Shown: piece after piece, positions 1 through 64,000 of the stretch
Layout of the letters: every line of letters starts with the position of its first letter
Position numbering within the stretch: the stretch's first letter is position 1
Source of the DNA: Phycisphaeraceae bacterium
Lineage (GTDB): Bacteria > Planctomycetota > Phycisphaerae > Phycisphaerales > Phycisphaeraceae
Assembly (NCBI GenBank): GCA_963674705.1
Contig: OY771506.1
Span: 3,136,001-3,200,000 of the forward strand
Length of the DNA stretch: 64,000 nt
Reading direction: 5' to 3'
The notes under the pieces: generated by a model
Told to the model about the DNA's origin: nothing
Database searches by the model: none
The model's input: only the letters and a program-made list of their open reading frames with translations
Translations under genes and position numbers: made by a program

Positions 1-2006
1 TCAGACGCTGTTTGCTCGGAGACCTCGCCTTCCGCCTTCTTCTTGTTCTTACCCCGGCCACCGCGGCGACGCCGGCGTGACTTCTTCTTTACGCCCTCAC
101 CTTCCGCTTCACCCTCGGTTGGCTCGACCGCCTCCGGCTCTGCCGCTACGGCTTCTCCGCTTTCCGCCTCCTCGCTCTTGACCTCCTCGATCACTTCCGC
201 AACCGCTTCAACACCGGTGGCCGGCTCTTCGACCTTCTCGGAAGAACCCCCCTTGCCACGACGCCGACGCCGACGCTTGCGCTTCCGGTTCTTCTCTTCC
301 TGCTCGGGTTGAGCGCCCGCGATCAGGCTCGGTTCGTCCTCGCCGAATACTTCATGGCTGACGCCCTGATCTTCGCCCTCATCAAGGTCCAGATCATCGA
401 GTTGATCCAGCGCATCGCCCTCGACTTCCACAAACGTCATGTCCGTGGGCTCGGCAATCCCCTTCAAGTCGCTTAACGAATCGAACTCCATCTGCCCGCC
501 GCGCTCATCGAACAGGCGGATGTCGACGTAATCCACGCTCGAACCGCCGACACGCACCGTGACGGGCTTGGTGTATCGGTTCTCCAGTTCGACCAGTTGT
601 GCACGCTTGCGGTTCAGCAGGTGGAACGCCGCATCCGGGCTGATCACCAGCTCCGCCCGCACGACTTCGGAGCGGTGCAGCACCAGCGCCAGCCGACGCA
701 TCACATCCAGCACAACCGATTCCGGGCTGCGCACGTGTCCGCGCCCTTCGCACGCCACGCAAGCCGACGACAAGCTTGATGCCAGCGACGGCCGCATGCG
801 TTGACGCGTCATTTCAAGCAGCCCGAACTGGCTGATCGAACCCACACGCGTCCGTGCACGGTCTTTCTTCAGGTTATTGCGGAACCGCGTCTCGACCTGT
901 CGGCGCTTCTTGGTTTCACGCATATCGATCAGGTCATTCACGATCACACCGCCGAGGTCGCGCAGCCTTAGCTGGCGGCAGATCTCGTCGACGGCTTCCA
1001 TGTTCGTGTTAAACGCGTTGGATTCCGCGTCGCGCGCGCTTCGGCTCTTGCCGGAGTTCACATCGATCGCCACCAACGCTTCCGCCTGGTCGAATACCAG
1101 TGAACCGCCACTCTTCAATGGCACCTCGCGTGCGTTGATGCTTTCGATTTGCCGTTCGATGTCAAAGCGGTGGAACAGCGGGACGGGATCGTTGTAATAC
1201 ACAACCTTCGGCCGGGACCGCGGGCTCGCGATCACCAAGAAGTCGTTCGCTCGCTTGGCCGCATGCGGGTTATCAATCACCACGCGCGAGATGTCATTGG
1301 TAAACACGTCACGGATCGTGCGGATGATCAGATCCTGCTCGGTGTAAAGTTCGCCGACATTTTTAAGCTCTTTTTTCCGGCGTTCGATACTCTTCCACAG
1401 ACGCACCAGGTACGCCAGGTCGCGCTTCAGGTCAGTCTTTGTCTGACCGATACCGGCCGTCCGCACGATGAAGCCAAACCCATCCGGCGGATTCAACTCC
1501 GCCAGGATCTTCTTCATCTCACGACGCGCATCATCATCATCCACTTTCCGCGACACACCCAACCGCTGCATCTGCGGCATCATCACCAGGAACCGGCCCG
1601 GGATCGACAGGTAACTTGTCAGCGTCGGGCCCTTCGTTCCGATGCCTTCCTTGAGCACCTGCACGAGGATGTCCTGGCCTCGCTTCAAACACTTCTGGAT
1701 TGGCGGCCGCTCATGGCGCGGCGTCTTGCTGCCGACTTGCTCTGTTTCTTCGTGGTGTTTGCCCGAAAAGTAGCTGGGGTGCAGGTCCGTGATATGTAAA
1801 AAGCCGTTACGCCCCTCACCGAAGTCGATGAACGCCGCCTGGATCGACGGCTCGACATTCGTCACTTTACCCTTGTAGATATTCCCAACCAGGGAGCCGG
1901 CGCTTGCGCGTTCCTGGTAAAACTCTTCCAGGCTCCCGTTCTCGACGATGGCAATCCTGCACTCCTCGCCGGGAACGTAGTTGATCAGCATTTCTGTTTT
2001 TGGCAT
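1..2006 (-). CDS. rne: Rne/Rng family ribonuclease (RNase E/G), 3' end runs off the window
   Basis: Absent from the ORF track (no stop in window). Manual translation from ATG at 2006 gives MPKTEMLINYVPGEECRIAIVENG...GNIYKGKVTNVEPSIQAAFIDFG...NGFLHI (S1 domain), then AIDVNSG and LRLRDLGGVIVNDLIDM, followed by an acidic/Arg-rich disordered tail. Confidence 0.93.
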   Translation of the reverse strand, partial: MPKTEMLINYVPGEECRIAIVENGSLEEFYQERASAGSLVGNIYKGKVTNVEPSIQAAFIDFGEGRNGFLHITDLHPSYFSGKHHEETEQVGSKTPRHERPPIQKCLKRGQDILVQVLKEGIGTKGPTLTSYLSIPGRFLVMMPQMQRLGVSRKVDDDDARREMKKILAELNPPDGFGFIVRTAGIGQTKTDLKRDLAYLVRLWKSIERRKKELKNVGELYTEQDLIIRTIRDVFTNDISRVVIDNPHAAKRANDFLVIASPRSRPKVVYYNDPVPLFHRFDIERQIESINAREVPLKSGGSLVFDQAEALVAIDVNSGKSRSARDAESNAFNTNMEAVDEICRQLRLRDLGGVIVNDLIDMRETKKRRQVETRFRNNLKKDRARTRVGSISQFGLLEMTRQRMRPSLASSLSSACVACEGRGHVRSPESVVLDVMRRLALVLHRSEVVRAELVISPDAAFHLLNRKRAQLVELENRYTKPVTVRVGGSSVDYVDIRLFDERGGQMEFDSLSDLKGIAEPTDMTFVEVEGDALDQLDDLDLDEGEDQGVSHEVFGEDEPSLIAGAQPEQEEKNRKRKRRRRRRGKGGSSEKVEEPATGVEAVAEVIEEVKSEEAESGEAVAAEPEAVEPTEGEAEGEGVKKKSRRRRRGGRGKNKKKAEGEVSEQTAS

Positions 2007-2232
2007 CGGTATCCCGGTCGCCCGTCAGACATCTTCCGACGGCTTGCCCCATCCCGGCGCACCGATACCCGGCGGCTGGTTGCCGCGATCGATCGGATGC
2101 AGAATCGGTATGGAGTCAAGTCCTCTCACGAATGACTAACGACCACTTTCCATTTTGTTGCTGCCTTCACGCTCCAGCAGGGGTGTTCTAGAATCTGCGA
2201 GCGGTCCGGCTGCGGTTTCGTTTTACCCGGCG

Positions 2233-4002
2233 TCAGTAACCGATGGAACGTCCATCGAACACGCCCGGCATGATTTTGCTTATCTGGTCACGCAAATAAT
2301 TGGCGACCTCTCGGTCCGAATCGAACGTAATCGCCTTGCGGGCGACTCGCCGACATTGGTCTATGGATACGGCCCGGATGATCTGCTTGACCTCCGGTAC
2401 GGCTGGAGGGGTGATCGATAACGACCGCAGCCCCAAGCCCAACAACAGCATTGTATACTCAGACCCGCTGGCCATCTCGCCACACAGGCTGATATCCACC
2501 TTCGATTTATCCGCCTCCCGGACAACCGACTGAATCAGCGTCAAAACAGCCGGGTGGGCCCCCGAATACAGGCTGGCGATCCGCTCGTTGCTGCGGTCCA
2601 CCGCCACCGTGTACTGGATCAGGTCGTTGGTCCCGATCGACAAAAAATCCACCTCGCGACAGAACGTCCGGGCCTGAAGCGCCACCGATGGCACCTCGAC
2701 CATGATCCCCACCGGGATATTCTCGCTATACGGAATGTCCTGCTCGTCCAGGTCCTCCATCACGTCCCCGAGGATCATCCTCGCCTGCCTCAGCTCCATG
2801 ATGTTGCTGATCAGCGGGAACATGATCCGCACAGGCCCTTCCGTCGACGCCCTCAGGATCGCTCTTAGTTGCGTCTTGAACAACGGCAGATTCTGCAGAC
2901 ACAGCCGGATGCTGCGACAACCCAGGAACGGATTCCGCTCCGTCGCCTCGATCCCGGCCGTGATGTTGTTGTCCATCTTGTCCGCACCAAGGTCGAGCGT
3001 GCGGATGGTCAGCATCTTCCCGCCGAGGTTGCGGATCGCTTCGACGTACGTCTGGTACTGTTCTTCTTCCGTCGGCACCGTGCTGGAGGCCAGGAAGAGA
3101 AACTCCGTGCGGTACAGGCCGATCCCGTTCGCACCGTTATTGAGCGCCTGCGCGATCTCATGCGGGAACTCGATATTCGCCTGCAGGTTGATCGCCGTGC
3201 CGTCTTTCGTCTCGGCCGGCAACTCGCGGATCTCACCAAGCTGATCCTCGAAGGCGACCATGCGGTCCGCCTCTTTACGCGAGAGCATCAACTGCTCAGC
3301 GTCCGGATCGATCGTGACGATGCCGCTCTGGCCGTCGATGACGACGGTATCGCCCGTGTTCACTGCACTGGTGATATCCTCTAAACCAACGATCGCCGGG
3401 ATACCCAGCGCGTGTGCGAGGATCGCCGTATGGCTGGTCATGCCGCCGGCGTCGGTTGCGATACCTTTGATCTTGCTACGATCGAGTGACGCCGTCTGAC
3501 TCGGTGTCAGGTCATGCGCGATGATGACTGCGCTGTGTTGAAGCTGACTCAACTCATTGCGCGTCTTGCCGATCAGGTGCCGAAGCACACGCCTCTCAAG
3601 GTCCCACACATCCGAGACACGCTCGCGCATGTACCGGGATTCCGCCTGCAGCAACTTCTTGCCCAACGCCTTGAACACCACGTACACCGCAAACTCCGCG
3701 GTAACACGCTGCATCTGGATCGTGGACCGCACCTCACTGATCAGCGTTTGATCGGCCAGCATCCCCAGGTGGAAACCGAAGATCGCCGCCAGTTCCTGGC
3801 CGACGCTTTCCGCGGTTTTATCCTTGAGTAGCTGGATCTCCTCCATCGATGCGTTGATCGCATCATTCAGCCGTTCCAGTTCGTGATCGATCTGGTCCGG
3901 TGTAACCGTGCGGCGCGGTATCGCCTGGTCCTCGCCATCGAGCACCATCGCCGGCGCGATCGCGACGCCTGGGGATACCGGGATGCCTTTTTTTGTCTGC
4001 AT
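2233..4002 (-). CDS. ptsI: Phosphoenolpyruvate-protein phosphotransferase (PTS enzyme I)
   Basis: GGMTSHTAILA phospho-His motif, GIGLYRTEFLF, RTLDLGADK, NPFLGCRSIR, SIGTNDLIQY, CGEMA. Confidence 0.96.
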   Translation of the reverse strand: MQTKKGIPVSPGVAIAPAMVLDGEDQAIPRRTVTPDQIDHELERLNDAINASMEEIQLLKDKTAESVGQELAAIFGFHLGMLADQTLISEVRSTIQMQRVTAEFAVYVVFKALGKKLLQAESRYMRERVSDVWDLERRVLRHLIGKTRNELSQLQHSAVIIAHDLTPSQTASLDRSKIKGIATDAGGMTSHTAILAHALGIPAIVGLEDITSAVNTGDTVVIDGQSGIVTIDPDAEQLMLSRKEADRMVAFEDQLGEIRELPAETKDGTAINLQANIEFPHEIAQALNNGANGIGLYRTEFLFLASSTVPTEEEQYQTYVEAIRNLGGKMLTIRTLDLGADKMDNNITAGIEATERNPFLGCRSIRLCLQNLPLFKTQLRAILRASTEGPVRIMFPLISNIMELRQARMILGDVMEDLDEQDIPYSENIPVGIMVEVPSVALQARTFCREVDFLSIGTNDLIQYTVAVDRSNERIASLYSGAHPAVLTLIQSVVREADKSKVDISLCGEMASGSEYTMLLLGLGLRSLSITPPAVPEVKQIIRAVSIDQCRRVARKAITFDSDREVANYLRDQISKIMPGVFDGRSIGY

Positions 4003-4121
4003 AGGTCCGCACGGGATAGGAACGCCGTATTCTACGCTACTACCGTCCCTGCGGCTCTCCTAATTTGTCGGTTCCGCCTGATCGGTGGGGCGGTTGCCTT
4101 TGTTTGTTTCCGGACAGTCGA

Positions 4122-5348
4122 CTACTTCGCGGCCTTGGCGAGCCGATCGGCGCGGTCGGTCTTCTCCCATGAGAAGCTGCCGTCCTTGCCGGGCTGGCGA
4201 CCGAAGTGGCCATGCGCCGCCGACTTCTTATAGATCGGCTTACGCAAACCCAGGTGTTTGATGATACCTGCGGGGGTCAGCGGGAAGTGTTCTCGGACGA
4301 GTTGGCAGATCTTGCTGTCGCTGATCTTACCGGTCTCAAAGGTCTCAACGTGGACACTCGTCGGCTCCGCGACGCCGATCGCGTAGGAAAGCTGCACTTC
4401 GCAGATATCCGCCAGATTGGCTGCCACGATGTTCTTGGCGATATATCGGGCCATGTACGCCGCAGAGCGGTCGACCTTCGACGGGTCCTTGCCCGAGAAA
4501 GCTCCGCCGCCGTGACGACCGCGTCCGCCATACGTATCCACAATAATCTTCCGCCCGGTCAGGCCCACGTCACCGTGTGGCCCGCCGATTTCAAACTGGC
4601 CCGTCGGGTTAACGTGGATAGTCACCTTCTTCGGGTCATACATCTTCTTAGGCATGCAAGGCTCGATAATGTGCTTGATGACAGCCTGTTTCAGCTCGGC
4701 TTGCTTCTTCTTGCCGTTCCAGATCGGCGAGTGCTGCGTCGAAAGCACGACCGTGTCGATTCGCACCGCCTTGTGATTGGCATCGTATTCAACAGTGACC
4801 TGGCTCTTGGCGTCAGGCCGTAAACCCTTGATTTTGTTGGCTTCACGGACCTTGGCGTGCAGCTCCACCAAACGGTGGGACAGGTCGATCGGCAAAGGCA
4901 TCAAACGCGGCGTCTCTCGGCAGGCATAGCCAAACATCAGCCCCTGGTCGCCGGCGCCTTGTTCCTTATGTAGACCCGAACCTTCCGTCACACCCTGGCT
5001 GATATCCGCCGACTGCGAGTGCATCGTCCGAACCACGCCGCAGGTATCGGCATCAAATCGCATCCCGATGTCGCCGGTGTACCCGATCGCTCGAATCGTG
5101 TCGCGGACCGTGTCCTCGGCATTGTTCAATACTTCGATGGCCTTGGCGTTGTGCACGGTGATCTCGCCGCCGACGATCACAAGTCCTGTTGTACACATGG
5201 TTTCGCACGCCACTCGAGCGTTCGGATCGACCTCCAGCAGAGAGTCCAGGATCGCATCCGAGATCTGATCCGCGACCTTGTCGGGGTGGCCCATCGAGAC
5301 CGATTCGCTGGTGAACAGGTAGTGATCGCTGCCTTTCATCGTTGCCAT
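4122..5348 (-). CDS. metK: S-adenosylmethionine synthetase
   Basis: [51 protein letters not shown]. Confidence 0.98.
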
Positions 5349-5738
5349 CTGCTTAATTCCTAATGATTTAAATCAATTCTAGTGTGAAGTTGTCCAGAAG
5401 CTTCTGCGGTGACGACCATCGCATCGGGCAAGTGAAAAAATAAGCACTTACGAGCTTCCAGCCTCCGTTCGAACGAGTCTTTTTAGCGGCATATTAGGTA
5501 ATTAGCAAACCCGGGCATGAATCGGGTAGCCAGGTTAACCGATCCTGGGAATGCATCTAAACATATATTAAACTTATAATTATACTTATATTTTTATCGC
5601 GGGGAAACGGCCTGCTTTAATCCATATTCAGTTGCCGATAATCCGCGCCTGCAACTACATTAGACACATCCTCACTTACTCGCCGATGTACGACAGGCCG
5701 GACCCGACGTCCGACATGCTAAAGCCCGTCTCAGGAGC

Positions 5739-8120
5739 ATGAAAGTGAGTGACGAATACACACAAGGTCAACCGTTTAACGCCGGCCCCCAGTTTGGTCT
5801 CAAAGGCTCGGCCGCCGAGATCGAAACGGTAATCGAACGGGTCAAGGACGAACGCCTGCGACTGATCAGGCTTCTTAAAGATTGCGAGACACGCTTCGGC
5901 ACCACTGGCGTCGTCCCGCCCGCCGAAGAGATCGCAAGGCTCACCGGCAAGGTCCGCGCGATCGATGAGGCCGTCCGCAACCGCTATATGCAACTTCGCC
6001 ACGACGAATCAATCGTCCAGAAGCGGGCCCAGCAGATCGACCAGATCCGTGAGTGCGTGCAAGACCTGACCAACCAGGTCGAGAAGCAGATCGCACAGGC
6101 CAAGAGCATCAGGCCTGATCTGGCTAACGCCCGCCAGTCGGTACAGCAGGAAACCGAACGCGTGCTCGACCAGGCACGCCTTCAGGCTGCGCAGATCAAG
6201 CAAACCCTCGCGGACCGGCTCGAAGAATACCGCAATGCCCAGAGCATCGGCCAGGAACAACTGCGCGAAGTGCGCCGCGAAATCGAGCAGTCCTTCAAGG
6301 ATATCGACAACCGACTCGCAGCCGCCGCCGGCATGGCACGCGACGAGGCGCAGAAGCTCATCGATCCGATCTTCAGCCAACTGGAAAACCACGCCACCGA
6401 GTGCGGTCGACGCATCCAGGAGATGGCCGGTGCCGTTGACGATGTGCTGCGTGAAAAGCTTGAAGAACTGCCCACCAAGGCGCAGCAGGTGCTTGCGCCT
6501 ACACGCGAATCAATGGAAAGCATCATCGAAGACGCCCGTGATGAAATGGCGTCGATTAACGATGCGCTGCGCTCACTCGACCAGAGCGTGCAGGAGTTGT
6601 CTGATAAGGCGCAAGGCGTCGTCAATCAGAACATCGAACAAATGGCCGGCCGCATCGATCAGGCGATCGATGCCCGTTTAGCCGAAAAACTCGCCCAGCA
6701 GCAGGAAGCGATCGACCGCCAGCAAGCGGCGTTCAACGATCACCTGCGCAAGCAGGATGAGCAGTTCACGCAGTACATGCTCAGCCGCGAGAAGATGCTG
6801 CATCAGAGTGAACAGGAAGTCACCGACAAGATCGCCGGCATCATGATGGACAAGCAGGCCGAGATCATCGTCATGCTCGATGACCAGATGTCATCACAGG
6901 CCGACCGCCTGCTGGCTCAGCAGGAAGACAAGATCGACAAGATCCTCAACGATCGTATCGAAGCCGCCTGTTCCAAGCTGATCCGTCGTATCGAAGAATC
7001 GATCAACGGTGCTGAAGAAAAAGCCGAGCAGACCGCCCAGCAGATCAAGGAAAACCTTGTTGCTTCCATCGATCAGAGCCGCGCCGAAGCCGAAGATGCG
7101 ATCAGCCAACTTATCGAGCAGGTCACGCAAGAGAAGGACCGCATCAATCATTCCATGACCTCGCACCGCGACACCGTCACCGCCGCGATCAACGAGATCG
7201 AACACAAGGCGCGCGAGGTAAGTGAGAAGGCGCATCGCCAAGCCGAGGACGTCGGCAACATGATCGAAAGCAAGCTGCGCGAGCAGGTCATCGGCGCGAT
7301 GAGCCGGGCCGATGCACTCAGCGATCCGCTCAAGGCCCGTCTCGACGAGTCGCTTGAGGAAGTCCGCCGTCATGCGGATGAATACCTGCAAAAAGCCGAG
7401 ATCGAGCAGAACGAAAAGACCAAGGCCCACTGGGAAGCTTTCCGCCAAACCACCCAGGCCGCGCTCGAAAAGCAGAAGAACGACCTGGATGTTCAGACCC
7501 AGGCAACCGTCGACCAGTCGCAAGAAAAGATGCGCCAGCGCGTGCAGGAACTCTGTGCCTCCAGCCAGAGCATGGTCGACATGATCGAGCAGCAACTCGT
7601 GCGCCGACTCAAGGGTATCGAACCGCAGAGCACACAGATCCTCGAAACCATCGAGAAGCAGATACACGGCCGACTCAGTCAGCTTCGGCAAAACGCAGAG
7701 GCCATGGTCCAGCTCGTCGAAGATCAGCTTTCCAAGCGTGTTTCGGAACTGCAACCCAGCGCGATCAACGCTGCACGTGATGCCGAGCGAGAACTCAACG
7801 AACACATGGACCGCATCCGCCAGGAAGTCGAAGCAGTCGTCGGCCCGTTGCGTCGGCAGGTCATCGAGGAACTCAGCCAGATCGCCGACGTCGGCAAGAC
7901 CGTCCGCGGTGCGATCAAACACGACGTCTCTCATCACGTGACCAACGCTGGTGTGACCGAGCCGCCGATCGTTGATGCCCGCCGTCTCATGACCCCGCTA
8001 CAGGAGATGGCAGCCCGCATGAACAAGAAAGCCGCCCAACTCGTCAACACCAATGTCGAGTCCTCGGATACCGCCGAAGCCGACGACAGCGAAGACGAAG
8101 CCGATCGCAAGGCCGCGTAA
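5739..8120 (+). CDS. Long coiled-coil hypothetical protein (793 aa)
   Basis: Long ORF with AGGAG RBS. Rich in E/Q/A/R/L with helical periodicity throughout, no TM segment, ends DRKAA. Confidence 0.8.
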   Translation: MKVSDEYTQGQPFNAGPQFGLKGSAAEIETVIERVKDERLRLIRLLKDCETRFGTTGVVPPAEEIARLTGKVRAIDEAVRNRYMQLRHDESIVQKRAQQIDQIRECVQDLTNQVEKQIAQAKSIRPDLANARQSVQQETERVLDQARLQAAQIKQTLADRLEEYRNAQSIGQEQLREVRREIEQSFKDIDNRLAAAAGMARDEAQKLIDPIFSQLENHATECGRRIQEMAGAVDDVLREKLEELPTKAQQVLAPTRESMESIIEDARDEMASINDALRSLDQSVQELSDKAQGVVNQNIEQMAGRIDQAIDARLAEKLAQQQEAIDRQQAAFNDHLRKQDEQFTQYMLSREKMLHQSEQEVTDKIAGIMMDKQAEIIVMLDDQMSSQADRLLAQQEDKIDKILNDRIEAACSKLIRRIEESINGAEEKAEQTAQQIKENLVASIDQSRAEAEDAISQLIEQVTQEKDRINHSMTSHRDTVTAAINEIEHKAREVSEKAHRQAEDVGNMIESKLREQVIGAMSRADALSDPLKARLDESLEEVRRHADEYLQKAEIEQNEKTKAHWEAFRQTTQAALEKQKNDLDVQTQATVDQSQEKMRQRVQELCASSQSMVDMIEQQLVRRLKGIEPQSTQILETIEKQIHGRLSQLRQNAEAMVQLVEDQLSKRVSELQPSAINAARDAERELNEHMDRIRQEVEAVVGPLRRQVIEELSQIADVGKTVRGAIKHDVSHHVTNAGVTEPPIVDARRLMTPLQEMAARMNKKAAQLVNTNVESSDTAEADDSEDEADRKAA

Positions 8121-8141
8121 TACCCTTACCCACAACAACCT

Positions 8142-8183
8142 AAAGCCCGGTCACGGCCGAAGGCCTTGACCGGGTTTTCTTTT
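8142..8183 (+). terminator. Rho-independent terminator
   Basis: AAAGCCCGGTCA-cggccgaaggcc-TTGACCGGGTTTT followed by a T-rich tail, just after the 793-aa gene. Confidence 0.8.
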
Positions 8184-8223
8184 CAATTCCTGAGTTCATA
8201 TCCTCGCATATTTTCCATCAAAT

Positions 8224-8257
8224 CCCCAATCCCCAATCCCGAATCCCCCAACCTACG
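8224..8257. repeat. Heptamer tandem repeat (CCCCAAT)n, STRR-like
   Basis: ccccaat ccccaat cccgaat cccccaac ctacg. The same unit occurs at 12134-12164. Confidence 0.75.
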
Positions 8258-8336
8258 TTGCACTCCGCCCCGAATTCGGTAGATTCGCACCGTCACAAGA
8301 CGCCCCCACGCAACATCACCTGGAAGATTGATAACC

Positions 8337-9749
8337 ATGACTACTAACACACGTATCGAAAAAGACTCCATGGGCGAAATGCCCGTCCCCGCCGACGCCC
8401 TGTATGGCGCTTCGACCGCCCGGGCCGTCGCCAACTTCCCCATCGCTAATAGACCACTTCCGGGAGCCGTGATCCACGCCTTTGGACACCTCAAGGCCGC
8501 CTGCGCCCAGGCCAACGTCGAACTCGGCAAGCTCGATAAGAAGCTCGCCGACGCCATCATCGCCGCCGCAAATGAAGTCGCCGAGGGCAAGCATGATGCC
8601 CACTTCCCGGTCGACATCTACCAGACCGGCTCAGGCACCAGCACCAACATGAACGCCAACGAGGTCATCGCCGCAGTCGCCAACGACAAGCTCGGTCTCG
8701 GTGCGACAACCAAAGCCGAAGGCGGCGTCCACCCCAACGACCATGTCAACATGGGCCAGTCATCCAACGATACTTTCCCGACCGCGATGCACATCGCCGG
8801 TGCACTGGCGATCAAGAAGTCGCTGTGTCCCGCGCTGGCAAACCTGCAGTCAGAACTCGACAATAAAGCCAAGGCCCTCGACAAGATCATCAAGACCGGC
8901 CGAACCCACCTGATGGACGCCACGCCCATCCGCATGGGCCAAGTCTTCTCCGGCTACGCACAACAGGTCAAGCTCGCCAGCGATCGCGCAAGCTGGGCCG
9001 CGAAGGAAATGCTTGTCAATATGCCAATCGGCGGTACCGCCGTCGGCACGGGCATCAACACCTTCACCGGATTCGCTGAAAAGGTCTGCCAGGTCCTGTC
9101 CAAGAAACTCGGCGTAACTTTCAATGAAGCGGACAATCATCCCGAAGCACAGGCCGCGAAGGATTCGTTCGTCTCCGCTCATGGTCACCTCAAAACGATC
9201 GCTACCAGCCTCACCAAGATCGCCAACGACATCCGCCACCTCGGCTCAGGCCCACGCTGCGCGATCGGCGAACTCAACCTGCCCGCCATCCAGCCCGGCT
9301 CATCCATCATGCCCGGCAAGGTCAACCCCGTCATCTGCGAGTCCGTCATGCAGGTCGCCTGCCGCGTCATCGGTAACGACGCAACCGTCACCATGGCCGG
9401 CCTCGGCGGCGTCGGCTCCCTCTTCGAACTCAACGTCGCCATGCCCGTCATGATCGACGCCTTCCTCGAATCCACCTCGCTGCTGGCCAACGTCAGCAAC
9501 GTCTTCGTCGACAAACTCCTCAAAGACCTGGAAGTCAACGAAACCCGCTGCACCGAACTGCTCGAAGCCTCCTTGATGACGATCACCGCCCTGGCCCCCG
9601 AAGTCGGCTACGACAAGTGCGCCGCACTCGCCAAGCAAGCCCACAAGGAAGGCAAAACCATCAAGCAGCTCGTCGGCGAACTCAAGCTGATGCCGGATGA
9701 ACGCTTAGCCGAGTTGATGGACTACGAAAGCATGACCCACCCCGGGTGA
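8337..9749 (+). CDS. fumC: Class II fumarate hydratase
   Basis: RIEKDSMG, QTGSGTSTNMNANEV, HPNDHVNMGQSSND, GRTHLMDATP, GSSIMPGKVNP signature. Confidence 0.96.
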   Translation: MTTNTRIEKDSMGEMPVPADALYGASTARAVANFPIANRPLPGAVIHAFGHLKAACAQANVELGKLDKKLADAIIAAANEVAEGKHDAHFPVDIYQTGSGTSTNMNANEVIAAVANDKLGLGATTKAEGGVHPNDHVNMGQSSNDTFPTAMHIAGALAIKKSLCPALANLQSELDNKAKALDKIIKTGRTHLMDATPIRMGQVFSGYAQQVKLASDRASWAAKEMLVNMPIGGTAVGTGINTFTGFAEKVCQVLSKKLGVTFNEADNHPEAQAAKDSFVSAHGHLKTIATSLTKIANDIRHLGSGPRCAIGELNLPAIQPGSSIMPGKVNPVICESVMQVACRVIGNDATVTMAGLGGVGSLFELNVAMPVMIDAFLESTSLLANVSNVFVDKLLKDLEVNETRCTELLEASLMTITALAPEVGYDKCAALAKQAHKEGKTIKQLVGELKLMPDERLAELMDYESMTHPG

Positions 9750-9781
9750 TCAAGGTCGAACGACATGTAATACATCAATCT

Positions 9782-9820
9782 GAACGGGGTCACGTATGAA
9801 GCGTGGCTCCGTTCGCTTTT
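9782..9820 (+). terminator. Probable terminator hairpin after fumC
   Basis: GAACGGGGTCACG...CGTGGCTCCGTTC then gctttt. Confidence 0.55.
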
Positions 9821-9851
9821 AGATACAGGTTTTGTCATACTGTGATATACC

Positions 9852-10649
9852 ATGGTAAACCGGGATCAACCACTACCAGCACCTGAGAACGTTCCCGATC
9901 AATGGGAATTCTACTTGGCAAAAGTCGATCATCGTCCGGCTTCAATCTTATTTAATGACTGGTACAAGAATCATCTCCCGATTGCTGAGTTGCCGGTTTT
10001 ATATTGGTGTCGCATCCAGATGCGCGATGCCGCTGAACATGGTATGGGCGTCGGTGAGGATGCTGAAGCACTGACTCAGTTGGAAGATACCCTGAATGAC
10101 GAGGCCTCAGCCCACGGTTTATATCCAGTTGGCCGTTTGCGAAACGATGGTGTCTGGCAAATTGCCTACTACGGCCCTAAAGGTAAGGATATCAAGCTGA
10201 TCGCTTCCCTCTGGCTGGATCCGGTAGAGCGCGAATACGAAGTTGGTTCATCCGACGACCCTGAATGGTCATACTACATAGACTTCCTGCTCCCTGACGA
10301 AGAACGCTCGCAGTGGATCGCCGATTGTCGAGTGATTGAAAACCTTCGTAAGCACGGCGATCCACTCTCTAGCCCAAGGCGTGTGGATCATTGGGTTTTC
10401 TGCAATGATGAGGCTTCAAGAAGTCGGTTCCGCGATGACGCGGTGAACATGGGTTTTTCAGTTGAAAATGAATGGATAGATAAAGAGAATTCTCCCAGCC
10501 AGCCATTTATTATTCAGATATATCGAACTGATGTCGTTGAGTTAGAAGAAATTCATGCTGTCATCATGCAGCTTGTGAACCTCGCAAAGAGTGTTGATGT
10601 GACTTATGACGGTTGGGAAACCTTTGTAATCAAGCCTGATCAAAAGTGA
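9852..10649 (+). CDS. DUF695 plus RraB-like domain protein
   Basis: W.FY...VD..PASI and VGR..DG..Y in the N-terminal half. L..HGDPLSSPRRVDHW and YDGWET in the C-terminal half match this two-domain family. Lower GC than neighbours. Confidence 0.7.
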   Translation: MVNRDQPLPAPENVPDQWEFYLAKVDHRPASILFNDWYKNHLPIAELPVLYWCRIQMRDAAEHGMGVGEDAEALTQLEDTLNDEASAHGLYPVGRLRNDGVWQIAYYGPKGKDIKLIASLWLDPVEREYEVGSSDDPEWSYYIDFLLPDEERSQWIADCRVIENLRKHGDPLSSPRRVDHWVFCNDEASRSRFRDDAVNMGFSVENEWIDKENSPSQPFIIQIYRTDVVELEEIHAVIMQLVNLAKSVDVTYDGWETFVIKPDQK

Positions 10650-10722
10650 ACACCGCATTCTGCACAACTAAGACGTAATCAAATAATCAAATGCTTTACA
10701 GGCATACAAAAGGGAGACCGAT

Positions 10723-11520
10723 ATGTATCGATATGCATTAACAGCGCTATTCCTGTGCATGGTTACAACTCTTTCCCACGCCGAACTCACCGTTCAACCC
10801 ATCGCGCTCACTGTTGGCTCGCCTTCCATCGCTGACATGGACTTCCACTTTAAACCCAGCGGCGTCAACGCAGGCACCAGCGTGCAACTGCTGATCGGCG
10901 GTTTTGAAAAAACCGTCGTCGACATCGACAAAGAAAACAGCACACTCGATAACGTCACCGACTCAACCAACAAAGACCTGCTCGAAAAACCACCCGCCAA
11001 AAACAGCGGGCTTACTTTCACCCAAAGCCCCATCGGTCCGTTCCCAAAGATCAGCGAAGAAGGCAGCAAACTCATCGTTGAACTTATCACACCACAAGCG
11101 CCCTCTATCGGTGCAACCAGCATCAAGTATCAGGGAACACTCTCCGTGATCGTTGCCGAAGGCACCAAAACCATCAGCGCAAATGATGTCGCCACCGAGC
11201 CCGGTCAAGTGCAGATCGGCGATCAATCCTTGGAGATTACCGGGTTCGGCCCAAGCGACTGGCAGAAAGGCAAGTTCAAGCTTTCCATCAAGATGACCAG
11301 GCAACTGCTCGACCAGATCGCGTCATGGAAAATCACCGCGGCCGACGGCACTGTGCTCTGCGACCACCCAAGTTCCACCATGACCATGAATACCACCGCC
11401 AATCTCGACCTGATGCTTGCCCAGGAACTCGACAAGATCAACATCGCAATCGAACTCTACGACGGCATGCAGAAAATCGAAGTCCCCATCGACACCAAAG
11501 TAAGCCTCGGTATCGAGTAA
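10723..11520 (+). CDS. Secreted hypothetical protein, beta-rich
   Basis: Signal peptide MYRYALTALFLCMVTTLSHA, GGGAG RBS, host-like codon usage. Confidence 0.75.
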   Translation: MYRYALTALFLCMVTTLSHAELTVQPIALTVGSPSIADMDFHFKPSGVNAGTSVQLLIGGFEKTVVDIDKENSTLDNVTDSTNKDLLEKPPAKNSGLTFTQSPIGPFPKISEEGSKLIVELITPQAPSIGATSIKYQGTLSVIVAEGTKTISANDVATEPGQVQIGDQSLEITGFGPSDWQKGKFKLSIKMTRQLLDQIASWKITAADGTVLCDHPSSTMTMNTTANLDLMLAQELDKINIAIELYDGMQKIEVPIDTKVSLGIE

Positions 11521-11538
11521 GCCTTACCCCTTCTACCC

Positions 11539-11621
11539 GTTTAGCGGCGGATCGCAGATCCGCGCGTCCGCCATGTTTTCACGACCCAGCCAACACGGCG
11601 ATCTGCGATCGCCCGCTAAAC
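11539..11621. repeat. REP-doublet / MITE-like palindromic element
   Basis: Terminal IR GTTTAGCGG...CCGCTAAAC enclosing hairpins GCGGATC-gca-GATCCGC and GGCGATC-tgc-GATCGCC. Confidence 0.75.
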
Positions 11622-11677
11622 GATCACGATCGACCCGATGAGATACGACACGGCGCTCGGGCTATAATGCCCCGCTT

Positions 11678-13696
11678 ATGCCGACCGGCAACGACTACAA
11701 CGTGATCGTCATCGGCGGGGGCCACGCCGGCGCGGAAGCCGCCTGGGCCGCCGCCAATCGCCTGCGCGCTGAGTTCGACGACTCCAAAGGTAAGTTGGGT
11801 AAAGTCGCCCTGATTACCATGGACCCGGCCAAGATCGGCACGATGAGTTGCAACCCGGCGATCGGCGGGCTCGCCAAGGGACAGATGGTCCGGGAGATCG
11901 ATGCGATGGGGGGGCTTATGGGCCTCGCCGCCGACGCCACCGGCATCCAGTTCCGCATCCTCAACGCCAGCAAGGGCCCCGCCGTCCGAGGCCCACGCTG
12001 CCAATCCGACAAATACGCCTACGCCCTGGAAGTCCAGCGCCTGCTCAAGACCCGCCCCAACCTCGACATCCTCGCCGGCGCAGTCGAAGACCTGATCGTC
12101 GAAGACGGCCGATGCGTCGGGGTTGTCTTCTCGCCCCAATCCCCAACCCCCAATCCCCAATCCCTACGCGCCAGCGCCACCATCCTCACCACCGGCACCT
12201 TCATGCGTGGCCTGCTGCACACCGGCGACGCCCAAACCCCCGGCGGCCGCATCGGCGAAGCACCCGCCGTCGGCATCAGTTCATCACTGAAAAAACTAGG
12301 CTTCGAACTCGGCCGACTCAAAACCGGCACGCCCCCGCGCCTCGCCGCCGAGTCCATCAACTTCGACGCACTCGAACTGCAACCGGGCGACGACACTCCC
12401 ATCCCCTTCAGTGAAATGACCGGCACTGATATCAACGATTCATCTGTTCCCCTTAGCCGCGACCTGCCAGGTCGCGCGCAAGGTGAAGTACAAACCGACC
12501 ACGCGCACGCTGGCAGCGTGCGGCTAAACAATCATGATGTTTACCGCGTCGTCCGATCCCGCTTCCCCGTCCTCGAACAGCGCCCCTGCTGGATCACGTA
12601 CACCACGCACGAAGCACATGAACTGATCCGAAACAATCTCGACCGCGCTCCACTATTCAACGGCCAGATCGCCCGCGATAGCACCGGCCCTCGCTACTGC
12701 CCGTCCATCGAAGACAAGGTCATGCGTTTTGCTGATCGGCAGTCGCATCACGTTTTCCTTGAACCCGAATCGCTTTCGACCAACGAGATCTACTGCAACG
12801 GCATCAGCACCTCGCTGCCGAAGGATGTGCAGGAATTCGTTGTCCATCACCTGCCCGGCTGCGAGAACGCGAAGATCCTCCGCTATGGCTACGCGGTCGA
12901 ATACGACATGGTCTGGCCTCACCAGATCGATGCAACCTGCATGACCAAGCGCCTGCCGGGCCTGTTCCTTGCGGGTCAGATCAACGGCACGAGCGGTTAC
13001 GAAGAAGCGGCAGGGCAGGGGCTCATGGCCGCGATCAATGCGGTGCAATACAGCCGTGGCGTTGACATGATCCGCTTGCGTCGTGACGAAGCGTACATCG
13101 GCGTGATGATGGATGACCTTGTTACCAAGATCCCGCGCGAGCCGTACCGAATGTTTACCAGCCGCGCCGAGTTCCGACTGATGCTCCGCGCTGACAACGC
13201 CGACCAACGCCTCACGCCTTTTGCACGCAAGCTCGATCTTGTTGATGATGCACGTTGGCAGCACTACCAGGCCAAGCGCGATGCCCACGCCGCGCTCAAC
13301 GACTACATCGACAACCGCACGCTGGATGGCCAACCGATGTCGCGATGGATCGCACGCCAGGAAGTCGACGCCGACGCCGTCCTCGAAAATCTCAACGGCG
13401 ATCCGCTGCCGGAACTGGCACGCGACCGCCGACTCATCAACGCTTACCTGGCCGACCTGCGTTACACCGGATACATCCAACGCCAGCAGAAGCAGATCGA
13501 TCAACTTGCATCGCAGGAAGCCACACCGCTGCCCGGCGAGCTCGACTACACCGGCATCAAGGGCCTGCGCAACGAAGCCGCACAAACGCTCAACCGTTTC
13601 CGCCCCACAACCTTAGGCCAGGCCGGTCGCCTCGCCGGCGTCAACCCCGCCGATATCATGGTCATCAGCGTCGCGCTATCGAGCAGAGGTCAATAA
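11678..13696 (+). CDS. mnmG: tRNA uridine-5-carboxymethylaminomethyl(34) synthesis enzyme MnmG (GidA)
   Basis: IVIGGGHAGAEAA, MSCNPAIGGLAKG, RLKTGTPPR, GPRYCPSIEDK, AGQINGTSGYEEAAGQG, EPYRMFTSRAE. Carries two repeat-derived insertions. Confidence 0.97.
   Translation: MPTGNDYNVIVIGGGHAGAEAAWAAANRLRAEFDDSKGKLGKVALITMDPAKIGTMSCNPAIGGLAKGQMVREIDAMGGLMGLAADATGIQFRILNASKGPAVRGPRCQSDKYAYALEVQRLLKTRPNLDILAGAVEDLIVEDGRCVGVVFSPQSPTPNPQSLRASATILTTGTFMRGLLHTGDAQTPGGRIGEAPAVGISSSLKKLGFELGRLKTGTPPRLAAESINFDALELQPGDDTPIPFSEMTGTDINDSSVPLSRDLPGRAQGEVQTDHAHAGSVRLNNHDVYRVVRSRFPVLEQRPCWITYTTHEAHELIRNNLDRAPLFNGQIARDSTGPRYCPSIEDKVMRFADRQSHHVFLEPESLSTNEIYCNGISTSLPKDVQEFVVHHLPGCENAKILRYGYAVEYDMVWPHQIDATCMTKRLPGLFLAGQINGTSGYEEAAGQGLMAAINAVQYSRGVDMIRLRRDEAYIGVMMDDLVTKIPREPYRMFTSRAEFRLMLRADNADQRLTPFARKLDLVDDARWQHYQAKRDAHAALNDYIDNRTLDGQPMSRWIARQEVDADAVLENLNGDPLPELARDRRLINAYLADLRYTGYIQRQQKQIDQLASQEATPLPGELDYTGIKGLRNEAAQTLNRFRPTTLGQAGRLAGVNPADIMVISVALSSRGQ
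12134..12164. repeat. (CCCCAAT)n heptamer tract inside mnmG
   Basis: ccccaat ccccaac ccccaat ccccaat ccc, translated as PQSPTPNPQS. Confidence 0.8.
12452..12529. repeat. REP-doublet element inside mnmG
   Basis: TTAGCCGC...GCGGCTAA ends with hairpins CGCGACCTG/CAGGTCGCG and CGCACGCTG/CAGCGTGCG. Same architecture as 11539-11621. Confidence 0.75.
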
Positions 13697-13699
13697 ACA

Positions 13700-14458
13700 A
13701 TGCCGCTATTTTCCGGGAATCCTGACAAGCCGCGTATCAAGCTACGCATCCGCAATTACAAGGCACTGAAAAAGTATGCCGAGCACCCCAAGTGTTTGAA
13801 CTGCGGCTACGACCTGCGCGGTCAATACATGGCAGGCCTCTTAAACTGCTCGGAGTGCGGCCAATCCTGCACCCATGAAGACATCGCCGACCTCATCGCC
13901 GGCCAGCGCGCCGGTTACATACCCGTTATTACCGAGATGCGCGGGGGCGTAAAGGTAGCGTTTTGTTATCCGTTGATCGTGCTTGGCCAACTGATGTGTA
14001 TTTCACCTGTTCAGTGGTACTTGGAATCCAATCTTGTCATCGTCGTGACAATCATGTTGGTCATCAACACATTGATCTACCTCGCCTGGCTTGGGTTTAC
14101 CCTCTTCCGTGCGTATCAGGTCTTCGGGAACTGGAGAGGCATACTGCACTGGCTGCTTTCATTTATCTATGCATCAGTATTCCTCGTCGGCCTGATCCCG
14201 TTGATGATGACTACCGGCTTCTTGATCGTCTACGTCGTCAGCTTCTTTGATCGACACGGCAGCCGTGAAGAAATGAACGCGGTCTTCACCTGGGGTTGGC
14301 CCTACCTGATGATCGTCGGCGCGGTGTTGCTGATCATTATCAATGAATGGTGGTCAACCAAGTGCGTCATCAAACCCTGCCGCAATCGCTGCCGCGAACT
14401 GGTGCTGGAATTACTACCGCCATTGCCCGAAGTAAAGCAGAATAGCTCAATCCAATAA
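13700..14458 (+). CDS. Membrane protein with N-terminal CxxC..CxxC zinc ribbon
   Basis: CLNCGYDLRG...CSECG followed by about 4 hydrophobic segments and a C-terminal PCRNRCREL. Confidence 0.75.
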   Translation: MPLFSGNPDKPRIKLRIRNYKALKKYAEHPKCLNCGYDLRGQYMAGLLNCSECGQSCTHEDIADLIAGQRAGYIPVITEMRGGVKVAFCYPLIVLGQLMCISPVQWYLESNLVIVVTIMLVINTLIYLAWLGFTLFRAYQVFGNWRGILHWLLSFIYASVFLVGLIPLMMTTGFLIVYVVSFFDRHGSREEMNAVFTWGWPYLMIVGAVLLIIINEWWSTKCVIKPCRNRCRELVLELLPPLPEVKQNSSIQ

Positions 14459-14584
14459 CTCGGCCAGGTTGTGTGAGTTGCTGTATAGTTAGCTAAGGTC
14501 CACACACAATCGGGTGCTTAGAGCGATTTGCACCGTTTGTGACCGCCCCATTTGCCGGGCTATCAATTATGAATATGGCCTAAC

Positions 14585-15319
14585 GTGAAACACACCAGCA
14601 AAGCATCATCCTACCGAAAGCTGCAGAAGTTCTGCCGCCAGCCGACCTGTCTGAAGTGCGGGTATGACCTGCGTGTTCAATTGCTCAAGCGGCACGAGCA
14701 TTGCCCGGAGTGCGGCCAAGCTTGTCATATCGATGACTTGGCCGATCAGATCGCAGGCCAACCGTGGCAATCGCTGCCCGTCGTGTCGGAGTTGTTCACA
14801 GGTCTGATCACTTTGTTAGCACTTCCTTTCGGAATAGCAGGTGTAATCATGGTGCTATCATCGATCATCTACAACCTTGACATTGAGTCGGGTAAGCCAA
14901 CGATCGTTCTGGTGGTCCTTGGTGTTGTCGTATGGTTGCTCGGGCTATGGGGTTCAATCAAATCCGCATACCAGGCGTTCGGATCACTTAAAGGTGTGCT
15001 GTTGTGGTGCCTGTTGCAGGTCCTGCTTCTGCTCTATCTATTATCAGTTCTTATGGTCGGATTATGGTGCCTGTGGCTGTTGGTAGTCTTTCTAAATGCG
15101 GTCTTCAAAGATGCCAACTTCAGGACCATCACCTCGGCGGGTTGGGCTCAGGTTATTCTGTTGATTGGGGTATGCGTCTGGATCGCGTGTAAGATTCTGA
15201 TCTCAAGACTCGTCATCGAACCGTCACGCAAGCGATGCCGGGAGCTATCCATGCAATGGCTAAGCGAGTATCAGGCGTCACTCGAATCACAAGAACCGTC
15301 TAACACATCCAACGTATAA
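14585..15319 (+). CDS. Paralogous zinc-ribbon membrane protein
   Basis: CLKCGYDLR...CPECG, DLADQIAGQ, AYQAFG and RKRCREL align with the upstream gene. GTG start. Confidence 0.75.
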   Translation: MKHTSKASSYRKLQKFCRQPTCLKCGYDLRVQLLKRHEHCPECGQACHIDDLADQIAGQPWQSLPVVSELFTGLITLLALPFGIAGVIMVLSSIIYNLDIESGKPTIVLVVLGVVVWLLGLWGSIKSAYQAFGSLKGVLLWCLLQVLLLLYLLSVLMVGLWCLWLLVVFLNAVFKDANFRTITSAGWAQVILLIGVCVWIACKILISRLVIEPSRKRCRELSMQWLSEYQASLESQEPSNTSNV

Positions 15320-15380
15320 AAGTTATTCACATCTCACGGCTGTGGTTGATTCTGCCACATCTTTAGGCTTTGATATGAAC

Positions 15381-16898
15381 ATGTCACAAGCCCTCCCCGC
15401 AACCGATTGTCTGATCATCATCTTCGGCGCCTCCGGCGACCTGACCAAGCGCAAGCTCATCCCCGCGCTGTATCACTTGTGGGATACCAAGCAGGCACCG
15501 GAAAAGTTCGCCATCCTCGGCATCGCCCGCTCGAAGTTCACGGACGATGAATTCCGTGACGCGATGTATGAGTTCTCCTCTAAGAGCTATCCGGATCAGG
15601 ATAAGTGGCAAAAGTTTGCCAAGCGTATGCACTACCACGCGGCCGACTCAACCAATCGCGAGGATTGGCAAGGCATCCGTGCACGCATCGGCTCGCTCGC
15701 GGAAGACCACGGCACGGGACGCAACCTGCTGTTCTACCTTTCCATGGCCCCGCAGTTCTTCGAACCCATCATCAAGAACATCGGCGTCAGCGACCTTGTC
15801 ACCGAAGGCCGCCTCTTCTGCAGCATCGGCGAGAACAAGCCCTGGCAACGCATCGTGATCGAAAAGCCTTTCGGCGCAGACCCCGAATCCGCGGTGCACC
15901 TGAACAACGTCGTGGCGGAAGTCTTTGATGAAGAGGCGACGTACCGCATCGACCACTACCTCGGTAAGGAACTCGTGCAGAACATGATGGTGCTGCGCTT
16001 CGCCAACAGCATCTTCGAGCCCTTGTGGAACCGCCAGTACATCGACCACGTGCAGATCACCGCCAGCGAAACCGTCGGCGTCGAAGGACGCGGCAGCTAC
16101 TACGACAGTGAGAACGGCGGCGCGATGCGTGACATGGTGCAAAGCCATTTGCTTCAAGTATTATCCGTCGTTGCGATGGAGCCACCCGTCTCGATGGCTG
16201 CTGAAGATATCCGCACGGAAAAGATCAAGGTCTTCAAAGCCCTGCGTGTCCCCAGTGAAGGAGAAGTACCTCATATCGCGGTGCGAGGCCAGTACGGCGC
16301 GGGCTCGATCAACGGCGAAACCGTTCCTGCTTATCGTAATAACGACGGCGTCGCGCCCGACAGTCAGACCGATACGTATGCAGCGATGCAGTTCAACGTC
16401 GACACCTGGCGGTGGGGCGGTGTGCCGTTCTACCTGCGCTCGGGTAAAGCGATGGCCGCCAAGCGAACGGAGATCGTGATCTACTTCAAGCCGACGCCGC
16501 ACTGTCTGTTCCGCGAGCAGGCGAAGAAGTACAAGCAAAACCAGATCGTCATCGGCATCCATCCCGATGAAGGCGTCCGCATACGATTCGAAGGCAAAGT
16601 GCCCGGCCTCGGCATGAACATCAAGGACGTCGTCATGGACTTCAACTACATCCAGCAATGGAAAGTCGAACCGCCCGACGGCTACGCAACCCTCCTGCAC
16701 GATACAATGCGCGGCGATCAGACGCTCTTTAAACACCGCGACGAAATCGAATCCGCCTGGAACGCCGTCCAACCCGTGCTCGACTATTGGCAGCAAAATC
16801 CGCAAGACGACCTGCCCAACTACAACGCCGGCACATGGGGCCCCAGCGCCGCCGACATCATGATGGCCCGTGACGGCAGGTATTGGCATAATGATTAG
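15381..16898 (+). CDS. zwf: Glucose-6-phosphate dehydrogenase
   Basis: IFGASGDLTKRKLIPAL, RIVIEKPFG, YRIDHYLGKE, RDMVQSHLLQ, RWGGVPFYLRSGK. Start could be 15375. Confidence 0.97.
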   Translation: MSQALPATDCLIIIFGASGDLTKRKLIPALYHLWDTKQAPEKFAILGIARSKFTDDEFRDAMYEFSSKSYPDQDKWQKFAKRMHYHAADSTNREDWQGIRARIGSLAEDHGTGRNLLFYLSMAPQFFEPIIKNIGVSDLVTEGRLFCSIGENKPWQRIVIEKPFGADPESAVHLNNVVAEVFDEEATYRIDHYLGKELVQNMMVLRFANSIFEPLWNRQYIDHVQITASETVGVEGRGSYYDSENGGAMRDMVQSHLLQVLSVVAMEPPVSMAAEDIRTEKIKVFKALRVPSEGEVPHIAVRGQYGAGSINGETVPAYRNNDGVAPDSQTDTYAAMQFNVDTWRWGGVPFYLRSGKAMAAKRTEIVIYFKPTPHCLFREQAKKYKQNQIVIGIHPDEGVRIRFEGKVPGLGMNIKDVVMDFNYIQQWKVEPPDGYATLLHDTMRGDQTLFKHRDEIESAWNAVQPVLDYWQQNPQDDLPNYNAGTWGPSAADIMMARDGRYWHND

Positions 16899-17030
16899 TC
16901 GGGTATCGGGTATCGTGATTCGGGTGTCGGATCTCATACGTAACCAGATTGTCGTTGGTTATATTGGTGTGTAATGATGAATAAAGAAGTGTCTTCCGAA
17001 TCCCGATACCCGATACCCGATACCCGACTA
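16896..17030. repeat. Inverted heptamer-repeat element (TCGGGTA)n/(TACCCGA)n
   Basis: Perfect 20-bp IR TAGTCGGGTATCGGGTATCG (16896-16915) / CGATACCCGATACCCGACTA (17011-17030). Confidence 0.85.
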
Positions 17031-17768
17031 TACCTCCCCGGCTCCGTCCACATTGCTAAAGACGCCGACACACTCTTCGATGATCTCGGCTACGCATTTA
17101 CCGCCGCGGCGATCGAAGCGGTGAATCATCGTGGTGTGTTTCATGTTGCGTTATCCGGCGGTTCAACGCCTTGGCCTTTCTATCATCGATTGTTGATCGA
17201 TCCGCGTTTTCGTAAGGTTGATTGGCGACGCACGCATATCTGGATCGTCGATGAACGCCGTGTATCCGAGGATGATGAATTAAGTAACTTCAGGAGTCTG
17301 CGCGAATCGTTGCTTGAGGATATCGACACGCCTGCAAGCCAGGTGCATCCGATGCCGGTGATGCACGTCGATCCGGTCGGTGTTTACGAAACAAAACTCC
17401 GCCAGGTTTTCGGCCTGAATGTTTCGGTGCCGCGCTTGGACTTTGTATTACTCGGTATGGGCACCGACTGTCATACCGCAAGTCTGTTCCCAAACAGCGA
17501 CGCCATACATGTCACCGACCACTGGATCGCAATCAACGAAGGCCCAAACGTCACCCCGCCCGACCGCGTCACGATGACGTATCCGCTATTGAACGCTGCA
17601 AGAAAACTCGCTGTATTATGTGTCGGTTCCAAGAAAACCGAAGCGTTGCAGCGCGTCGTAAACCAAATGAAAATCGGCCCCGATCCCGTAAACGTACCGA
17701 TCACCGGCATCCAACCAACAGATGGTGAACTGGTTTGGTATCTGGATAATGAAGCGGTGGGTCAATAA
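16974..17768 (+). CDS. pgl: 6-phosphogluconolactonase
   Basis: ALSGGSTP, VDERRV, DFVLLGMGTDCHTASLFP, RVTMTYPLLN. Directly downstream of zwf. Confidence 0.95.
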   Translation: MMNKEVSSESRYPIPDTRLYLPGSVHIAKDADTLFDDLGYAFTAAAIEAVNHRGVFHVALSGGSTPWPFYHRLLIDPRFRKVDWRRTHIWIVDERRVSEDDELSNFRSLRESLLEDIDTPASQVHPMPVMHVDPVGVYETKLRQVFGLNVSVPRLDFVLLGMGTDCHTASLFPNSDAIHVTDHWIAINEGPNVTPPDRVTMTYPLLNAARKLAVLCVGSKKTEALQRVVNQMKIGPDPVNVPITGIQPTDGELVWYLDNEAVGQ

Positions 17769-17797
17769 CGCAAGTGGTGATTAATACGGCTGTCGGG

Positions 17798-18064
17798 TTA
17801 CGATTTTTGTTGGTAAGCCTTGAGTAAATCTGTGACCAAGATGCCGTCGATCGTCATGCCGGTGTAGTTTGCGCAAGTGATCTTTGTGTTCGACAGATTG
17901 ATATCGTCTAGCACGACGTTGGACATATTGATGTTATGAAAACGCGCGCCGCTTAGGTTCACATCATCAAACTCGGTGTTGCCAAGGCATACATCATGGA
18001 ACGTTGAGTCAGTGAGTCTGGCATGCTCAACGGTGTATTTACCGCAAGGGATGGTTAAGGCCAT
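17798..18064 (-). CDS. Small pentapeptide-repeat protein
   Basis: ARLTD STFHD VCLGN TEFDD VNLSG ARFHN INMSN repeats, then GMTIDGILVTDLL. GGAG RBS. Confidence 0.85.
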   Translation of the reverse strand: MALTIPCGKYTVEHARLTDSTFHDVCLGNTEFDDVNLSGARFHNINMSNVVLDDINLSNTKITCANYTGMTIDGILVTDLLKAYQQKS

Positions 18065-18091
18065 GTTGTTCTCCCGGGTTAGTGGATGGGG

Positions 18092-19357
18092 TCAGGTGAT
18101 TTCCGTCCAGAGTTTACCACCGATGTGCGTGTTTGCCATATTGATTTGATCGAGCCCATTCTGCACCGAATCCTCACAAGCTGCTGTCAGTTCGCGGATC
18201 GCTTGCTTGCTACGCTTGTCTTTGCTGATGTAATCATCGAGCAGGATCGGCTGGTTGAAGTGGACCATCGCGCGGCGTAAGCCGATCGGCTCGATCATCT
18301 CGCCGTGGACATCCTCGACAAGTTTTTCGACCGTTTCGCTGACCCGATCGAGCGTCGGGCTTTCGACGACATAGTCCGGCAGGTAGCTGGCGATGCGGAA
18401 AGCGAGCATTACCATATCCGCCCATGTTCGTGCAACCACGTGGTCGACTTTTCTACCATCATCGGTGCGCACATCATGGACCAATCGGCGCGCTGCGCGC
18501 ACACGGTCGACCAGACTTGTCCCATCTTTGGGACGGATTTCGAGCTTCGCCTCCAGGTCGTCCAGGACCGCGCCGGCGGAGTAGTTGATCAGCTCGGAAA
18601 GGTCGTCCGAGTCCGGCGGAGTCAGCCCGCGCTGTTGGAGATTGCGACGGATCGCTGCCCGGCCGATCTTCACGATCGCCTCGCGCGGCGGCTGACCCGG
18701 CGCGTGCTGCACATCCGGAACGGCCATCGACTTGGCGAGGTTCGCAAGCAGTTGATCGAGTGCCGATCGGCAATCCGTCAGGTGCGTGAGCTTGATCGAT
18801 ACCGGAACCGCAACGACACGCACATCATGCTTGGCAAGTTCCTTGGCTACGCGGACCGCGATGAATGCAGCGCCGTCGTTGAACGGCGTTACGCGATCGT
18901 TGCGCAGATAGACGTTGCCTTCGGGGAAGATCGTCAGCGCGTGTTTGCCTTTGGCGAGTACAGCCGACGCGTCTTTCATCGCTTGCTGATCACTGCCTTC
19001 ACGGTCGACGGAGAACGCGCCCATCTTCTGCATCACCCACGCATCGAGCTTGCCACGCAGGAATACGTCGTACGCGGCCATCATCTGCGAAGTGAAACCC
19101 GCCTGTCGCAGCGCTTCGAGGAAGACGGCTGCATCGGCGTGGGTCGGGTGGTTGGGCAGGAACAGGATGCGGTCGCGCCTTCCGCCAGTGCGGTTGATGT
19201 TTGAGATCAGCGTGTCGTTACCCGAGACTTCGACGCTATCCACTTTGAGCTTGTTGGGCAGGCGGCGTGTGCGGTTGAACACACCGATTATCCAGGCGAT
19301 CAGCGCGTTGCGCTTTGACGGGAAGTACTGGTAAGGCTCATCGGAGAAGTCGAGCAT
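18092..19357 (-). CDS. PlsC-family (lyso)phospholipid acyltransferase
   Basis: NHPTHAD (HxxxxD), GAFSVDREG, IFPEG. Confidence 0.9.
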   Translation of the reverse strand: MLDFSDEPYQYFPSKRNALIAWIIGVFNRTRRLPNKLKVDSVEVSGNDTLISNINRTGGRRDRILFLPNHPTHADAAVFLEALRQAGFTSQMMAAYDVFLRGKLDAWVMQKMGAFSVDREGSDQQAMKDASAVLAKGKHALTIFPEGNVYLRNDRVTPFNDGAAFIAVRVAKELAKHDVRVVAVPVSIKLTHLTDCRSALDQLLANLAKSMAVPDVQHAPGQPPREAIVKIGRAAIRRNLQQRGLTPPDSDDLSELINYSAGAVLDDLEAKLEIRPKDGTSLVDRVRAARRLVHDVRTDDGRKVDHVVARTWADMVMLAFRIASYLPDYVVESPTLDRVSETVEKLVEDVHGEMIEPIGLRRAMVHFNQPILLDDYISKDKRSKQAIRELTAACEDSVQNGLDQINMANTHIGGKLWTEIT

Positions 19358-19410
19358 AGGTGTAGATATCGGCTACGCGGATGTGTTCGGATGATTGCTG
19401 GATCGCGGTC

Positions 19411-19638
19411 TTAGTTCTGTTTAGGCGGGCGTGCGACCAGCCAGATGAGCAAGCCGATCGGCCAGAAGAATGCGACGAGGATGAAGACCAGGCAGCCGGA
19501 TTTACCTCGTTTGCGGGCATCCAGCGTGCACCAGATCACACTGAGCACGTAGATCAGGAACACACCAAGTACACACAAGACTGAAATACCAAGCATAATC
19601 AGCCCAACAATGTCTTCGCCGCCGCTTGAGTTCATCAT
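19411..19638 (-). CDS. Small membrane protein
   Basis: AGGAG RBS, then hydrophobic helix, DARKRGKS, hydrophobic helix WPIGLLIWLVARP. Confidence 0.75.
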   Translation of the reverse strand: MMNSSGGEDIVGLIMLGISVLCVLGVFLIYVLSVIWCTLDARKRGKSGCLVFILVAFFWPIGLLIWLVARPPKQN

Positions 19639-19750
19639 GCGTGTCTCCTTGATGTGATTGACGCTATGATAACACCTCGAACCGATTGCGCAACACCCGT
19701 TGTCGATCATTGGCTAAGCGTGTTAGATTATCCGTTGATTGGAGAACTCG

Positions 19751-20878
19751 ATGAAACGTATCGCATATTGGGCCGGTTTGTGTGGTTTGATGCTGGTGAT
19801 TGCGGGTTGCGGGCCGACGCCTTTGGAAAAAGCGATGAGCCGGCTTGACGATCGGCCGGACTGGGAAGACTTCCCGAAGATCAACGTGCCGCATCATCCC
19901 GCGGAGAAGTACCTGAAGGATATGGAGATCGTGCTTGATCCGGGTCACGGCGGGCAGGCACATAAGAAGGGCTACAAGCGCGGTCCGACCGGCGTGCGTG
20001 AAGCCGAGATGAACTGGCGCGTCGCGAAGCTGTTGGAAAAACTGCTGGTCGATGCCGGGGCGCATGTCACGCTGACTAGAGACGGCGATGTCTTTGTTGA
20101 TCTGAAAGATCGTGCCCAGATCGCGAACAATCTCAAGCGGCATGACGGCGGGACGGGGGCGGACCTCTTCATCAGCCTGCACCATAACGCTTCGTCGCGC
20201 GAGTCGGCGAACTTTTCGAGCGTGTGGTATCACGGCGAGTGCGACTGGTCCGAGGTCTCGCTGGATGTTGCGAAGTACGTCGGACATCAGTTAGGCATGC
20301 AGATGCGGACGCAGGTGGCACACACGTCACCCCTGATGAGCGATCAGTTGATGTACAACTCCGGATTCGGTGTGCTGCGTCAGTGTAACATGCCGGCGTT
20401 TTTGACTGAATCATCATTCTTCACGAACTACGAGGAAGAGCAGCGGCTGCGCGATGCGGATTACAACCTGCGCGAGGCGTACGGGATCTATGTCGGCTTG
20501 TGCGAGTATGCCTATGGCGGCCGGCCGACGCAGAGTTTGCCGACGGTCGAGCGCGAGGGCAACACGCTGAAGATCAGCACGATCCTTGATGACGGGCTGG
20601 ACAAGGGTTGGTGGGGCCACGACCGAGACAGGTCGCTGAGTTCGACGATCAGCGTGTACCTGGATGGTCAGCGGATCGATGCGGCGTACGACTCGGCGAG
20701 CAAGGTTGTGACGGCCGAGGTCGAGGTGGACCCAGCCAAGCTGAGCGATGGGCAGGGCATAATAATGAGCATCCACCACGCGAATATGTTCAAGCACCAT
20801 AATTATCCGCAGCGGTACAGCCTGAGCGGGGGAGATGATATTGTGGTCAAACCGCTTGGTCCGAAGCGTGCGGAATAG
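19751..20878 (+). CDS. N-acetylmuramoyl-L-alanine amidase (Amidase_3), lipoprotein
   Basis: Lipobox IAGC, IVLDPGHGG, E..N, LTRDGD, ADLFISLHHNA, PAFLTESSF. Confidence 0.9.
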   Translation: MKRIAYWAGLCGLMLVIAGCGPTPLEKAMSRLDDRPDWEDFPKINVPHHPAEKYLKDMEIVLDPGHGGQAHKKGYKRGPTGVREAEMNWRVAKLLEKLLVDAGAHVTLTRDGDVFVDLKDRAQIANNLKRHDGGTGADLFISLHHNASSRESANFSSVWYHGECDWSEVSLDVAKYVGHQLGMQMRTQVAHTSPLMSDQLMYNSGFGVLRQCNMPAFLTESSFFTNYEEEQRLRDADYNLREAYGIYVGLCEYAYGGRPTQSLPTVEREGNTLKISTILDDGLDKGWWGHDRDRSLSSTISVYLDGQRIDAAYDSASKVVTAEVEVDPAKLSDGQGIIMSIHHANMFKHHNYPQRYSLSGGDDIVVKPLGPKRAE

Positions 20879-21109
20879 GTGGGTGTAATTTCTTTAATAA
20901 GTGCCGGCAACATCTAAGACCCGTATTGCAAGGCATTAACAGGATGCTTATGGTGATTATATAATCTTAAAATGCTTGCATTTCTGTTAATCTGGCGTGA
21001 TAATTACAGTTGTTAGGGCGAGCGCGACGGCGTTTCATATTTATACGCTGCGAGCCCAATCTGGAACGTTCATCTAAGGGCTCGATGGGGCGCAGCGTAA
21101 GGCTCCAGG

Positions 21110-22237
21110 ATGGCCGAGGCACACGCGGGGGCTGATTATTCAGCACTACCTATGGCAACTAAGCACAAAGAAATCGGTCCTGTGGTCGCCCAGCCCGGCC
21201 AACCCCTTTACGAATCCGTCAAGCAGGCGCTGACCGAAGCCATCGACAGCGGGCACTACCAGCCCGGCAAGCGGATGCCCAGCACAAAGGAGCTGAGCCG
21301 GCAGATGTCGGTCTCGCTGGTCACCGCACACCGGGCACTGCAGGAGCTGGTTTCGATCGGCCTGCTGGAACGTACACGCGGCCGCGGCACCTACGTTGTT
21401 GAAAACCACCGCGATGTGAAGCCCAAGCTGCGCATCGGCGTATTGATCCATCGCGATGTCGTGATGTCGGATGTTTACCACAGCGGCATCCTCGAAGGCA
21501 TGCACCGGGCGAGTGTCGAGTTCGGCTGCGACCTGCTGCTACTGGGTGATGAGGTCGATGCCCGGCAGGATGTGCATGCGTACGTGCTGGTGAACCCGGC
21601 TGTGAATCAACTGGAAGTGTTGCTGGACCAGTCGTTTGGCAAGACGCCGATCGTCGTGGTCGGGGCGAGGTCGGGCGATAAGTCGATCCCCTCGGTCGAT
21701 ACGGACAACCGCGACCTGGCGACGCAGGCGGTGAACCACCTGTATCAGCTCGGGCACCGTCGGATCGGCTGCTTCATCGGCGGGTGCAACTTTGTACACA
21801 ACCGTGACCTGTGCGACGGCTTTATCCAGGCCTGCAAGGTGCTTGGGATCGCTGACAAGAATCGGCCGATCGTCGAGGTGCAGGGCACGAGCATGCGGTC
21901 GGACGACAAGCTCAAGCTCAACCGGATGCTCAATGAGGACGGGCTGACCGCGGTCTTTGCCGGGGCGTATGACCTGGCGCTGGAGGTGTACCAGGCGGTG
22001 TCGACGATCGGGCTGCGGATCCCGCAGGACCTGTCGGTCGTGGGTGTGGACGATCCAGCCAGCGCATCGCACCTGAGCCCGGCGTTGACCACGTTGCGTC
22101 AGCCCTTAGCCCATCTTGGGCATGCCGCGATTTCCGGCCTGGTCGCCCACCTGAGCGACGATGAGCCGCCGCTGAAGCGTGAAGTGCTGCGAGCGGAACT
22201 GGTGATCCGCCGATCCAGCGGTGCGCCGGTGCGGTAA
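21110..22237 (+). CDS. GntR-HTH / LacI-type sugar-binding hybrid regulator (AraR-like)
   Basis: PGKRMPSTKELS..VS..TAHRAL.EL...GL..R.RGRGTYV, followed by LGHRRIG, IPQDLSVVGVDD, PALTTLRQP. Start could be 21152. Confidence 0.92.
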   Translation: MAEAHAGADYSALPMATKHKEIGPVVAQPGQPLYESVKQALTEAIDSGHYQPGKRMPSTKELSRQMSVSLVTAHRALQELVSIGLLERTRGRGTYVVENHRDVKPKLRIGVLIHRDVVMSDVYHSGILEGMHRASVEFGCDLLLLGDEVDARQDVHAYVLVNPAVNQLEVLLDQSFGKTPIVVVGARSGDKSIPSVDTDNRDLATQAVNHLYQLGHRRIGCFIGGCNFVHNRDLCDGFIQACKVLGIADKNRPIVEVQGTSMRSDDKLKLNRMLNEDGLTAVFAGAYDLALEVYQAVSTIGLRIPQDLSVVGVDDPASASHLSPALTTLRQPLAHLGHAAISGLVAHLSDDEPPLKREVLRAELVIRRSSGAPVR

Positions 22238-22244
22238 TCCTGGG

Positions 22245-22356
22245 AATCGCTGATCGTTAATTTTTTAATCGCTAATTGGTTGGTGCATAGGGGGTTGCGA
22301 TAGGTTGTTCTATTTCTGTTCCCACATCAGCGATTAACGATTAGAGATTAGAGATC
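22245..22356. repeat. Degenerate inverted heptamer-repeat element
   Basis: AATCGCT GATCGTT AAT... is opposed by ...CAGCGAT TAACGAT TAGAGAT TAGAGAT. Confidence 0.55.
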
Positions 22357-22385
22357 CTGTTTTTGATCATATAAGGTGTCTTATA

Positions 22386-22409
22386 CGTGGATCGCTGAAG
22401 CGACCACGC
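22386..22409. repeat. Dispersed 24-bp palindrome, copy 1
   Basis: CGTGGATCGCTGAAGCGACCACGC, 23/24 identical to 31246-31269. Confidence 0.8.
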
Positions 22410-22604
22410 CTGGGGGATTCTGTGGATGGGCTGGGGGATCCGCCGATTCACTTAACTGGTGTAATTTGGGGTGTTAAGGCGATTGCTGCGGGCTGAGCTT
22501 TCGTTAACGTGGTGATTGTTATATAAATATCCCTTCCCGGCCGGGTATTGTTCGCTATCCGCGTGGCGTCGGCCCGTCCTGTCCTGGTGCTCGGAGATTC
22601 ACAT

Positions 22605-24653
22605 ATGCATTGGATGACCTTAGCGGCGGTGGATACTACCCAGAACAACGGGACGCTGGCGGGGCACTTTACGCTGCTGGATTGGGGGGTGATGATCGGT
22701 TACCTGCTGCTGGTGAGTATCCTGGGGGTGCTTCTGGCGGGTAAGCAGAAGGGGATGGAGGACTTTTTCCGGGGCGGTGACAAGCTGCCCTGGTACGCGG
22801 TGTCGGCATCGATGATCGCGACGACGATCTCGGCGGTGACATTCGTGGGCGTGCCGGCGATCGCGTTTGCGGGGAACATGACCTATCTGCAACTGGGCAT
22901 CATCGCGGGGCTTCTGTCGCGTGCGTTCGTGGCGTGGGTGTTGATCCCGGCGTATTACCAGAAGCGCATCTACAGCCCGTACGATTACATGGGCAACCAG
23001 CTCGGGTCCAGCGCGCGGAGCGTGACGACGGGCCTGTTCACGCTGGGTGGATTGCTCGCGCAGTCGGCGCGTGTGTATCTGACAGCACTGGTGTTGACGC
23101 TGGTGATGTCCGATCAGCTTGCCTGGATTCAAGAACACACTCAGTTTGCCTTTGATTTGTCGGCGAAATATGAGATTGCTTATGCAGGGCTTTCACCTTT
23201 AGCCTCATCGATCATCATCATCGGGATCATCGCGGTCTTGTGGACGATGCTCGGCGGTATCGCGACGGTGGTGTGGACGGACGCGATGCTGTTCCTGGTG
23301 TTTGTCGTCGGCGGTATCGCGGCGATCTGGGTGATCATCAGTGCGCTGCCGAACGGCTTCTCGGAATTTATGGAAGTGGGGCAGGCGGCCGAGAAGTTCA
23401 AGATATTCAACATCGATAGAGTGGCAGACTTCACGACGCCTTACACGTTGACAGCGGCGGGTTTTGCGGTCGTGCTGGGTAACATCGGCGCGTACGGTAC
23501 GGACCAGTTGCTCGCGCAGCGTCTATTTACCTGTAAAGGCAAGGGCAGCGCGCAGGTTGCGATCCTGACCAGTTACGTGGCGGAAGCGGTGACGGCGTTG
23601 ATGCTGCTGGTGGGTGTGGGCTTGTTCGTGTTCTACACGGCGTTCCCCGAGAAGCTGGCGGGTGAAGCGGCGGTGCTTGCAGCGAAGGAGAACGACAAGA
23701 TATTCCCGATCTTTATCCTTCAGCAGATGCCGGTCGGCGTCACGGGGCTGGTGATCGCGGGGATTTTCGCGGCGGCGATTTCGAGCCTGACTTCGATCCT
23801 TGCGGCGCTAGCGCAGACATCCGTGTCGGCGGTGTACCTGCCGATGCGTGCCAAGACGCTGGGTTTGAGTAAGGGCGAAGAACAGGAAGCGATCGAAAAA
23901 AATCCGGAGGAAGGCAAGCGCGTGTTGTTGGTATCGCGCTGGCTGATTGTTTTCTGGGGGGTCGCGCTGTGCCTGGCGGCGTTTGTGGTGGATGGATTCA
24001 AAGACGCGACGGGCGTGCCGATTCTGGACCTGGCGCTTGGTTTGGCGAGTTACATCATCGGCGGGTTGTTCGCGGCGTTTATGCTGGCGTGGCTGCCGAT
24101 GAAGATTACGGGGCGCGGCCTGGTGTGGAGTGCGCCGCTGGGTGTGATGAGTGTGTTCGCGCTGCGATTCCATGAGCCTTGGTCGATGTGGTTCTGCGGC
24201 GCCATCATGGTTGTGTTGCTGGTGACGTGGCTCGCATGTGCGTTCAGTACAGTGGACGGGGCGCTGCGGACCAAGCGGATACTCAAGACGGCGTGGTTAG
24301 TTATTGGCATCGGGGTGGTGATGTCGATCATGTGGCGCGGTTACTTCCATGCGTATGAACCGGTAACCGGCAAGGTCGTGATGGCTTACCCGGCGGTGAT
24401 TGATGAAGCGACGGGCAAGCCGAAGCTGGATATGGAAGCGGAGCCTGTTTACCTGGTGCATCCGATCACGAAGGAGCCGTTGGTGGATGCCGATGGCAAC
24501 AAGATCGAGAATGAAAAGGCTCGGCCGGTGGTGCGTGATATGAGCAAGGGGGCGCCGAAGGTGGTGCCGATCGCGTGGCCGTGGTATGCACCGATCGGTG
24601 CGGCGATCGCTTTTATCTTTGGTTATCTTTTGGCGGAGCCGAAGCGGGATTAG
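22605..24653 (+). CDS. Sodium:solute symporter (SSS/SLC5 family)
   Basis: DFFRGG..LPWYAVSAS..AT.ISA.TFVG.P, GGIATVVWTD, GTDQLLAQR, GIFAAAISS. Many TM helices, GGAG RBS. Confidence 0.92.
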   Translation: MHWMTLAAVDTTQNNGTLAGHFTLLDWGVMIGYLLLVSILGVLLAGKQKGMEDFFRGGDKLPWYAVSASMIATTISAVTFVGVPAIAFAGNMTYLQLGIIAGLLSRAFVAWVLIPAYYQKRIYSPYDYMGNQLGSSARSVTTGLFTLGGLLAQSARVYLTALVLTLVMSDQLAWIQEHTQFAFDLSAKYEIAYAGLSPLASSIIIIGIIAVLWTMLGGIATVVWTDAMLFLVFVVGGIAAIWVIISALPNGFSEFMEVGQAAEKFKIFNIDRVADFTTPYTLTAAGFAVVLGNIGAYGTDQLLAQRLFTCKGKGSAQVAILTSYVAEAVTALMLLVGVGLFVFYTAFPEKLAGEAAVLAAKENDKIFPIFILQQMPVGVTGLVIAGIFAAAISSLTSILAALAQTSVSAVYLPMRAKTLGLSKGEEQEAIEKNPEEGKRVLLVSRWLIVFWGVALCLAAFVVDGFKDATGVPILDLALGLASYIIGGLFAAFMLAWLPMKITGRGLVWSAPLGVMSVFALRFHEPWSMWFCGAIMVVLLVTWLACAFSTVDGALRTKRILKTAWLVIGIGVVMSIMWRGYFHAYEPVTGKVVMAYPAVIDEATGKPKLDMEAEPVYLVHPITKEPLVDADGNKIENEKARPVVRDMSKGAPKVVPIAWPWYAPIGAAIAFIFGYLLAEPKRD

Positions 24654-24719
24654 GGGGGCGTTGTGGGGGTAACGCCCGGTTGCTGAAGCAACCTCGCCGA
24701 TGTTGTGGGTATGATTGAA

Positions 24720-24742
24720 CCCCACGCTTCCGCGTGGGGCTA
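24720..24742. repeat. REP-like palindrome
   Basis: CCCCACGC-ttcc-GCGTGGGG-CTA. Confidence 0.55.
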
Positions 24743-24753
24743 TTGGTGAGTGT

Positions 24754-25656
24754 ATGAGTGTGAATGACGAAACAACGCGAAGTGGCGGCTGGGCGCTTGG
24801 GATTGATATCGGCGGGTCGAGTGTGAAGCTGGCGCTTGTTTGTGAGGGCAGTGAGCCGCACACGATGCGGGGCGATCCTTACGAGATGCCGACGCTTGAG
24901 GTGTTGACGTCGCGGATACGGCAGACGTTTGATGCGTTGTTGGAAAAGTCGGGGGTTGGGCGCGGGGCGGTGGTGCGTGTGGGTGTGTCGGTGGCGGGGC
25001 CGATGAATAAGGCCGGTGTGCTGGAGGGGGCGGCGAATCTGCCGCACCTGGTGGGCATGTCGATTCCGCAGTGGACAGAAGAGACGCTGGGACTGGGCGT
25101 GCCGGTAAGGCCTGCAACGGATGCGAACTCGGCGGCGGCGTGCGAGCATCGACGTAACCCGATGCCGGGGCGGACGCTGTATTTATCGATGGGGACGGGC
25201 GTCGGTGGAGCGGTACTCGATGATGGGCGGCCGGTGATTATCACGCGCGGCACGAGCGGGCACTTCGGGCATATGGATGTATCGGGCGGCGAAGCGGATG
25301 CGCCTGCGACGCCGGGCGCGGGACGCGGCGCGTTGGAAGCGTATGTTGGATTTCGAACGCTTGAAGCGGACGGCGTGCCGGTTGCATCGGATGAAAGGTT
25401 TGAGCATCCGACGATGAAGCGAGCGCTGGCGGCGTTAGCGAGGGGGATTCGGATTTTACTAGCGCTATATCGGCCGGACCATATCGTGCTGATGGGCGGG
25501 ACGGTGGCGATCTATGAACCGGCGCTCGATCAGGTCAAAGCGATGGCCAACGAGAGCGTGACGAAAGCAGCGCCGGAAAACTGGACGCTGACCGTAGGCG
25601 GGGCGGACAACTTTGCGGCCGCGATCGGGACCGCGACGCTGGCGATGATTGATTGA
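24754..25656 (+). CDS. ROK family sugar kinase
   Basis: LGIDIGGSSVK, GVSVAGP, DANSAA, MGTGVGG, GHFGH, GALEAY. Confidence 0.9.
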   Translation: MSVNDETTRSGGWALGIDIGGSSVKLALVCEGSEPHTMRGDPYEMPTLEVLTSRIRQTFDALLEKSGVGRGAVVRVGVSVAGPMNKAGVLEGAANLPHLVGMSIPQWTEETLGLGVPVRPATDANSAAACEHRRNPMPGRTLYLSMGTGVGGAVLDDGRPVIITRGTSGHFGHMDVSGGEADAPATPGAGRGALEAYVGFRTLEADGVPVASDERFEHPTMKRALAALARGIRILLALYRPDHIVLMGGTVAIYEPALDQVKAMANESVTKAAPENWTLTVGGADNFAAAIGTATLAMID

Positions 25657-25667
25657 ATCACGAGAAG

Positions 25668-25962
25668 TTCACCGCAGAGAGCGCTGAGGGCGCGGAGAAA
25701 GACAGGAAGAAGTAACAGGGATGGACACGGATAAACACGGATGTTTATGCTGTTGGCATCTGCATCTTGTATTGAATCTGTGTTGATCCGTGTTAATCAC
25801 TTTTTTGTGGTTGTATCTTGTTGGTTCTAGATTGAGGATATTCACTGCGGAGGGCGCTGAGAAAGACTATTAAGAACAGAAAAGGATGAACACATCTAAC
25901 CGTGTTCATCCTTATTCATTTTTTCTTCTCTTCTCTGTACCCTCTGCGATCTCTGCGGTGAA
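25668..25962. repeat. Composite intergenic repeat element with nested inverted repeats
   Basis: Outer IR TTCACCGCAGAGA / TCTCTGCGGTGAA. Inner nonamer tracts (ACACGGATA..)/(ATCCGTGTT..) and hairpin AAGGATGAACAC/GTGTTCATCCTT. Confidence 0.8.
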
Positions 25963-25973
25963 ACGCTTTCAGA

Positions 25974-28217
25974 TCATCCGCCGTTGCCGGCTTTATCCAA
26001 AGGTTGGGTTGCCTTGGCGTCGGCGGGGATGCTCAGGGGGGCGGTGCGGTTGTTGTCGTGGTATTGGATGGCTTGCTGTTGCAGACGCATGCGTTCGGCG
26101 AAGTCGTCCATCAGGTACCAGTCGCGCCAATCGGTGATGCCGGCGGCCTTGGCGGAGGCGGGGTCGATGACGCGGCCCTGCTTGATTTGTCCGGTTTCAG
26201 GATCGATGCCACCGCCACCGAGCGTGATGGGCTTGCCTGTCTTGAAGGCGAGGCGGTAGGCGTGTTCGACGTCGGTCAGGCCGTCCTTCTTGACGCTGAC
26301 GTCAACCTGCGGTTGCGTATCTTCCGCGGCCAGCGCGTGGATGTTGCTGTTAATGGGTTCTTCGTAGAGCGGCTGCGGTTCGTCGGCGATCGGCTTGGCA
26401 GCGATCACGGGTTCGGGGCCGGTGGAACCGCTTGAGGTCAGGCGCGTGTCGGTCAGGCCGGCCTGGATTTCGCGGCGGATGGTGGAACGCATCTCGTCCA
26501 TGCCGGTGATCGACTTGGATCGGATCTCACGCAGAACCTGACGCATGGCGTCGCTGTCTTCGCCGAGGTCTGCCTTGGCGAGCATGTCGTAGATCTGATC
26601 GAGACGTGTATCCGCGGCTTCCTGTGCAAGCAGGGCGAGGCGAAGTTGTTCGATCAATTCCTGGCTGGTATCGGTCTGTTGTGAAGCGTTATCCAGCGAG
26701 CTTGCGATCTGCTCGAGCAGCGGCCGCGTGGTGTTCAGTTCTTCGGTGACAGCCTTGACGACCGAGTCGGCCAGCTCTTGCGAGGACGGCGCGGTTTGTA
26801 GTTTGAGCGCCAGTTCGTTGAGCAGCTTGACCGATTCGGGGCTTTGCCCGCCGGTTTCGATCTGCTTGACCGCGGCGAGGACCTTATCGATGTCTTCCTG
26901 CGTGGTCAGCTTACCGAGGACGGCATCGACGGCGGCAGCGGTTTCACTCGGCTGAGCGCGGATGAGCGTGCTGATCTGCTCAAGCTGCTCATCCGTCTTG
27001 TCCTGACGGGCGAAGGCCTGGCTGATCATCTGCTCGGTGGCGCTACTTTGTTCGGCGAGCGCTTCACGCAGCGGGGTGATCAGGGCTTGCGTATCGGGGT
27101 TGTCGGATAGTTGGCCTTCGATGCGGGCCAGCAGTTCGTTGGTTTTTTCCTGCTCTTGAGCGAGCGCGGTGCGGACCTGGCTTGCGACCTGGTCGGCCGT
27201 CGGGCGGGCCTGCAGTTCGGTGACGATCGCTTCGAGTTGATCGAGGATGTCAGCGTCGAGGTCCGGTCGGGCCTGTGCGAGTTCGATCTGATCACGCAGG
27301 GCGTTGAGCGCTTTTTCGTTCGCCTGAGCGGTGGAAGCAACGGCCTGGAGTTCCGGCAACAGCAGGGCGGCCTGGTCCTGCTGGTTCTGCATGGTGTCCT
27401 CGACCTTGGCAAGCGCTTGCCACTGATCGGATTGCGATTCCATACTGGCGAGGATGGTATCGAGCGTGGTCATGCTCGAGTTGTGCATTTCCGCAAGGGC
27501 GGTCTGGATATCGTTGAGCAGGACGCCGTTGCCTTTTTGCGACTGGACCGATGCAAGGATTTCTTTGAGCACGGGTGTGCTGCTTGAGTTCAGCGATGCT
27601 ACTTCGTTATAGATTTCATCGGTGCGATCAGCCAGGGCGAGCTGCGATTCGGTAGCCTTGGTCTGCGCGTCGACGGCGGCGAGCTGCGCTTCGGTCGCGC
27701 TTTGCTGAGCGGCGCTGGCAGAGCGGACGTCGTCACGGATCGTCGTGCTGACGTTGCTGAGGTTCATGTAGAGGTAGGCGCTGCAACCGATGGCGAACGC
27801 GGCGGCGGCGAAACCGGCGGCGGTCGATGCGCGGGGGATGTACCAGCGCGTCTTGGGCATGTCACGCCAGACTTCACCGCGGCTGGGCTGATCACCGAGC
27901 AGTGCGGCGCGTTCGGCCTGCTCCGCGGGCATGCGTGCGACGACCAGTTCGGTCCGGCCGAGGCGTACACGGTCGCCATCGCGCAGCGGGGTCTTGCCCT
28001 GCGTGCGGATGCCGTTGACGAGTGTGCCGTGACGAGATGCGAGGTCGCGAACGGACCACGTGCCGCCTTCGCACTTGAAGCGTGCGTGCTGGCGCGAGGC
28101 TTTGCCGTCGCTGAGGCGCATGTCATTGCTTTCACGGCCGACGATGATGGTCTGGTCGTCGGACCATTCGTATATCCGGCCCTTATCCGGGCCCTCGGAA
28201 ACGATGAGGATCAGCAC
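25974..28217 (-). CDS. FHA-domain membrane protein with long coiled coil
   Basis: GR..., ASRQHARF, DLASRHGTLVNG, LRDGDRVRLG (FHA). One hydrophobic segment, then about 430 aa of helical sequence. Confidence 0.85.
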   Translation of the reverse strand: MLILIVSEGPDKGRIYEWSDDQTIIVGRESNDMRLSDGKASRQHARFKCEGGTWSVRDLASRHGTLVNGIRTQGKTPLRDGDRVRLGRTELVVARMPAEQAERAALLGDQPSRGEVWRDMPKTRWYIPRASTAAGFAAAAFAIGCSAYLYMNLSNVSTTIRDDVRSASAAQQSATEAQLAAVDAQTKATESQLALADRTDEIYNEVASLNSSSTPVLKEILASVQSQKGNGVLLNDIQTALAEMHNSSMTTLDTILASMESQSDQWQALAKVEDTMQNQQDQAALLLPELQAVASTAQANEKALNALRDQIELAQARPDLDADILDQLEAIVTELQARPTADQVASQVRTALAQEQEKTNELLARIEGQLSDNPDTQALITPLREALAEQSSATEQMISQAFARQDKTDEQLEQISTLIRAQPSETAAAVDAVLGKLTTQEDIDKVLAAVKQIETGGQSPESVKLLNELALKLQTAPSSQELADSVVKAVTEELNTTRPLLEQIASSLDNASQQTDTSQELIEQLRLALLAQEAADTRLDQIYDMLAKADLGEDSDAMRQVLREIRSKSITGMDEMRSTIRREIQAGLTDTRLTSSGSTGPEPVIAAKPIADEPQPLYEEPINSNIHALAAEDTQPQVDVSVKKDGLTDVEHAYRLAFKTGKPITLGGGGIDPETGQIKQGRVIDPASAKAAGITDWRDWYLMDDFAERMRLQQQAIQYHDNNRTAPLSIPADAKATQPLDKAGNGG

Positions 28218-28336
28218 AGTTATGCTCCTGGACTAATGAGCGTTGAGTCCAATAATTAGCGGTCCAATAATGTATGTCGGAGAGGGGATTTACGCAAGAA
28301 TTGCGCGGTAAATGAACCTGATTCAGCCGGTATTTT

Positions 28337-29173
28337 TCAGACAATGCCGACGACGTAGGCGACCCAATCCTCCCGGGCGGGCAGCTTTTCGACGGGCTTG
28401 TACTTGCCATCGCTGGTGCCGGTGTCGGGATCGAAGGTGTCGCACCACACGCCGACACTTCTAAACCCTGATTTTGACATAATTTCGACCAATTCGGGCA
28501 GGGTCCAGAGCCGCCAGTTGTAGCGGAAGGCGTTTTCGAAGCGATGGCCGTCGGACAGGGTGAAGTGGATACGGCAGTCCGTGCGGTGGGTCAGGGCGTC
28601 GAAGCTGCGCTGCTCCCAGTGGTACTCGAAGCCCCGGTCGGTCTCGTCGTATTCGTTTTCAGGGGGGACGTGGCGGGACTGAGTGCCGACACGCATCGCG
28701 CCGGGGCCGCCATAGGCATCCATGACGAAGATGCCACGCTTTTTCAGGCCACGGTAGGCGTTGACGAAGTATTCGGCTAGTTCGTCCCGATCGTGGTAGA
28801 TGAAGGTGCTGAAGTTCAGGGCACAGGTGATGTCGACGCGAGGCTCGTAGAGGTCCATGACGTCGGCCTCGACGATGTGCAGGTAGATGTTGTCGGTGCC
28901 CAGTTCCTTGAGGGCGGTGCGCTGTGCCCAGCGGACGGTCGGGCCGTGCTTCTCGATGGCCATGGCTTCGTAGTTATCGCGCAAGTTGACCCACATGCTC
29001 GAAAGCGCACAGGTGCCGGCAAAATCCTCACGCAAGAGCTTTGCGCCGTAGATCGAGTAGTGCTCGTACACGCGCTGTAGAAAGGTAACTTCAGCGAGCG
29101 GGTGCTGGACAGCCCGGCGATAAAGTTCGAGCTTGTGCGGGCGACGTTTGCGTGGGGCTTTTTTACTTTTCAC
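28337..29173 (-). CDS. Class I SAM-dependent methyltransferase
   Basis: LREDFAGT, EADV, DITCALNFS, GIFVMDAYGG. Start overlaps the stop of the ABC gene (GTGA). Confidence 0.8.
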   Translation of the reverse strand: MKSKKAPRKRRPHKLELYRRAVQHPLAEVTFLQRVYEHYSIYGAKLLREDFAGTCALSSMWVNLRDNYEAMAIEKHGPTVRWAQRTALKELGTDNIYLHIVEADVMDLYEPRVDITCALNFSTFIYHDRDELAEYFVNAYRGLKKRGIFVMDAYGGPGAMRVGTQSRHVPPENEYDETDRGFEYHWEQRSFDALTHRTDCRIHFTLSDGHRFENAFRYNWRLWTLPELVEIMSKSGFRSVGVWCDTFDPDTGTSDGKYKPVEKLPAREDWVAYVVGIV

Positions 29174-31188
29174 TTGCCGACCTCCGCTTCTTCTTCTGCC
29201 GGGTTAGCCGGGTGTGTTTGTGCCTGGACCATCTCGCGATACTTACCACTACGAGACATCAATTCTTCATGTCGGCCGTGCTCGATGATCTGGCCGTGAT
29301 CCATGACGAGGATCTGATCGGCGTGTGTAATGGTACTGAGTCTGTGTGCGATGACGAAACTCGTGCGGTCTTTCATGAGGTTTCGCAGGCTGGATTGGAT
29401 AAGCCGTTCGCTTTCGGTGTCGAGGTTGCTGGTGGCTTCATCGAGGATGAGGATACGCGGTTTAGCAAGCAGGGCACGTGCGATGGCGAGTCGTTGTCGC
29501 TGCCCGCCGGAGAGTTTGACGCCGCGTTCGCCGATCCACGTCTCGTAAGTATTAGGCAGCGTGTCGATGAAAGCGTCGGCGTTCGAGAGTCGTGCTGCCT
29601 CGGTGATTTCCTCTTGTGTCGCGCCTCGCCGGCCGTATGAAATGTTGTCAGCAACCGTGCCGTCGAAGAGGAAGATGTCCTGTTCGACGATAGCGAGTAA
29701 AGCGCGATAGCTTTCGACGTGGACGTCGCGCAGGTCGTGGCCGTCGACGCTGACGCTGCCGTCAACCGGATCGTAGAAGCGAGCGATCAGGTTGCAGAGT
29801 GTTGTCTTGCCCGCACCGCTTGGTCCGACGAGCGCGACGATCTGCCCGGGTTCAGCGGTGAAGCTGACATCGGTCAGTGCGGGCACCGGCGCCTTGGGGT
29901 AGGTGAAGCAGACGTTGTTCATCTCGACGCGGCCGTGTACGGATTCAGGCCGGAGCACGACCATGTCGGGTTTGGCCGGGCTTTCAAGGGGCTCTTCCAT
30001 CAAATCGAGCACACGATCGAGCCCGGCCAGCGACGTCTGGAAACCTGCGGCGCTGGACGCGAGCATGGCAAGCGGTTGCAACAGGCTCGCGAGGTACCAG
30101 ATGAACATGAACAGGTCGCCGACGGTCAACGCTTTGTTAGCTGCGAGTGTGCCTGCGGCGACGGCGGCGCGGTCGTTGATGATTCGGACGCCGGCGTAAT
30201 ACAGCACCGCCGCGAGCGCGATGGGGATAAGCATCCGCCAGACGATGTCGATCGCACGGTTCCACCACCAGCCGAGCAGTTCCTGCCGCGTCATGAAGTG
30301 TGTATCGGTGGCGAAGTTGGTTACCTCGGTGCGTTCTCTACCGAAGGTGCGCACGACGCGCACGCCGCCGAACGCTTCGGTGACCCTCGCATCGATATGC
30401 GAACGTGTAGCTCGGATGTCGCGCCACAGCGGACGGATCCGACCGATCCATGTGCGGTGTGTCAGAAAAACAACCGGCAACAACACGACCGCACCGAGCA
30501 GTAGTTTCCACTCGGTAACAGCGAGGATGACGAGGATGCCGATGAGTTGGATGATCGCACCGGCGGGGTTATAGATCATGGAGAAGACAAGATCACCCAC
30601 ACCGCCGGCATCTTCACGGATGATGCTCGATGCGCCGCCTGACTTGAGTGAGAACACACGGTGCAACGGCAGCCTGACAGCGTGATCGAACACGCGCCGG
30701 CGCACATCGACACGCACGCGGTGTGTGATGCGCGTCGCTTGCCAGCGCCCCCAGACACGGATGAGGATTGAGCCGACATTTAATAAGACGACCGCGAGGA
30801 AGAGGAACAGCAATAGTGTTTTGGGATGCTCCTGCGAGGGGAACCATCTTGCAACTTTGCCGATGACGCCATCGCCGAAAGGCTGGCCGTCGATGACGTT
30901 ATCGATCGCGATCTTGGAGGCGACAGGCGGAATGAGATCGAGAAGTGTGGAGATGCTGAGCGTGATGACCGCGAGGAACAGTGCGAAGCGGTGACCGCGC
31001 AGCAGGGCGAAGAACATTTTGAAAAGTGTGAGGAAGCCGCGTGTGCGTTTACCGGTCAGTTGTCGGCCGCGCGGCACGCCATCGTGGCCGTGGGCTTTTT
31101 TCTCCGCGGCTTCGCCGTGTTTACGCCTGCGAGCGAAGTCTTCGCGGTAGGCGTGGTATTTTCGGTTGCTCGAACGTGGGGGACTCAT
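29170..31188 (-). CDS. ABC exporter, fused permease/ATPase (MsbA/MdlB-like)
   Basis: TM domain, then GPSGAGKTT, LSGGQRQR, ILILDEATS, IAHRLST. Confidence 0.95.
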   Translation of the reverse strand: MSPPRSSNRKYHAYREDFARRRKHGEAAEKKAHGHDGVPRGRQLTGKRTRGFLTLFKMFFALLRGHRFALFLAVITLSISTLLDLIPPVASKIAIDNVIDGQPFGDGVIGKVARWFPSQEHPKTLLLFLFLAVVLLNVGSILIRVWGRWQATRITHRVRVDVRRRVFDHAVRLPLHRVFSLKSGGASSIIREDAGGVGDLVFSMIYNPAGAIIQLIGILVILAVTEWKLLLGAVVLLPVVFLTHRTWIGRIRPLWRDIRATRSHIDARVTEAFGGVRVVRTFGRERTEVTNFATDTHFMTRQELLGWWWNRAIDIVWRMLIPIALAAVLYYAGVRIINDRAAVAAGTLAANKALTVGDLFMFIWYLASLLQPLAMLASSAAGFQTSLAGLDRVLDLMEEPLESPAKPDMVVLRPESVHGRVEMNNVCFTYPKAPVPALTDVSFTAEPGQIVALVGPSGAGKTTLCNLIARFYDPVDGSVSVDGHDLRDVHVESYRALLAIVEQDIFLFDGTVADNISYGRRGATQEEITEAARLSNADAFIDTLPNTYETWIGERGVKLSGGQRQRLAIARALLAKPRILILDEATSNLDTESERLIQSSLRNLMKDRTSFVIAHRLSTITHADQILVMDHGQIIEHGRHEELMSRSGKYREMVQAQTHPANPAEEEAEVGK

Positions 31189-31213
31189 ACAGCTAGATGA
31201 TAGCGGGGATATG

Positions 31214-31241
31214 AGGGTTTAGGGTGTAGGGTTTAGGGTGA
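31214..31241. repeat. Heptamer tandem repeat (AGGGTKT)n
   Basis: agggttt agggtgt agggttt agggtga. Confidence 0.7.
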
Positions 31242-31245
31242 AGAG

Positions 31246-31269
31246 CGTGGATCGCTAAAGCGACCACGC
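31246..31269. repeat. Dispersed 24-bp palindrome, copy 2
   Basis: CGTGGATCGCTAAAGCGACCACGC, matches 22386-22409. Confidence 0.8.
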
Positions 31270-31304
31270 TGAAGAATATGAGAAGCGTGTGGAATTGGAT
31301 AGGG

Positions 31305-33632
31305 TCAGCCTGCTGCGCTGTCGGCGTTGGCGGGTTGGGGCTGCTGTTTGGGTTCGCCTTTGGAGCCGCCGCCGGGGTAGGCGATGCGGCCGTGGTAGAC
31401 GGCGCAGAGTGTCTTGACGATGGATTTTTCGATGCGGTGCAGCTCGCTGAGCGTGAGGTTGCACTCATCGAACTGGCCGTCCATCAAGCGCTTTCGGGCC
31501 ATGTTGTTGACGACCTGCTCAAGGCGGACGGGCGTCGGTTCGGGCAATGCACGTGCAGCACCTTCGATACCGTCACACAATAGCATGATGGCCGCTTCCT
31601 TGGTCTGCGGTTTAGGACCGGGGTAGCGGAACTCGAACTCGCTGGGTTCGGGCTTATCCTGCTCGGACGTCTGCTTCTTGGCTGCGTGATAGAAGTACTC
31701 GACGAGCGTCGTGCCGTGGTGCGACTCGATGAAGTGCCGCAGCGTCGGGGGCAGGCCGTACTCGCGCGCCATCTCGATGCCGTCCTTGACGTGACCGACG
31801 ATGATCAGCAGTGACATGGCGGGGGTGAGTTTGTCGTGCCGGTTGGGGCCGCCGCCCTGGTTTTCGATGAAGTACATCGGTTTGTTGATCTTCCCGATGT
31901 CGTGATACATCGCGCCGACGCGGCAGAACAGGCCGTCGGCGCCGATGGTGTCGGCGGCGGCTTCGGCCATGTCCGCAATACGCAGTGAATGCTGATAGGT
32001 GCCGGGCGCTTCCTGGGCTAAACGTTGCAGCAACGGGTGCGACGCGTCGTTGAGTTCCTTGAGCGTCATGGCGGTGGTGACGCGGAATGCTTTTTCGATC
32101 GCGGGCAGCGCCCACTGGACGAAGCCGACGGCGAGCACGCCGGTTGCCACCATATAGCCAGAGCCCCAGAAGATGCGCCACATTTCGTTAGGCACATTCA
32201 GGGGCCTGCTGATGACCGAGACAAGGAACGAGGTGACAGCCATGGCGAGTCCCGCCCACAAGCCGACGGTGACCAGTTTGGATCGGCTGCGAACCTCGTG
32301 AAGCAGGCCGACGGCGACACCGACACCGGTCATCATGACCAGGATGTATTCAACACCGAGGTCAAGGCTGAGTAGGATGAGCAGGCCGACGAATCCACCC
32401 ATCGCAAGCGCGAATCGCTGGTCGTAGACAATGACCAGAACAGTAGCTGCCATCAGCACCGGGAGTGTGGAAATCGCGAGCATGAGTTGCGGGTAGCCCC
32501 GGCCGAAGAAGACCGCCAGGAACTGGCAAAGCAGCAACAGTGTCGTCAACGCGAGGCCGCGCATCGGATTGCGTACGATCCGTTCGTTGCAGAAGAAGAT
32601 ATACGACCAGATGGCGATACCGACGAGCAGCAAGATGCCGATCCGTCCTATATAGAAAAGAGCGAGTTTGTTGTTACCAAGACTGGCGCGATAAGCAGAG
32701 TGTTCTGCATGGATCAGTGCGATATCGTCGCGTGTCAGTTCGGTGCCGGTCGGTAAGAGGACGGTATTGGGCTGGTATGTAATGATCTGCTGTTCAACAG
32801 CCGCTTCGGCCTCATCGCCACGGAGGCTGGTGATTTGAGCGTCATAATGATACGTCGCCTGCGGGTGCTGCATGACTAATGCGACGATCGACTTGCGCAG
32901 GTTTTCCCCTTTGAAGAAGCGTGTGGCAAACTCGACTTCTCTTTCCAGCCGTTCGGTATCGTTCAGAGGCATGATGCGCCGAGCGAACAGGCGCTGCTCT
33001 TTGGTTTTACCGGCAACGGGCGATGGGTGGACGATCGTGATCTGTGTGGCCCCGCCGATAAGGTCATCCGTGGGATGATCATCGGCAGGATCGAGTATGG
33101 CCAGGTCGAACAATTCTTGAAGGAAACGGTGCGTGTCGGCTTTCCACTGTGGGGTGGGCTCGCCATTGGCGACGTAGCGTTTGAGTTCGTTGAGGACCTG
33201 CTGATTGAGATTGATCTGCTCGCGGTAATCCTCCGGGGTGTTATCGATGGAATCCGACTCGGCGAGCGTGAGCAGGTCGTTGAGCCTGTTTTGCAGTGAT
33301 TCAAAATAGACCTGGTCGGGCAAGTAGGTCGGGGGCAGGTTTTGCCGGGCTTCTTTGCGCATTTCCAGGGTGCGCTGGAAGTCTTCGCGCTTGAACTCGA
33401 CCCGCGAGATGATGGGCCTGGTCAGGACCTGCCCGGGGTAGTAGTGGATATGCCCACCAAGCCAGAGGGAGATCGGGCCGGCAATCGCAGTGAGCATGGC
33501 GATAAACGCGCAGGCCCAGAGGACCTCGCGGCGGCGCAGCGTCTGTAACCACCACGGACCCGGCCGAGGGACGTTCTTACGGACCTCACGCCGTCGCGCT
33601 GTGGTTGAGGATTTGCTTTTGCCGTTTGCCAT
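31305..33632 (-). CDS. 7TM-HD (HDIG) phosphohydrolase, PgpH-like
   Basis: Extracellular domain, 7 TM segments, APGTYQHS, YHDIGK, FIENQ, HHGTT, FRYPGPKPQTKEAAI. Lies next to phoH. Confidence 0.9.
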   Translation of the reverse strand: MANGKSKSSTTARRREVRKNVPRPGPWWLQTLRRREVLWACAFIAMLTAIAGPISLWLGGHIHYYPGQVLTRPIISRVEFKREDFQRTLEMRKEARQNLPPTYLPDQVYFESLQNRLNDLLTLAESDSIDNTPEDYREQINLNQQVLNELKRYVANGEPTPQWKADTHRFLQELFDLAILDPADDHPTDDLIGGATQITIVHPSPVAGKTKEQRLFARRIMPLNDTERLEREVEFATRFFKGENLRKSIVALVMQHPQATYHYDAQITSLRGDEAEAAVEQQIITYQPNTVLLPTGTELTRDDIALIHAEHSAYRASLGNNKLALFYIGRIGILLLVGIAIWSYIFFCNERIVRNPMRGLALTTLLLLCQFLAVFFGRGYPQLMLAISTLPVLMAATVLVIVYDQRFALAMGGFVGLLILLSLDLGVEYILVMMTGVGVAVGLLHEVRSRSKLVTVGLWAGLAMAVTSFLVSVISRPLNVPNEMWRIFWGSGYMVATGVLAVGFVQWALPAIEKAFRVTTAMTLKELNDASHPLLQRLAQEAPGTYQHSLRIADMAEAAADTIGADGLFCRVGAMYHDIGKINKPMYFIENQGGGPNRHDKLTPAMSLLIIVGHVKDGIEMAREYGLPPTLRHFIESHHGTTLVEYFYHAAKKQTSEQDKPEPSEFEFRYPGPKPQTKEAAIMLLCDGIEGAARALPEPTPVRLEQVVNNMARKRLMDGQFDECNLTLSELHRIEKSIVKTLCAVYHGRIAYPGGGSKGEPKQQPQPANADSAAG

Positions 33633-33746
33633 GCACACTCGCTTGGGGTGTTGGTAGATAACCGGGGTACGTCCGCAGTCCCCTGCACGGTCATCGACCA
33701 GTCATACGGGCCACTTCGCTCGGGGAGCGGGCTCGTGTGCAAGACG

Positions 33747-34820
33747 TTATGGGGCCTTCCCATCCGCCTCGGTGTCCAAGATTTTATCAGACGAGTCAGC
33801 CTCTGTGGCAAATCTTTTTTCAGAGGGTCCCAAAAGGCGGTTTTTACCCTCGCCATAGGCCTCGACAATCCGCTGTACGAGGCTGTGACGCACGATATCA
33901 GCCCCATCCAGTGTCACCATGCCCACACCGCGGACATGGCGTAATCGGCGTACGGCGTCGATCAGACCCGATTCCCTGGGGTCCTCCAGATCGATCTGAG
34001 AGGCGTCGCCGGTGACGATCATTTTGCCGCCCATGCCCAGGCGGGTGAGGAACATGAGCATCTGGCCCTTTGTCGTGTTCTGCGCCTCGTCGAGGATGAT
34101 CAACGCATCGTTGAGCGTTCGGCCGCGCATGAACGCCAGCGGGACGATCTCGATCAGGTCGCAGGCCATGAAGCGTTGGATCTGATCGAACTCCATCATG
34201 TCGTGCAGCGCATCGAGCAGGGGGCGCAGGTAGGGGTTGACTTTCTCTTGAAGATCGCCGGGCAGGAAGCCGAGTTTTTCACCGGCCTCGACAGCGGGGC
34301 GGACAAGCACGAGCTTGCGCATCTGACCGCGTTTGAGCATCGCGACCGCGGCGGCGACGGCGAGGTAAGTCTTACCCGTGCCGGCCGGGCCGGAGCAGAA
34401 GGTGAGGTCGTTTTTAAAGATGGCGTGCAGGTAAGCGCGTTGGCCACCGGTCAGCGCTTTGACACGTTTGCCGGGCAGGTAGACATCCATGCCAAGCGCC
34501 ATATCTTCAACAGCGGGTGTGATCCCGCCGGAGCCAGGCGCGATAGCGGAAGTCGTTTGCGGCAGGCTGGTGACGGTGGCGATGACGTCGATGACCTGCT
34601 TACGGCTCAACGGTTCGTCACGACGTGCGGCGTCCATGAGTCGTTCAATGACGCGCGTTGCGGTGCTGACCATGTTGTCATCGCCACTGATGCGCAGGTG
34701 CCCGTTGCGCGCGATCATACGCACGCCGAGGGCCTCCCGGATAATCTTAAGATTCCGCTCCGCCGGCCCGGTGACAGAGATAGCCTGTTCGTCTTGTGGT
34801 AGTTCGAGGGTGATGTCCAT
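33747..34820 (-). CDS. phoH: PhoH family ATPase
   Basis: GPAGTGKTYLA, RPAVEAGEKLGFLPGD, PLAFMRGRTL, DEAQN, TGD.SQIDL. Confidence 0.95.
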   Translation of the reverse strand: MDITLELPQDEQAISVTGPAERNLKIIREALGVRMIARNGHLRISGDDNMVSTATRVIERLMDAARRDEPLSRKQVIDVIATVTSLPQTTSAIAPGSGGITPAVEDMALGMDVYLPGKRVKALTGGQRAYLHAIFKNDLTFCSGPAGTGKTYLAVAAAVAMLKRGQMRKLVLVRPAVEAGEKLGFLPGDLQEKVNPYLRPLLDALHDMMEFDQIQRFMACDLIEIVPLAFMRGRTLNDALIILDEAQNTTKGQMLMFLTRLGMGGKMIVTGDASQIDLEDPRESGLIDAVRRLRHVRGVGMVTLDGADIVRHSLVQRIVEAYGEGKNRLLGPSEKRFATEADSSDKILDTEADGKAP

Positions 34821-34879
34821 TGGGTTCTATGATACCCGGCCAAACCGCAAGCGTTGTTGGGGACGCAAGCGTGTTGGGA

Positions 34880-36184
34880 TTACAGCCCACCCCAGATGCG
34901 TCTTAGTTCCTGGGGGGTGGTGGCGAGGTAGGTGCGGCCGTCGGTCATGCGGCGTTCAATGAGGCGGCCGGTGGGGCTGAAGGTGGCGACCTGTTCGGTG
35001 CGGTCGGGGGTGGGGCGGTCGAAGACGCGGTAGGAGCCGCCGGGCAAGGGTTCGATGCGCAGGGTTCGCAGGGACAGCTTGTGCGAGGTCTGGTGGAAGC
35101 TGTAGAACGCCAGTTCGGTGGGTTTGTCGTGGGGCAGCAGGGCGGGGAGGATGTACATGTTGACCTGCGACATATACGGGTAAGGCGGGATTTTCCAGGG
35201 TAGCTTCTTGATGCTGGTGGGTGTTTCCTGCTGGACTTCCATGCCGTCGGCGTTGCGCAGGCCGGTTTGTCGCCAGTTCTGCGTGACTGTTTCGGGCGTT
35301 GTATTGGTGCCGTGGATGACGCGTTGCGGGATGCGCATGGTGGTGGTGATGGTCCAGAACTCAACGACACGGTCGTCGGATTCGAAGAACGAGGCTTCGG
35401 TGTCGTAGGTATTGGGACCATCCACGATGTGAGATCGCACAGCAACGCTCGTACCGGGCGGGACGTGTTCGGCTTCATCGTGCTGGCGGATGCGCATGTA
35501 GCCGACGTCCTTGCCGTTTTGCGTGATGCGCAACCACTGCTCGGCGATCAGGGCGCCTTTGATCTTGTCTTTGTTGATCGAGTCCAGCCAGGTTTTGGCG
35601 TTGTTGATACGTTCGGTCCTCTCGCGGTCAAGTTCAGCGGGGTCGGCGAACGTGACAGAATTCAGCATGGTCTGAAAAGTCTTGAAAGATGAATCGAACA
35701 CGTCGGCGTTGCATTCGAGTTGATAGACGGCGATGGTTTTCGGATCGATCTGCACGTAAACCTGGCCGAAGACCCAGTTGCCTTGTTTCTCATCGGGTAC
35801 GAGCAGGAACAGGCCGAGGCTCTTTCGTTCGGCAACGGTGATCGGCTGCTGGTCCTGGACCATGGTTACCGCGGAGGGGTAAGCGAAACTGAATTCGTTA
35901 GTGGCTTTGGTTTTGACGGCGTCCAGTATCAGTTCGTTTTGAGATTGGCGAATAAAAACACTGATGGTGGCACGCTCTTGGGTGATGAATTTGATGCTGG
36001 CTCCATCATCAACCTGCTCGATCCATGCCGCGTCGGGTGGGGCGGTGAGTGACATGCCGTAGGCGTGTTCCTGCCAGCGTGAGCGACCTTGTTCCCCGCT
36101 ATCGATCTGCGCAAGTGCGGGCTGTGTGATGAAGATGCAGGCGATGAGCCAACAGACAGTCCAGCAACATAATAACCTTGGCAT
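34880..36184 (-). CDS. Secreted hypothetical protein
   Basis: Signal peptide ending PALA-Q, GGAG RBS, long ORF. Confidence 0.75.
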   Translation of the reverse strand: MPRLLCCWTVCWLIACIFITQPALAQIDSGEQGRSRWQEHAYGMSLTAPPDAAWIEQVDDGASIKFITQERATISVFIRQSQNELILDAVKTKATNEFSFAYPSAVTMVQDQQPITVAERKSLGLFLLVPDEKQGNWVFGQVYVQIDPKTIAVYQLECNADVFDSSFKTFQTMLNSVTFADPAELDRERTERINNAKTWLDSINKDKIKGALIAEQWLRITQNGKDVGYMRIRQHDEAEHVPPGTSVAVRSHIVDGPNTYDTEASFFESDDRVVEFWTITTTMRIPQRVIHGTNTTPETVTQNWRQTGLRNADGMEVQQETPTSIKKLPWKIPPYPYMSQVNMYILPALLPHDKPTELAFYSFHQTSHKLSLRTLRIEPLPGGSYRVFDRPTPDRTEQVATFSPTGRLIERRMTDGRTYLATTPQELRRIWGGL

Positions 36185-36207
36185 GAATGACTCCCGCCGG
36201 GTGAACA

Positions 36208-36849
36208 CTATTTTTTGACAATTTTGGCAGACATATACATATACTGCAGGTGATTAATATTCACGCTCAGCAGGTCGTCCTGGTTTTCGCCGGGCTCCAC
36301 GGTATCGGTGAGGTAGACCCACCAGAACAGCTTTCCGTCGAGGGTAAGACAAGCGAGCATGTGCAGGCGTTTTTCGCTTTCTGTTCCGTTACTGGTGCCG
36401 ATGAACTGGATACCTTTCAAGCCGGTGTCGGCAACGGTGATGCTCATCGGGTCGCTGATCAGCTTGAAGCTTTGCAGTTCAGCTTCATCAATATGTTTTG
36501 CCAGGAACTGCTTGGCGGCCTGGATCGGGTCGTTCTGCTCGCCGGCTTTGAGTGTGGCGAGTGTGATTTGCCTGTTGGGTTTCGATGGATCGGCGGTGAC
36601 CAGGAGGCCGTCCTCGCTGTGGATGGTTTGCCAGTCGCTGGGTGTCTGGATGGTGATCGCCGGGCTGTGTTCAGTGCGGTCCACCTCGGGCATGGCCTGC
36701 CTTCGGTTCATCGGGGTGTTCAGATAGGCGGGTCGGTCACCGGCCTGTAGTTTTGCCAAGCCGGTCACGCCCAGCAAGAGAGTGCCGGCGATCACCGCGA
36801 CAGCAGCAAACTGAACACGTTCCGATTTAAACAGGGGTTGCGGAGGCAT
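36208..36849 (-). CDS. Hypothetical membrane-anchored or secreted protein
   Basis: N-terminal hydrophobic segment. Co-oriented with and adjacent to the downstream gene. Confidence 0.7.
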   Translation of the reverse strand: MPPQPLFKSERVQFAAVAVIAGTLLLGVTGLAKLQAGDRPAYLNTPMNRRQAMPEVDRTEHSPAITIQTPSDWQTIHSEDGLLVTADPSKPNRQITLATLKAGEQNDPIQAAKQFLAKHIDEAELQSFKLISDPMSITVADTGLKGIQFIGTSNGTESEKRLHMLACLTLDGKLFWWVYLTDTVEPGENQDDLLSVNINHLQYMYMSAKIVKK

Positions 36850-36909
36850 ATATCGATAGTAGACCGGCCAGGTCGCCTTCGCAATTGTGAGCTTGAGATT
36901 CGCTGATCG

Positions 36910-37584
36910 TCAGGCCGCGTGTTTGAGCGTGGTAGGCTTGACGTGCAGGACCGTGGGGGTGGGGGCTTCCACGGGGATTTGAGCGCCCGCGAAGAGCAAT
37001 GACCATGCCTTGGACACGGTCTCATCCGGCAGGATGAAGACCTTGCCGCCGGCGCCGGTCAACGCTTTTGCCTGCTGGGGTGTGGCGACCAGCGCCCGAT
37101 CACATGCGGCGATGATCTGCGCTCTCCTGGTGGCAGTCAGTTCGACCTGTTTTCGTGGCCAGAGGCGCTGATACAAGCTGGTAATGGTTGCTTGTGAATC
37201 GGTCTTGTCAAAGGTGAAGTCGCAGATCGCCGTGCTGATCCTGCCGGGGAAGACGGCCGGCCATGCTTGCGGATTGGTTGCGAGCAAGGCGTCGAAGTTC
37301 TGGGTGTTGGTCCAGGTGATAACGTCGCCGGAAAACGGCGAGGTATCTTTCCATGGCCGCTTCGGTGCGGCGATCTGTACCCGGTCAACCCGCTTGGCGA
37401 CGCGGCGCCAGAGGCTGAGGTTGACGGGTTTGTCAGCAACGGCCGACAGGTAGACCCGGTGAGTTACCGATGCACAGCAAAGCAGACGCCAGGCCCGGGT
37501 AGCGCGCTGGTCGCCATCCGGGTCGGGGAATCGATCGCTAAGCATCAGCAGCGTCGGTTTTTGTTGTGTGGTTTCAAGACGCAT
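36910..37584 (-). CDS. Glycosyltransferase (GT-B) N-terminal-domain-like protein
   Basis: LLMLSDRFPDPDG...RAWRLL....HRVYL resembles GT4 N-termini. Only 224 aa, ends KHAA. Confidence 0.55.
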   Translation of the reverse strand: MRLETTQQKPTLLMLSDRFPDPDGDQRATRAWRLLCCASVTHRVYLSAVADKPVNLSLWRRVAKRVDRVQIAAPKRPWKDTSPFSGDVITWTNTQNFDALLATNPQAWPAVFPGRISTAICDFTFDKTDSQATITSLYQRLWPRKQVELTATRRAQIIAACDRALVATPQQAKALTGAGGKVFILPDETVSKAWSLLFAGAQIPVEAPTPTVLHVKPTTLKHAA

Positions 37585-37589
37585 TGTTT

Positions 37590-37700
37590 TGATTCCACCG
37601 GGTCATCCTGCCGGTCTTCTCTCCCGTCCGCCCCGTCTGGCGTTTACATCCTGCAAGTCATCCGTGCTGTCCATCCTTGTTGCTTTCTCCCACTCCGCCC
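37590..37700 (-). promoter_or_regulatory. GGA-rich leader, putative CsrA/RsmA binding array
   Basis: Ten GGA triplets in about 105 nt on the minus strand, including AAGGATG, ACGGATG and CAGGATG twice. Confidence 0.55.
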
Positions 37701-37786
37701 CGTCGTCGCAACTATGACGTTACCCGACATAGTGCAGATCTTCATGGGTCAATCCTTACTCAAGAGCGTGTGTTACTAATCAATCC

Positions 37787-38866
37787 TTATGCGGCACGTT
37801 TAGCGTAGTATCGGTACCGGTATCGGTAGCCGTATCGGTAGTAGTGGTAGCGGTTGCGACCGCGTTCCTGGTCGGTGGCGATGACGCCTGCGACAGGCGC
37901 GTTGTAACTGCGTAACGCACGCAGGGCCTGTTCGATGAGCGGCTTGGGTGTTCTGCTGATGCGTGCGATGAGCATGACCTCGTCGCTGAGCCCGCCGATG
38001 ATGCCGGCGTCTGCCAGCTCGATGACCGGCGGCGTATCGATGATGATGTGGTCATACTTCGTACGCAGCTTTTCGAGCAGCTTTGTCATGCGGTTGTTGC
38101 TGAGCAACTGCACGGCGTCGTTGCTGGCGCGGCTGCCTGCCTTGATGATGTGCAGGGCCGTGCCTTCAAGCTTGGTGATCACCTCGTTGAGGGAGACCTG
38201 GCCTCGCAAGTACTCGATCATCCCCTTGGATTCATGCAGGTGCAGTAACTTGTTGAATGTGGGCAGTCGTAGGTCAGCTTCGATCACGATGGTTTTACGG
38301 TTGCGCAGCTCTGCCAGGCTCAGTCCCAGGTTCAGGCTGGTGATGGTTTTGCCTTCTTGCGGTGTGGCGCTGGTGATGGTGTGTACCAGGTGGCGTCGGT
38401 GTTCCCAGCGTGCGAGCAGGGTGGTGCGGATGCCGCGGTATTCCTCGGCCAACTGTGAAGACGGTTCGGTCAGTGAGACGAGTCGATCGTCGATGCTCTG
38501 CAGCCATTCCGACGACAGACGCAGTCGGGGTCGTATGGAAACACCGGCAGTGACATCGCCCTGTTGCTCTGTGGTGTAGCTATCGGAAGTCGAGATCGTG
38601 GATTCCTGTTCGGCGCGTGCAGCGCTAAAGTTATAGACCGGTGCGTCTTCTTCCTCGGGTTCAGGTTGCCATGATGTATCCGACGCCTCGACATGCGGCG
38701 TCTGCTCGACGGGTTCGGTGGGTGGGGTGGCGTCTTCGGCGCGTGGTCCCACCTGCGGCACCTCGACCGGTTCGTTGGGGGTCTGCGATTTGTTCGATAC
38801 CACGTCCTTTTCGGGGCGCGGATCGTCATCGCTTCGGTTCATGGCGTCAAATACATATCCCATCAC
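37787..38866 (-). CDS. CpsD/CapB bacterial tyrosine kinase
   Basis: EEYRGIRT, TSATPQEGKT, IEADLR.P, IIIDTPP, C-terminal Tyr cluster RYHYYRYGYRYRYRYY. Confidence 0.93.
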   Translation of the reverse strand: MMGYVFDAMNRSDDDPRPEKDVVSNKSQTPNEPVEVPQVGPRAEDATPPTEPVEQTPHVEASDTSWQPEPEEEDAPVYNFSAARAEQESTISTSDSYTTEQQGDVTAGVSIRPRLRLSSEWLQSIDDRLVSLTEPSSQLAEEYRGIRTTLLARWEHRRHLVHTITSATPQEGKTITSLNLGLSLAELRNRKTIVIEADLRLPTFNKLLHLHESKGMIEYLRGQVSLNEVITKLEGTALHIIKAGSRASNDAVQLLSNNRMTKLLEKLRTKYDHIIIDTPPVIELADAGIIGGLSDEVMLIARISRTPKPLIEQALRALRSYNAPVAGVIATDQERGRNRYHYYRYGYRYRYRYYAKRAA

Positions 38867-38874
38867 TATTTCCC

Positions 38875-39747
38875 TCAGGCCGCGAGACTCAGCCTCGGTT
38901 GGTTGGTTCGCGCATCGGTGTCCTCACCGAAGCTTGGCACCATGTCATCCAGGACTTGCCGCACCATCAGCGGCGTAACACGACGTACTTCCTTGACGAA
39001 TCCGAGCAGCAGGCAGTTGTCGCAGACAACATTGACGAGGCGCGGGATGCCCCGGGTTGCTTCGTACATTGCCGAGATCGAATCACCGCTGAAACTGACT
39101 GCCACATTACGCGGGTCTTTGCTTGCCGCTTTGAGGCGGTGGGCGATGTACCCGGCAGTGTCGTGCAGGCTCAATGGTTTGAGCTGTTTGGCCATGACGA
39201 TCCGCTGACGCAGTGCGCTGAGCCTGGGCGACGCGATGTGATCGCGCAGTTCGGGTTGCCCAACGAGCACGAGTTGCAGGAGCTTGGTCGTGTTGGTGTC
39301 GAAGTTGCTGATGAGGCGAAGTTCTTCCAAAGCTTCGGTTGAGAGCGTTTGGGCTTCGTCGATGAACAGCACGACCGGGCGGTTGGCGTCGGCCTGGGTG
39401 TTCAGGTAGAGCTCGAGCCTTTCAAGCAACCGAGCATGGTCGTCACGGTCACGGGTTCGCACGTTCAGCGCCCGCAGCACGTGGCGGATCAGCTCGCTGG
39501 ATTCACGGTGGCCGTGCACGAGACGGACGATCGTCGCGTCCTGGCCGCAGCGTTGGAGCATGGTGCGGCCGACGGTCGTTTTGCCGGAGCCGATGTTGCC
39601 GGTGACAAGGACGATACCTTTGCGCATGCGGATCGTGTACTCGATCGCTGCCAGCGCCTCACGGTGTTGTTCACTGGCGTAGAAGAAACGCGGATCGGGC
39701 GTGTTCTCGAACGGCATCGTGCTGAAGTTGTAGTACTTGTCGTACAT
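38875..39747 (-). CDS. ExeA-family AAA ATPase
   Basis: PFENTPDPRFFY, TGNIGSGKTT, IDEAQ, LVGQPEL, GIPRLVNVVCD. Confidence 0.92.
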   Translation of the reverse strand: MYDKYYNFSTMPFENTPDPRFFYASEQHREALAAIEYTIRMRKGIVLVTGNIGSGKTTVGRTMLQRCGQDATIVRLVHGHRESSELIRHVLRALNVRTRDRDDHARLLERLELYLNTQADANRPVVLFIDEAQTLSTEALEELRLISNFDTNTTKLLQLVLVGQPELRDHIASPRLSALRQRIVMAKQLKPLSLHDTAGYIAHRLKAASKDPRNVAVSFSGDSISAMYEATRGIPRLVNVVCDNCLLLGFVKEVRRVTPLMVRQVLDDMVPSFGEDTDARTNQPRLSLAA

Positions 39748-39774
39748 GTTGGCTCATCCGTGTCCGTTAAGCGG

Positions 39775-41445
39775 TTATTCCTTGGGTTCAATCGCTTCCA
39801 GGTTGGGTGTCTCAGAGGCTTCGGCGGAAGGCATCTGGAAGACCCACGAGGCTTTGGCTTTGAGGTTGTCCAGGACGTCCGGTTTTTCCAGGTCCAGGTA
39901 AAGGATCGTGACCATCCCGATGAGTGCGGCGGCCATCACGGTTGCGTTGGTCGGGTACAGGATCAGGTTCCGCATGCGTCGGACCTTGCGTTGCTGACGG
40001 CTGATCAGTTCGCTGACCGAACCGAGCAGGGGCAGGTCGAAGGCACGTGCCAGTTCATCACCTGAGGCGAATGTTTCGTCGGTACGGTGAGCAAAGAAGA
40101 CGCTGAGCGAACCGGCCATCAAGCCCAGGCCGATCGCGGCCATCAGGACCTGTGCCAGATTCGGTGAAACGGGTTTGACATTGACGGTGCCGGGACGGAC
40201 GAAGTCAAGTTCGATGCCACGGTTACCCGATTCGGCCGCGAGTGTCATCTCGACACGGCGAAGGTTTTCTTCCCAGAAAGTCAGTTGACGCTGAGCCTGG
40301 TCAACCTGGCGGGACAGCTTGCGGTATTCACTGCGGACCGGGAACATGTCGTCGGTCTGTGCCGCCATCTGTTCGACCTGGCCGGTGACGACCTCGATCT
40401 GACTGGTCAAGGCTTCTTCTTCTGTGATCGCCTGGGTGTATTGCAGCTCAAGTTCGGCGAGTTTCGGATTGGCCTTGTGTTGCTCCTGGGCAACGATGAT
40501 TTTGTCTGTGTTGTCAATAGTGATTTGAAGGTCTGCGATGCGCTGCTTAAGCGTGATGACTTCGGGGTGGGCCGGCTTCATCTTTAAGACATCGGTGTAG
40601 TTGGTAAGCTGGTCGGACAGCGACCGCATCTTGTCTTCAAGGCGTGTCAGCTCGGGATTGGGGGCCGTGATCTGTTCGGGGATCGTTGCGGGCGTGTTTT
40701 CGATCGCGGTTTTCAGGTTGCGGGCACGTACGATGGCGGCGTCGCGTTCCGCGATAATGTTCTGCAGTTCGGTCTCCCGATTACCGAGCCGGTCCTGCAT
40801 GCCGTTGGCACTTTCCGGCAGCAGATCGCCGTTGTTGATTTCAAACTGAAGCAACCGGGTTTCCAGGTCTTCAATATGATTGCGGCTATTAGAGACTTCC
40901 TGTTCGAAGAATTCGGCAGATTCGTTGAGCCGCTGCTCCATAGCATCCTTGGTGCGGCGGATGTAGTTCTTCACCAGGCCGTTGACGACCAGCTTGGAGA
41001 CTTCGGGATCCGGACACGTGTATCCGACACGCACACGGTCCAGGGAGCCGGAGGAAACGTCCCAGTGAACGATCGTGCCGCGCAGGATATTGTTGCGCAG
41101 GACCTGTCGATCGAGGGTGGTGCGGATCGTACCACGGGCGATCAGTTCCGGTTCGATCTGTTCTAACAGTTCATCGACGGCGCGATGGCCGGTGATTTCT
41201 TCGACCAGTGAGTTGCGGGGCTCCTGGAAGTTACGTGTTGCACCCTTAGCGGTCATCTCGGTGAGGACCATATCGGTGCGCCGTTCGAACATCGCCTCGG
41301 AGCTGTACTTTCGGGGAAGCATCATGCTCATCCCGAGTACGCCCAGTGTGATCGCGAACGCTGGGAGGATAAACCGCCACCGGTAGCGAAGCAGCAGCTC
41401 CCAGAGTTCAAGAACGGCATTTTGTTGAGTGTTTTTTTGACTCAT
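39775..41445 (-). CDS. Polysaccharide co-polymerase (GumC/Wzz/Wzc N-domain)
   Basis: N-terminal TM, P.KY.S.A, periplasmic coiled coil with HPEV, PVSPN and C-terminal TM. Confidence 0.88.
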   Translation of the reverse strand: MSQKNTQQNAVLELWELLLRYRWRFILPAFAITLGVLGMSMMLPRKYSSEAMFERRTDMVLTEMTAKGATRNFQEPRNSLVEEITGHRAVDELLEQIEPELIARGTIRTTLDRQVLRNNILRGTIVHWDVSSGSLDRVRVGYTCPDPEVSKLVVNGLVKNYIRRTKDAMEQRLNESAEFFEQEVSNSRNHIEDLETRLLQFEINNGDLLPESANGMQDRLGNRETELQNIIAERDAAIVRARNLKTAIENTPATIPEQITAPNPELTRLEDKMRSLSDQLTNYTDVLKMKPAHPEVITLKQRIADLQITIDNTDKIIVAQEQHKANPKLAELELQYTQAITEEEALTSQIEVVTGQVEQMAAQTDDMFPVRSEYRKLSRQVDQAQRQLTFWEENLRRVEMTLAAESGNRGIELDFVRPGTVNVKPVSPNLAQVLMAAIGLGLMAGSLSVFFAHRTDETFASGDELARAFDLPLLGSVSELISRQQRKVRRMRNLILYPTNATVMAAALIGMVTILYLDLEKPDVLDNLKAKASWVFQMPSAEASETPNLEAIEPKE

Positions 41446-41470
41446 ATCACGCTACTTTCAACACGACGGA

Positions 41471-42241
41471 CTACTCTTCTGCACGTGGGCCGTAAGTCGA
41501 ATAGCCTCTGGCTTCGTACTGGATATCCCCAGGCCCTGCGATCGTCGAGGCGATCGGCTGGAAGGGCAGCAAAAGCTGCTGGAAACCCAGCGCGACGGAC
41601 GCCAAAGGTGTCGGCGGGACATAGATGATGTCACCTTCCTCCATCACCGCGTTGAGGAGTGTGTCGCCTTCCTTGACCATCTTGTCCAAGTCGACTGTCA
41701 TCTTGCGGATCATCTCACCGTCCGCATTAGGGCGCATAACCTGGATCTTCGTGGGGTCGGCCAGCCGCGTAGGCTGGGCTTTCGCCATGGTGCCTAAGAT
41801 GGTGTTTGCACCGTTATAGGCGTAGGGTCCGGGGCGTGTGACTTCACCGAACACGAAGATCTTCTTGCTGGAGTATTCAACAACGCGCACCGAAACGTCG
41901 GCGTCCTCGTAGTATTCCTGTGCCAGAAGCGTGAGTTCGGCCTCAACTTCCTCACTGGTCATACCCGCGACGTAGACGCGGCCCAGCAACGGCAGATTGA
42001 TCTTGCCGTCCGGGCTGATGGTTTCGGTGTGGCGGTGGATCTCCCGCACACGCTTGGAGTAAATCTGTACCGTGTCGGGCGGCGCCATGCGGTATTCGGT
42101 GGCCGTCACCACGGGGCGTGGCTCATTGATGAATGAGCTGTAGTCCGTGTAGGTTTTGGCACAACCGCTGAGCATGAACGCGCAGACCAACAGCAGCAAA
42201 CCGGCAATCGGGCCATGATTTTGGGCCATGCTATTTCGCAT
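41471..42241 (-). CDS. Polysaccharide export lipoprotein (Wza/OPX family)
   Basis: Lipobox LSGC, YRMAPPD, PDGKINLPLLG.V.VAG.T, VFGEV..PG.Y, GDIIYVP. AGGAG RBS before 42241. Confidence 0.9.
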   Translation of the reverse strand: MRNSMAQNHGPIAGLLLLVCAFMLSGCAKTYTDYSSFINEPRPVVTATEYRMAPPDTVQIYSKRVREIHRHTETISPDGKINLPLLGRVYVAGMTSEEVEAELTLLAQEYYEDADVSVRVVEYSSKKIFVFGEVTRPGPYAYNGANTILGTMAKAQPTRLADPTKIQVMRPNADGEMIRKMTVDLDKMVKEGDTLLNAVMEEGDIIYVPPTPLASVALGFQQLLLPFQPIASTIAGPGDIQYEARGYSTYGPRAEE

Positions 42242-42276
42242 CGGCAGGCTCCTAACGGTCTGTCGGGACACCGACG

Positions 42277-42942
42277 TCAACACGCCGTGGGGTCCCAGAC
42301 CCTCGGTAACGTTTCGAGGATCAGCTTTACGTCTTTTAACAGGCTCCGATTACGCAGGTAGCGCAGGTCGTAAGCCAATTTTCGTCTCATTCCCTCAACA
42401 TCATTGCTGTAGCCATTGCGGACCTGTGCCAGCCCGGTCAACCCCGGGGCGGCGGCGAGACGTCGCTCGATGCCCGGCAGGTCCTGGCGTAGTTCTTCGA
42501 TGATCTCCGGCCGTTCCGGTCGTGGACCCACCAGGCTCATATGACCGAGCAGGATGTTGACCAGTTGCGGCAACTCATCGACGTGGCTCTTGCGGATCCA
42601 CTGGCATCCGGGCAGAACCCTGGGGTCGCCGCTGGTTGCACACTGTGCGCCGTTGACTTCGGCGTTCAGGGACATCGTGCGGAACTTATAAAGCCGGAAC
42701 AGCCAGCCGTTGCGACCGACACGCCATTGCCGGTACAGCACGGGGCCGCCGTCCACGAGTTTGATCCACAGCCCACAGGCGACCATGATCGGCAACAGGG
42801 CGATCAACCCGATCGACGATGCGACGATATCAAGGACCCGTTTCTCGGCCTCGAATCGCCACCCGGGGTCGCGCAGTGAAAATGCCTTGGGGGCGTTCTC
42901 ATTGGCTTGGCTGGTTTTTAACTCGTGACTTTCCATACGCAT
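42277..42942 (-). CDS. Priming polyprenyl-phosphate sugar transferase (Bac_transf)
   Basis: KRVLDI, KFRTM, DPRV, DELPQL.N...G.MSLVGPRPE, PGLTGLAQV. Confidence 0.93.
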   Translation of the reverse strand: MRMESHELKTSQANENAPKAFSLRDPGWRFEAEKRVLDIVASSIGLIALLPIMVACGLWIKLVDGGPVLYRQWRVGRNGWLFRLYKFRTMSLNAEVNGAQCATSGDPRVLPGCQWIRKSHVDELPQLVNILLGHMSLVGPRPERPEIIEELRQDLPGIERRLAAAPGLTGLAQVRNGYSNDVEGMRRKLAYDLRYLRNRSLLKDVKLILETLPRVWDPTAC

Positions 42943-43259
42943 TCACAATCTTCCGTAAACAGACTATGAGAGCCTGTCCTGAACGCTATCGGTGTGTCGG
43001 TGGCGCTACTTAATCAAGCTGGGCGATTGGTGAGGGATATAACGCCGGTACGGACCGGAACGGGTGAAACGGGCGAGCCTATCGGACGGACATTGCCGGT
43101 CAAAACAGATAAGAGCAGTTAAACGTTCAGTTAAAACAGGTACCCACACGTTTGGTCGATGAATAGCCAGCGGTTAGACTTATCTTTTCGACAATGGTCG
43201 AACCGATTCGGGGCTGAAGGGTGCGATGTATTCAACCATCCGGATCTAGAGGGCAATAA

Positions 43260-45068
43260 ATGACTTGGGAAGCTTGGGTGACGCTGGGGACCGTGCTCCT
43301 GATTGCGCTGGCGATGCTGCGCGGTTTGGCTGGGCCTGACACGGTTCTGCTGGCAGGTCTGGCGCTACTCATGGTTTTCGGACTATTCTCGGACGCGTTT
43401 CCCAGCGAGGCACAGGCCGTGGCGGGTTTCGGCAATGAAGCGGTTATTACAATCGCTGTTCTTTTTGTCATTGCCGAGGGATTGAATCAGACCGGCGCGA
43501 TGGGATTGGTCGTGCATCCTTTATTAGGGCGGCCCAAATCCATCACGTCCACGATAATGCGTCTGACGATTCCCGTTGCCGGGCTCAGCGCGTTCATGAA
43601 TAACACGCCGATCGTCGCGATGTATTTGCCGGTGGTTAATGACTGGTCCAAGAAAATCGGGCTCTCTCCGTCGAAGTTGTTTATCCCCCTCAGTTATGCG
43701 GCGATTCTGGGCGGGTCGTGCACGCTGATCGGCACGGCGACCAATCTGTTTGTAGCCGGCCAGGTCGAGAACGCACAGCAGCAGCGCGGTGAATTGATGG
43801 ACATCACGATTAATATGTTCACAAACACCAAGCTGGGTTTGCCATGCGCTTTGGTGGGATTGGCTTATCTCTTTTTTATCGCCCCGCGTATGTTGCCTGA
43901 CCGCCGTACGCCCGTGCAGGCAGGTGGGGATAGCCGGCGTTACACCGTGGAAATGCTGGTCGAATCGAAGAGCCCGATCGCCGGCAAAACAATTGAGCAG
44001 GCGGGCCTGCGATCGTTACCCGGCGCGTACATCGTCGAGATTGATCGTAACGGCGAACGTATCGCCGCTGTCGGTCCGGAGCAGGTTTTACATGCAGGCG
44101 ACCGTTTGATTTTCGCCGGCATCGTTGATTCTGTCGTGGACCTGCAACGCACCCGAGGCCTGGTGCCCGCTACGGACCAGGTCTTCAAGCTATCGGACCC
44201 GCGGCCGGACAGACGCCTGGTCGAGGCGGTGGTCAGTGATACGTGCCCTCTGGTGCGCAAGTCGATTCGTGAAGGTCAATTCCGTACCGTCTACAGCGCC
44301 GCCGTCATCGCGGTGCACCGTGCCGGGCAGCACCTGGGTAATCAGAAGATCGGCGACATCGTGCTCCAGCCCGGCGACACCCTTTTGCTGGAGACGCACC
44401 CACGTTTCGTTGACACTCAGCGCAACCGCCGGGACTTCTTTCTTGTGTCTGCGGTTGAAGGGTCCAAGCCTATCCGATACGAGCGGGCATGGGTCGCGCT
44501 ACTGTTGCTGCTATCGATGGTGATGGTGGCTACACTCACGCCGATGAGTCTGGTCGCTGCCGCGTTGGTCGCCTCGGGCCTGATGGTTGTGACCGGCTGT
44601 TGCACTCCAGGTGAAGCAAGGCAAAGCATCAACTGGCGCGTCATCTTGACAATGGGTGCGGCGATCGGCGTGGGCGAATCTCTGGATTCCACCGGCGCCG
44701 CCCGACATGTCGCCGAGTGGATTGTCAGTATCTGTCAGTCACTGGGGCCGCGTGGCATTCTCCTGGGTATCTACATCATCGGCATGTGCCTGACCTCCCT
44801 GATCGGGCCGATCGGCACGGTCGGGCTTCTGTTCCCCATTGCCAAGGCGACCGCGTTGGCGCAAGACCTCAGTTTCATGCCTTTTGCCATGTCGCTCATG
44901 GCGACCGCCACCGCAAGTTTCGCTTCACCGACCGCCTACCAGACCAACCTGATGGTTTACTCCGCCGGTGGGTACAAGTTCACCGATTATGTCCGAGTCG
45001 GCCTGCCGTTGAACATGATCATTATGGTCATCACCATTATCCTTGCGCCGATTATCTGGCCGTTTTAG
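43260..45068 (+). CDS. SLC13/CitMHS-family permease with TrkA-C domains, paralog 1
   Basis: SAFMNNTP, LGGSCTLIGTATN, two RCK_C repeats, YQTNLMVY..GGYKF.DY. Confidence 0.92.
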   Translation: MTWEAWVTLGTVLLIALAMLRGLAGPDTVLLAGLALLMVFGLFSDAFPSEAQAVAGFGNEAVITIAVLFVIAEGLNQTGAMGLVVHPLLGRPKSITSTIMRLTIPVAGLSAFMNNTPIVAMYLPVVNDWSKKIGLSPSKLFIPLSYAAILGGSCTLIGTATNLFVAGQVENAQQQRGELMDITINMFTNTKLGLPCALVGLAYLFFIAPRMLPDRRTPVQAGGDSRRYTVEMLVESKSPIAGKTIEQAGLRSLPGAYIVEIDRNGERIAAVGPEQVLHAGDRLIFAGIVDSVVDLQRTRGLVPATDQVFKLSDPRPDRRLVEAVVSDTCPLVRKSIREGQFRTVYSAAVIAVHRAGQHLGNQKIGDIVLQPGDTLLLETHPRFVDTQRNRRDFFLVSAVEGSKPIRYERAWVALLLLLSMVMVATLTPMSLVAAALVASGLMVVTGCCTPGEARQSINWRVILTMGAAIGVGESLDSTGAARHVAEWIVSICQSLGPRGILLGIYIIGMCLTSLIGPIGTVGLLFPIAKATALAQDLSFMPFAMSLMATATASFASPTAYQTNLMVYSAGGYKFTDYVRVGLPLNMIIMVITIILAPIIWPF

Positions 45069-45105
45069 AGCAATTTGCATGCTTTATGACCGTCATTCCC
45101 GCGCA

Positions 45106-46086
45106 CGGGCTTTATGCGCCATTTGCTTTAAGTGCTGGCGCTTTCGTACGTTTGCGCCCATACTGGTGAGAGCCTTACTCGACCTTACTCGACAAGGAGT
45201 CACCAGCATGGAACGCGAACTGTGGCACATCTTAGCAACACACCTCACTCACTTGGCAACCTGCACTCGGCGTGGCCGATTCACGCACCCGGTTACACGC
45301 ATCGTCCGTGTCTATCTCTGGGCGGTGCTGCATGATCGGCCGGTGTACTGGGCGTGTGATCGTCGCAACTGGGTCGGCGTCAAGCCGCCGGCGGTGTTGC
45401 CGGATCAATCGACGATGAGCCGACGACTCGCCCGGCACGAGACACGCAAGGTGTTGGACGTGTTGATGGATCGACTCGAACCACAAACCCAACAAGCGCT
45501 GACCCTGCGCATCGATGGCAAGCCGTTGCCCGTTGCCAAGCACAGCGCCGACCGTCGGGCGACGATCGGCCGCGGGGCCGGCGGGTTCCAGAAAGGCTAC
45601 AAATATCACGCGATTTATGCGGATAATAACCGTCCCGTCGCCTACCGCGTCACGCCGATGAACGTCGACGAACGCGTCGCCGCCAAGCAGATGATCGGCC
45701 AGCAGCCGCACGGCGAAGGCTACCTGCTGGCCGACGCCAACTACGAAACCAACCCGCTTTATGACCAGGCCGCCGAAGCCGGCCGCGTCCTGGTGACGCC
45801 GCGCCGCTTCCGACGCGCCAAAGGCCTGGGCCAGTCACGCCAACACAGCGAGCACCGTGTGGCGATGATCCAACGCATGCGTTCGCCTTCACCGTTCATC
45901 CGCCGACTGCTCGCCACACGCCGCCAGGTCGAGACACGCCTGGCCAACCTGTGCAACTTCGGCGGCGGCCTGACGCACCTGCCGCCATGGGTGCGAGGCC
46001 GACGTGTTGAACCTTACGTGACCGCCAAAATCCTGATCCGCCTCGCACGTGACCATGTGATCCGACAACGTAGTGCATAAAGCCCG
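45106..46086 (+). mobile_element. Insertion sequence (~981 bp, IS5/IS982-like DDE)
   Basis: 12-bp perfect IR CGGGCTTTATGC / GCATAAAGCCCG, 2-bp flanking duplication CA, single transposase ORF. Confidence 0.88.
45208..46080 (+). CDS. DDE transposase (290 aa)
   Basis: PDQSTMSRR, IDGKPLPV, GYKYHAI, LLADANY, R.QVE. AAGGAG RBS, stop lies in the right IR. Confidence 0.9.
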   Translation: MERELWHILATHLTHLATCTRRGRFTHPVTRIVRVYLWAVLHDRPVYWACDRRNWVGVKPPAVLPDQSTMSRRLARHETRKVLDVLMDRLEPQTQQALTLRIDGKPLPVAKHSADRRATIGRGAGGFQKGYKYHAIYADNNRPVAYRVTPMNVDERVAAKQMIGQQPHGEGYLLADANYETNPLYDQAAEAGRVLVTPRRFRRAKGLGQSRQHSEHRVAMIQRMRSPSPFIRRLLATRRQVETRLANLCNFGGGLTHLPPWVRGRRVEPYVTAKILIRLARDHVIRQRSA

Positions 46087-46143
46087 CAGGCGGGAATCCA
46101 CGCGCCCAGTGAAATCCTGGAGCATTCTTAGTGCAACTGTTTT

Positions 46144-46224
46144 GGGTGCCACACTTTGACCTGAAAGGCAAAGTGTGTTGTGTTAACGCACACTTTGCTG
46201 CTGCGCAGTCAAGGTGTGGCACCC
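46144..46224. repeat. REP doublet GGGTGCCACAC...GTGTGGCACCC
   Basis: 11-bp terminal IR with internal hairpins CACACTTTG/CAAAGTGTG. Confidence 0.75.
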
Positions 46225-46467
46225 CGAAACACGACGCCTGGATTATGAATGACCTGGACGTGGACCCCGCGTGCGCGGGGATGACAGCAAATGGAGCGGA
46301 CTCAAACGATGCAAATCGCTCTAAGCCAACCGCAGCGAACGATTCTCTCTCTCGCTTAGGGAACAGAGCCTGTTTGTGTGTAAAATGTGCGATCCTGTAA
46401 GGATGGATGGTAGGCCGTCCGAGATATAAGTGGTGAAAGTTGACGTAAGAGATTTAAAGGATAACGG

Positions 46468-48270
46468 ATGACGTGGGAAGCCTGGTTCACGATAGTGGTG
46501 GTGGTGTTGGTGCTTGTGGCGCTGGCGCGGAACTGGTCGGGGCCAGACATCATCCTGTTAGGAGGTCTGAGTCTGCTGGTGACGGCGGGCTTGTTCTCCA
46601 CCGATGGCAAGCTGCCCACCGCTGGCAAAGCGTTTTTGGGTTTTGGTAACAGTGGGCCGATTACGGTTGGTGTTTTATATGTCGTTGTAGCCGGGCTGGT
46701 AAAAACCGGTGCGATGACACTTATTACCCAGCCGCTGCTTGGGATGCCCAAGACCGCGCTAGGCGCCCAACTCCGCCTGCTGTTGCCGGTCGGGACGCTG
46801 AGCGCTTTCCTTAATAACACGCCGGTGGTGGCGATGTTTATCCCGGTGGTGCAGGACTGGTGTAAGAAGACGGGGATCAGCCCGTCCAAGTTGCTTTTGC
46901 CGTTGAGTTACGTCTCGATCTGCGGGGGGATGTGCACACTTGTTGGCACGAGCACGAACCTGGTTGTCAACGGCCTGCTGGTCTCGGACGCAGACATGAA
47001 GATGCCGCAGGGGCTGGGCATGTTTCAGATCGCCTGGCTGGGTTTACCGGTAGGGGCGGTATGCGTGACGTATCTGTTATTAGTGTCCAGCAAGTTGTTG
47101 CCCAGCAGGCAGGCTGCGCTCAGTGCATCGGACGATCCCAGGCAATACACGGTAGAGATGACGGTCGCGGCTAACGGACCGCTGGTTGGCAAGACGATTC
47201 AGGAAGGTGGATTGAGACATCTGCCCGGCCTGTTTTTGGCGGAAATCGATCGCCAGGGGCATGCGTTACCGGCGGTGGGTCCTAACGAAAAGCTTCAGGC
47301 CGACGACCGTCTGATCTTCGTGGGGATCATTGACTCCGTCGTCGATCTGCGAAAAATCCGGGGTCTGGTACCGGCCGAAGACCATGTATTCAAACTCAAC
47401 GAATCGCAAACCTACCGCACGATGATCGAAGCGGTGGTGTCGGATAGTTGTCCGCTGGTGGGCAAGACGATCCGCGAAGGGCGATTCCGATCGGTCTACA
47501 GCGCGGCCGTGTTGGCTGTTGCGCGTAACGGCAGCCGGATCCGTAACCAGAAGATCGGCGACATCGTGCTGCGTGCCGGTGATACGCTGCTGCTTGAGGC
47601 CGGGCCGGGCTTCATCGACCAGCAGCGCAACAGCCGGGACTTTTACCTGGTCAGCCGGATCGAGGATTCTGCGCCGATCCGTCACAACCGTGCATGGATC
47701 GCGCTGGGAACGCTTGCCGCGATGATCGTGACGGTCGCGTTTGGCTGGCTGAGCATGCTGCACGCCGCGATGCTGGCGGCCGGCGTCATGATCATCTCAC
47801 GCTGTTGCACAGGCACCGAGGCTCGTAAGAGTGTGGACTGGCAGGTGCTGCTGGTGATCGGCGCGGCGCTGGGCGTCGGTAGCGCCATTGAATCCAGCGG
47901 CGCTGCATCCTTCATCGCGGGGAAACTGATCGGCCTGGCCGGCGGGCATCCGTGGTTCGTCCTGTTGATGGTGTACCTGGTGACGACGCTGTTCACCGAG
48001 GTGATCACGAACAACGCCGCCGCGGTGATGGTGTATCCGATCGCCAAGGCCAGTGCGATTGGGATGGATGTGAGTTTCCTGCCCTTTATTTTTGTGATCA
48101 TGATCGGTGCATCCGCGAGCTTCGCCACGCCTCTGGGTTACCAGACGAACACCATGGTCTACGGCGTCGGTGGCTATCGCTTCGGGGACTACATCAAAGT
48201 CGGTCTGCCTATGAACCTGCTGGTGATGACGGTGGCGGTGATCATCGCACCGATGATCTGGCCTTTCTGA
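46468..48270 (+). CDS. SLC13/CitMHS-family permease with TrkA-C domains, paralog 2
   Basis: Colinear with paralog 1 (MTWEAW..., NNTP, GTSTN, TNNAAA, YQTN, PMIWPF). Confidence 0.92.
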   Translation: MTWEAWFTIVVVVLVLVALARNWSGPDIILLGGLSLLVTAGLFSTDGKLPTAGKAFLGFGNSGPITVGVLYVVVAGLVKTGAMTLITQPLLGMPKTALGAQLRLLLPVGTLSAFLNNTPVVAMFIPVVQDWCKKTGISPSKLLLPLSYVSICGGMCTLVGTSTNLVVNGLLVSDADMKMPQGLGMFQIAWLGLPVGAVCVTYLLLVSSKLLPSRQAALSASDDPRQYTVEMTVAANGPLVGKTIQEGGLRHLPGLFLAEIDRQGHALPAVGPNEKLQADDRLIFVGIIDSVVDLRKIRGLVPAEDHVFKLNESQTYRTMIEAVVSDSCPLVGKTIREGRFRSVYSAAVLAVARNGSRIRNQKIGDIVLRAGDTLLLEAGPGFIDQQRNSRDFYLVSRIEDSAPIRHNRAWIALGTLAAMIVTVAFGWLSMLHAAMLAAGVMIISRCCTGTEARKSVDWQVLLVIGAALGVGSAIESSGAASFIAGKLIGLAGGHPWFVLLMVYLVTTLFTEVITNNAAAVMVYPIAKASAIGMDVSFLPFIFVIMIGASASFATPLGYQTNTMVYGVGGYRFGDYIKVGLPMNLLVMTVAVIIAPMIWPF

Positions 48271-48362
48271 CGCAGATTCTTGGCCTGAAGAATTAAGCTG
48301 CTACCATTATCCGACCGTCAATACGGGCGTTGGTTTCATTTTTACTCATACAAGGCAGCACC

Positions 48363-50021
48363 ATGCTTCCCAAAATCGATACACGTTACTTGGCGCGTTA
48401 CCGCGATATCACCCGGCTGCTGATGCGGCACGGTGGACGAGAACTTCTGCGTCTGACCGGTTTGGATTCATTGCTGAAACCGGAAGACGAGGAGGCTTTA
48501 AAGGCTGACGCGGCTGAACTGGCGACCGACCTGGAGCAGATGGGGCCCACGTTCGTGAAACTCGGGCAACTGCTTGCGGGGCGTTCGGATGTTCTGCCCG
48601 AGGCGCACCTCGAGGCGCTGCGTCGTTTGCACGGCCGGGTTAAGCCGTTCTCTTTTGAAGAAGTGCAGAAGATCATCCGTGAGGAACTGGGTCGCGACAT
48701 CGACGATGTGTACGCCAGTTTCGACTCTGAGCCATTAGCAGCGGCGTCGATCGGGCAGGTGCATGCCGCCACGCTCAAGAGCGGCGAGAAGGTGGTCGTG
48801 AAGGTGCAGCGACCCAAGGCACGTGAAACGATCGAGCTGGACCTGCGTGCGATGGATCAGATCGCATCGCTACTGGATGAACACACCGACCTTGGGCGTA
48901 GGTATCACTTCCAGGCAGTGCTTCGGAACCTGGAGCGTTCGCTTAGAAGTGAATTGGATTACACCAACGAAGCCGACAATCTGAGGGTGATGCGGGAGAA
49001 TCTGGAAAGTTATGACAAACTGCTCGTGCCCAAGGCGTATGATGAGTTAACCACCCCGCGCGTGTTGACGATGCAGTTTATTCACGGGCAGACACTGGAT
49101 TCACTCAGAGATCAACCGAGTGGGTCACATGATCGAGATGAACTGGCGGATCAGTTCCTCAGCGCTTACCTGCAGCAAATCATCGAAGATGGTGTCTTCC
49201 ACGCGGACCCGCATCCGGGCAACCTGATTCTTGCAGAAGATGGCAAACTCGCGCTGATCGACCTGGGGCTGGTCGGGCGGGTATCCACCGGCATGCAGGA
49301 GCACATCCTTCAGTTACTGGTTGCGCTTTCAGAGGGGCGGACCGAGGATGCGGCCTCGGCCTGCGAAGCCTTGGGCGATCGTTTGGAAGATTTTGACGGT
49401 TCGGCGTATCGCAGCAGCGTGCGTGAAGTTATCACGCAGGAGTACGGCCGAAGCGTCAGCCGAATGCAGTTAGGCCAACTCGTGTTGCGTATGACACGGA
49501 TCGCGGGCGAATCAGGCTTGCGTATCGCACCGGAAGTCATGGTGCTGGGCAAGATGCTCGTGTTGCTGGATGAGTCCGGTCACCTGCTCGCGCCGGACTT
49601 TGATACGAATGCCGCAATGCGCCGCCAGGTTTCCAAGCTGCTGAAGCGCAAGTTAGCGGGTAGCGTTAGCCTGGGGCAGACGATGGTGACGGCTCTACAG
49701 ACCAAGCAGTTCATGAGCGCATTACCGAACCGTATCAGCAAGGCGTTGGACATCATTGCGGACAACGCGTTTCGTGTGCGCGTCGATGCGCTGGATGAGA
49801 ACCGGTTGATCGCGGTGATCGAGAAGATCGCCAACCGTGTGACGATCGGGCTGGTTGTCTCGGCGATGATCCTGGCGGGGGCGCTGCTGATGAACGGCGA
49901 TGCACCACACACGATCTGGGGCTACCCGGCGTTTGGAATGATCCTGCTCCTGATCGGGCTGGTGATCGGCACGTTTGTATTGGTGCGTGTGATATGGAAC
50001 GACTTTATCAAGGGGAGCTGA
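48363..50021 (+). CDS. ABC1/UbiB/AarF atypical kinase
   Basis: MGPTFVKLGQ, AAASIGQVH, VVVKVQRP, ELDY..EA, FHADPHPGN, DLG, two C-terminal TM segments. Confidence 0.93.
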   Translation: MLPKIDTRYLARYRDITRLLMRHGGRELLRLTGLDSLLKPEDEEALKADAAELATDLEQMGPTFVKLGQLLAGRSDVLPEAHLEALRRLHGRVKPFSFEEVQKIIREELGRDIDDVYASFDSEPLAAASIGQVHAATLKSGEKVVVKVQRPKARETIELDLRAMDQIASLLDEHTDLGRRYHFQAVLRNLERSLRSELDYTNEADNLRVMRENLESYDKLLVPKAYDELTTPRVLTMQFIHGQTLDSLRDQPSGSHDRDELADQFLSAYLQQIIEDGVFHADPHPGNLILAEDGKLALIDLGLVGRVSTGMQEHILQLLVALSEGRTEDAASACEALGDRLEDFDGSAYRSSVREVITQEYGRSVSRMQLGQLVLRMTRIAGESGLRIAPEVMVLGKMLVLLDESGHLLAPDFDTNAAMRRQVSKLLKRKLAGSVSLGQTMVTALQTKQFMSALPNRISKALDIIADNAFRVRVDALDENRLIAVIEKIANRVTIGLVVSAMILAGALLMNGDAPHTIWGYPAFGMILLLIGLVIGTFVLVRVIWNDFIKGS

Positions 50022-50036
50022 GCGGGGTCGCGTGGA

Positions 50037-50402
50037 TCAACGTTTGTCATCTGATGTGCTGATTTTCAAATCGACACGACGCAGTGCTTTACCTTTGTGT
50101 TGCGTGATGAGTTGATCAAACACGCCGCTGCGCAATAGTCGGTCCAGTTCGTAGAGTCTGCCGCTGGAGTCGACCGAGACATGCAGGACGCCGCGGTTCA
50201 GGCTTTCCAGTTGGGTGTGCGCTGCCAGCTCTTGCGGGATCAGCTCCATCCAGATGGCGGATAGATCACCGAGCTGCTCGAACGGTTTTTGCACCTCGCG
50301 TTTGAACTGGTTGCGCAGAAACCCCAGCGACAGGTCCGGGTCCTTGCGGTTGCGGTGCTCTCGCAAATTATCGAGGTGTGTCTGGTAGGGGTCTTTGGCC
50401 AT
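50037..50402 (-). CDS. DUF721/DciA family protein
   Basis: W.EL.P.ELAAHT......GVL.V.VDS....EL pattern. Confidence 0.7.
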   Translation of the reverse strand: MAKDPYQTHLDNLREHRNRKDPDLSLGFLRNQFKREVQKPFEQLGDLSAIWMELIPQELAAHTQLESLNRGVLHVSVDSSGRLYELDRLLRSGVFDQLITQHKGKALRRVDLKISTSDDKR

Positions 50403-50457
50403 ATTTATCTATGATACACATCCCACACCCGAGCCCCAATCCATTACAATCCCGCCC

Positions 50458-50982
50458 ATGAATCTAATCCTCTTCGGTTATCGTGGCTGCGGTAAGACGA
50501 CCCTCGGCAAGAAACTGGCTAACCAGCTCTGGAAAGAGTTCGTGGACGGCGACGACGCCGTGCGTAAGCGTTTTGACGGCCGGACCATCGCGGATGTCTG
50601 GGCCAACGAAGGCGAAGCCGAGTTCCGCCGGGTCGAGGCGGAGGTGACGCAGGGATTCTGCAAGCTGGAAAACCACGTCATCGCGCTGGGCGGCGGGGCG
50701 ATCATCAACGATCAGACAAGAAAAGTGATCAAGGCCGCACCCGATACCGTCAGGTTGTACCTGTACTGCGAACCGGCGGAACTGTGCAGACGCATCCACG
50801 GCGACGCGACAACCACCACCGAACGCCCCAGCCTGACCAACCTGGGCGGCGGCGTGGAAGAAATCAAAAAAGTGTTAGCCGAGCGCGACCCGATCTATCG
50901 CGATGGAGCCGATCACGTCTTTGATGTGACCCACACGGGCATCGACGAAGCGGTACGGCATATCGTGGCGAAGTTTTTGTGA
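50458..50982 (+). CDS. aroK: Shikimate kinase
   Basis: GYRGCGKTTLG, D.D, GEAEFR..E, ALGGG, RP, R...Y. Confidence 0.93.
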   Translation: MNLILFGYRGCGKTTLGKKLANQLWKEFVDGDDAVRKRFDGRTIADVWANEGEAEFRRVEAEVTQGFCKLENHVIALGGGAIINDQTRKVIKAAPDTVRLYLYCEPAELCRRIHGDATTTTERPSLTNLGGGVEEIKKVLAERDPIYRDGADHVFDVTHTGIDEAVRHIVAKFL

Positions 50983-50992
50983 TTGGGAAGTA

Positions 50993-51060
50993 GCCGCGAA
51001 TGAACGCGGATGCACGCAAATATGAGTTGCTGTTTGATTCGCGTTGATTGGCGTTTATTT
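50993..51060. repeat. Inverted nonamer repeat element (ACGCGAATG-like)
   Basis: ccgcgaatg aacgcggatg cacgcaaat is opposed by attcgcgttg attggcgttt att. Confidence 0.65.
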
Positions 51061-51097
51061 GAATTGTTGGCAGCATGAGAATGGGGCATTCGCAGCG

Positions 51098-51694
51098 ATG
51101 ATTCAAGTGCGGGAAGCGTCTGCAACCGAACAATCCGAAGCCGCCTCGGTTTCGTACCAGGCTTTTGCGACCACCCGAAACATCTACAAGATCAAGCCAG
51201 ATGTTGTTGCTGCCACTAATGCAAATCATGATACGTTGACACGGCTGGTTGCTGTGGATGACGGCAACATCGTCGGGACGGTTAAATACCGAATCAACCG
51301 GAGACGCCTGCACATTATTGGATTGGGTGTATTGCCTGATAAGCGGCGGCAAGGCGTCGCCAGATGTCTGATTGATGAGTTATTCCGCTTAGCCGCGTCA
51401 CACGATTGTTCTGTGATGTCTTTGTTCACCATCAAGCAGACTGGGAATGTGGCTGTGTTTGAGCGGTTGGGTTTTAGTGCAGTGCGGGAAGAATTCGACA
51501 CACTGGCGGTGAGTTGGACGGGCGGACCATTGATCGATGTGTATATGGAACGGCCTATCGTGGCGAAGTTTTTGTGTGTGAGATCGCTATTGTTCAGTCT
51601 GACAATCTTCAAAATATCAACGTTTAATAACGAGAGACACTTCAATGGCTACTTCACGGAGACGGTACTCCGATCTGATAAGAGGATATTGTGA
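51098..51694 (+). CDS. GNAT acetyltransferase, 3' end possibly altered
   Basis: LGVLPDKRRQGVARCL (motif A) and FERLGF. The tail after ERPIVAKFL looks non-native. Confidence 0.75.
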   Translation: MIQVREASATEQSEAASVSYQAFATTRNIYKIKPDVVAATNANHDTLTRLVAVDDGNIVGTVKYRINRRRLHIIGLGVLPDKRRQGVARCLIDELFRLAASHDCSVMSLFTIKQTGNVAVFERLGFSAVREEFDTLAVSWTGGPLIDVYMERPIVAKFLCVRSLLFSLTIFKISTFNNERHFNGYFTETVLRSDKRIL

Positions 51695-51938
51695 AGCGAG
51701 AAGCATTCAGATTCCGATCGGCTTCAAAGGGAAGTCTGCAAGCCGGTACGCCATCATTTACCTGGAAGATCCTCCGAGGCTGGTGGCAAGAACATGGACT
51801 GTTCAAGCGGACGTTGTTTATTACCTGAACAATCTCGCCAAGGATGTGCCTATGCAAATACTCGACTTCAAGGAAGGTGTTGAGATGATCTATAAGGGGG
51901 GCAATCACTTACATCGTGATAAGCCGTTTATGGATTAA
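51645..51938 (+). CDS. Small hypothetical protein
   Basis: 97-aa ORF with ATG start and lower GC. Overlaps the GNAT tail. Confidence 0.6.
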   Translation: MATSRRRYSDLIRGYCEARSIQIPIGFKGKSASRYAIIYLEDPPRLVARTWTVQADVVYYLNNLAKDVPMQILDFKEGVEMIYKGGNHLHRDKPFMD

Positions 51939-51968
51939 TACGATACGGTGTCCAAGAATACCGCGCAT

Positions 51969-52104
51969 AAAAAAAGCCGAGTGAGCTGGGATAATGGATG
52001 AAAATAACGATAAGTACTGATCGATCGGTTTGCCTCACTCGGCGTCTCGAAGTTCAAGATGTGTTATCACGTGGCTGACGGCCTCCTTTCGTTTCTCTGT
52101 CCAT
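51969..52104 (-). ncRNA. Candidate sRNA or small-peptide transcript
   Basis: TTGACT-16-GACAAT promoter-like sequence at 52136-52109, AAAGGAGG, stem GCCGAGTGAG/CTCACTCGGC followed by T7. Confidence 0.45.
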
Positions 52105-52151
52105 CTATATTGTCGCCTGATTCGGGGTGAAGTCAAGAAAAATCCTCGTTA

Positions 52152-52246
52152 TTTAGCCCCGGGCTTGCCCGGGATGGCCGTACATTGCTCTAAAGCCGCA
52201 CGTTTTTCTGCAACTGCGTAATCACCCCCGGCAAGCCGAGATTAAC
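52152..52246. repeat. Degenerate REP doublet of the TTTAGC type
   Basis: TTTAGCCCCGGGCTTGCCCGGG ... CCCCCGGCAAGCCGAGATTAAC. Confidence 0.5.
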
Positions 52247-54359
52247 GGGGCAGGACGTACAGCGTCGCGGTTTGGCCGACGGTATCTACGGGTTGCCAGC
52301 CGGTGGCGATGAGTTGGTTGAGGGTGGCGTGGGTGACGTCGGGGTCGTGGCCGTAGGTGTTGTGCAGGCGGTCGAGTTCTGCCCAGTGGACCCAGATGTG
52401 GGTGATGCCTTGGCCGCGCAGCAGTTTGTTGACTACTTGCGGGTCGCCATCCGCTTCACGGATGAATTTACCCAAGGGTGCTTCGTCGAACGCAGATGCG
52501 TAGACGATAGTGGGTTTGAGATAGAGCAGGCCGGAGTTGTCGGCGACCAGCAGGACTTTGCTGTTTTCGGGCAGGCGGTTGATCGGGTGGTCGGCTGAAT
52601 CCAGCGGCGCATCGACCGCCATCCATATCGGTGTTTGCAGCGGTTCGCCGGTGGCGGGATCGGGGATGGTTCGTGTCTGGGAGGCGAAGGTAGTGTAACT
52701 CACCGCGATGAGTGCGATCAGAACGGCCGAACCGATCACGGGTGCGATGGTGGGAGCCTTGGCTTTAGTCAGCGTGGTTAAGCGGTCGTAACCGAGACCC
52801 GCCAAGAGGCAGGCGGGCAGTAGCGTGGGGATGAGGAATCGGCTTTGCATGTGCGTGGCAAACAGCCAGAAGCCGACCTGGATAGTAAGCATAAACAATA
52901 GTGCAGCGGCCAATCGGCGTGTGCTTTTATTGATAAAGCAAAGTATGGCAGCAACCGCTACCACGATCCAAAGGATGGGGACGCCGCCTTCGCGATCAAA
53001 GCGTGCGATGTTTTGCGTTTCGCGTGGTGTTATCCGCCCGCCGACCGCGCCGTAGCCGGTATTAAGAAGCCACTGACGGGTAAGGGCGGTGGGTTTGCCT
53101 TCGTGTTTGGGCGATAGGCCGTGCGCGGTGTCCCAGCGCTGGACAAGCTGTTCATCCCAGTGCCCGGCCCCGAGCGTTTCAGCAGCGAAGGGGAAGATGG
53201 GATTGCCGGTCTGAGAGTAGTTGCGGATGAAGTAGGGGCTAAGCGTAAGCGAGCCGACGATCGCGGCGATGAGGGCGAGTTGAACGGCATGAATACGCTT
53301 GGCGTCTTGCTGTTCCGCTGTAGTTGATTGGGAGCGATTTAGGTTGAACAGCAGGATCAGACCGATGGGGATTGCGAACATGGCGCCTGCGGTGAGTTTG
53401 CATAGGGTGGCAGCGCCGACGAGCAGGCCGATGAGCACAGCGCCGCTGCGTGTATTGCCGTGATTGCTGAAGAGTATCAGCATGGCTGCGGCGGCGAAAG
53501 CGAGCACGCCCATTTCGTTGTAGGCCATCGAGGCGGTGATGAGGATCCACGGCACGGCAAGGAACATCGCGGCCGCACCAACGCCGGCTGTTGTGTTGCT
53601 GCGATTGGCGACCGTCTTCCCGATCGTGGCTGCTGCGAGTAATCCGAGTGAAACGTGGAACAACTGGCAGGTGTAAACCGCACTGACGACGGAGCCGCTG
53701 AGCACGCCGATCAGCAGGTAACCGCCTTCGATCAGGCTGGGCAGGAAGCTGTAGACGTTGTGTTCAAGTCCGAGCATCTTGCTAGAGGCGAGCCATTCGC
53801 GCGGCAGTTGCAGGTGGTAGCTGGTGACGTCATACCCAAAGGCTTCGACACGCCAGAGCGTGCCCGGCGGACAACACGCGGCGACAAGCAGCATGGCCAA
53901 GCCCGGCATCAGAAGTACCACGCTCCACGGGATAGTGAACGTCTGTCTTTCAACGCTTTTCCCGGTTTTACTCGGCAGGAACTTCAGCAGGTTGAGCAAC
54001 GCACCAGCCCCGAACACCGCAATCGCACCCGTCTGCGACAACCAGCCGCCCCAGGCGACGATCCAGTTAACCAGCAGCAGGCAAACCATCCCGATCGCCA
54101 GTTCTTCGATGAAGTACCGTCCGGGTTTATGTATACAGAGGCGGCGCAGGGCGTAGCCGTAGCCTGCGGCGCCGATCCACAACGCTGCAAGAACCGGCAA
54201 CGCGCCTGCGATCACTTTAAAGACCGACATGACAGATTCGGGATGCTCAGGTGGTAAGCCGTTTTGTGTGGTGAACCACAACACGAGCAGGAATGTGATC
54301 GTGGACGCGATGATGCGCTGCAACACGGTGGAGCCGGATTTTCGCTCAGGATTACTCAC
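52242..54359 (-). CDS. Polytopic membrane protein, GT-C (ArnT/PMT-like) glycosyltransferase candidate
   Basis: More than 12 TM segments, DVTSYHLQLP, GNPIFPF, RFLIP. Start overlaps the hemA stop. Confidence 0.6.
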   Translation of the reverse strand: MSNPERKSGSTVLQRIIASTITFLLVLWFTTQNGLPPEHPESVMSVFKVIAGALPVLAALWIGAAGYGYALRRLCIHKPGRYFIEELAIGMVCLLLVNWIVAWGGWLSQTGAIAVFGAGALLNLLKFLPSKTGKSVERQTFTIPWSVVLLMPGLAMLLVAACCPPGTLWRVEAFGYDVTSYHLQLPREWLASSKMLGLEHNVYSFLPSLIEGGYLLIGVLSGSVVSAVYTCQLFHVSLGLLAAATIGKTVANRSNTTAGVGAAAMFLAVPWILITASMAYNEMGVLAFAAAAMLILFSNHGNTRSGAVLIGLLVGAATLCKLTAGAMFAIPIGLILLFNLNRSQSTTAEQQDAKRIHAVQLALIAAIVGSLTLSPYFIRNYSQTGNPIFPFAAETLGAGHWDEQLVQRWDTAHGLSPKHEGKPTALTRQWLLNTGYGAVGGRITPRETQNIARFDREGGVPILWIVVAVAAILCFINKSTRRLAAALLFMLTIQVGFWLFATHMQSRFLIPTLLPACLLAGLGYDRLTTLTKAKAPTIAPVIGSAVLIALIAVSYTTFASQTRTIPDPATGEPLQTPIWMAVDAPLDSADHPINRLPENSKVLLVADNSGLLYLKPTIVYASAFDEAPLGKFIREADGDPQVVNKLLRGQGITHIWVHWAELDRLHNTYGHDPDVTHATLNQLIATGWQPVDTVGQTATLYVLPR

Positions 54360-55725
54360 GCGAAGAGTTTACATCAGTCGCATAGTTTTGGTTAGCTGCG
54401 GTGCTTGATTGATGACTTGATGAGCCATCGGCATCCTGTTGCTCGACGAGGTCGAACAACCGCCTGATGGCGGCGGCGTAAAAGCCCAGCGGGGCATCCG
54501 GCTTATGACGATCAAGCTGTTCCAGCGGCAGGTGAAGGAATTTATTGATCAGCCGGCGGGTGTGTTCGTTGAGTGCTTCCTCGACCTCGCCTGGATCACT
54601 GTTCTGCGCCAGCTTTCGCAGTGTACGTTGGCTTTCGATGTCACCCATATCGTGGAGCTTGGTTCGCAGCCTGCGGATGAGCTGGCCAAGGTCGGCGTGG
54701 CGGACCTGGTTCATGCACACAGCGGCCGCATGGGTGATCAGTTGCTCACAGGCTTCGGCTTCACGATTGCGTTGGCCAAAGCCATGCTCGATCTGCTCCT
54801 TCAGATCATCGAGGTTGTACAGGTAAACATTGGACATAGACCCCAGCGCCGGATCGATGTCACGCGGCACCGCCAGGTCGATAAAAACAATCGGCCGACC
54901 ACGACGGTGTTTATGGATATGTGTAAAACGCCTGGTAGTGAGGATCGGTTCGGTAGCGCTAGTGCTGCATATCACGACGTCGGCTTCTGCGAGCAGAGCG
55001 TCGAGTTGATTCCACGGCCGAACGCCGCCGACCGATTCGTGCAGGTTGATGCTTTGTGATAATTTGCCAGCTATTTCTCCCGTCCGGTTAACGAGCCAGA
55101 GTCGGTGTGGCTTGAGGGCAAGGATGTGCTGTAGCGTCAGCTCGGCGATCTCACCCGCGCCGATGCCGACGATTGTTTTGCTGTTCAAATCAGGGATGAC
55201 CTGTTTAGTAAGGTCTGCCGCAACGGAACCGATGGAGACGCGGCCGGCATCGATCCCGGTCGTCGTTCGCGCCTGCTTGGCGGTAGCGATCGCTTGCTGG
55301 AAGATACGATGCAGGACGGGGCCGACGTAGCCTTGGCTCGCCGCTGATTCATAGGCACGTTTGACCTGCCCGAGGACCTGCGCCTCACCGAGCACCATCG
55401 AATCCAGGCCACAGCAGACGCGGAACAGATGTGCCACCGCCTGCTCCTGTTCCCTGATAATGCAGGCCGAGGCGAGTTTATCGAACGGCAAGTCGAAGTA
55501 TTCAGCGATGAATGCTCTTAATGATTCAGGTTTGGGTGGGCTGTAGATCGGGCGTGCGATGTAGAGTTCGTAGCGGTTACACGTAGATATTGCGGCGGCT
55601 TCAATCCCGGGATAGCGATCCCTTGCAGCTTGCAGAAAAAGGCTTGTGTCGCCGGCTTCAGCGAACCGTTCGCGCAATTCAAGCGGGGCGTGGTGGTGGT
55701 TTATACTGATGAGTATCACACGCAT
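54352..55725 (-). CDS. hemA: Glutamyl-tRNA reductase
   Basis: STCNRYE, HLFRV..GLDSMVLGEAQVLGQVK, GAGE, DLAVPRDID. Confidence 0.96.
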   Translation of the reverse strand: MRVILISINHHHAPLELRERFAEAGDTSLFLQAARDRYPGIEAAAISTCNRYELYIARPIYSPPKPESLRAFIAEYFDLPFDKLASACIIREQEQAVAHLFRVCCGLDSMVLGEAQVLGQVKRAYESAASQGYVGPVLHRIFQQAIATAKQARTTTGIDAGRVSIGSVAADLTKQVIPDLNSKTIVGIGAGEIAELTLQHILALKPHRLWLVNRTGEIAGKLSQSINLHESVGGVRPWNQLDALLAEADVVICSTSATEPILTTRRFTHIHKHRRGRPIVFIDLAVPRDIDPALGSMSNVYLYNLDDLKEQIEHGFGQRNREAEACEQLITHAAAVCMNQVRHADLGQLIRRLRTKLHDMGDIESQRTLRKLAQNSDPGEVEEALNEHTRRLINKFLHLPLEQLDRHKPDAPLGFYAAAIRRLFDLVEQQDADGSSSHQSSTAANQNYATDVNSSRE

Positions 55726-55809
55726 CGCTGAGGCTTTCCGCGGTCGACTTCCCGAATACTATCGTTGTGTTACTGAGAAACTGCCCGTTTTGTCCGTAAT
55801 CGCCTTACG

Positions 55810-56418
55810 CTAGAGCGTTTCATAATACGCGCGTAACGCGTCCTCGCCCGAGCCTTTCAGGATAGCCAGGGCTTTGTCATCAGACAAACATCTGAGCTTT
55901 TTTTGCCTGAGATCGGCGTCCTGTACCTGCTGCTGGATTTTAGCGCGGTAGGGCTGGGCACAAGCCAGCAAACGCAACCAGTCCTCGTCCAGATGCGATA
56001 GCACTTGGTCCCGGATCGTGGCGGATGCAGCGGCGGAGATGCCATCGGTACTGACAGCGAGCATGATCGGACCGCGGTAAGAGTGGGCCGGGATGATGAA
56101 GTCGCCTGATTCGGGTGCGTCGACACGGTTGACCAACGCGCTATCTGCACGGGCGTCATTTGCGACGGTTTCATTCACTTGCGGGTTGTCTGTGGCGGCG
56201 ATGACAAGGAATGCGCCTTTGGTGTCACCATGTTTGTAAGTACGTTGATGAAGTTCAATGGGTAATGTCTGGAAGTCGGGCTCGCAATCTTCTGCGACAA
56301 CAGCCACAGCAGCGCCGGCTTCAAGCAATGCACGGGTTCGACGTAGCGCGACCGGCCCGCCGCCGACAATCAGGCAGCGTTTATCCCGGATGTTCAAACA
56401 AAGCGGCAGGTTCGGCAT
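55810..56418 (-). CDS. Precorrin-2 dehydrogenase/sirohydrochlorin ferrochelatase (CysG N-terminal / SirC / Met8-like)
   Basis: LIVGGGPVALRR, VIAATD, VN.VD.P..GDF..PA, AVSTDG.S. Confidence 0.9.
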   Translation of the reverse strand: MPNLPLCLNIRDKRCLIVGGGPVALRRTRALLEAGAAVAVVAEDCEPDFQTLPIELHQRTYKHGDTKGAFLVIAATDNPQVNETVANDARADSALVNRVDAPESGDFIIPAHSYRGPIMLAVSTDGISAAASATIRDQVLSHLDEDWLRLLACAQPYRAKIQQQVQDADLRQKKLRCLSDDKALAILKGSGEDALRAYYETL

Positions 56419-56491
56419 CACTCACCAGTCTAGCGACTGATAGAGAAGTTATCGCCAATCGCTGACCGCTTACTACATTTGGGCCTGTTCC

Positions 56492-57184
56492 CTACGCTCC
56501 AGTTCTTTTGTGATGTTGGTTCGGCGGTTCCGCAAGCCGGGGGGTAGGCCAACATCGCGCTGGCGTCGGTCCGTAACCCTGAACTTGAACTTCTCGGCCG
56601 TGCTCGCCGGCGCGGGTGGCCTCGATGGCGGCATTGAGCGCCAGCAGGTTCGTCTGATCCGCGATATCGTTGATCACATTGATGATCTGGCCGATCTGTT
56701 CGCCACGCTTACCGAGTTCAGAAACGCTGGCGGCACTGGCGTCCACCACCTCGGCGATCGATTGCATGCCTAGGATCGTGTCTTTAATCACCTCGCCACC
56801 TTCCGAGGCAACACGCCCTGAGTCCTCAGCGGACCTGCTGCCTCGGTGCTCTTGCCTCCAACTTCGACGACACTGGCGGACATCTGCTCCACCGCGGAAC
56901 TGATCTGCAACTTCTGGTTTGCCTGCGTCAAGTGTCTGCTTCAAGTCAGCCAGCAGAGCCTGTGTGTCAAAAGTACCCTCGTTATTCAGTCGTGAGGTGT
57001 GGTTTTTGGCTTCATCGGCGACGGCGGTGAAGGACGCGGCTTTCTCGACCAGGCCGGCTTCCGGGGTGTGGTAGTACATATTCGCTATCACAGCGTAGTT
57101 CACCGCAACGAGGGAAAGGATCGCAAGCACGACGATCGCAATGATTCTGGTCCGTAGTGTGATTGAATGAAGGAAGTGACTCAT
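56492..57184 (-). pseudogene. Methyl-accepting chemotaxis protein remnant
   Basis: TM1 and the start of the sensor domain are joined directly to the signalling domain (IADQTNLLALNAAIEATRAGEHGR). An out-of-frame MCP segment is present and the C-terminal half is missing. Confidence 0.85.
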
Positions 57185-57440
57185 ACTCAAACTCACCTTT
57201 GCTGTTAAAGGCTTACCCCGCCCAGGAGTACTTCGCATCTGCAACGCTAACGCGCGAACAAGTGATCCCGCAGACAGGGTTTGGATCGGGTCTGGATATG
57301 AAAGACTTAATGCTATATTTGTTGATGTGGCGTGAGGTTATCTCGGGTATTGAGATCGGCAAATCTGTACTAACCTGTGGGTCACTCAGGTGAATCCACC
57401 TGCACTTCACGCTTGCAAATACAGTGCTATCATGATCTTT

Positions 57441-58820
57441 ATGCCCGACCTGTGGGAGCAAACCCGTCAAAAGCATCTCGTCGCCGCCCAGCCGTTGGCG
57501 GTTCGGATGCGTCCGCGCAGTTTAAAAGAATTTTCCGGCCAGCAACATTTTCTGGGTGAGGGCAAATTGTTGCGACGGATGCTTCAGGCCGACAGACTAA
57601 CCAGTGTCATCTTTTACGGCCCGCCGGGGACGGGCAAAACCACGCTCGCGGAATTGATCGCCGCTTATACCAAACGCCACTTCGATCGTGCGAACGCGGC
57701 CGCGATCGGCGTCAAGGACGTACGCGAGGTTCTGAATCACGCCAGACGCCGGCTGGAAGCGGACGGCAAACGCACGATCTTTTTCCTGGATGAAATCCAC
57801 CGGTTTAACCGTGCACAACAGGATGTTCTTCTGGGGGACGTCGAACGCGGCATCATTACCTTGATCGGAGCGACGACGGAGAACCCTTTCTTCGCGATCA
57901 ACTCGCCGCTGGTAAGCCGGTCCCAGGTTTTTCAGTTTAAGCCGCTGGATGAGGAGGCGGTAGGGGAGTTGGTCCGTAACGCGCTGAATGATGAAGAGCG
58001 AGGTTACGGCAAGTTGAACATCACGATCGACGACGACGCCATCGCGCATTGGGCGATCGCCTGCGATGGGGATGCCCGTCGTGCGCTGACGGCGCTGGAG
58101 ATCGCGGTGTTGTCGTCTGCCCCCCAAACTGATGGGCCCGACCAGCAGGCGGCCATCCATATCGATCTGGAAGTGGCCGAGCAATCGATCCAGCAGAAGG
58201 CCCCGGTCTATGATGGCACGGGGGACGAGCATTACGACGCGATCTCGGCGTTTATCAAGTCGATGCGAGGCAGCGACCCGGATGCGGCGCTGTACTGGCT
58301 GGCGAAGATGCTGCATGCGGGGGAAGACCCCATGTTCATCGCCCGGCGGATCGCGATCCTGGCAAGCGAAGATGTGGGCAACGCCGATCCGCAAGCGATT
58401 CAGGTAGCCGCCGCGGCGTACGAGATCACCCACCGGGTGGGATTGCCTGAGTGCCAACTCACCCTGGCTCAGGCGGTTACCTATCTGGCGACCGCCCCGA
58501 AGAGCAACGCAGTGACCCTGGCGATTGGGGCAGCCATGGAGGATGTGCGTAACAACCGGACCGTCCCCGTACCTATGGCCCTGCGCGACGGGCATTACAA
58601 GGGCGCCAAGCAGCTCGGGCACGGCCAAGGCTACCAGTATGCCCACAACAGCGAGACCGGCTTTGTGGACCAGGACTACCTCGGCGTTGAGAAGTCCTAC
58701 TACCAGCCGCGGGAGCGGGGGTATGAGCGGACGATCCTGAAGTACATGCAGTGGATCGACTCACAGCGTGTCAAGCCACGGCTGCCCGGCAAGAACGACC
58801 AGCAGCCGTCCGAGGATTGA
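57441..58820 (+). CDS. rarA: Replication-associated recombination protein A (MgsA)
   Basis: PLAVRMRP, GPPGTGKTT, DEIHRFN, GATTENP, SAFIKSMRGSDPDAA, SEDVGNADP, APKSN. Confidence 0.96.
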   Translation: MPDLWEQTRQKHLVAAQPLAVRMRPRSLKEFSGQQHFLGEGKLLRRMLQADRLTSVIFYGPPGTGKTTLAELIAAYTKRHFDRANAAAIGVKDVREVLNHARRRLEADGKRTIFFLDEIHRFNRAQQDVLLGDVERGIITLIGATTENPFFAINSPLVSRSQVFQFKPLDEEAVGELVRNALNDEERGYGKLNITIDDDAIAHWAIACDGDARRALTALEIAVLSSAPQTDGPDQQAAIHIDLEVAEQSIQQKAPVYDGTGDEHYDAISAFIKSMRGSDPDAALYWLAKMLHAGEDPMFIARRIAILASEDVGNADPQAIQVAAAAYEITHRVGLPECQLTLAQAVTYLATAPKSNAVTLAIGAAMEDVRNNRTVPVPMALRDGHYKGAKQLGHGQGYQYAHNSETGFVDQDYLGVEKSYYQPRERGYERTILKYMQWIDSQRVKPRLPGKNDQQPSED

Positions 58821-58980
58821 TACGCATATCGCCTGCTCGCCTGTTCCCCTGCTCTACCAACTCACACCTGCCAGTTTGGCGTAACAAAGCCTATCCTGCC
58901 GATGTAGATAGGGGGGATTGCGCCCTCAAAGCTGTATGCTGGCCTGAAACAGGCCTATAGTCGACAAGGAGGTCACTCTT

Positions 58981-60198
58981 ATGGTGCTCAGTTCACAAAC
59001 ACCCCGCGCAGGCATGTCCAGGATGTACATGTCCTCCAGGCGGAAGTCCGGTGCAAAGTGGGGCTGGTTGTTTTTGATCGGTGTGGCATTGGTGTCATTG
59101 TGGATGTTTGGCGTCTTCTCGGGCGGTGATTCCGGGGCAGGCACGGAACAAGGGGGGATAAGCCCGGCCAGTGCCAACGCCGATCCGGGCGCGTCAGGTG
59201 GGATGGCTCTGGATCCAGCCGAAGCCGACTCGCGCCGCCCCCAATCCGTAAATGAACTACCGCCTGCCAGCAGCAATCCGACGCAAGCCTCAGAGCCAGT
59301 CACGTTGACTATCGGTGTGGGAGAAACCCGCAACGCCACGACCACAACTTCTCAACCGCCAAGACAGTCGGTTGCTTCCCCGAACACGTCGGATCAATCC
59401 AACCGGTCGACGACACGCACTTCAAGCAACGCCGGCACCGAACTGAATCGCGGCATGAACCTGATCCGTGAAGGCCGGCTCGTTCAAGGCCGGCGCGTTC
59501 TAAGCCAACTGCTGACCGCTGATAGCGGGAGCCTCTCGGCGCTCGATGCCCAGACGGTTCGCGACACGTTAGCCAGCGTCAACAAGCAACTGGTCTTTTC
59601 CGATGAAGTGCTGCCCGGCGATCCGCTGGCCGAGTCCTACGTCGTGCAACGCGGTGACTACCTTTCGCGGATCGCGCCGAAGTATGGCGTTCCTTATCAG
59701 TTCATCGAGTTGATCAACAACACCCCGGCCGAACGGCTTCAGGCCGGCAAGGCGATCAAGCTGATCAATGGGCCTTTTAATTTACGTATCAGTAAACGTG
59801 ACTTCCGGATGGATGTTTATGTCAATGATAAAGACGGCACGCCGTTGTATATCCGAAGCTTCACTGTAGGTCTTGGTGAAGCGGATTCCACACCGATGGG
59901 ATCATTCGTTATTGCACCCGGTTCGAAGGTGGAAAATCCTTCTTGGCGCAACCCACGCACGGGTGAATTTTTCGGGCGTGACGATCCGAAGAATCCGATC
60001 GGTGAATACTGGCTTGCATTAAAAGGAACCGACCCGCAGTCTGAATCGCTTAGTGGTTACGGCATTCACGGCACGATCGATCCGGACTCCATCGGACGCG
60101 AAGCCTCGATGGGATGTGTCCGTATGAGCGACAAGGATATTAAACTTATTTACAATATGCTTGAGCCCGGCAAGAGCACCGTGCAGATCACCTGGTGA
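58981..60198 (+). CDS. LysM-domain L,D-transpeptidase
   Basis: TM anchor, low-complexity linker, YVVQRGDYLSRIA (LysM), YGIHGT...SIG..ASMGCVRM (YkuD). Confidence 0.92.
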   Translation: MVLSSQTPRAGMSRMYMSSRRKSGAKWGWLFLIGVALVSLWMFGVFSGGDSGAGTEQGGISPASANADPGASGGMALDPAEADSRRPQSVNELPPASSNPTQASEPVTLTIGVGETRNATTTTSQPPRQSVASPNTSDQSNRSTTRTSSNAGTELNRGMNLIREGRLVQGRRVLSQLLTADSGSLSALDAQTVRDTLASVNKQLVFSDEVLPGDPLAESYVVQRGDYLSRIAPKYGVPYQFIELINNTPAERLQAGKAIKLINGPFNLRISKRDFRMDVYVNDKDGTPLYIRSFTVGLGEADSTPMGSFVIAPGSKVENPSWRNPRTGEFFGRDDPKNPIGEYWLALKGTDPQSESLSGYGIHGTIDPDSIGREASMGCVRMSDKDIKLIYNMLEPGKSTVQITW

Positions 60199-60352
60199 TG
60201 AGGTTGTCGCCGACATTAGATCAAGAGCTATGGTGATTATAAAAATGTCAGGCTGGTTAAACTGGGTTATTTAAGGCCGTTAATCCTGATTACTCAGTAG
60301 TTTCCGGTCGGCGAAAAGAGGCTAAAAACAGCAAGAAATTGCCCGCAAACGG

Positions 60353-60381
60353 TTGCTTTACGGCACCGCAGGTTATATATT
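60353..60381 (+). promoter_or_regulatory. Sigma70-type promoter
   Basis: TTGCTT-17 bp-TATATT. Confidence 0.65.
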
Positions 60382-60387
60382 AATAAT

Positions 60388-60672
60388 GCAGATCGCGGAG
60401 GGTGAACGGAGGAGGAGAAACCACCGCCCACCTTAGCCGAGAGTGTCGTGTCTGAAAAGACACGTTTATTTTCGTGCTATCGCTGACTGCTGCACCACTG
60501 CTTGGAGGGGAATCCGTATGGTAGTGGTGTATTCACACGGCCCAAAACCGTGTGCAACAGGATTCCGTGATACAAGAGCCTGGGTATCTAAGCCCGAGGT
60601 TCGTATCCCGAAATAAGCTTTCTCCCCTCCGTGGTGACCGGGCGCGATGCATCGCCCCGGCCGCCTTTTTTT
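60388..60672 (+). ncRNA. Candidate large structured ncRNA of unknown family
   Basis: Promoter, nested long-range stems, four hairpins, possible pseudoknot and terminator. No long ORF. Confidence 0.65.
60633..60672 (+). terminator. Rho-independent terminator
   Basis: GGTGACCGGGCGCGAT-gc-ATCGCCCCGGCCGCC followed by T7. Confidence 0.85.
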
Positions 60673-60785
60673 ATGCGCCGACCACACTCATTCCCGAAGC
60701 GCTTTGTTGATGTAGGTATATACCCTTAGGTGCGCAATAGGTGCATATTTGGATTTGTGGAAATAACAACAATTCAACGGCAAGC

Positions 60786-61535
60786 TTAATCGCCCATCAG
60801 CACAAGTTCGTTTCGGATCGCCCGCAGCACCTGCAGCTGCTCAGACGACCACGCGGTTGGGGATGGCGTTGGGGATGGCTCATCATCATACCTGTCGTCA
60901 CCTAAGCCGGCGGATTTGGTCGCTTTGAGTTTGACCATGATCCGGTCACGCAACGCCCAGGCGTCGGCGACGCCCTCGACACGTCCCTGATTGAGCGCGG
61001 CTTGTGATTGGTCCTGGCCGCCACCCGAGCCGGCGGTTTCTACGATCAGGTCAGCGATACCGAAGTGGCGTTGGAGCGGGCCCTGGACGACCTTGACGTT
61101 CTGAACGTTTTCAAACGTGAAAGTCATTTCGTGGATGATCCAGATGCCCCGGCGGATACGCAGGCTGCGGTCACTCATCACGTACCACGTCGTGTCGTAC
61201 TTCAGATGAACCGCGACATAGGCGACGATGTCCGGCAAGACAGCCAAGGCCAACGCCGGTATCGCCAGCAGTATGCCCGCCACTGGCACCGCTATGGTTA
61301 ACACCAGCCAGCCGATGAAGATCGCGATGTCAATAATGAGTAGCCCGATCCAGAACCAGAGCTTCAGATACTTCAAAAAACCTATTGCGGGTTTGAACGC
61401 GTCCGGTTCTTCCCCGGGCTCGGTCGGCAGGGTGGGGGGCGTTTGAGGCACACGGAACCAGTTGGACAGAATCTGCCAGGTCCCGGTGTACAAAAACTCC
61501 GCCGCACGTTCGGTCTGTTTTTCAAGCGCTGCCAT
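60786..61535 (-). CDS. Bacterial PH-domain (bPH_2) membrane protein
   Basis: Two TM segments, then IRRGIW...E.T..F.NVQNV.V.QGPLQR.FGI..L.VETAG. Confidence 0.85.
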   Translation of the reverse strand: MAALEKQTERAAEFLYTGTWQILSNWFRVPQTPPTLPTEPGEEPDAFKPAIGFLKYLKLWFWIGLLIIDIAIFIGWLVLTIAVPVAGILLAIPALALAVLPDIVAYVAVHLKYDTTWYVMSDRSLRIRRGIWIIHEMTFTFENVQNVKVVQGPLQRHFGIADLIVETAGSGGGQDQSQAALNQGRVEGVADAWALRDRIMVKLKATKSAGLGDDRYDDEPSPTPSPTAWSSEQLQVLRAIRNELVLMGD

Positions 61536-62088
61536 CGGTCACCTCCCCACTTTGACGTTGTGACCGCATGGCTTTGACCTGCACCAGGATTTCACGCAAC
61601 AGTTCAAGTGCTTCATCCCGGCCGGATTCGGCATGTTGTTCGGTTGTGGTTTCAGATTCAGCGGATTGTTCTGCGGTGGTTACCCCTCGGCTGCCGCGCA
61701 TTTTTGCATAGAGGTAATCCCGCAGGCCCTGCGGGTCGCCGATGCCTTCGATCGCCATCTGTGCGCCGGATGAACCCGATGCGGTCTGCACCGAAACCGT
61801 CGCCAGGCCAAGCTGGCGTTGTATAATGCCGCGGGAAACATGGATGTCCTGGATACGCCGATATGTCAGGAATATCTCCCGTCTGAACAGCACGCCCCAC
61901 GACATGGTGATGCCATCATCATCGAACTTGTATCGCAGTGTGTGGTATCTGAAGATCAACGGCAGGATGAAAAAGGGAAAACCAACGACCGTTAACAGCG
62001 AGACAATGATGTAGTAATTCAACAATGCCCGGACCGGTCGGGTGGTTGTCTTTGGATCGAATGGTTGGGTGGGTGTATCCCTGGACAT
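61522..62088 (-). CDS. Bacterial PH-domain (bPH_2) membrane protein
   Basis: WGVLFRRE....Y.RIQDI....GIIQR.LGL..V.VQTASG. GGAGG RBS, overlaps the partner gene. Confidence 0.85.
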   Translation of the reverse strand: MSRDTPTQPFDPKTTTRPVRALLNYYIIVSLLTVVGFPFFILPLIFRYHTLRYKFDDDGITMSWGVLFRREIFLTYRRIQDIHVSRGIIQRQLGLATVSVQTASGSSGAQMAIEGIGDPQGLRDYLYAKMRGSRGVTTAEQSAESETTTEQHAESGRDEALELLREILVQVKAMRSQRQSGEVTDGSA

Positions 62089-62220
62089 GATGGTAGACCT
62101 CCAGCGGGATGAGCCTGTCAAAAGGGCCCATTGTATGGATAGTCGCCCCATGCGGGAAAAGATCGCACGTGGGATCATTATTTTCGAGCAATCAAGAGCT
62201 GATCCGACTGAATCGGCGCC

Positions 62221-63033
62221 TTATTCGATCGCCCTTTTGCGGTTCTGTGTCGGTAGCATCTTGGGGATGCCAAGGACGTCGGGCCAATAGGTCAGTTCGA
62301 CCGCTTCGAGGACTTCTGGATCGAGTCGGCCTCTCTGCGGCTGAGCACCGATCTCGGCGACTTTCGGCACAACGGCAAGCGATCGGACGCCGGTGAGTTT
62401 TTCAAGCCAGATGCGGTTGCCTGCGATCGAAGGGTCGTCCGCCTTGGCAGGATCGGGGATATACCCATTAATCACCAGGCCCGCCACTTTGCAGCCGGCC
62501 TGTTTGAGCAGTGCTACCGTCATCGCGGTATGGTTGAGCGTGCCCAATCCCGCACGGGCAACCACCACCACCGGGTAACCGATCGCCACGATCAGGTTCA
62601 GGACCGTGACTCTCGGGCGTAGAGGATCCAGCGGCACCATCAGCCCGCCGACGCCTTCCATCAGCACGGCATCGGAAGTCTGCTCCAGGAGATTGATACT
62701 GCGGGATAGTGTTTGCCAATCGATTGCTTCACCCGCTTCCTCGGCCGCCATCGACGGGGCAAGGGGCGCTGTGAAGCGGATCGGATTGATAACGTTTAAC
62801 GGTTGCTTGCAGTTAGCGAAGTGTGCCAGTGCTTCGGCATCCTCACTGACCAAACCTTCCCGGTCTTTGCGGCAGCCCGAGGCGAAGGGTTTACTGATAC
62901 CCAGGTTGATCCCGGGCAGTTGCCGGCGCAATGCCGCGGCAATCGCGCAACTGACCACTGTTTTGCCGACTTCCGTGTCGGTACCTGTGATGAACAGCCC
63001 CGGTGTCGATCTGTTTTCGGTTAATACCAGCAT
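62221..63033 (-). CDS. bioD: Dethiobiotin synthase
   Basis: FITGTDTEVGKT, KPFASG, EGVGG, LGTLNHT. Confidence 0.95.
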   Translation of the reverse strand: MLVLTENRSTPGLFITGTDTEVGKTVVSCAIAAALRRQLPGINLGISKPFASGCRKDREGLVSEDAEALAHFANCKQPLNVINPIRFTAPLAPSMAAEEAGEAIDWQTLSRSINLLEQTSDAVLMEGVGGLMVPLDPLRPRVTVLNLIVAIGYPVVVVARAGLGTLNHTAMTVALLKQAGCKVAGLVINGYIPDPAKADDPSIAGNRIWLEKLTGVRSLAVVPKVAEIGAQPQRGRLDPEVLEAVELTYWPDVLGIPKMLPTQNRKRAIE

Positions 63034-63079
63034 CCAAGCATGATAGCTCAGAGCCGGTAGATAATCTCAGTTGATACGT

Positions 63080-63334
63080 TCACAGTTCGCCAAGCTGTTC
63101 TTTCAAGAGGCCCAGTTTGCCTTGCTGGCGACGGTTTGACCAAAGCGATTCGACCAGCGTGTAGATGACATCGAGTGTCTTCTCGTAGGAGGTGTTTTCC
63201 GCCCGCTCCATCAGTTCGGCGGTCCTGCGTACTAGCCGCCAGGCGATGTCCTCGCTGAGACGATCCGCCAGGAAAAGAGTGCGTGCGCGTTCCAGGCGGG
63301 TTTGCAGTGCCAGTATGTCGGATTCATGTATCAC
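63080..63334 (-). CDS. Small helical hypothetical protein
   Basis: 84-aa ORF with host-like codon usage. GTG start uncertain. Confidence 0.6.
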   Translation of the reverse strand: MIHESDILALQTRLERARTLFLADRLSEDIAWRLVRRTAELMERAENTSYEKTLDVIYTLVESLWSNRRQQGKLGLLKEQLGEL

Positions 63335-63637
63335 TGGTTACCCTGATATCGATTGGCAATGTTGATGACTATATCCGTCCTGTAATTGGACGATCCACAT
63401 TGTCCGTCCGCCATGATAAACCCAAATGCTGAATGATGTGATTGAGGTTTGTGTGGATCAGGATGAATAAACGGATCGTAACGTTTGTAGCGGTTGTAAC
63501 GATTAGTGATTCGTAAGGCCGATAACGCTCGGGCTTATCGCACCGTGTCTGATGCTTGTCTTCCGATCAGGCATATTGCCGATCTTCTTGAGGATGCATG
63601 AACCCCCACGGGAGTCCCTTAAACAAGGAACCGCAAG

Positions 63638-63880
63638 ATGATTGAACAACGCGATGTCGATGAACTGCTGGCTGAACTGGAAGCAATGCGGGTCTCCCTG
63701 ATCCGTGACCGTGAAGCGATCAAGCCGAAGCTTGAAGAGTTGGTCAACAAGGCCGGCATGATGCGTGAGAGGGCCGCTGGCGGCAAATACGAGGCCTCGG
63801 TCAACAGCGTACACGGCCTGCTCGAATCGCTGAGCGCCGGCGTCCGCGCCCAGGAGAAGCTCAACCGGGCCGCTGCCTGA
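63638..63880 (+). CDS. Small helical hypothetical protein
   Basis: AAGGA RBS, 80 aa, host-like codon usage, ends NRAAA. Confidence 0.7.
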   Translation: MIEQRDVDELLAELEAMRVSLIRDREAIKPKLEELVNKAGMMRERAAGGKYEASVNSVHGLLESLSAGVRAQEKLNRAAA

Positions 63881-64000
63881 TTACCGATTGATCCAAACGC
63901 GGGTAAACACCCCGTAGATCCCACAAGTGAAACCACACGGCGTCGAGGGATCGCTGCGTGGTTTTTCCATGCGCTGGGCGGGTATTGTTGAGAGTGTCTG

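Follow-up and report, generated by a model that had tools for sequence, protein, structure and literature searches.

A clade-limited Phycisphaeraceae RNA combines a sponge-like 5′ half with a seed that it shares with a family-wide small RNA: a candidate self-masking regulator

RsaI (RsaOG) of S. aureus is a 144-nt RNA that pairs with C-rich sRNAs through G-tracks and with ribosome-binding sites through a CU-rich region; in the accessible part of the report, a pseudoknot between conserved regions is proposed to limit access, and the two domains are reported to act independently (10.1101/278127). In B. subtilis, RosA, an RNA of about 229 nt, is described in the available portion of its source as sponging the C-rich RoxS and FsrA through three G-rich regions (PMC8216469). 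The multicopy LhrC1-5 RNAs of Listeria monocytogenes use redundant CU-rich sites to block translation of a cell-wall protein mRNA, and the accessible text mentions a structural rearrangement and that Hfq is not needed (PMC4132741). For Phycisphaeraceae, a literature search that covered few subscription journals turned up no description of regulation by small RNAs. Here, we describe an RNA of this family, D, that carries both G-rich tracts and a C/U-rich seed.

D is a stand-alone unit of about 285 nt on the plus strand (60388-60672) of the window, i.e., the whole 64,000-nt stretch of DNA that was analyzed (Table 1); its 5′ start position was deduced from the predicted promoter. The original prediction of a self-contained structured RNA with a TTGCTT-17-TATATT promoter and a strong terminator proved accurate on both signals. 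The promoter reads as described, and 12 of the 13 homologues introduced below match the pattern TTG-16/18-TA.WWT, while the spacer has an identity of only 36% (10 sequences); in the terminator, 13 stem pairs are invariant. A simple consensus scan reported neither of the two signals. The unit had also been placed between convergent genes, which is correct for the downstream but not for the upstream side. In the window, a downstream PH-domain gene converges on D, and the gene 3′ of D is convergent in 11, co-oriented in 1 and undecided in 1 of the 13 homologues. The upstream ykuD gene, which precedes D in 13/13 homologues, lies on the same strand as D. Because the downstream gene is co-oriented in a single homologue, we rejected a riboswitch or leader, in agreement with the original prediction. 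A mobile repeat or integration site was rejected as well, since the suggested check for dispersed copies returned a single copy of D in the 5.5-Mb genome, at a fixed position and with no duplicated end. Elsewhere in the window, an ORF at 56492-57244 (minus strand) with methyl-accepting chemotaxis-like segments looks frameshifted or truncated by eye.

Table 1. Features of the D locus and of related RNAs. Coordinates refer to the window unless preceded by G000:C1.
Feature	Coordinates	Strand	Remarks
LysM and L,D-transpeptidase (YkuD) gene, upstream neighbor	58981..60198	+	Pfam; co-oriented with D
Promoter, sigma-70 type (predicted)	60353..60381	+	TTGCTT at 60353-60358, 17-nt spacer, TATATT at 60376-60381
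Helix P0, 5′ strand	60388..60398	+	Pairs with 60480-60490; closes decoy-like 5′ domain
G-rich tract 1, seed-complementary	60395..60406	+	Main predicted seed partner in 8/13 homologues
G-rich tract 2	60407..60420	+	Predicted seed partner in the window (0.98)
Hairpin P3, variable	60435..60478	+	44% identity, yet a hairpin in single-sequence folds
Helix P0, 3′ strand	60480..60490	+	ACUG invariant
Hairpin P4	60491..60531	+	Tip is G-rich tract 3, GGAGGGGAA (60504-60512); lower stem covaries
32-aa ORF, rejected as gene	60518..60616	+	GGAGG 9 nt ahead of ATG in the window
Hairpin P5	60534..60554	+	96.7% of cells paired
Possible pseudoknot strand	60560..60566	+	Partner 60509-60515
Hairpin P6	60567..60612	+	Base conserved, tip variable
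C/U-rich, anti-Shine-Dalgarno-like seed	60617..60631	+	15 nt, G-CUUUCUCCCCUCCG; invariant in 13/13
Terminator, intrinsic (predicted)	60632..60672	+	Hairpin 60632-60665 and T7; -22.4 kcal/mol
sRNA A (predicted)	G000:C1 about 4073550-4073640	-	No Rfam match
Paralogue C, 150-nt RNA	G000:C1:1321645-1321800	+	Surfaced as weak second match of the D profile
RNA E	G000:C1 about 941566-941795	+	Promoter, GGAGAAAG repeats, terminator
Element F	G000:C1 about 2301850-2302010	+	Three seed-complementary tracts and terminator

Using BLAST, we found D in 9 of the 10 other genomes of the genus (71-97% identity) and in none of 14 other genera. One sister genus was added through synteny and two further homologues through a metagenome scan, giving a set of 13 sequences of 284-297 nt from one Phycisphaeraceae genus and one sister genus. 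A sequence-only model of D matched 11/143 family genomes, including a weak match in G055 that we rejected as a homologue; a structure model of 162 positions matched 10/143. At the class level, 1 of 149 genomes gave a 52-nt match (E = 0.024), and no convincing copy was found in this sample; 26 ykuD loci in other genera are without a D copy. No copy was found in a phage search, and plasmids gave two 34-nt chance matches. We also rejected 109 viral-contig pattern matches, which do not extend across the element, and nine non-family matches of an 18-mer, in which the upstream structure is absent. Within the homologues, identity is highest in the 5′ 45 nt (84%) and in the last 60 nt, which comprise the seed and terminator (94%), and falls to 44-57% in the variable hairpins, with 44% in P3, and to 30-46% in the flanks.

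The original prediction offered three identities for the RNA, i.e., an uncharacterized noncoding RNA, a divergent 6S/Ms1-like RNA or a fold-back-repressed mRNA for a hidden 32-aa ORF. The ORF is indeed present, and in the window a GGAGG lies 9 nt ahead of its ATG, which speaks for a repressed, type I toxin-like mRNA. Its conservation did not hold up: the ATG is kept in 6 of 13 homologues, the reading frames span 32, 17, 29, 18 and >54 codons and encode unrelated peptides, and Pfam gave no match for the 32-aa ORF. In a relative with 97% identity, a 1-nt insertion shifts the frame to give 17 aa; this insertion is present in contigs of two of four sequencing runs. On this evidence, we consider a fold-back mRNA hardly credible, and a type I toxin mRNA was rejected because the short ORF is not conserved.

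Ms1 RNA is described in the accessible parts of two reports as binding the RNA polymerase core (PMC4191392, PMC9130861). The size of D, its paired ends and its own promoter and terminator would fit a 6S/Ms1-like RNA polymerase binder. A separate 6S candidate elsewhere in the genome folds as a rod with a central bubble, whereas D is a multi-branched predicted fold, limited to a clade, modular, and related to seed and decoy RNAs; we therefore regard this identity as very improbable. The 6S candidate (G000:C1 about 3994540-3994735, minus strand) follows a LysM-like gene and is the only RF00013 match of the genome, with an E value of 2.3e-5 and 36 bits, below the cut-off of 46.4.

Of the three identities, the noncoding RNA is supported. 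Using cmscan with Rfam 15, we obtained no match at E<=5 for 58000-63000 and none at E<=10 for four D homologue loci. tmRNA, RNase P RNA and SRP RNA, the hallmarks of which had been reported as missing from D, were each found once in the genome and not at the D locus. The RNase P RNA match (G000:C1:3526071-3526582) is 512 nt long compared to a 367-position model and has long insertions. D (60388-60672) folds with -127.4 kcal/mol (z = -6.65), a value equaled by none of 200 shuffles, and a 296-nt span folded for each strand gave z values of -6.26 (plus) and -4.62 (minus). D has what defines a stand-alone sRNA gene, namely a kept promoter, a kept terminator and covarying helices, without a kept ORF. 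These results support that D is, very probably, a real RNA gene. No RNA data set was among the 15 sequencing runs listed, which speaks neither for nor against expression of D; the runs used left out X11, which has a small share, and the uncovered part of X8.

The search for homologues and covariation that had been proposed yielded, in addition to the 13 sequences, helices that covary. Over the 68 pairs that were named, 92% of cells are paired, and compensatory changes occur in 12 pairs compared to 6.7 in shuffles (1/500); this signal is somewhat overstated because the structures were derived from the same 13 related sequences. P0 has compensatory changes in 4 of 9 pairs (0/500 shuffles), and an equivalent helix is present in the paralogue C. 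In the lower stem of P4, 6 of 8 pairs show such changes, while P5 shows one-sided changes in 3 pairs and compensatory changes in none. All hairpins named in the original prediction are found at their places, but the GNRA loop of one of them is not conserved. An inner long-range stem between TTATTTTCG and CGAAATAA has a pairing probability of 0 and is absent from the homologues. For the possible pseudoknot GGAAUCC/GGAUUCC, 93% of cells pair across the homologues, a level that 52 of 500 shuffles also reach; the homologues are thus compatible with this pairing, but it lacks statistical significance. The predicted pairing of the ends is a mixed case: the complementary tracts are in place, and the end-to-end helix, which has 11-13 bp with a bulge, has no compensatory change in either register.

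Three G-rich tracts are present in 13/13 homologues, and the AAA that follows GGAG in them varies in 4 of 13. In tract 2, GGAGA is invariant and lies in a hairpin loop under the P0 fold, with no compensatory change. Between the seed and its internal partners, covariation was detected in 0 of 11 pairs, although tract 1 varies. The predicted folds depend on transcript length. In transcripts that stop just ahead of the seed, the probability of P0 is at least 0.93 in 13/13 homologues, and in full-length transcripts it is at most 0.01 in 12/13; at one intermediate length, it is below 0.5 in 5/13. In the P0 fold, the seed is predicted to be left free. In the full-length predicted fold, it is paired with tract 1 or 2, it is 8% unpaired in the full-length D of the window, and freeing it costs 2.6-12.9 kcal/mol across the homologues (7.7, i.e., about 8, in the window).

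Two features escaped the original prediction: the 3′ pyrimidine tract of D is an invariant seed that also occurs in a family-wide sRNA, and its 5′ half has a homologue in a separate G-tract RNA. Letter for letter, the seed of D matches the one in this sRNA, called A. The 13-mer CTTTCTCCCCTCC has four exact copies in the genome, each immediately before a terminator hairpin, while 0 of 16 one-mismatch copies precede a terminator; the three copies outside D follow a ROK kinase gene, htpX and hsp20. In the family, the exact seed 14-mer is present in 127 of 144 genomes, mostly once, compared to one match for a reversed control. Among 174 matches, we read 30 loci, of which 16 are from one genus: a G precedes and a terminator follows in 30/30, and one conserved terminator stem stands behind the seed in 29/30. 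The seed 13-mer occurs in 43 of 251 phylum genomes; in the non-family loci read, a terminator follows it in 0 of 28, and the motif is background there. A is a predicted sRNA of about 90 nt that usually follows the ROK gene and has a TTGA-17-TAAAAA promoter; an A-type copy was read in eight genomes of the genus, and its seed is predicted to be single-stranded. In the genus, a TTATCCACA box, which we take to be the DnaA-box consensus, lies just upstream of the A promoter. Seed plus terminator is also found in the 3′ untranslated region (UTR) of htpX (G000:C1 234321, minus strand; also G009 and G010) and in that of hsp20 (G000:C1 5104651, plus strand; also G004). These copies are possibly stress-linked 3′-UTR sRNAs. 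A dispersed intergenic repeat with CGTTGGGGGG..AGAAAGCCA is partly complementary to the seed, with sites, among others, at G000:C1 2806184, 3015692, 3021710, 3368285 and 5326102.

To identify candidate targets, we compared the seed complement with start regions. Scanning the genome by raw duplex energy gave mainly G-U pairs and repeats, and these results were set aside. Gene starts and PEP-CTERM genes were called from a simple ORF set and regular expressions rather than annotation, which gave 395-436 PEP-CTERM genes, or about 400, in the genome. Among 24 start regions with up to two mismatches to the seed complement, 17 belong to PEP-CTERM genes, while the best of 60 permuted motifs reached 14 and generic Shine-Dalgarno (SD) starts include 170 PEP-CTERM genes among 753. 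Seven of eight tested PEP-CTERM candidates passed TIGR02595. With SD strength controlled, GAGAAAG is present in 22 of 314 PEP-CTERM leaders and in 4 of 1,720 others. This enrichment ranks fifth among 145; the top four 7-mers are purine-rich and not exact seed complements, and PEP-CTERM leaders are purine-rich in general. As in C/U-rich anti-SD sRNAs, an invariant seed is complementary to ribosome-binding sites, and the match statistics suggest that A is a likely translational repressor of genes for exported surface proteins. In a search of titles and abstract beginnings with few subscription journals, we found no account of base-pairing sRNA control of PEP-CTERM genes.

The counterpart of the seed is found in D and in three further RNAs. 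Paralogue C consists of a promoter, a GCAG start, three seed-complementary tracts and a terminator with the loop GAGGGGAGA, and is present in 10/10 genomes of the genus and in the sister genus that also carries D. Over its full length, C can be aligned with D nucleotides 1-145, and a C-like fold of these nucleotides is seen for 12 of the 13 sequences; in this fold, the 5′ end of D pairs with nucleotides 93-103 to form P0. The joint alignment places P4 of D opposite the terminator hairpin of C. At E<0.002, the C profile recovers no more than 4 of the 13 D sequences. In its sequence, D is a chimera in which two extra hairpins separate a C-type domain from an A-type seed-terminator. E contains four to seven exact GGAGAAAG repeats between a kept promoter and terminator; it is present in 10/10 genomes of the genus and in all 11 genomes of clade g1 plus the sister genus, and 13 of 144 family genomes were matched compared to one for the control. 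E is likely a multi-site sponge. F was matched in four of five genomes tried. When the genome was scanned for clusters of 8-mers complementary to the seed, E, C and F were the densest, and all end in a terminator. D ties for places 5-7 with 7-mers and 6-12 with 8-mers, and its tracts have the weakest seed complementarity of the four. C, D, E and F are confined to nearly the same clade, and Rfam gave only chance matches near A, C, E and F. In G076, an unrelated-looking E-like unit has GAGAAAGC repeats. In G006 and G007, tandem GGAGAAAG arrays lie ahead of ORFs, with no terminator; these could possibly be multi-site target leaders.

Because GGA motifs recur in D, C and E, these RNAs, and mostly E, might sponge a CsrA paralogue in the manner of CsrB/RsmZ. 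The CsrA consensus is ANGGA, and CsrB/RsmZ sponges carry numerous copies of it in the loops of hairpins. In E, a span of 380 nt contains 6-9 ANGGA, the genome has three csrA matches, and CsrA is found in 143 of 144 family genomes. This family-wide range contrasts with the clade-limited range of the RNAs, however, and the repeated unit (GGAGAAAG or GAGAAAGC) is an exact seed complement, with several units of the E-like RNA of G076 having no GGA. In D, ANGGA motifs are few, and the tracts are mostly paired in both folds. There is no Rfam Csr/Rsm match, and the main csrA follows fliW, which encodes a protein antagonist of CsrA. We consider a CsrA sponge quite improbable. Of the three csrA homologues, one follows fliW and two are divergent; two per genome are typical of the family.

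D shares with G-rich sponges several kept seed-complementary tracts and a co-occurring C-rich sRNA, and we think it probable that D is part of a pairing system of C/U-rich seeds and G-rich tracts. In its simplest form, D would titrate A by its three tracts, as C, E and F would, and its own copy of the seed would have no mRNA targets and serve only as a lock that determines the threshold for binding. A pure sponge would explain that the 5′ half of D resembles C in alignment and fold, that C, D and E have a common clade range, and that the seed is buried in the predicted full-length fold. A lock could drift together with the tract it pairs with, but the seed of D does not vary and has the same letters as that of A, while tract 1 varies. 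Moreover, cofolding gave little support for A on the 5′ half of D. For this pair, 12 of 25 shuffles were as good; for A with C (-9.3 kcal/mol), 23 of 25 were as good, and for A with full D, 2 of 25, in part by U-tail pairing that is probably an artifact, all with a method that cannot model loop-loop pairing. Altogether, we find a pure sponge unlikely. That the seed of D does not covary and is identical to that of A points to a constraint in trans.

A further reading that assigns the seed a role in trans is that D is a precursor, cut by, e.g., RNase III in or near the seed/tract duplex to give an sRNA of about 60 nt without any switch. The 3′ 60 nt of D are laid out like A and like the htpX and hsp20 3′-UTR copies, RNase III was found in the genome, and the accessible text on CJnc190 offers a precedent (PMC8687705). 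However, the duplex has 11-13 bp with a bulge, an internal cut would destroy the seed, and the covarying helix P0 belongs to the alternative fold. A precursor is in our view distinctly unlikely.

We favor, with slightly better than even confidence, that D is a self-masking dual sRNA and sponge that would repress PEP-CTERM ribosome-binding sites only while its seed is free. In this model, which builds on the folding predictions, the 5′ domain would fold first via P0 and leave the seed single-stranded; new D molecules could therefore pair with purine-rich ribosome-binding sites, predicted to be those of PEP-CTERM mRNAs. At equilibrium, the seed would pair back onto tract 1 or 2, and D would be silent. 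Occupation of the tracts by sibling seed RNAs, or cleavage by a nuclease, would make the seed available once more. With a decoy-like 5′ half and a seed at the 3′ end, D is thus predicted to switch itself off. The helix with covariation belongs to the fold that leaves the seed free, and the seed has kept the sequence of A instead of drifting with its internal partner; from this, we infer that both folds matter and that the seed acts in trans. The cofolding of A with C and with the 5′ half of D, which was no better than that of shuffles, and the weak seed complementarity of the D tracts count against this model. Hfq and ProQ were not found in the genome, so that pairing would rely on G-C-rich seeds. 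More tentatively, one seed may run an Hfq-free network in this clade that sets the translation of many of the approximately 400 PEP-CTERM genes, with A, the htpX and hsp20 3′ ends and D as carriers and C, D, E and F as decoys. In such a network, D would be bistable and born active, a fusion of a sponge and its sRNA that works as a timer or threshold switch.

If true, this would assign specific regulators, open to testing, to the approximately 400 PEP-CTERM genes of the genome, and it would reveal, purely by sequence-based prediction, a network of sponges in a bacterium in which neither Hfq nor ProQ was detected. D would also be a natural example of an sRNA joined to its antagonist, of interest for the evolution of sponges and sRNAs and for self-limiting synthetic RNA regulators. 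Among the literature matches listed for self-masking sRNAs, there was no direct precedent.

Compared to the systems described at the outset, as far as the available portions of their reports describe them, D is most similar to RsaI in that one stand-alone RNA has both G-tracts and a C/U-rich region (10.1101/278127). RsaI is from a different phylum and has 144 nt compared to 285 in D, which has no Rfam match; in contrast to RsaI, the seed of D itself is the seed of the sRNA that its tracts would bind. RosA has the sponge logic of C, F and the 5′ half of D but, in the accessible text, no C-rich region of its own, and binding is shown for RosA and inferred for D (PMC8216469). By Rfam, which gave no match, D is unrelated in sequence to RosA and RsaI. 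The CU-rich sites of LhrC1-5 are the analogue of the D/A seed, in an RNA without homology to D that has three such sites and for which the accessible text names no built-in decoy domain (PMC4132741). For processing, CJnc190/CJnc180 of Campylobacter jejuni is the analogue; as described in the available part of the article, the antagonist of CJnc190 is antisense in cis, whereas the antagonist-like domain of D lies on the same strand and has paralogues in trans (PMC8687705). CsrB/RsmZ, like E above all, are stand-alone RNAs with repeated GGA-containing units; the unit here is the seed complement GGAGAAAG, and there is no Rfam match. By Rfam, D is a member of none of these systems, and by analogy it resembles RsaI and RosA in the way it would work.
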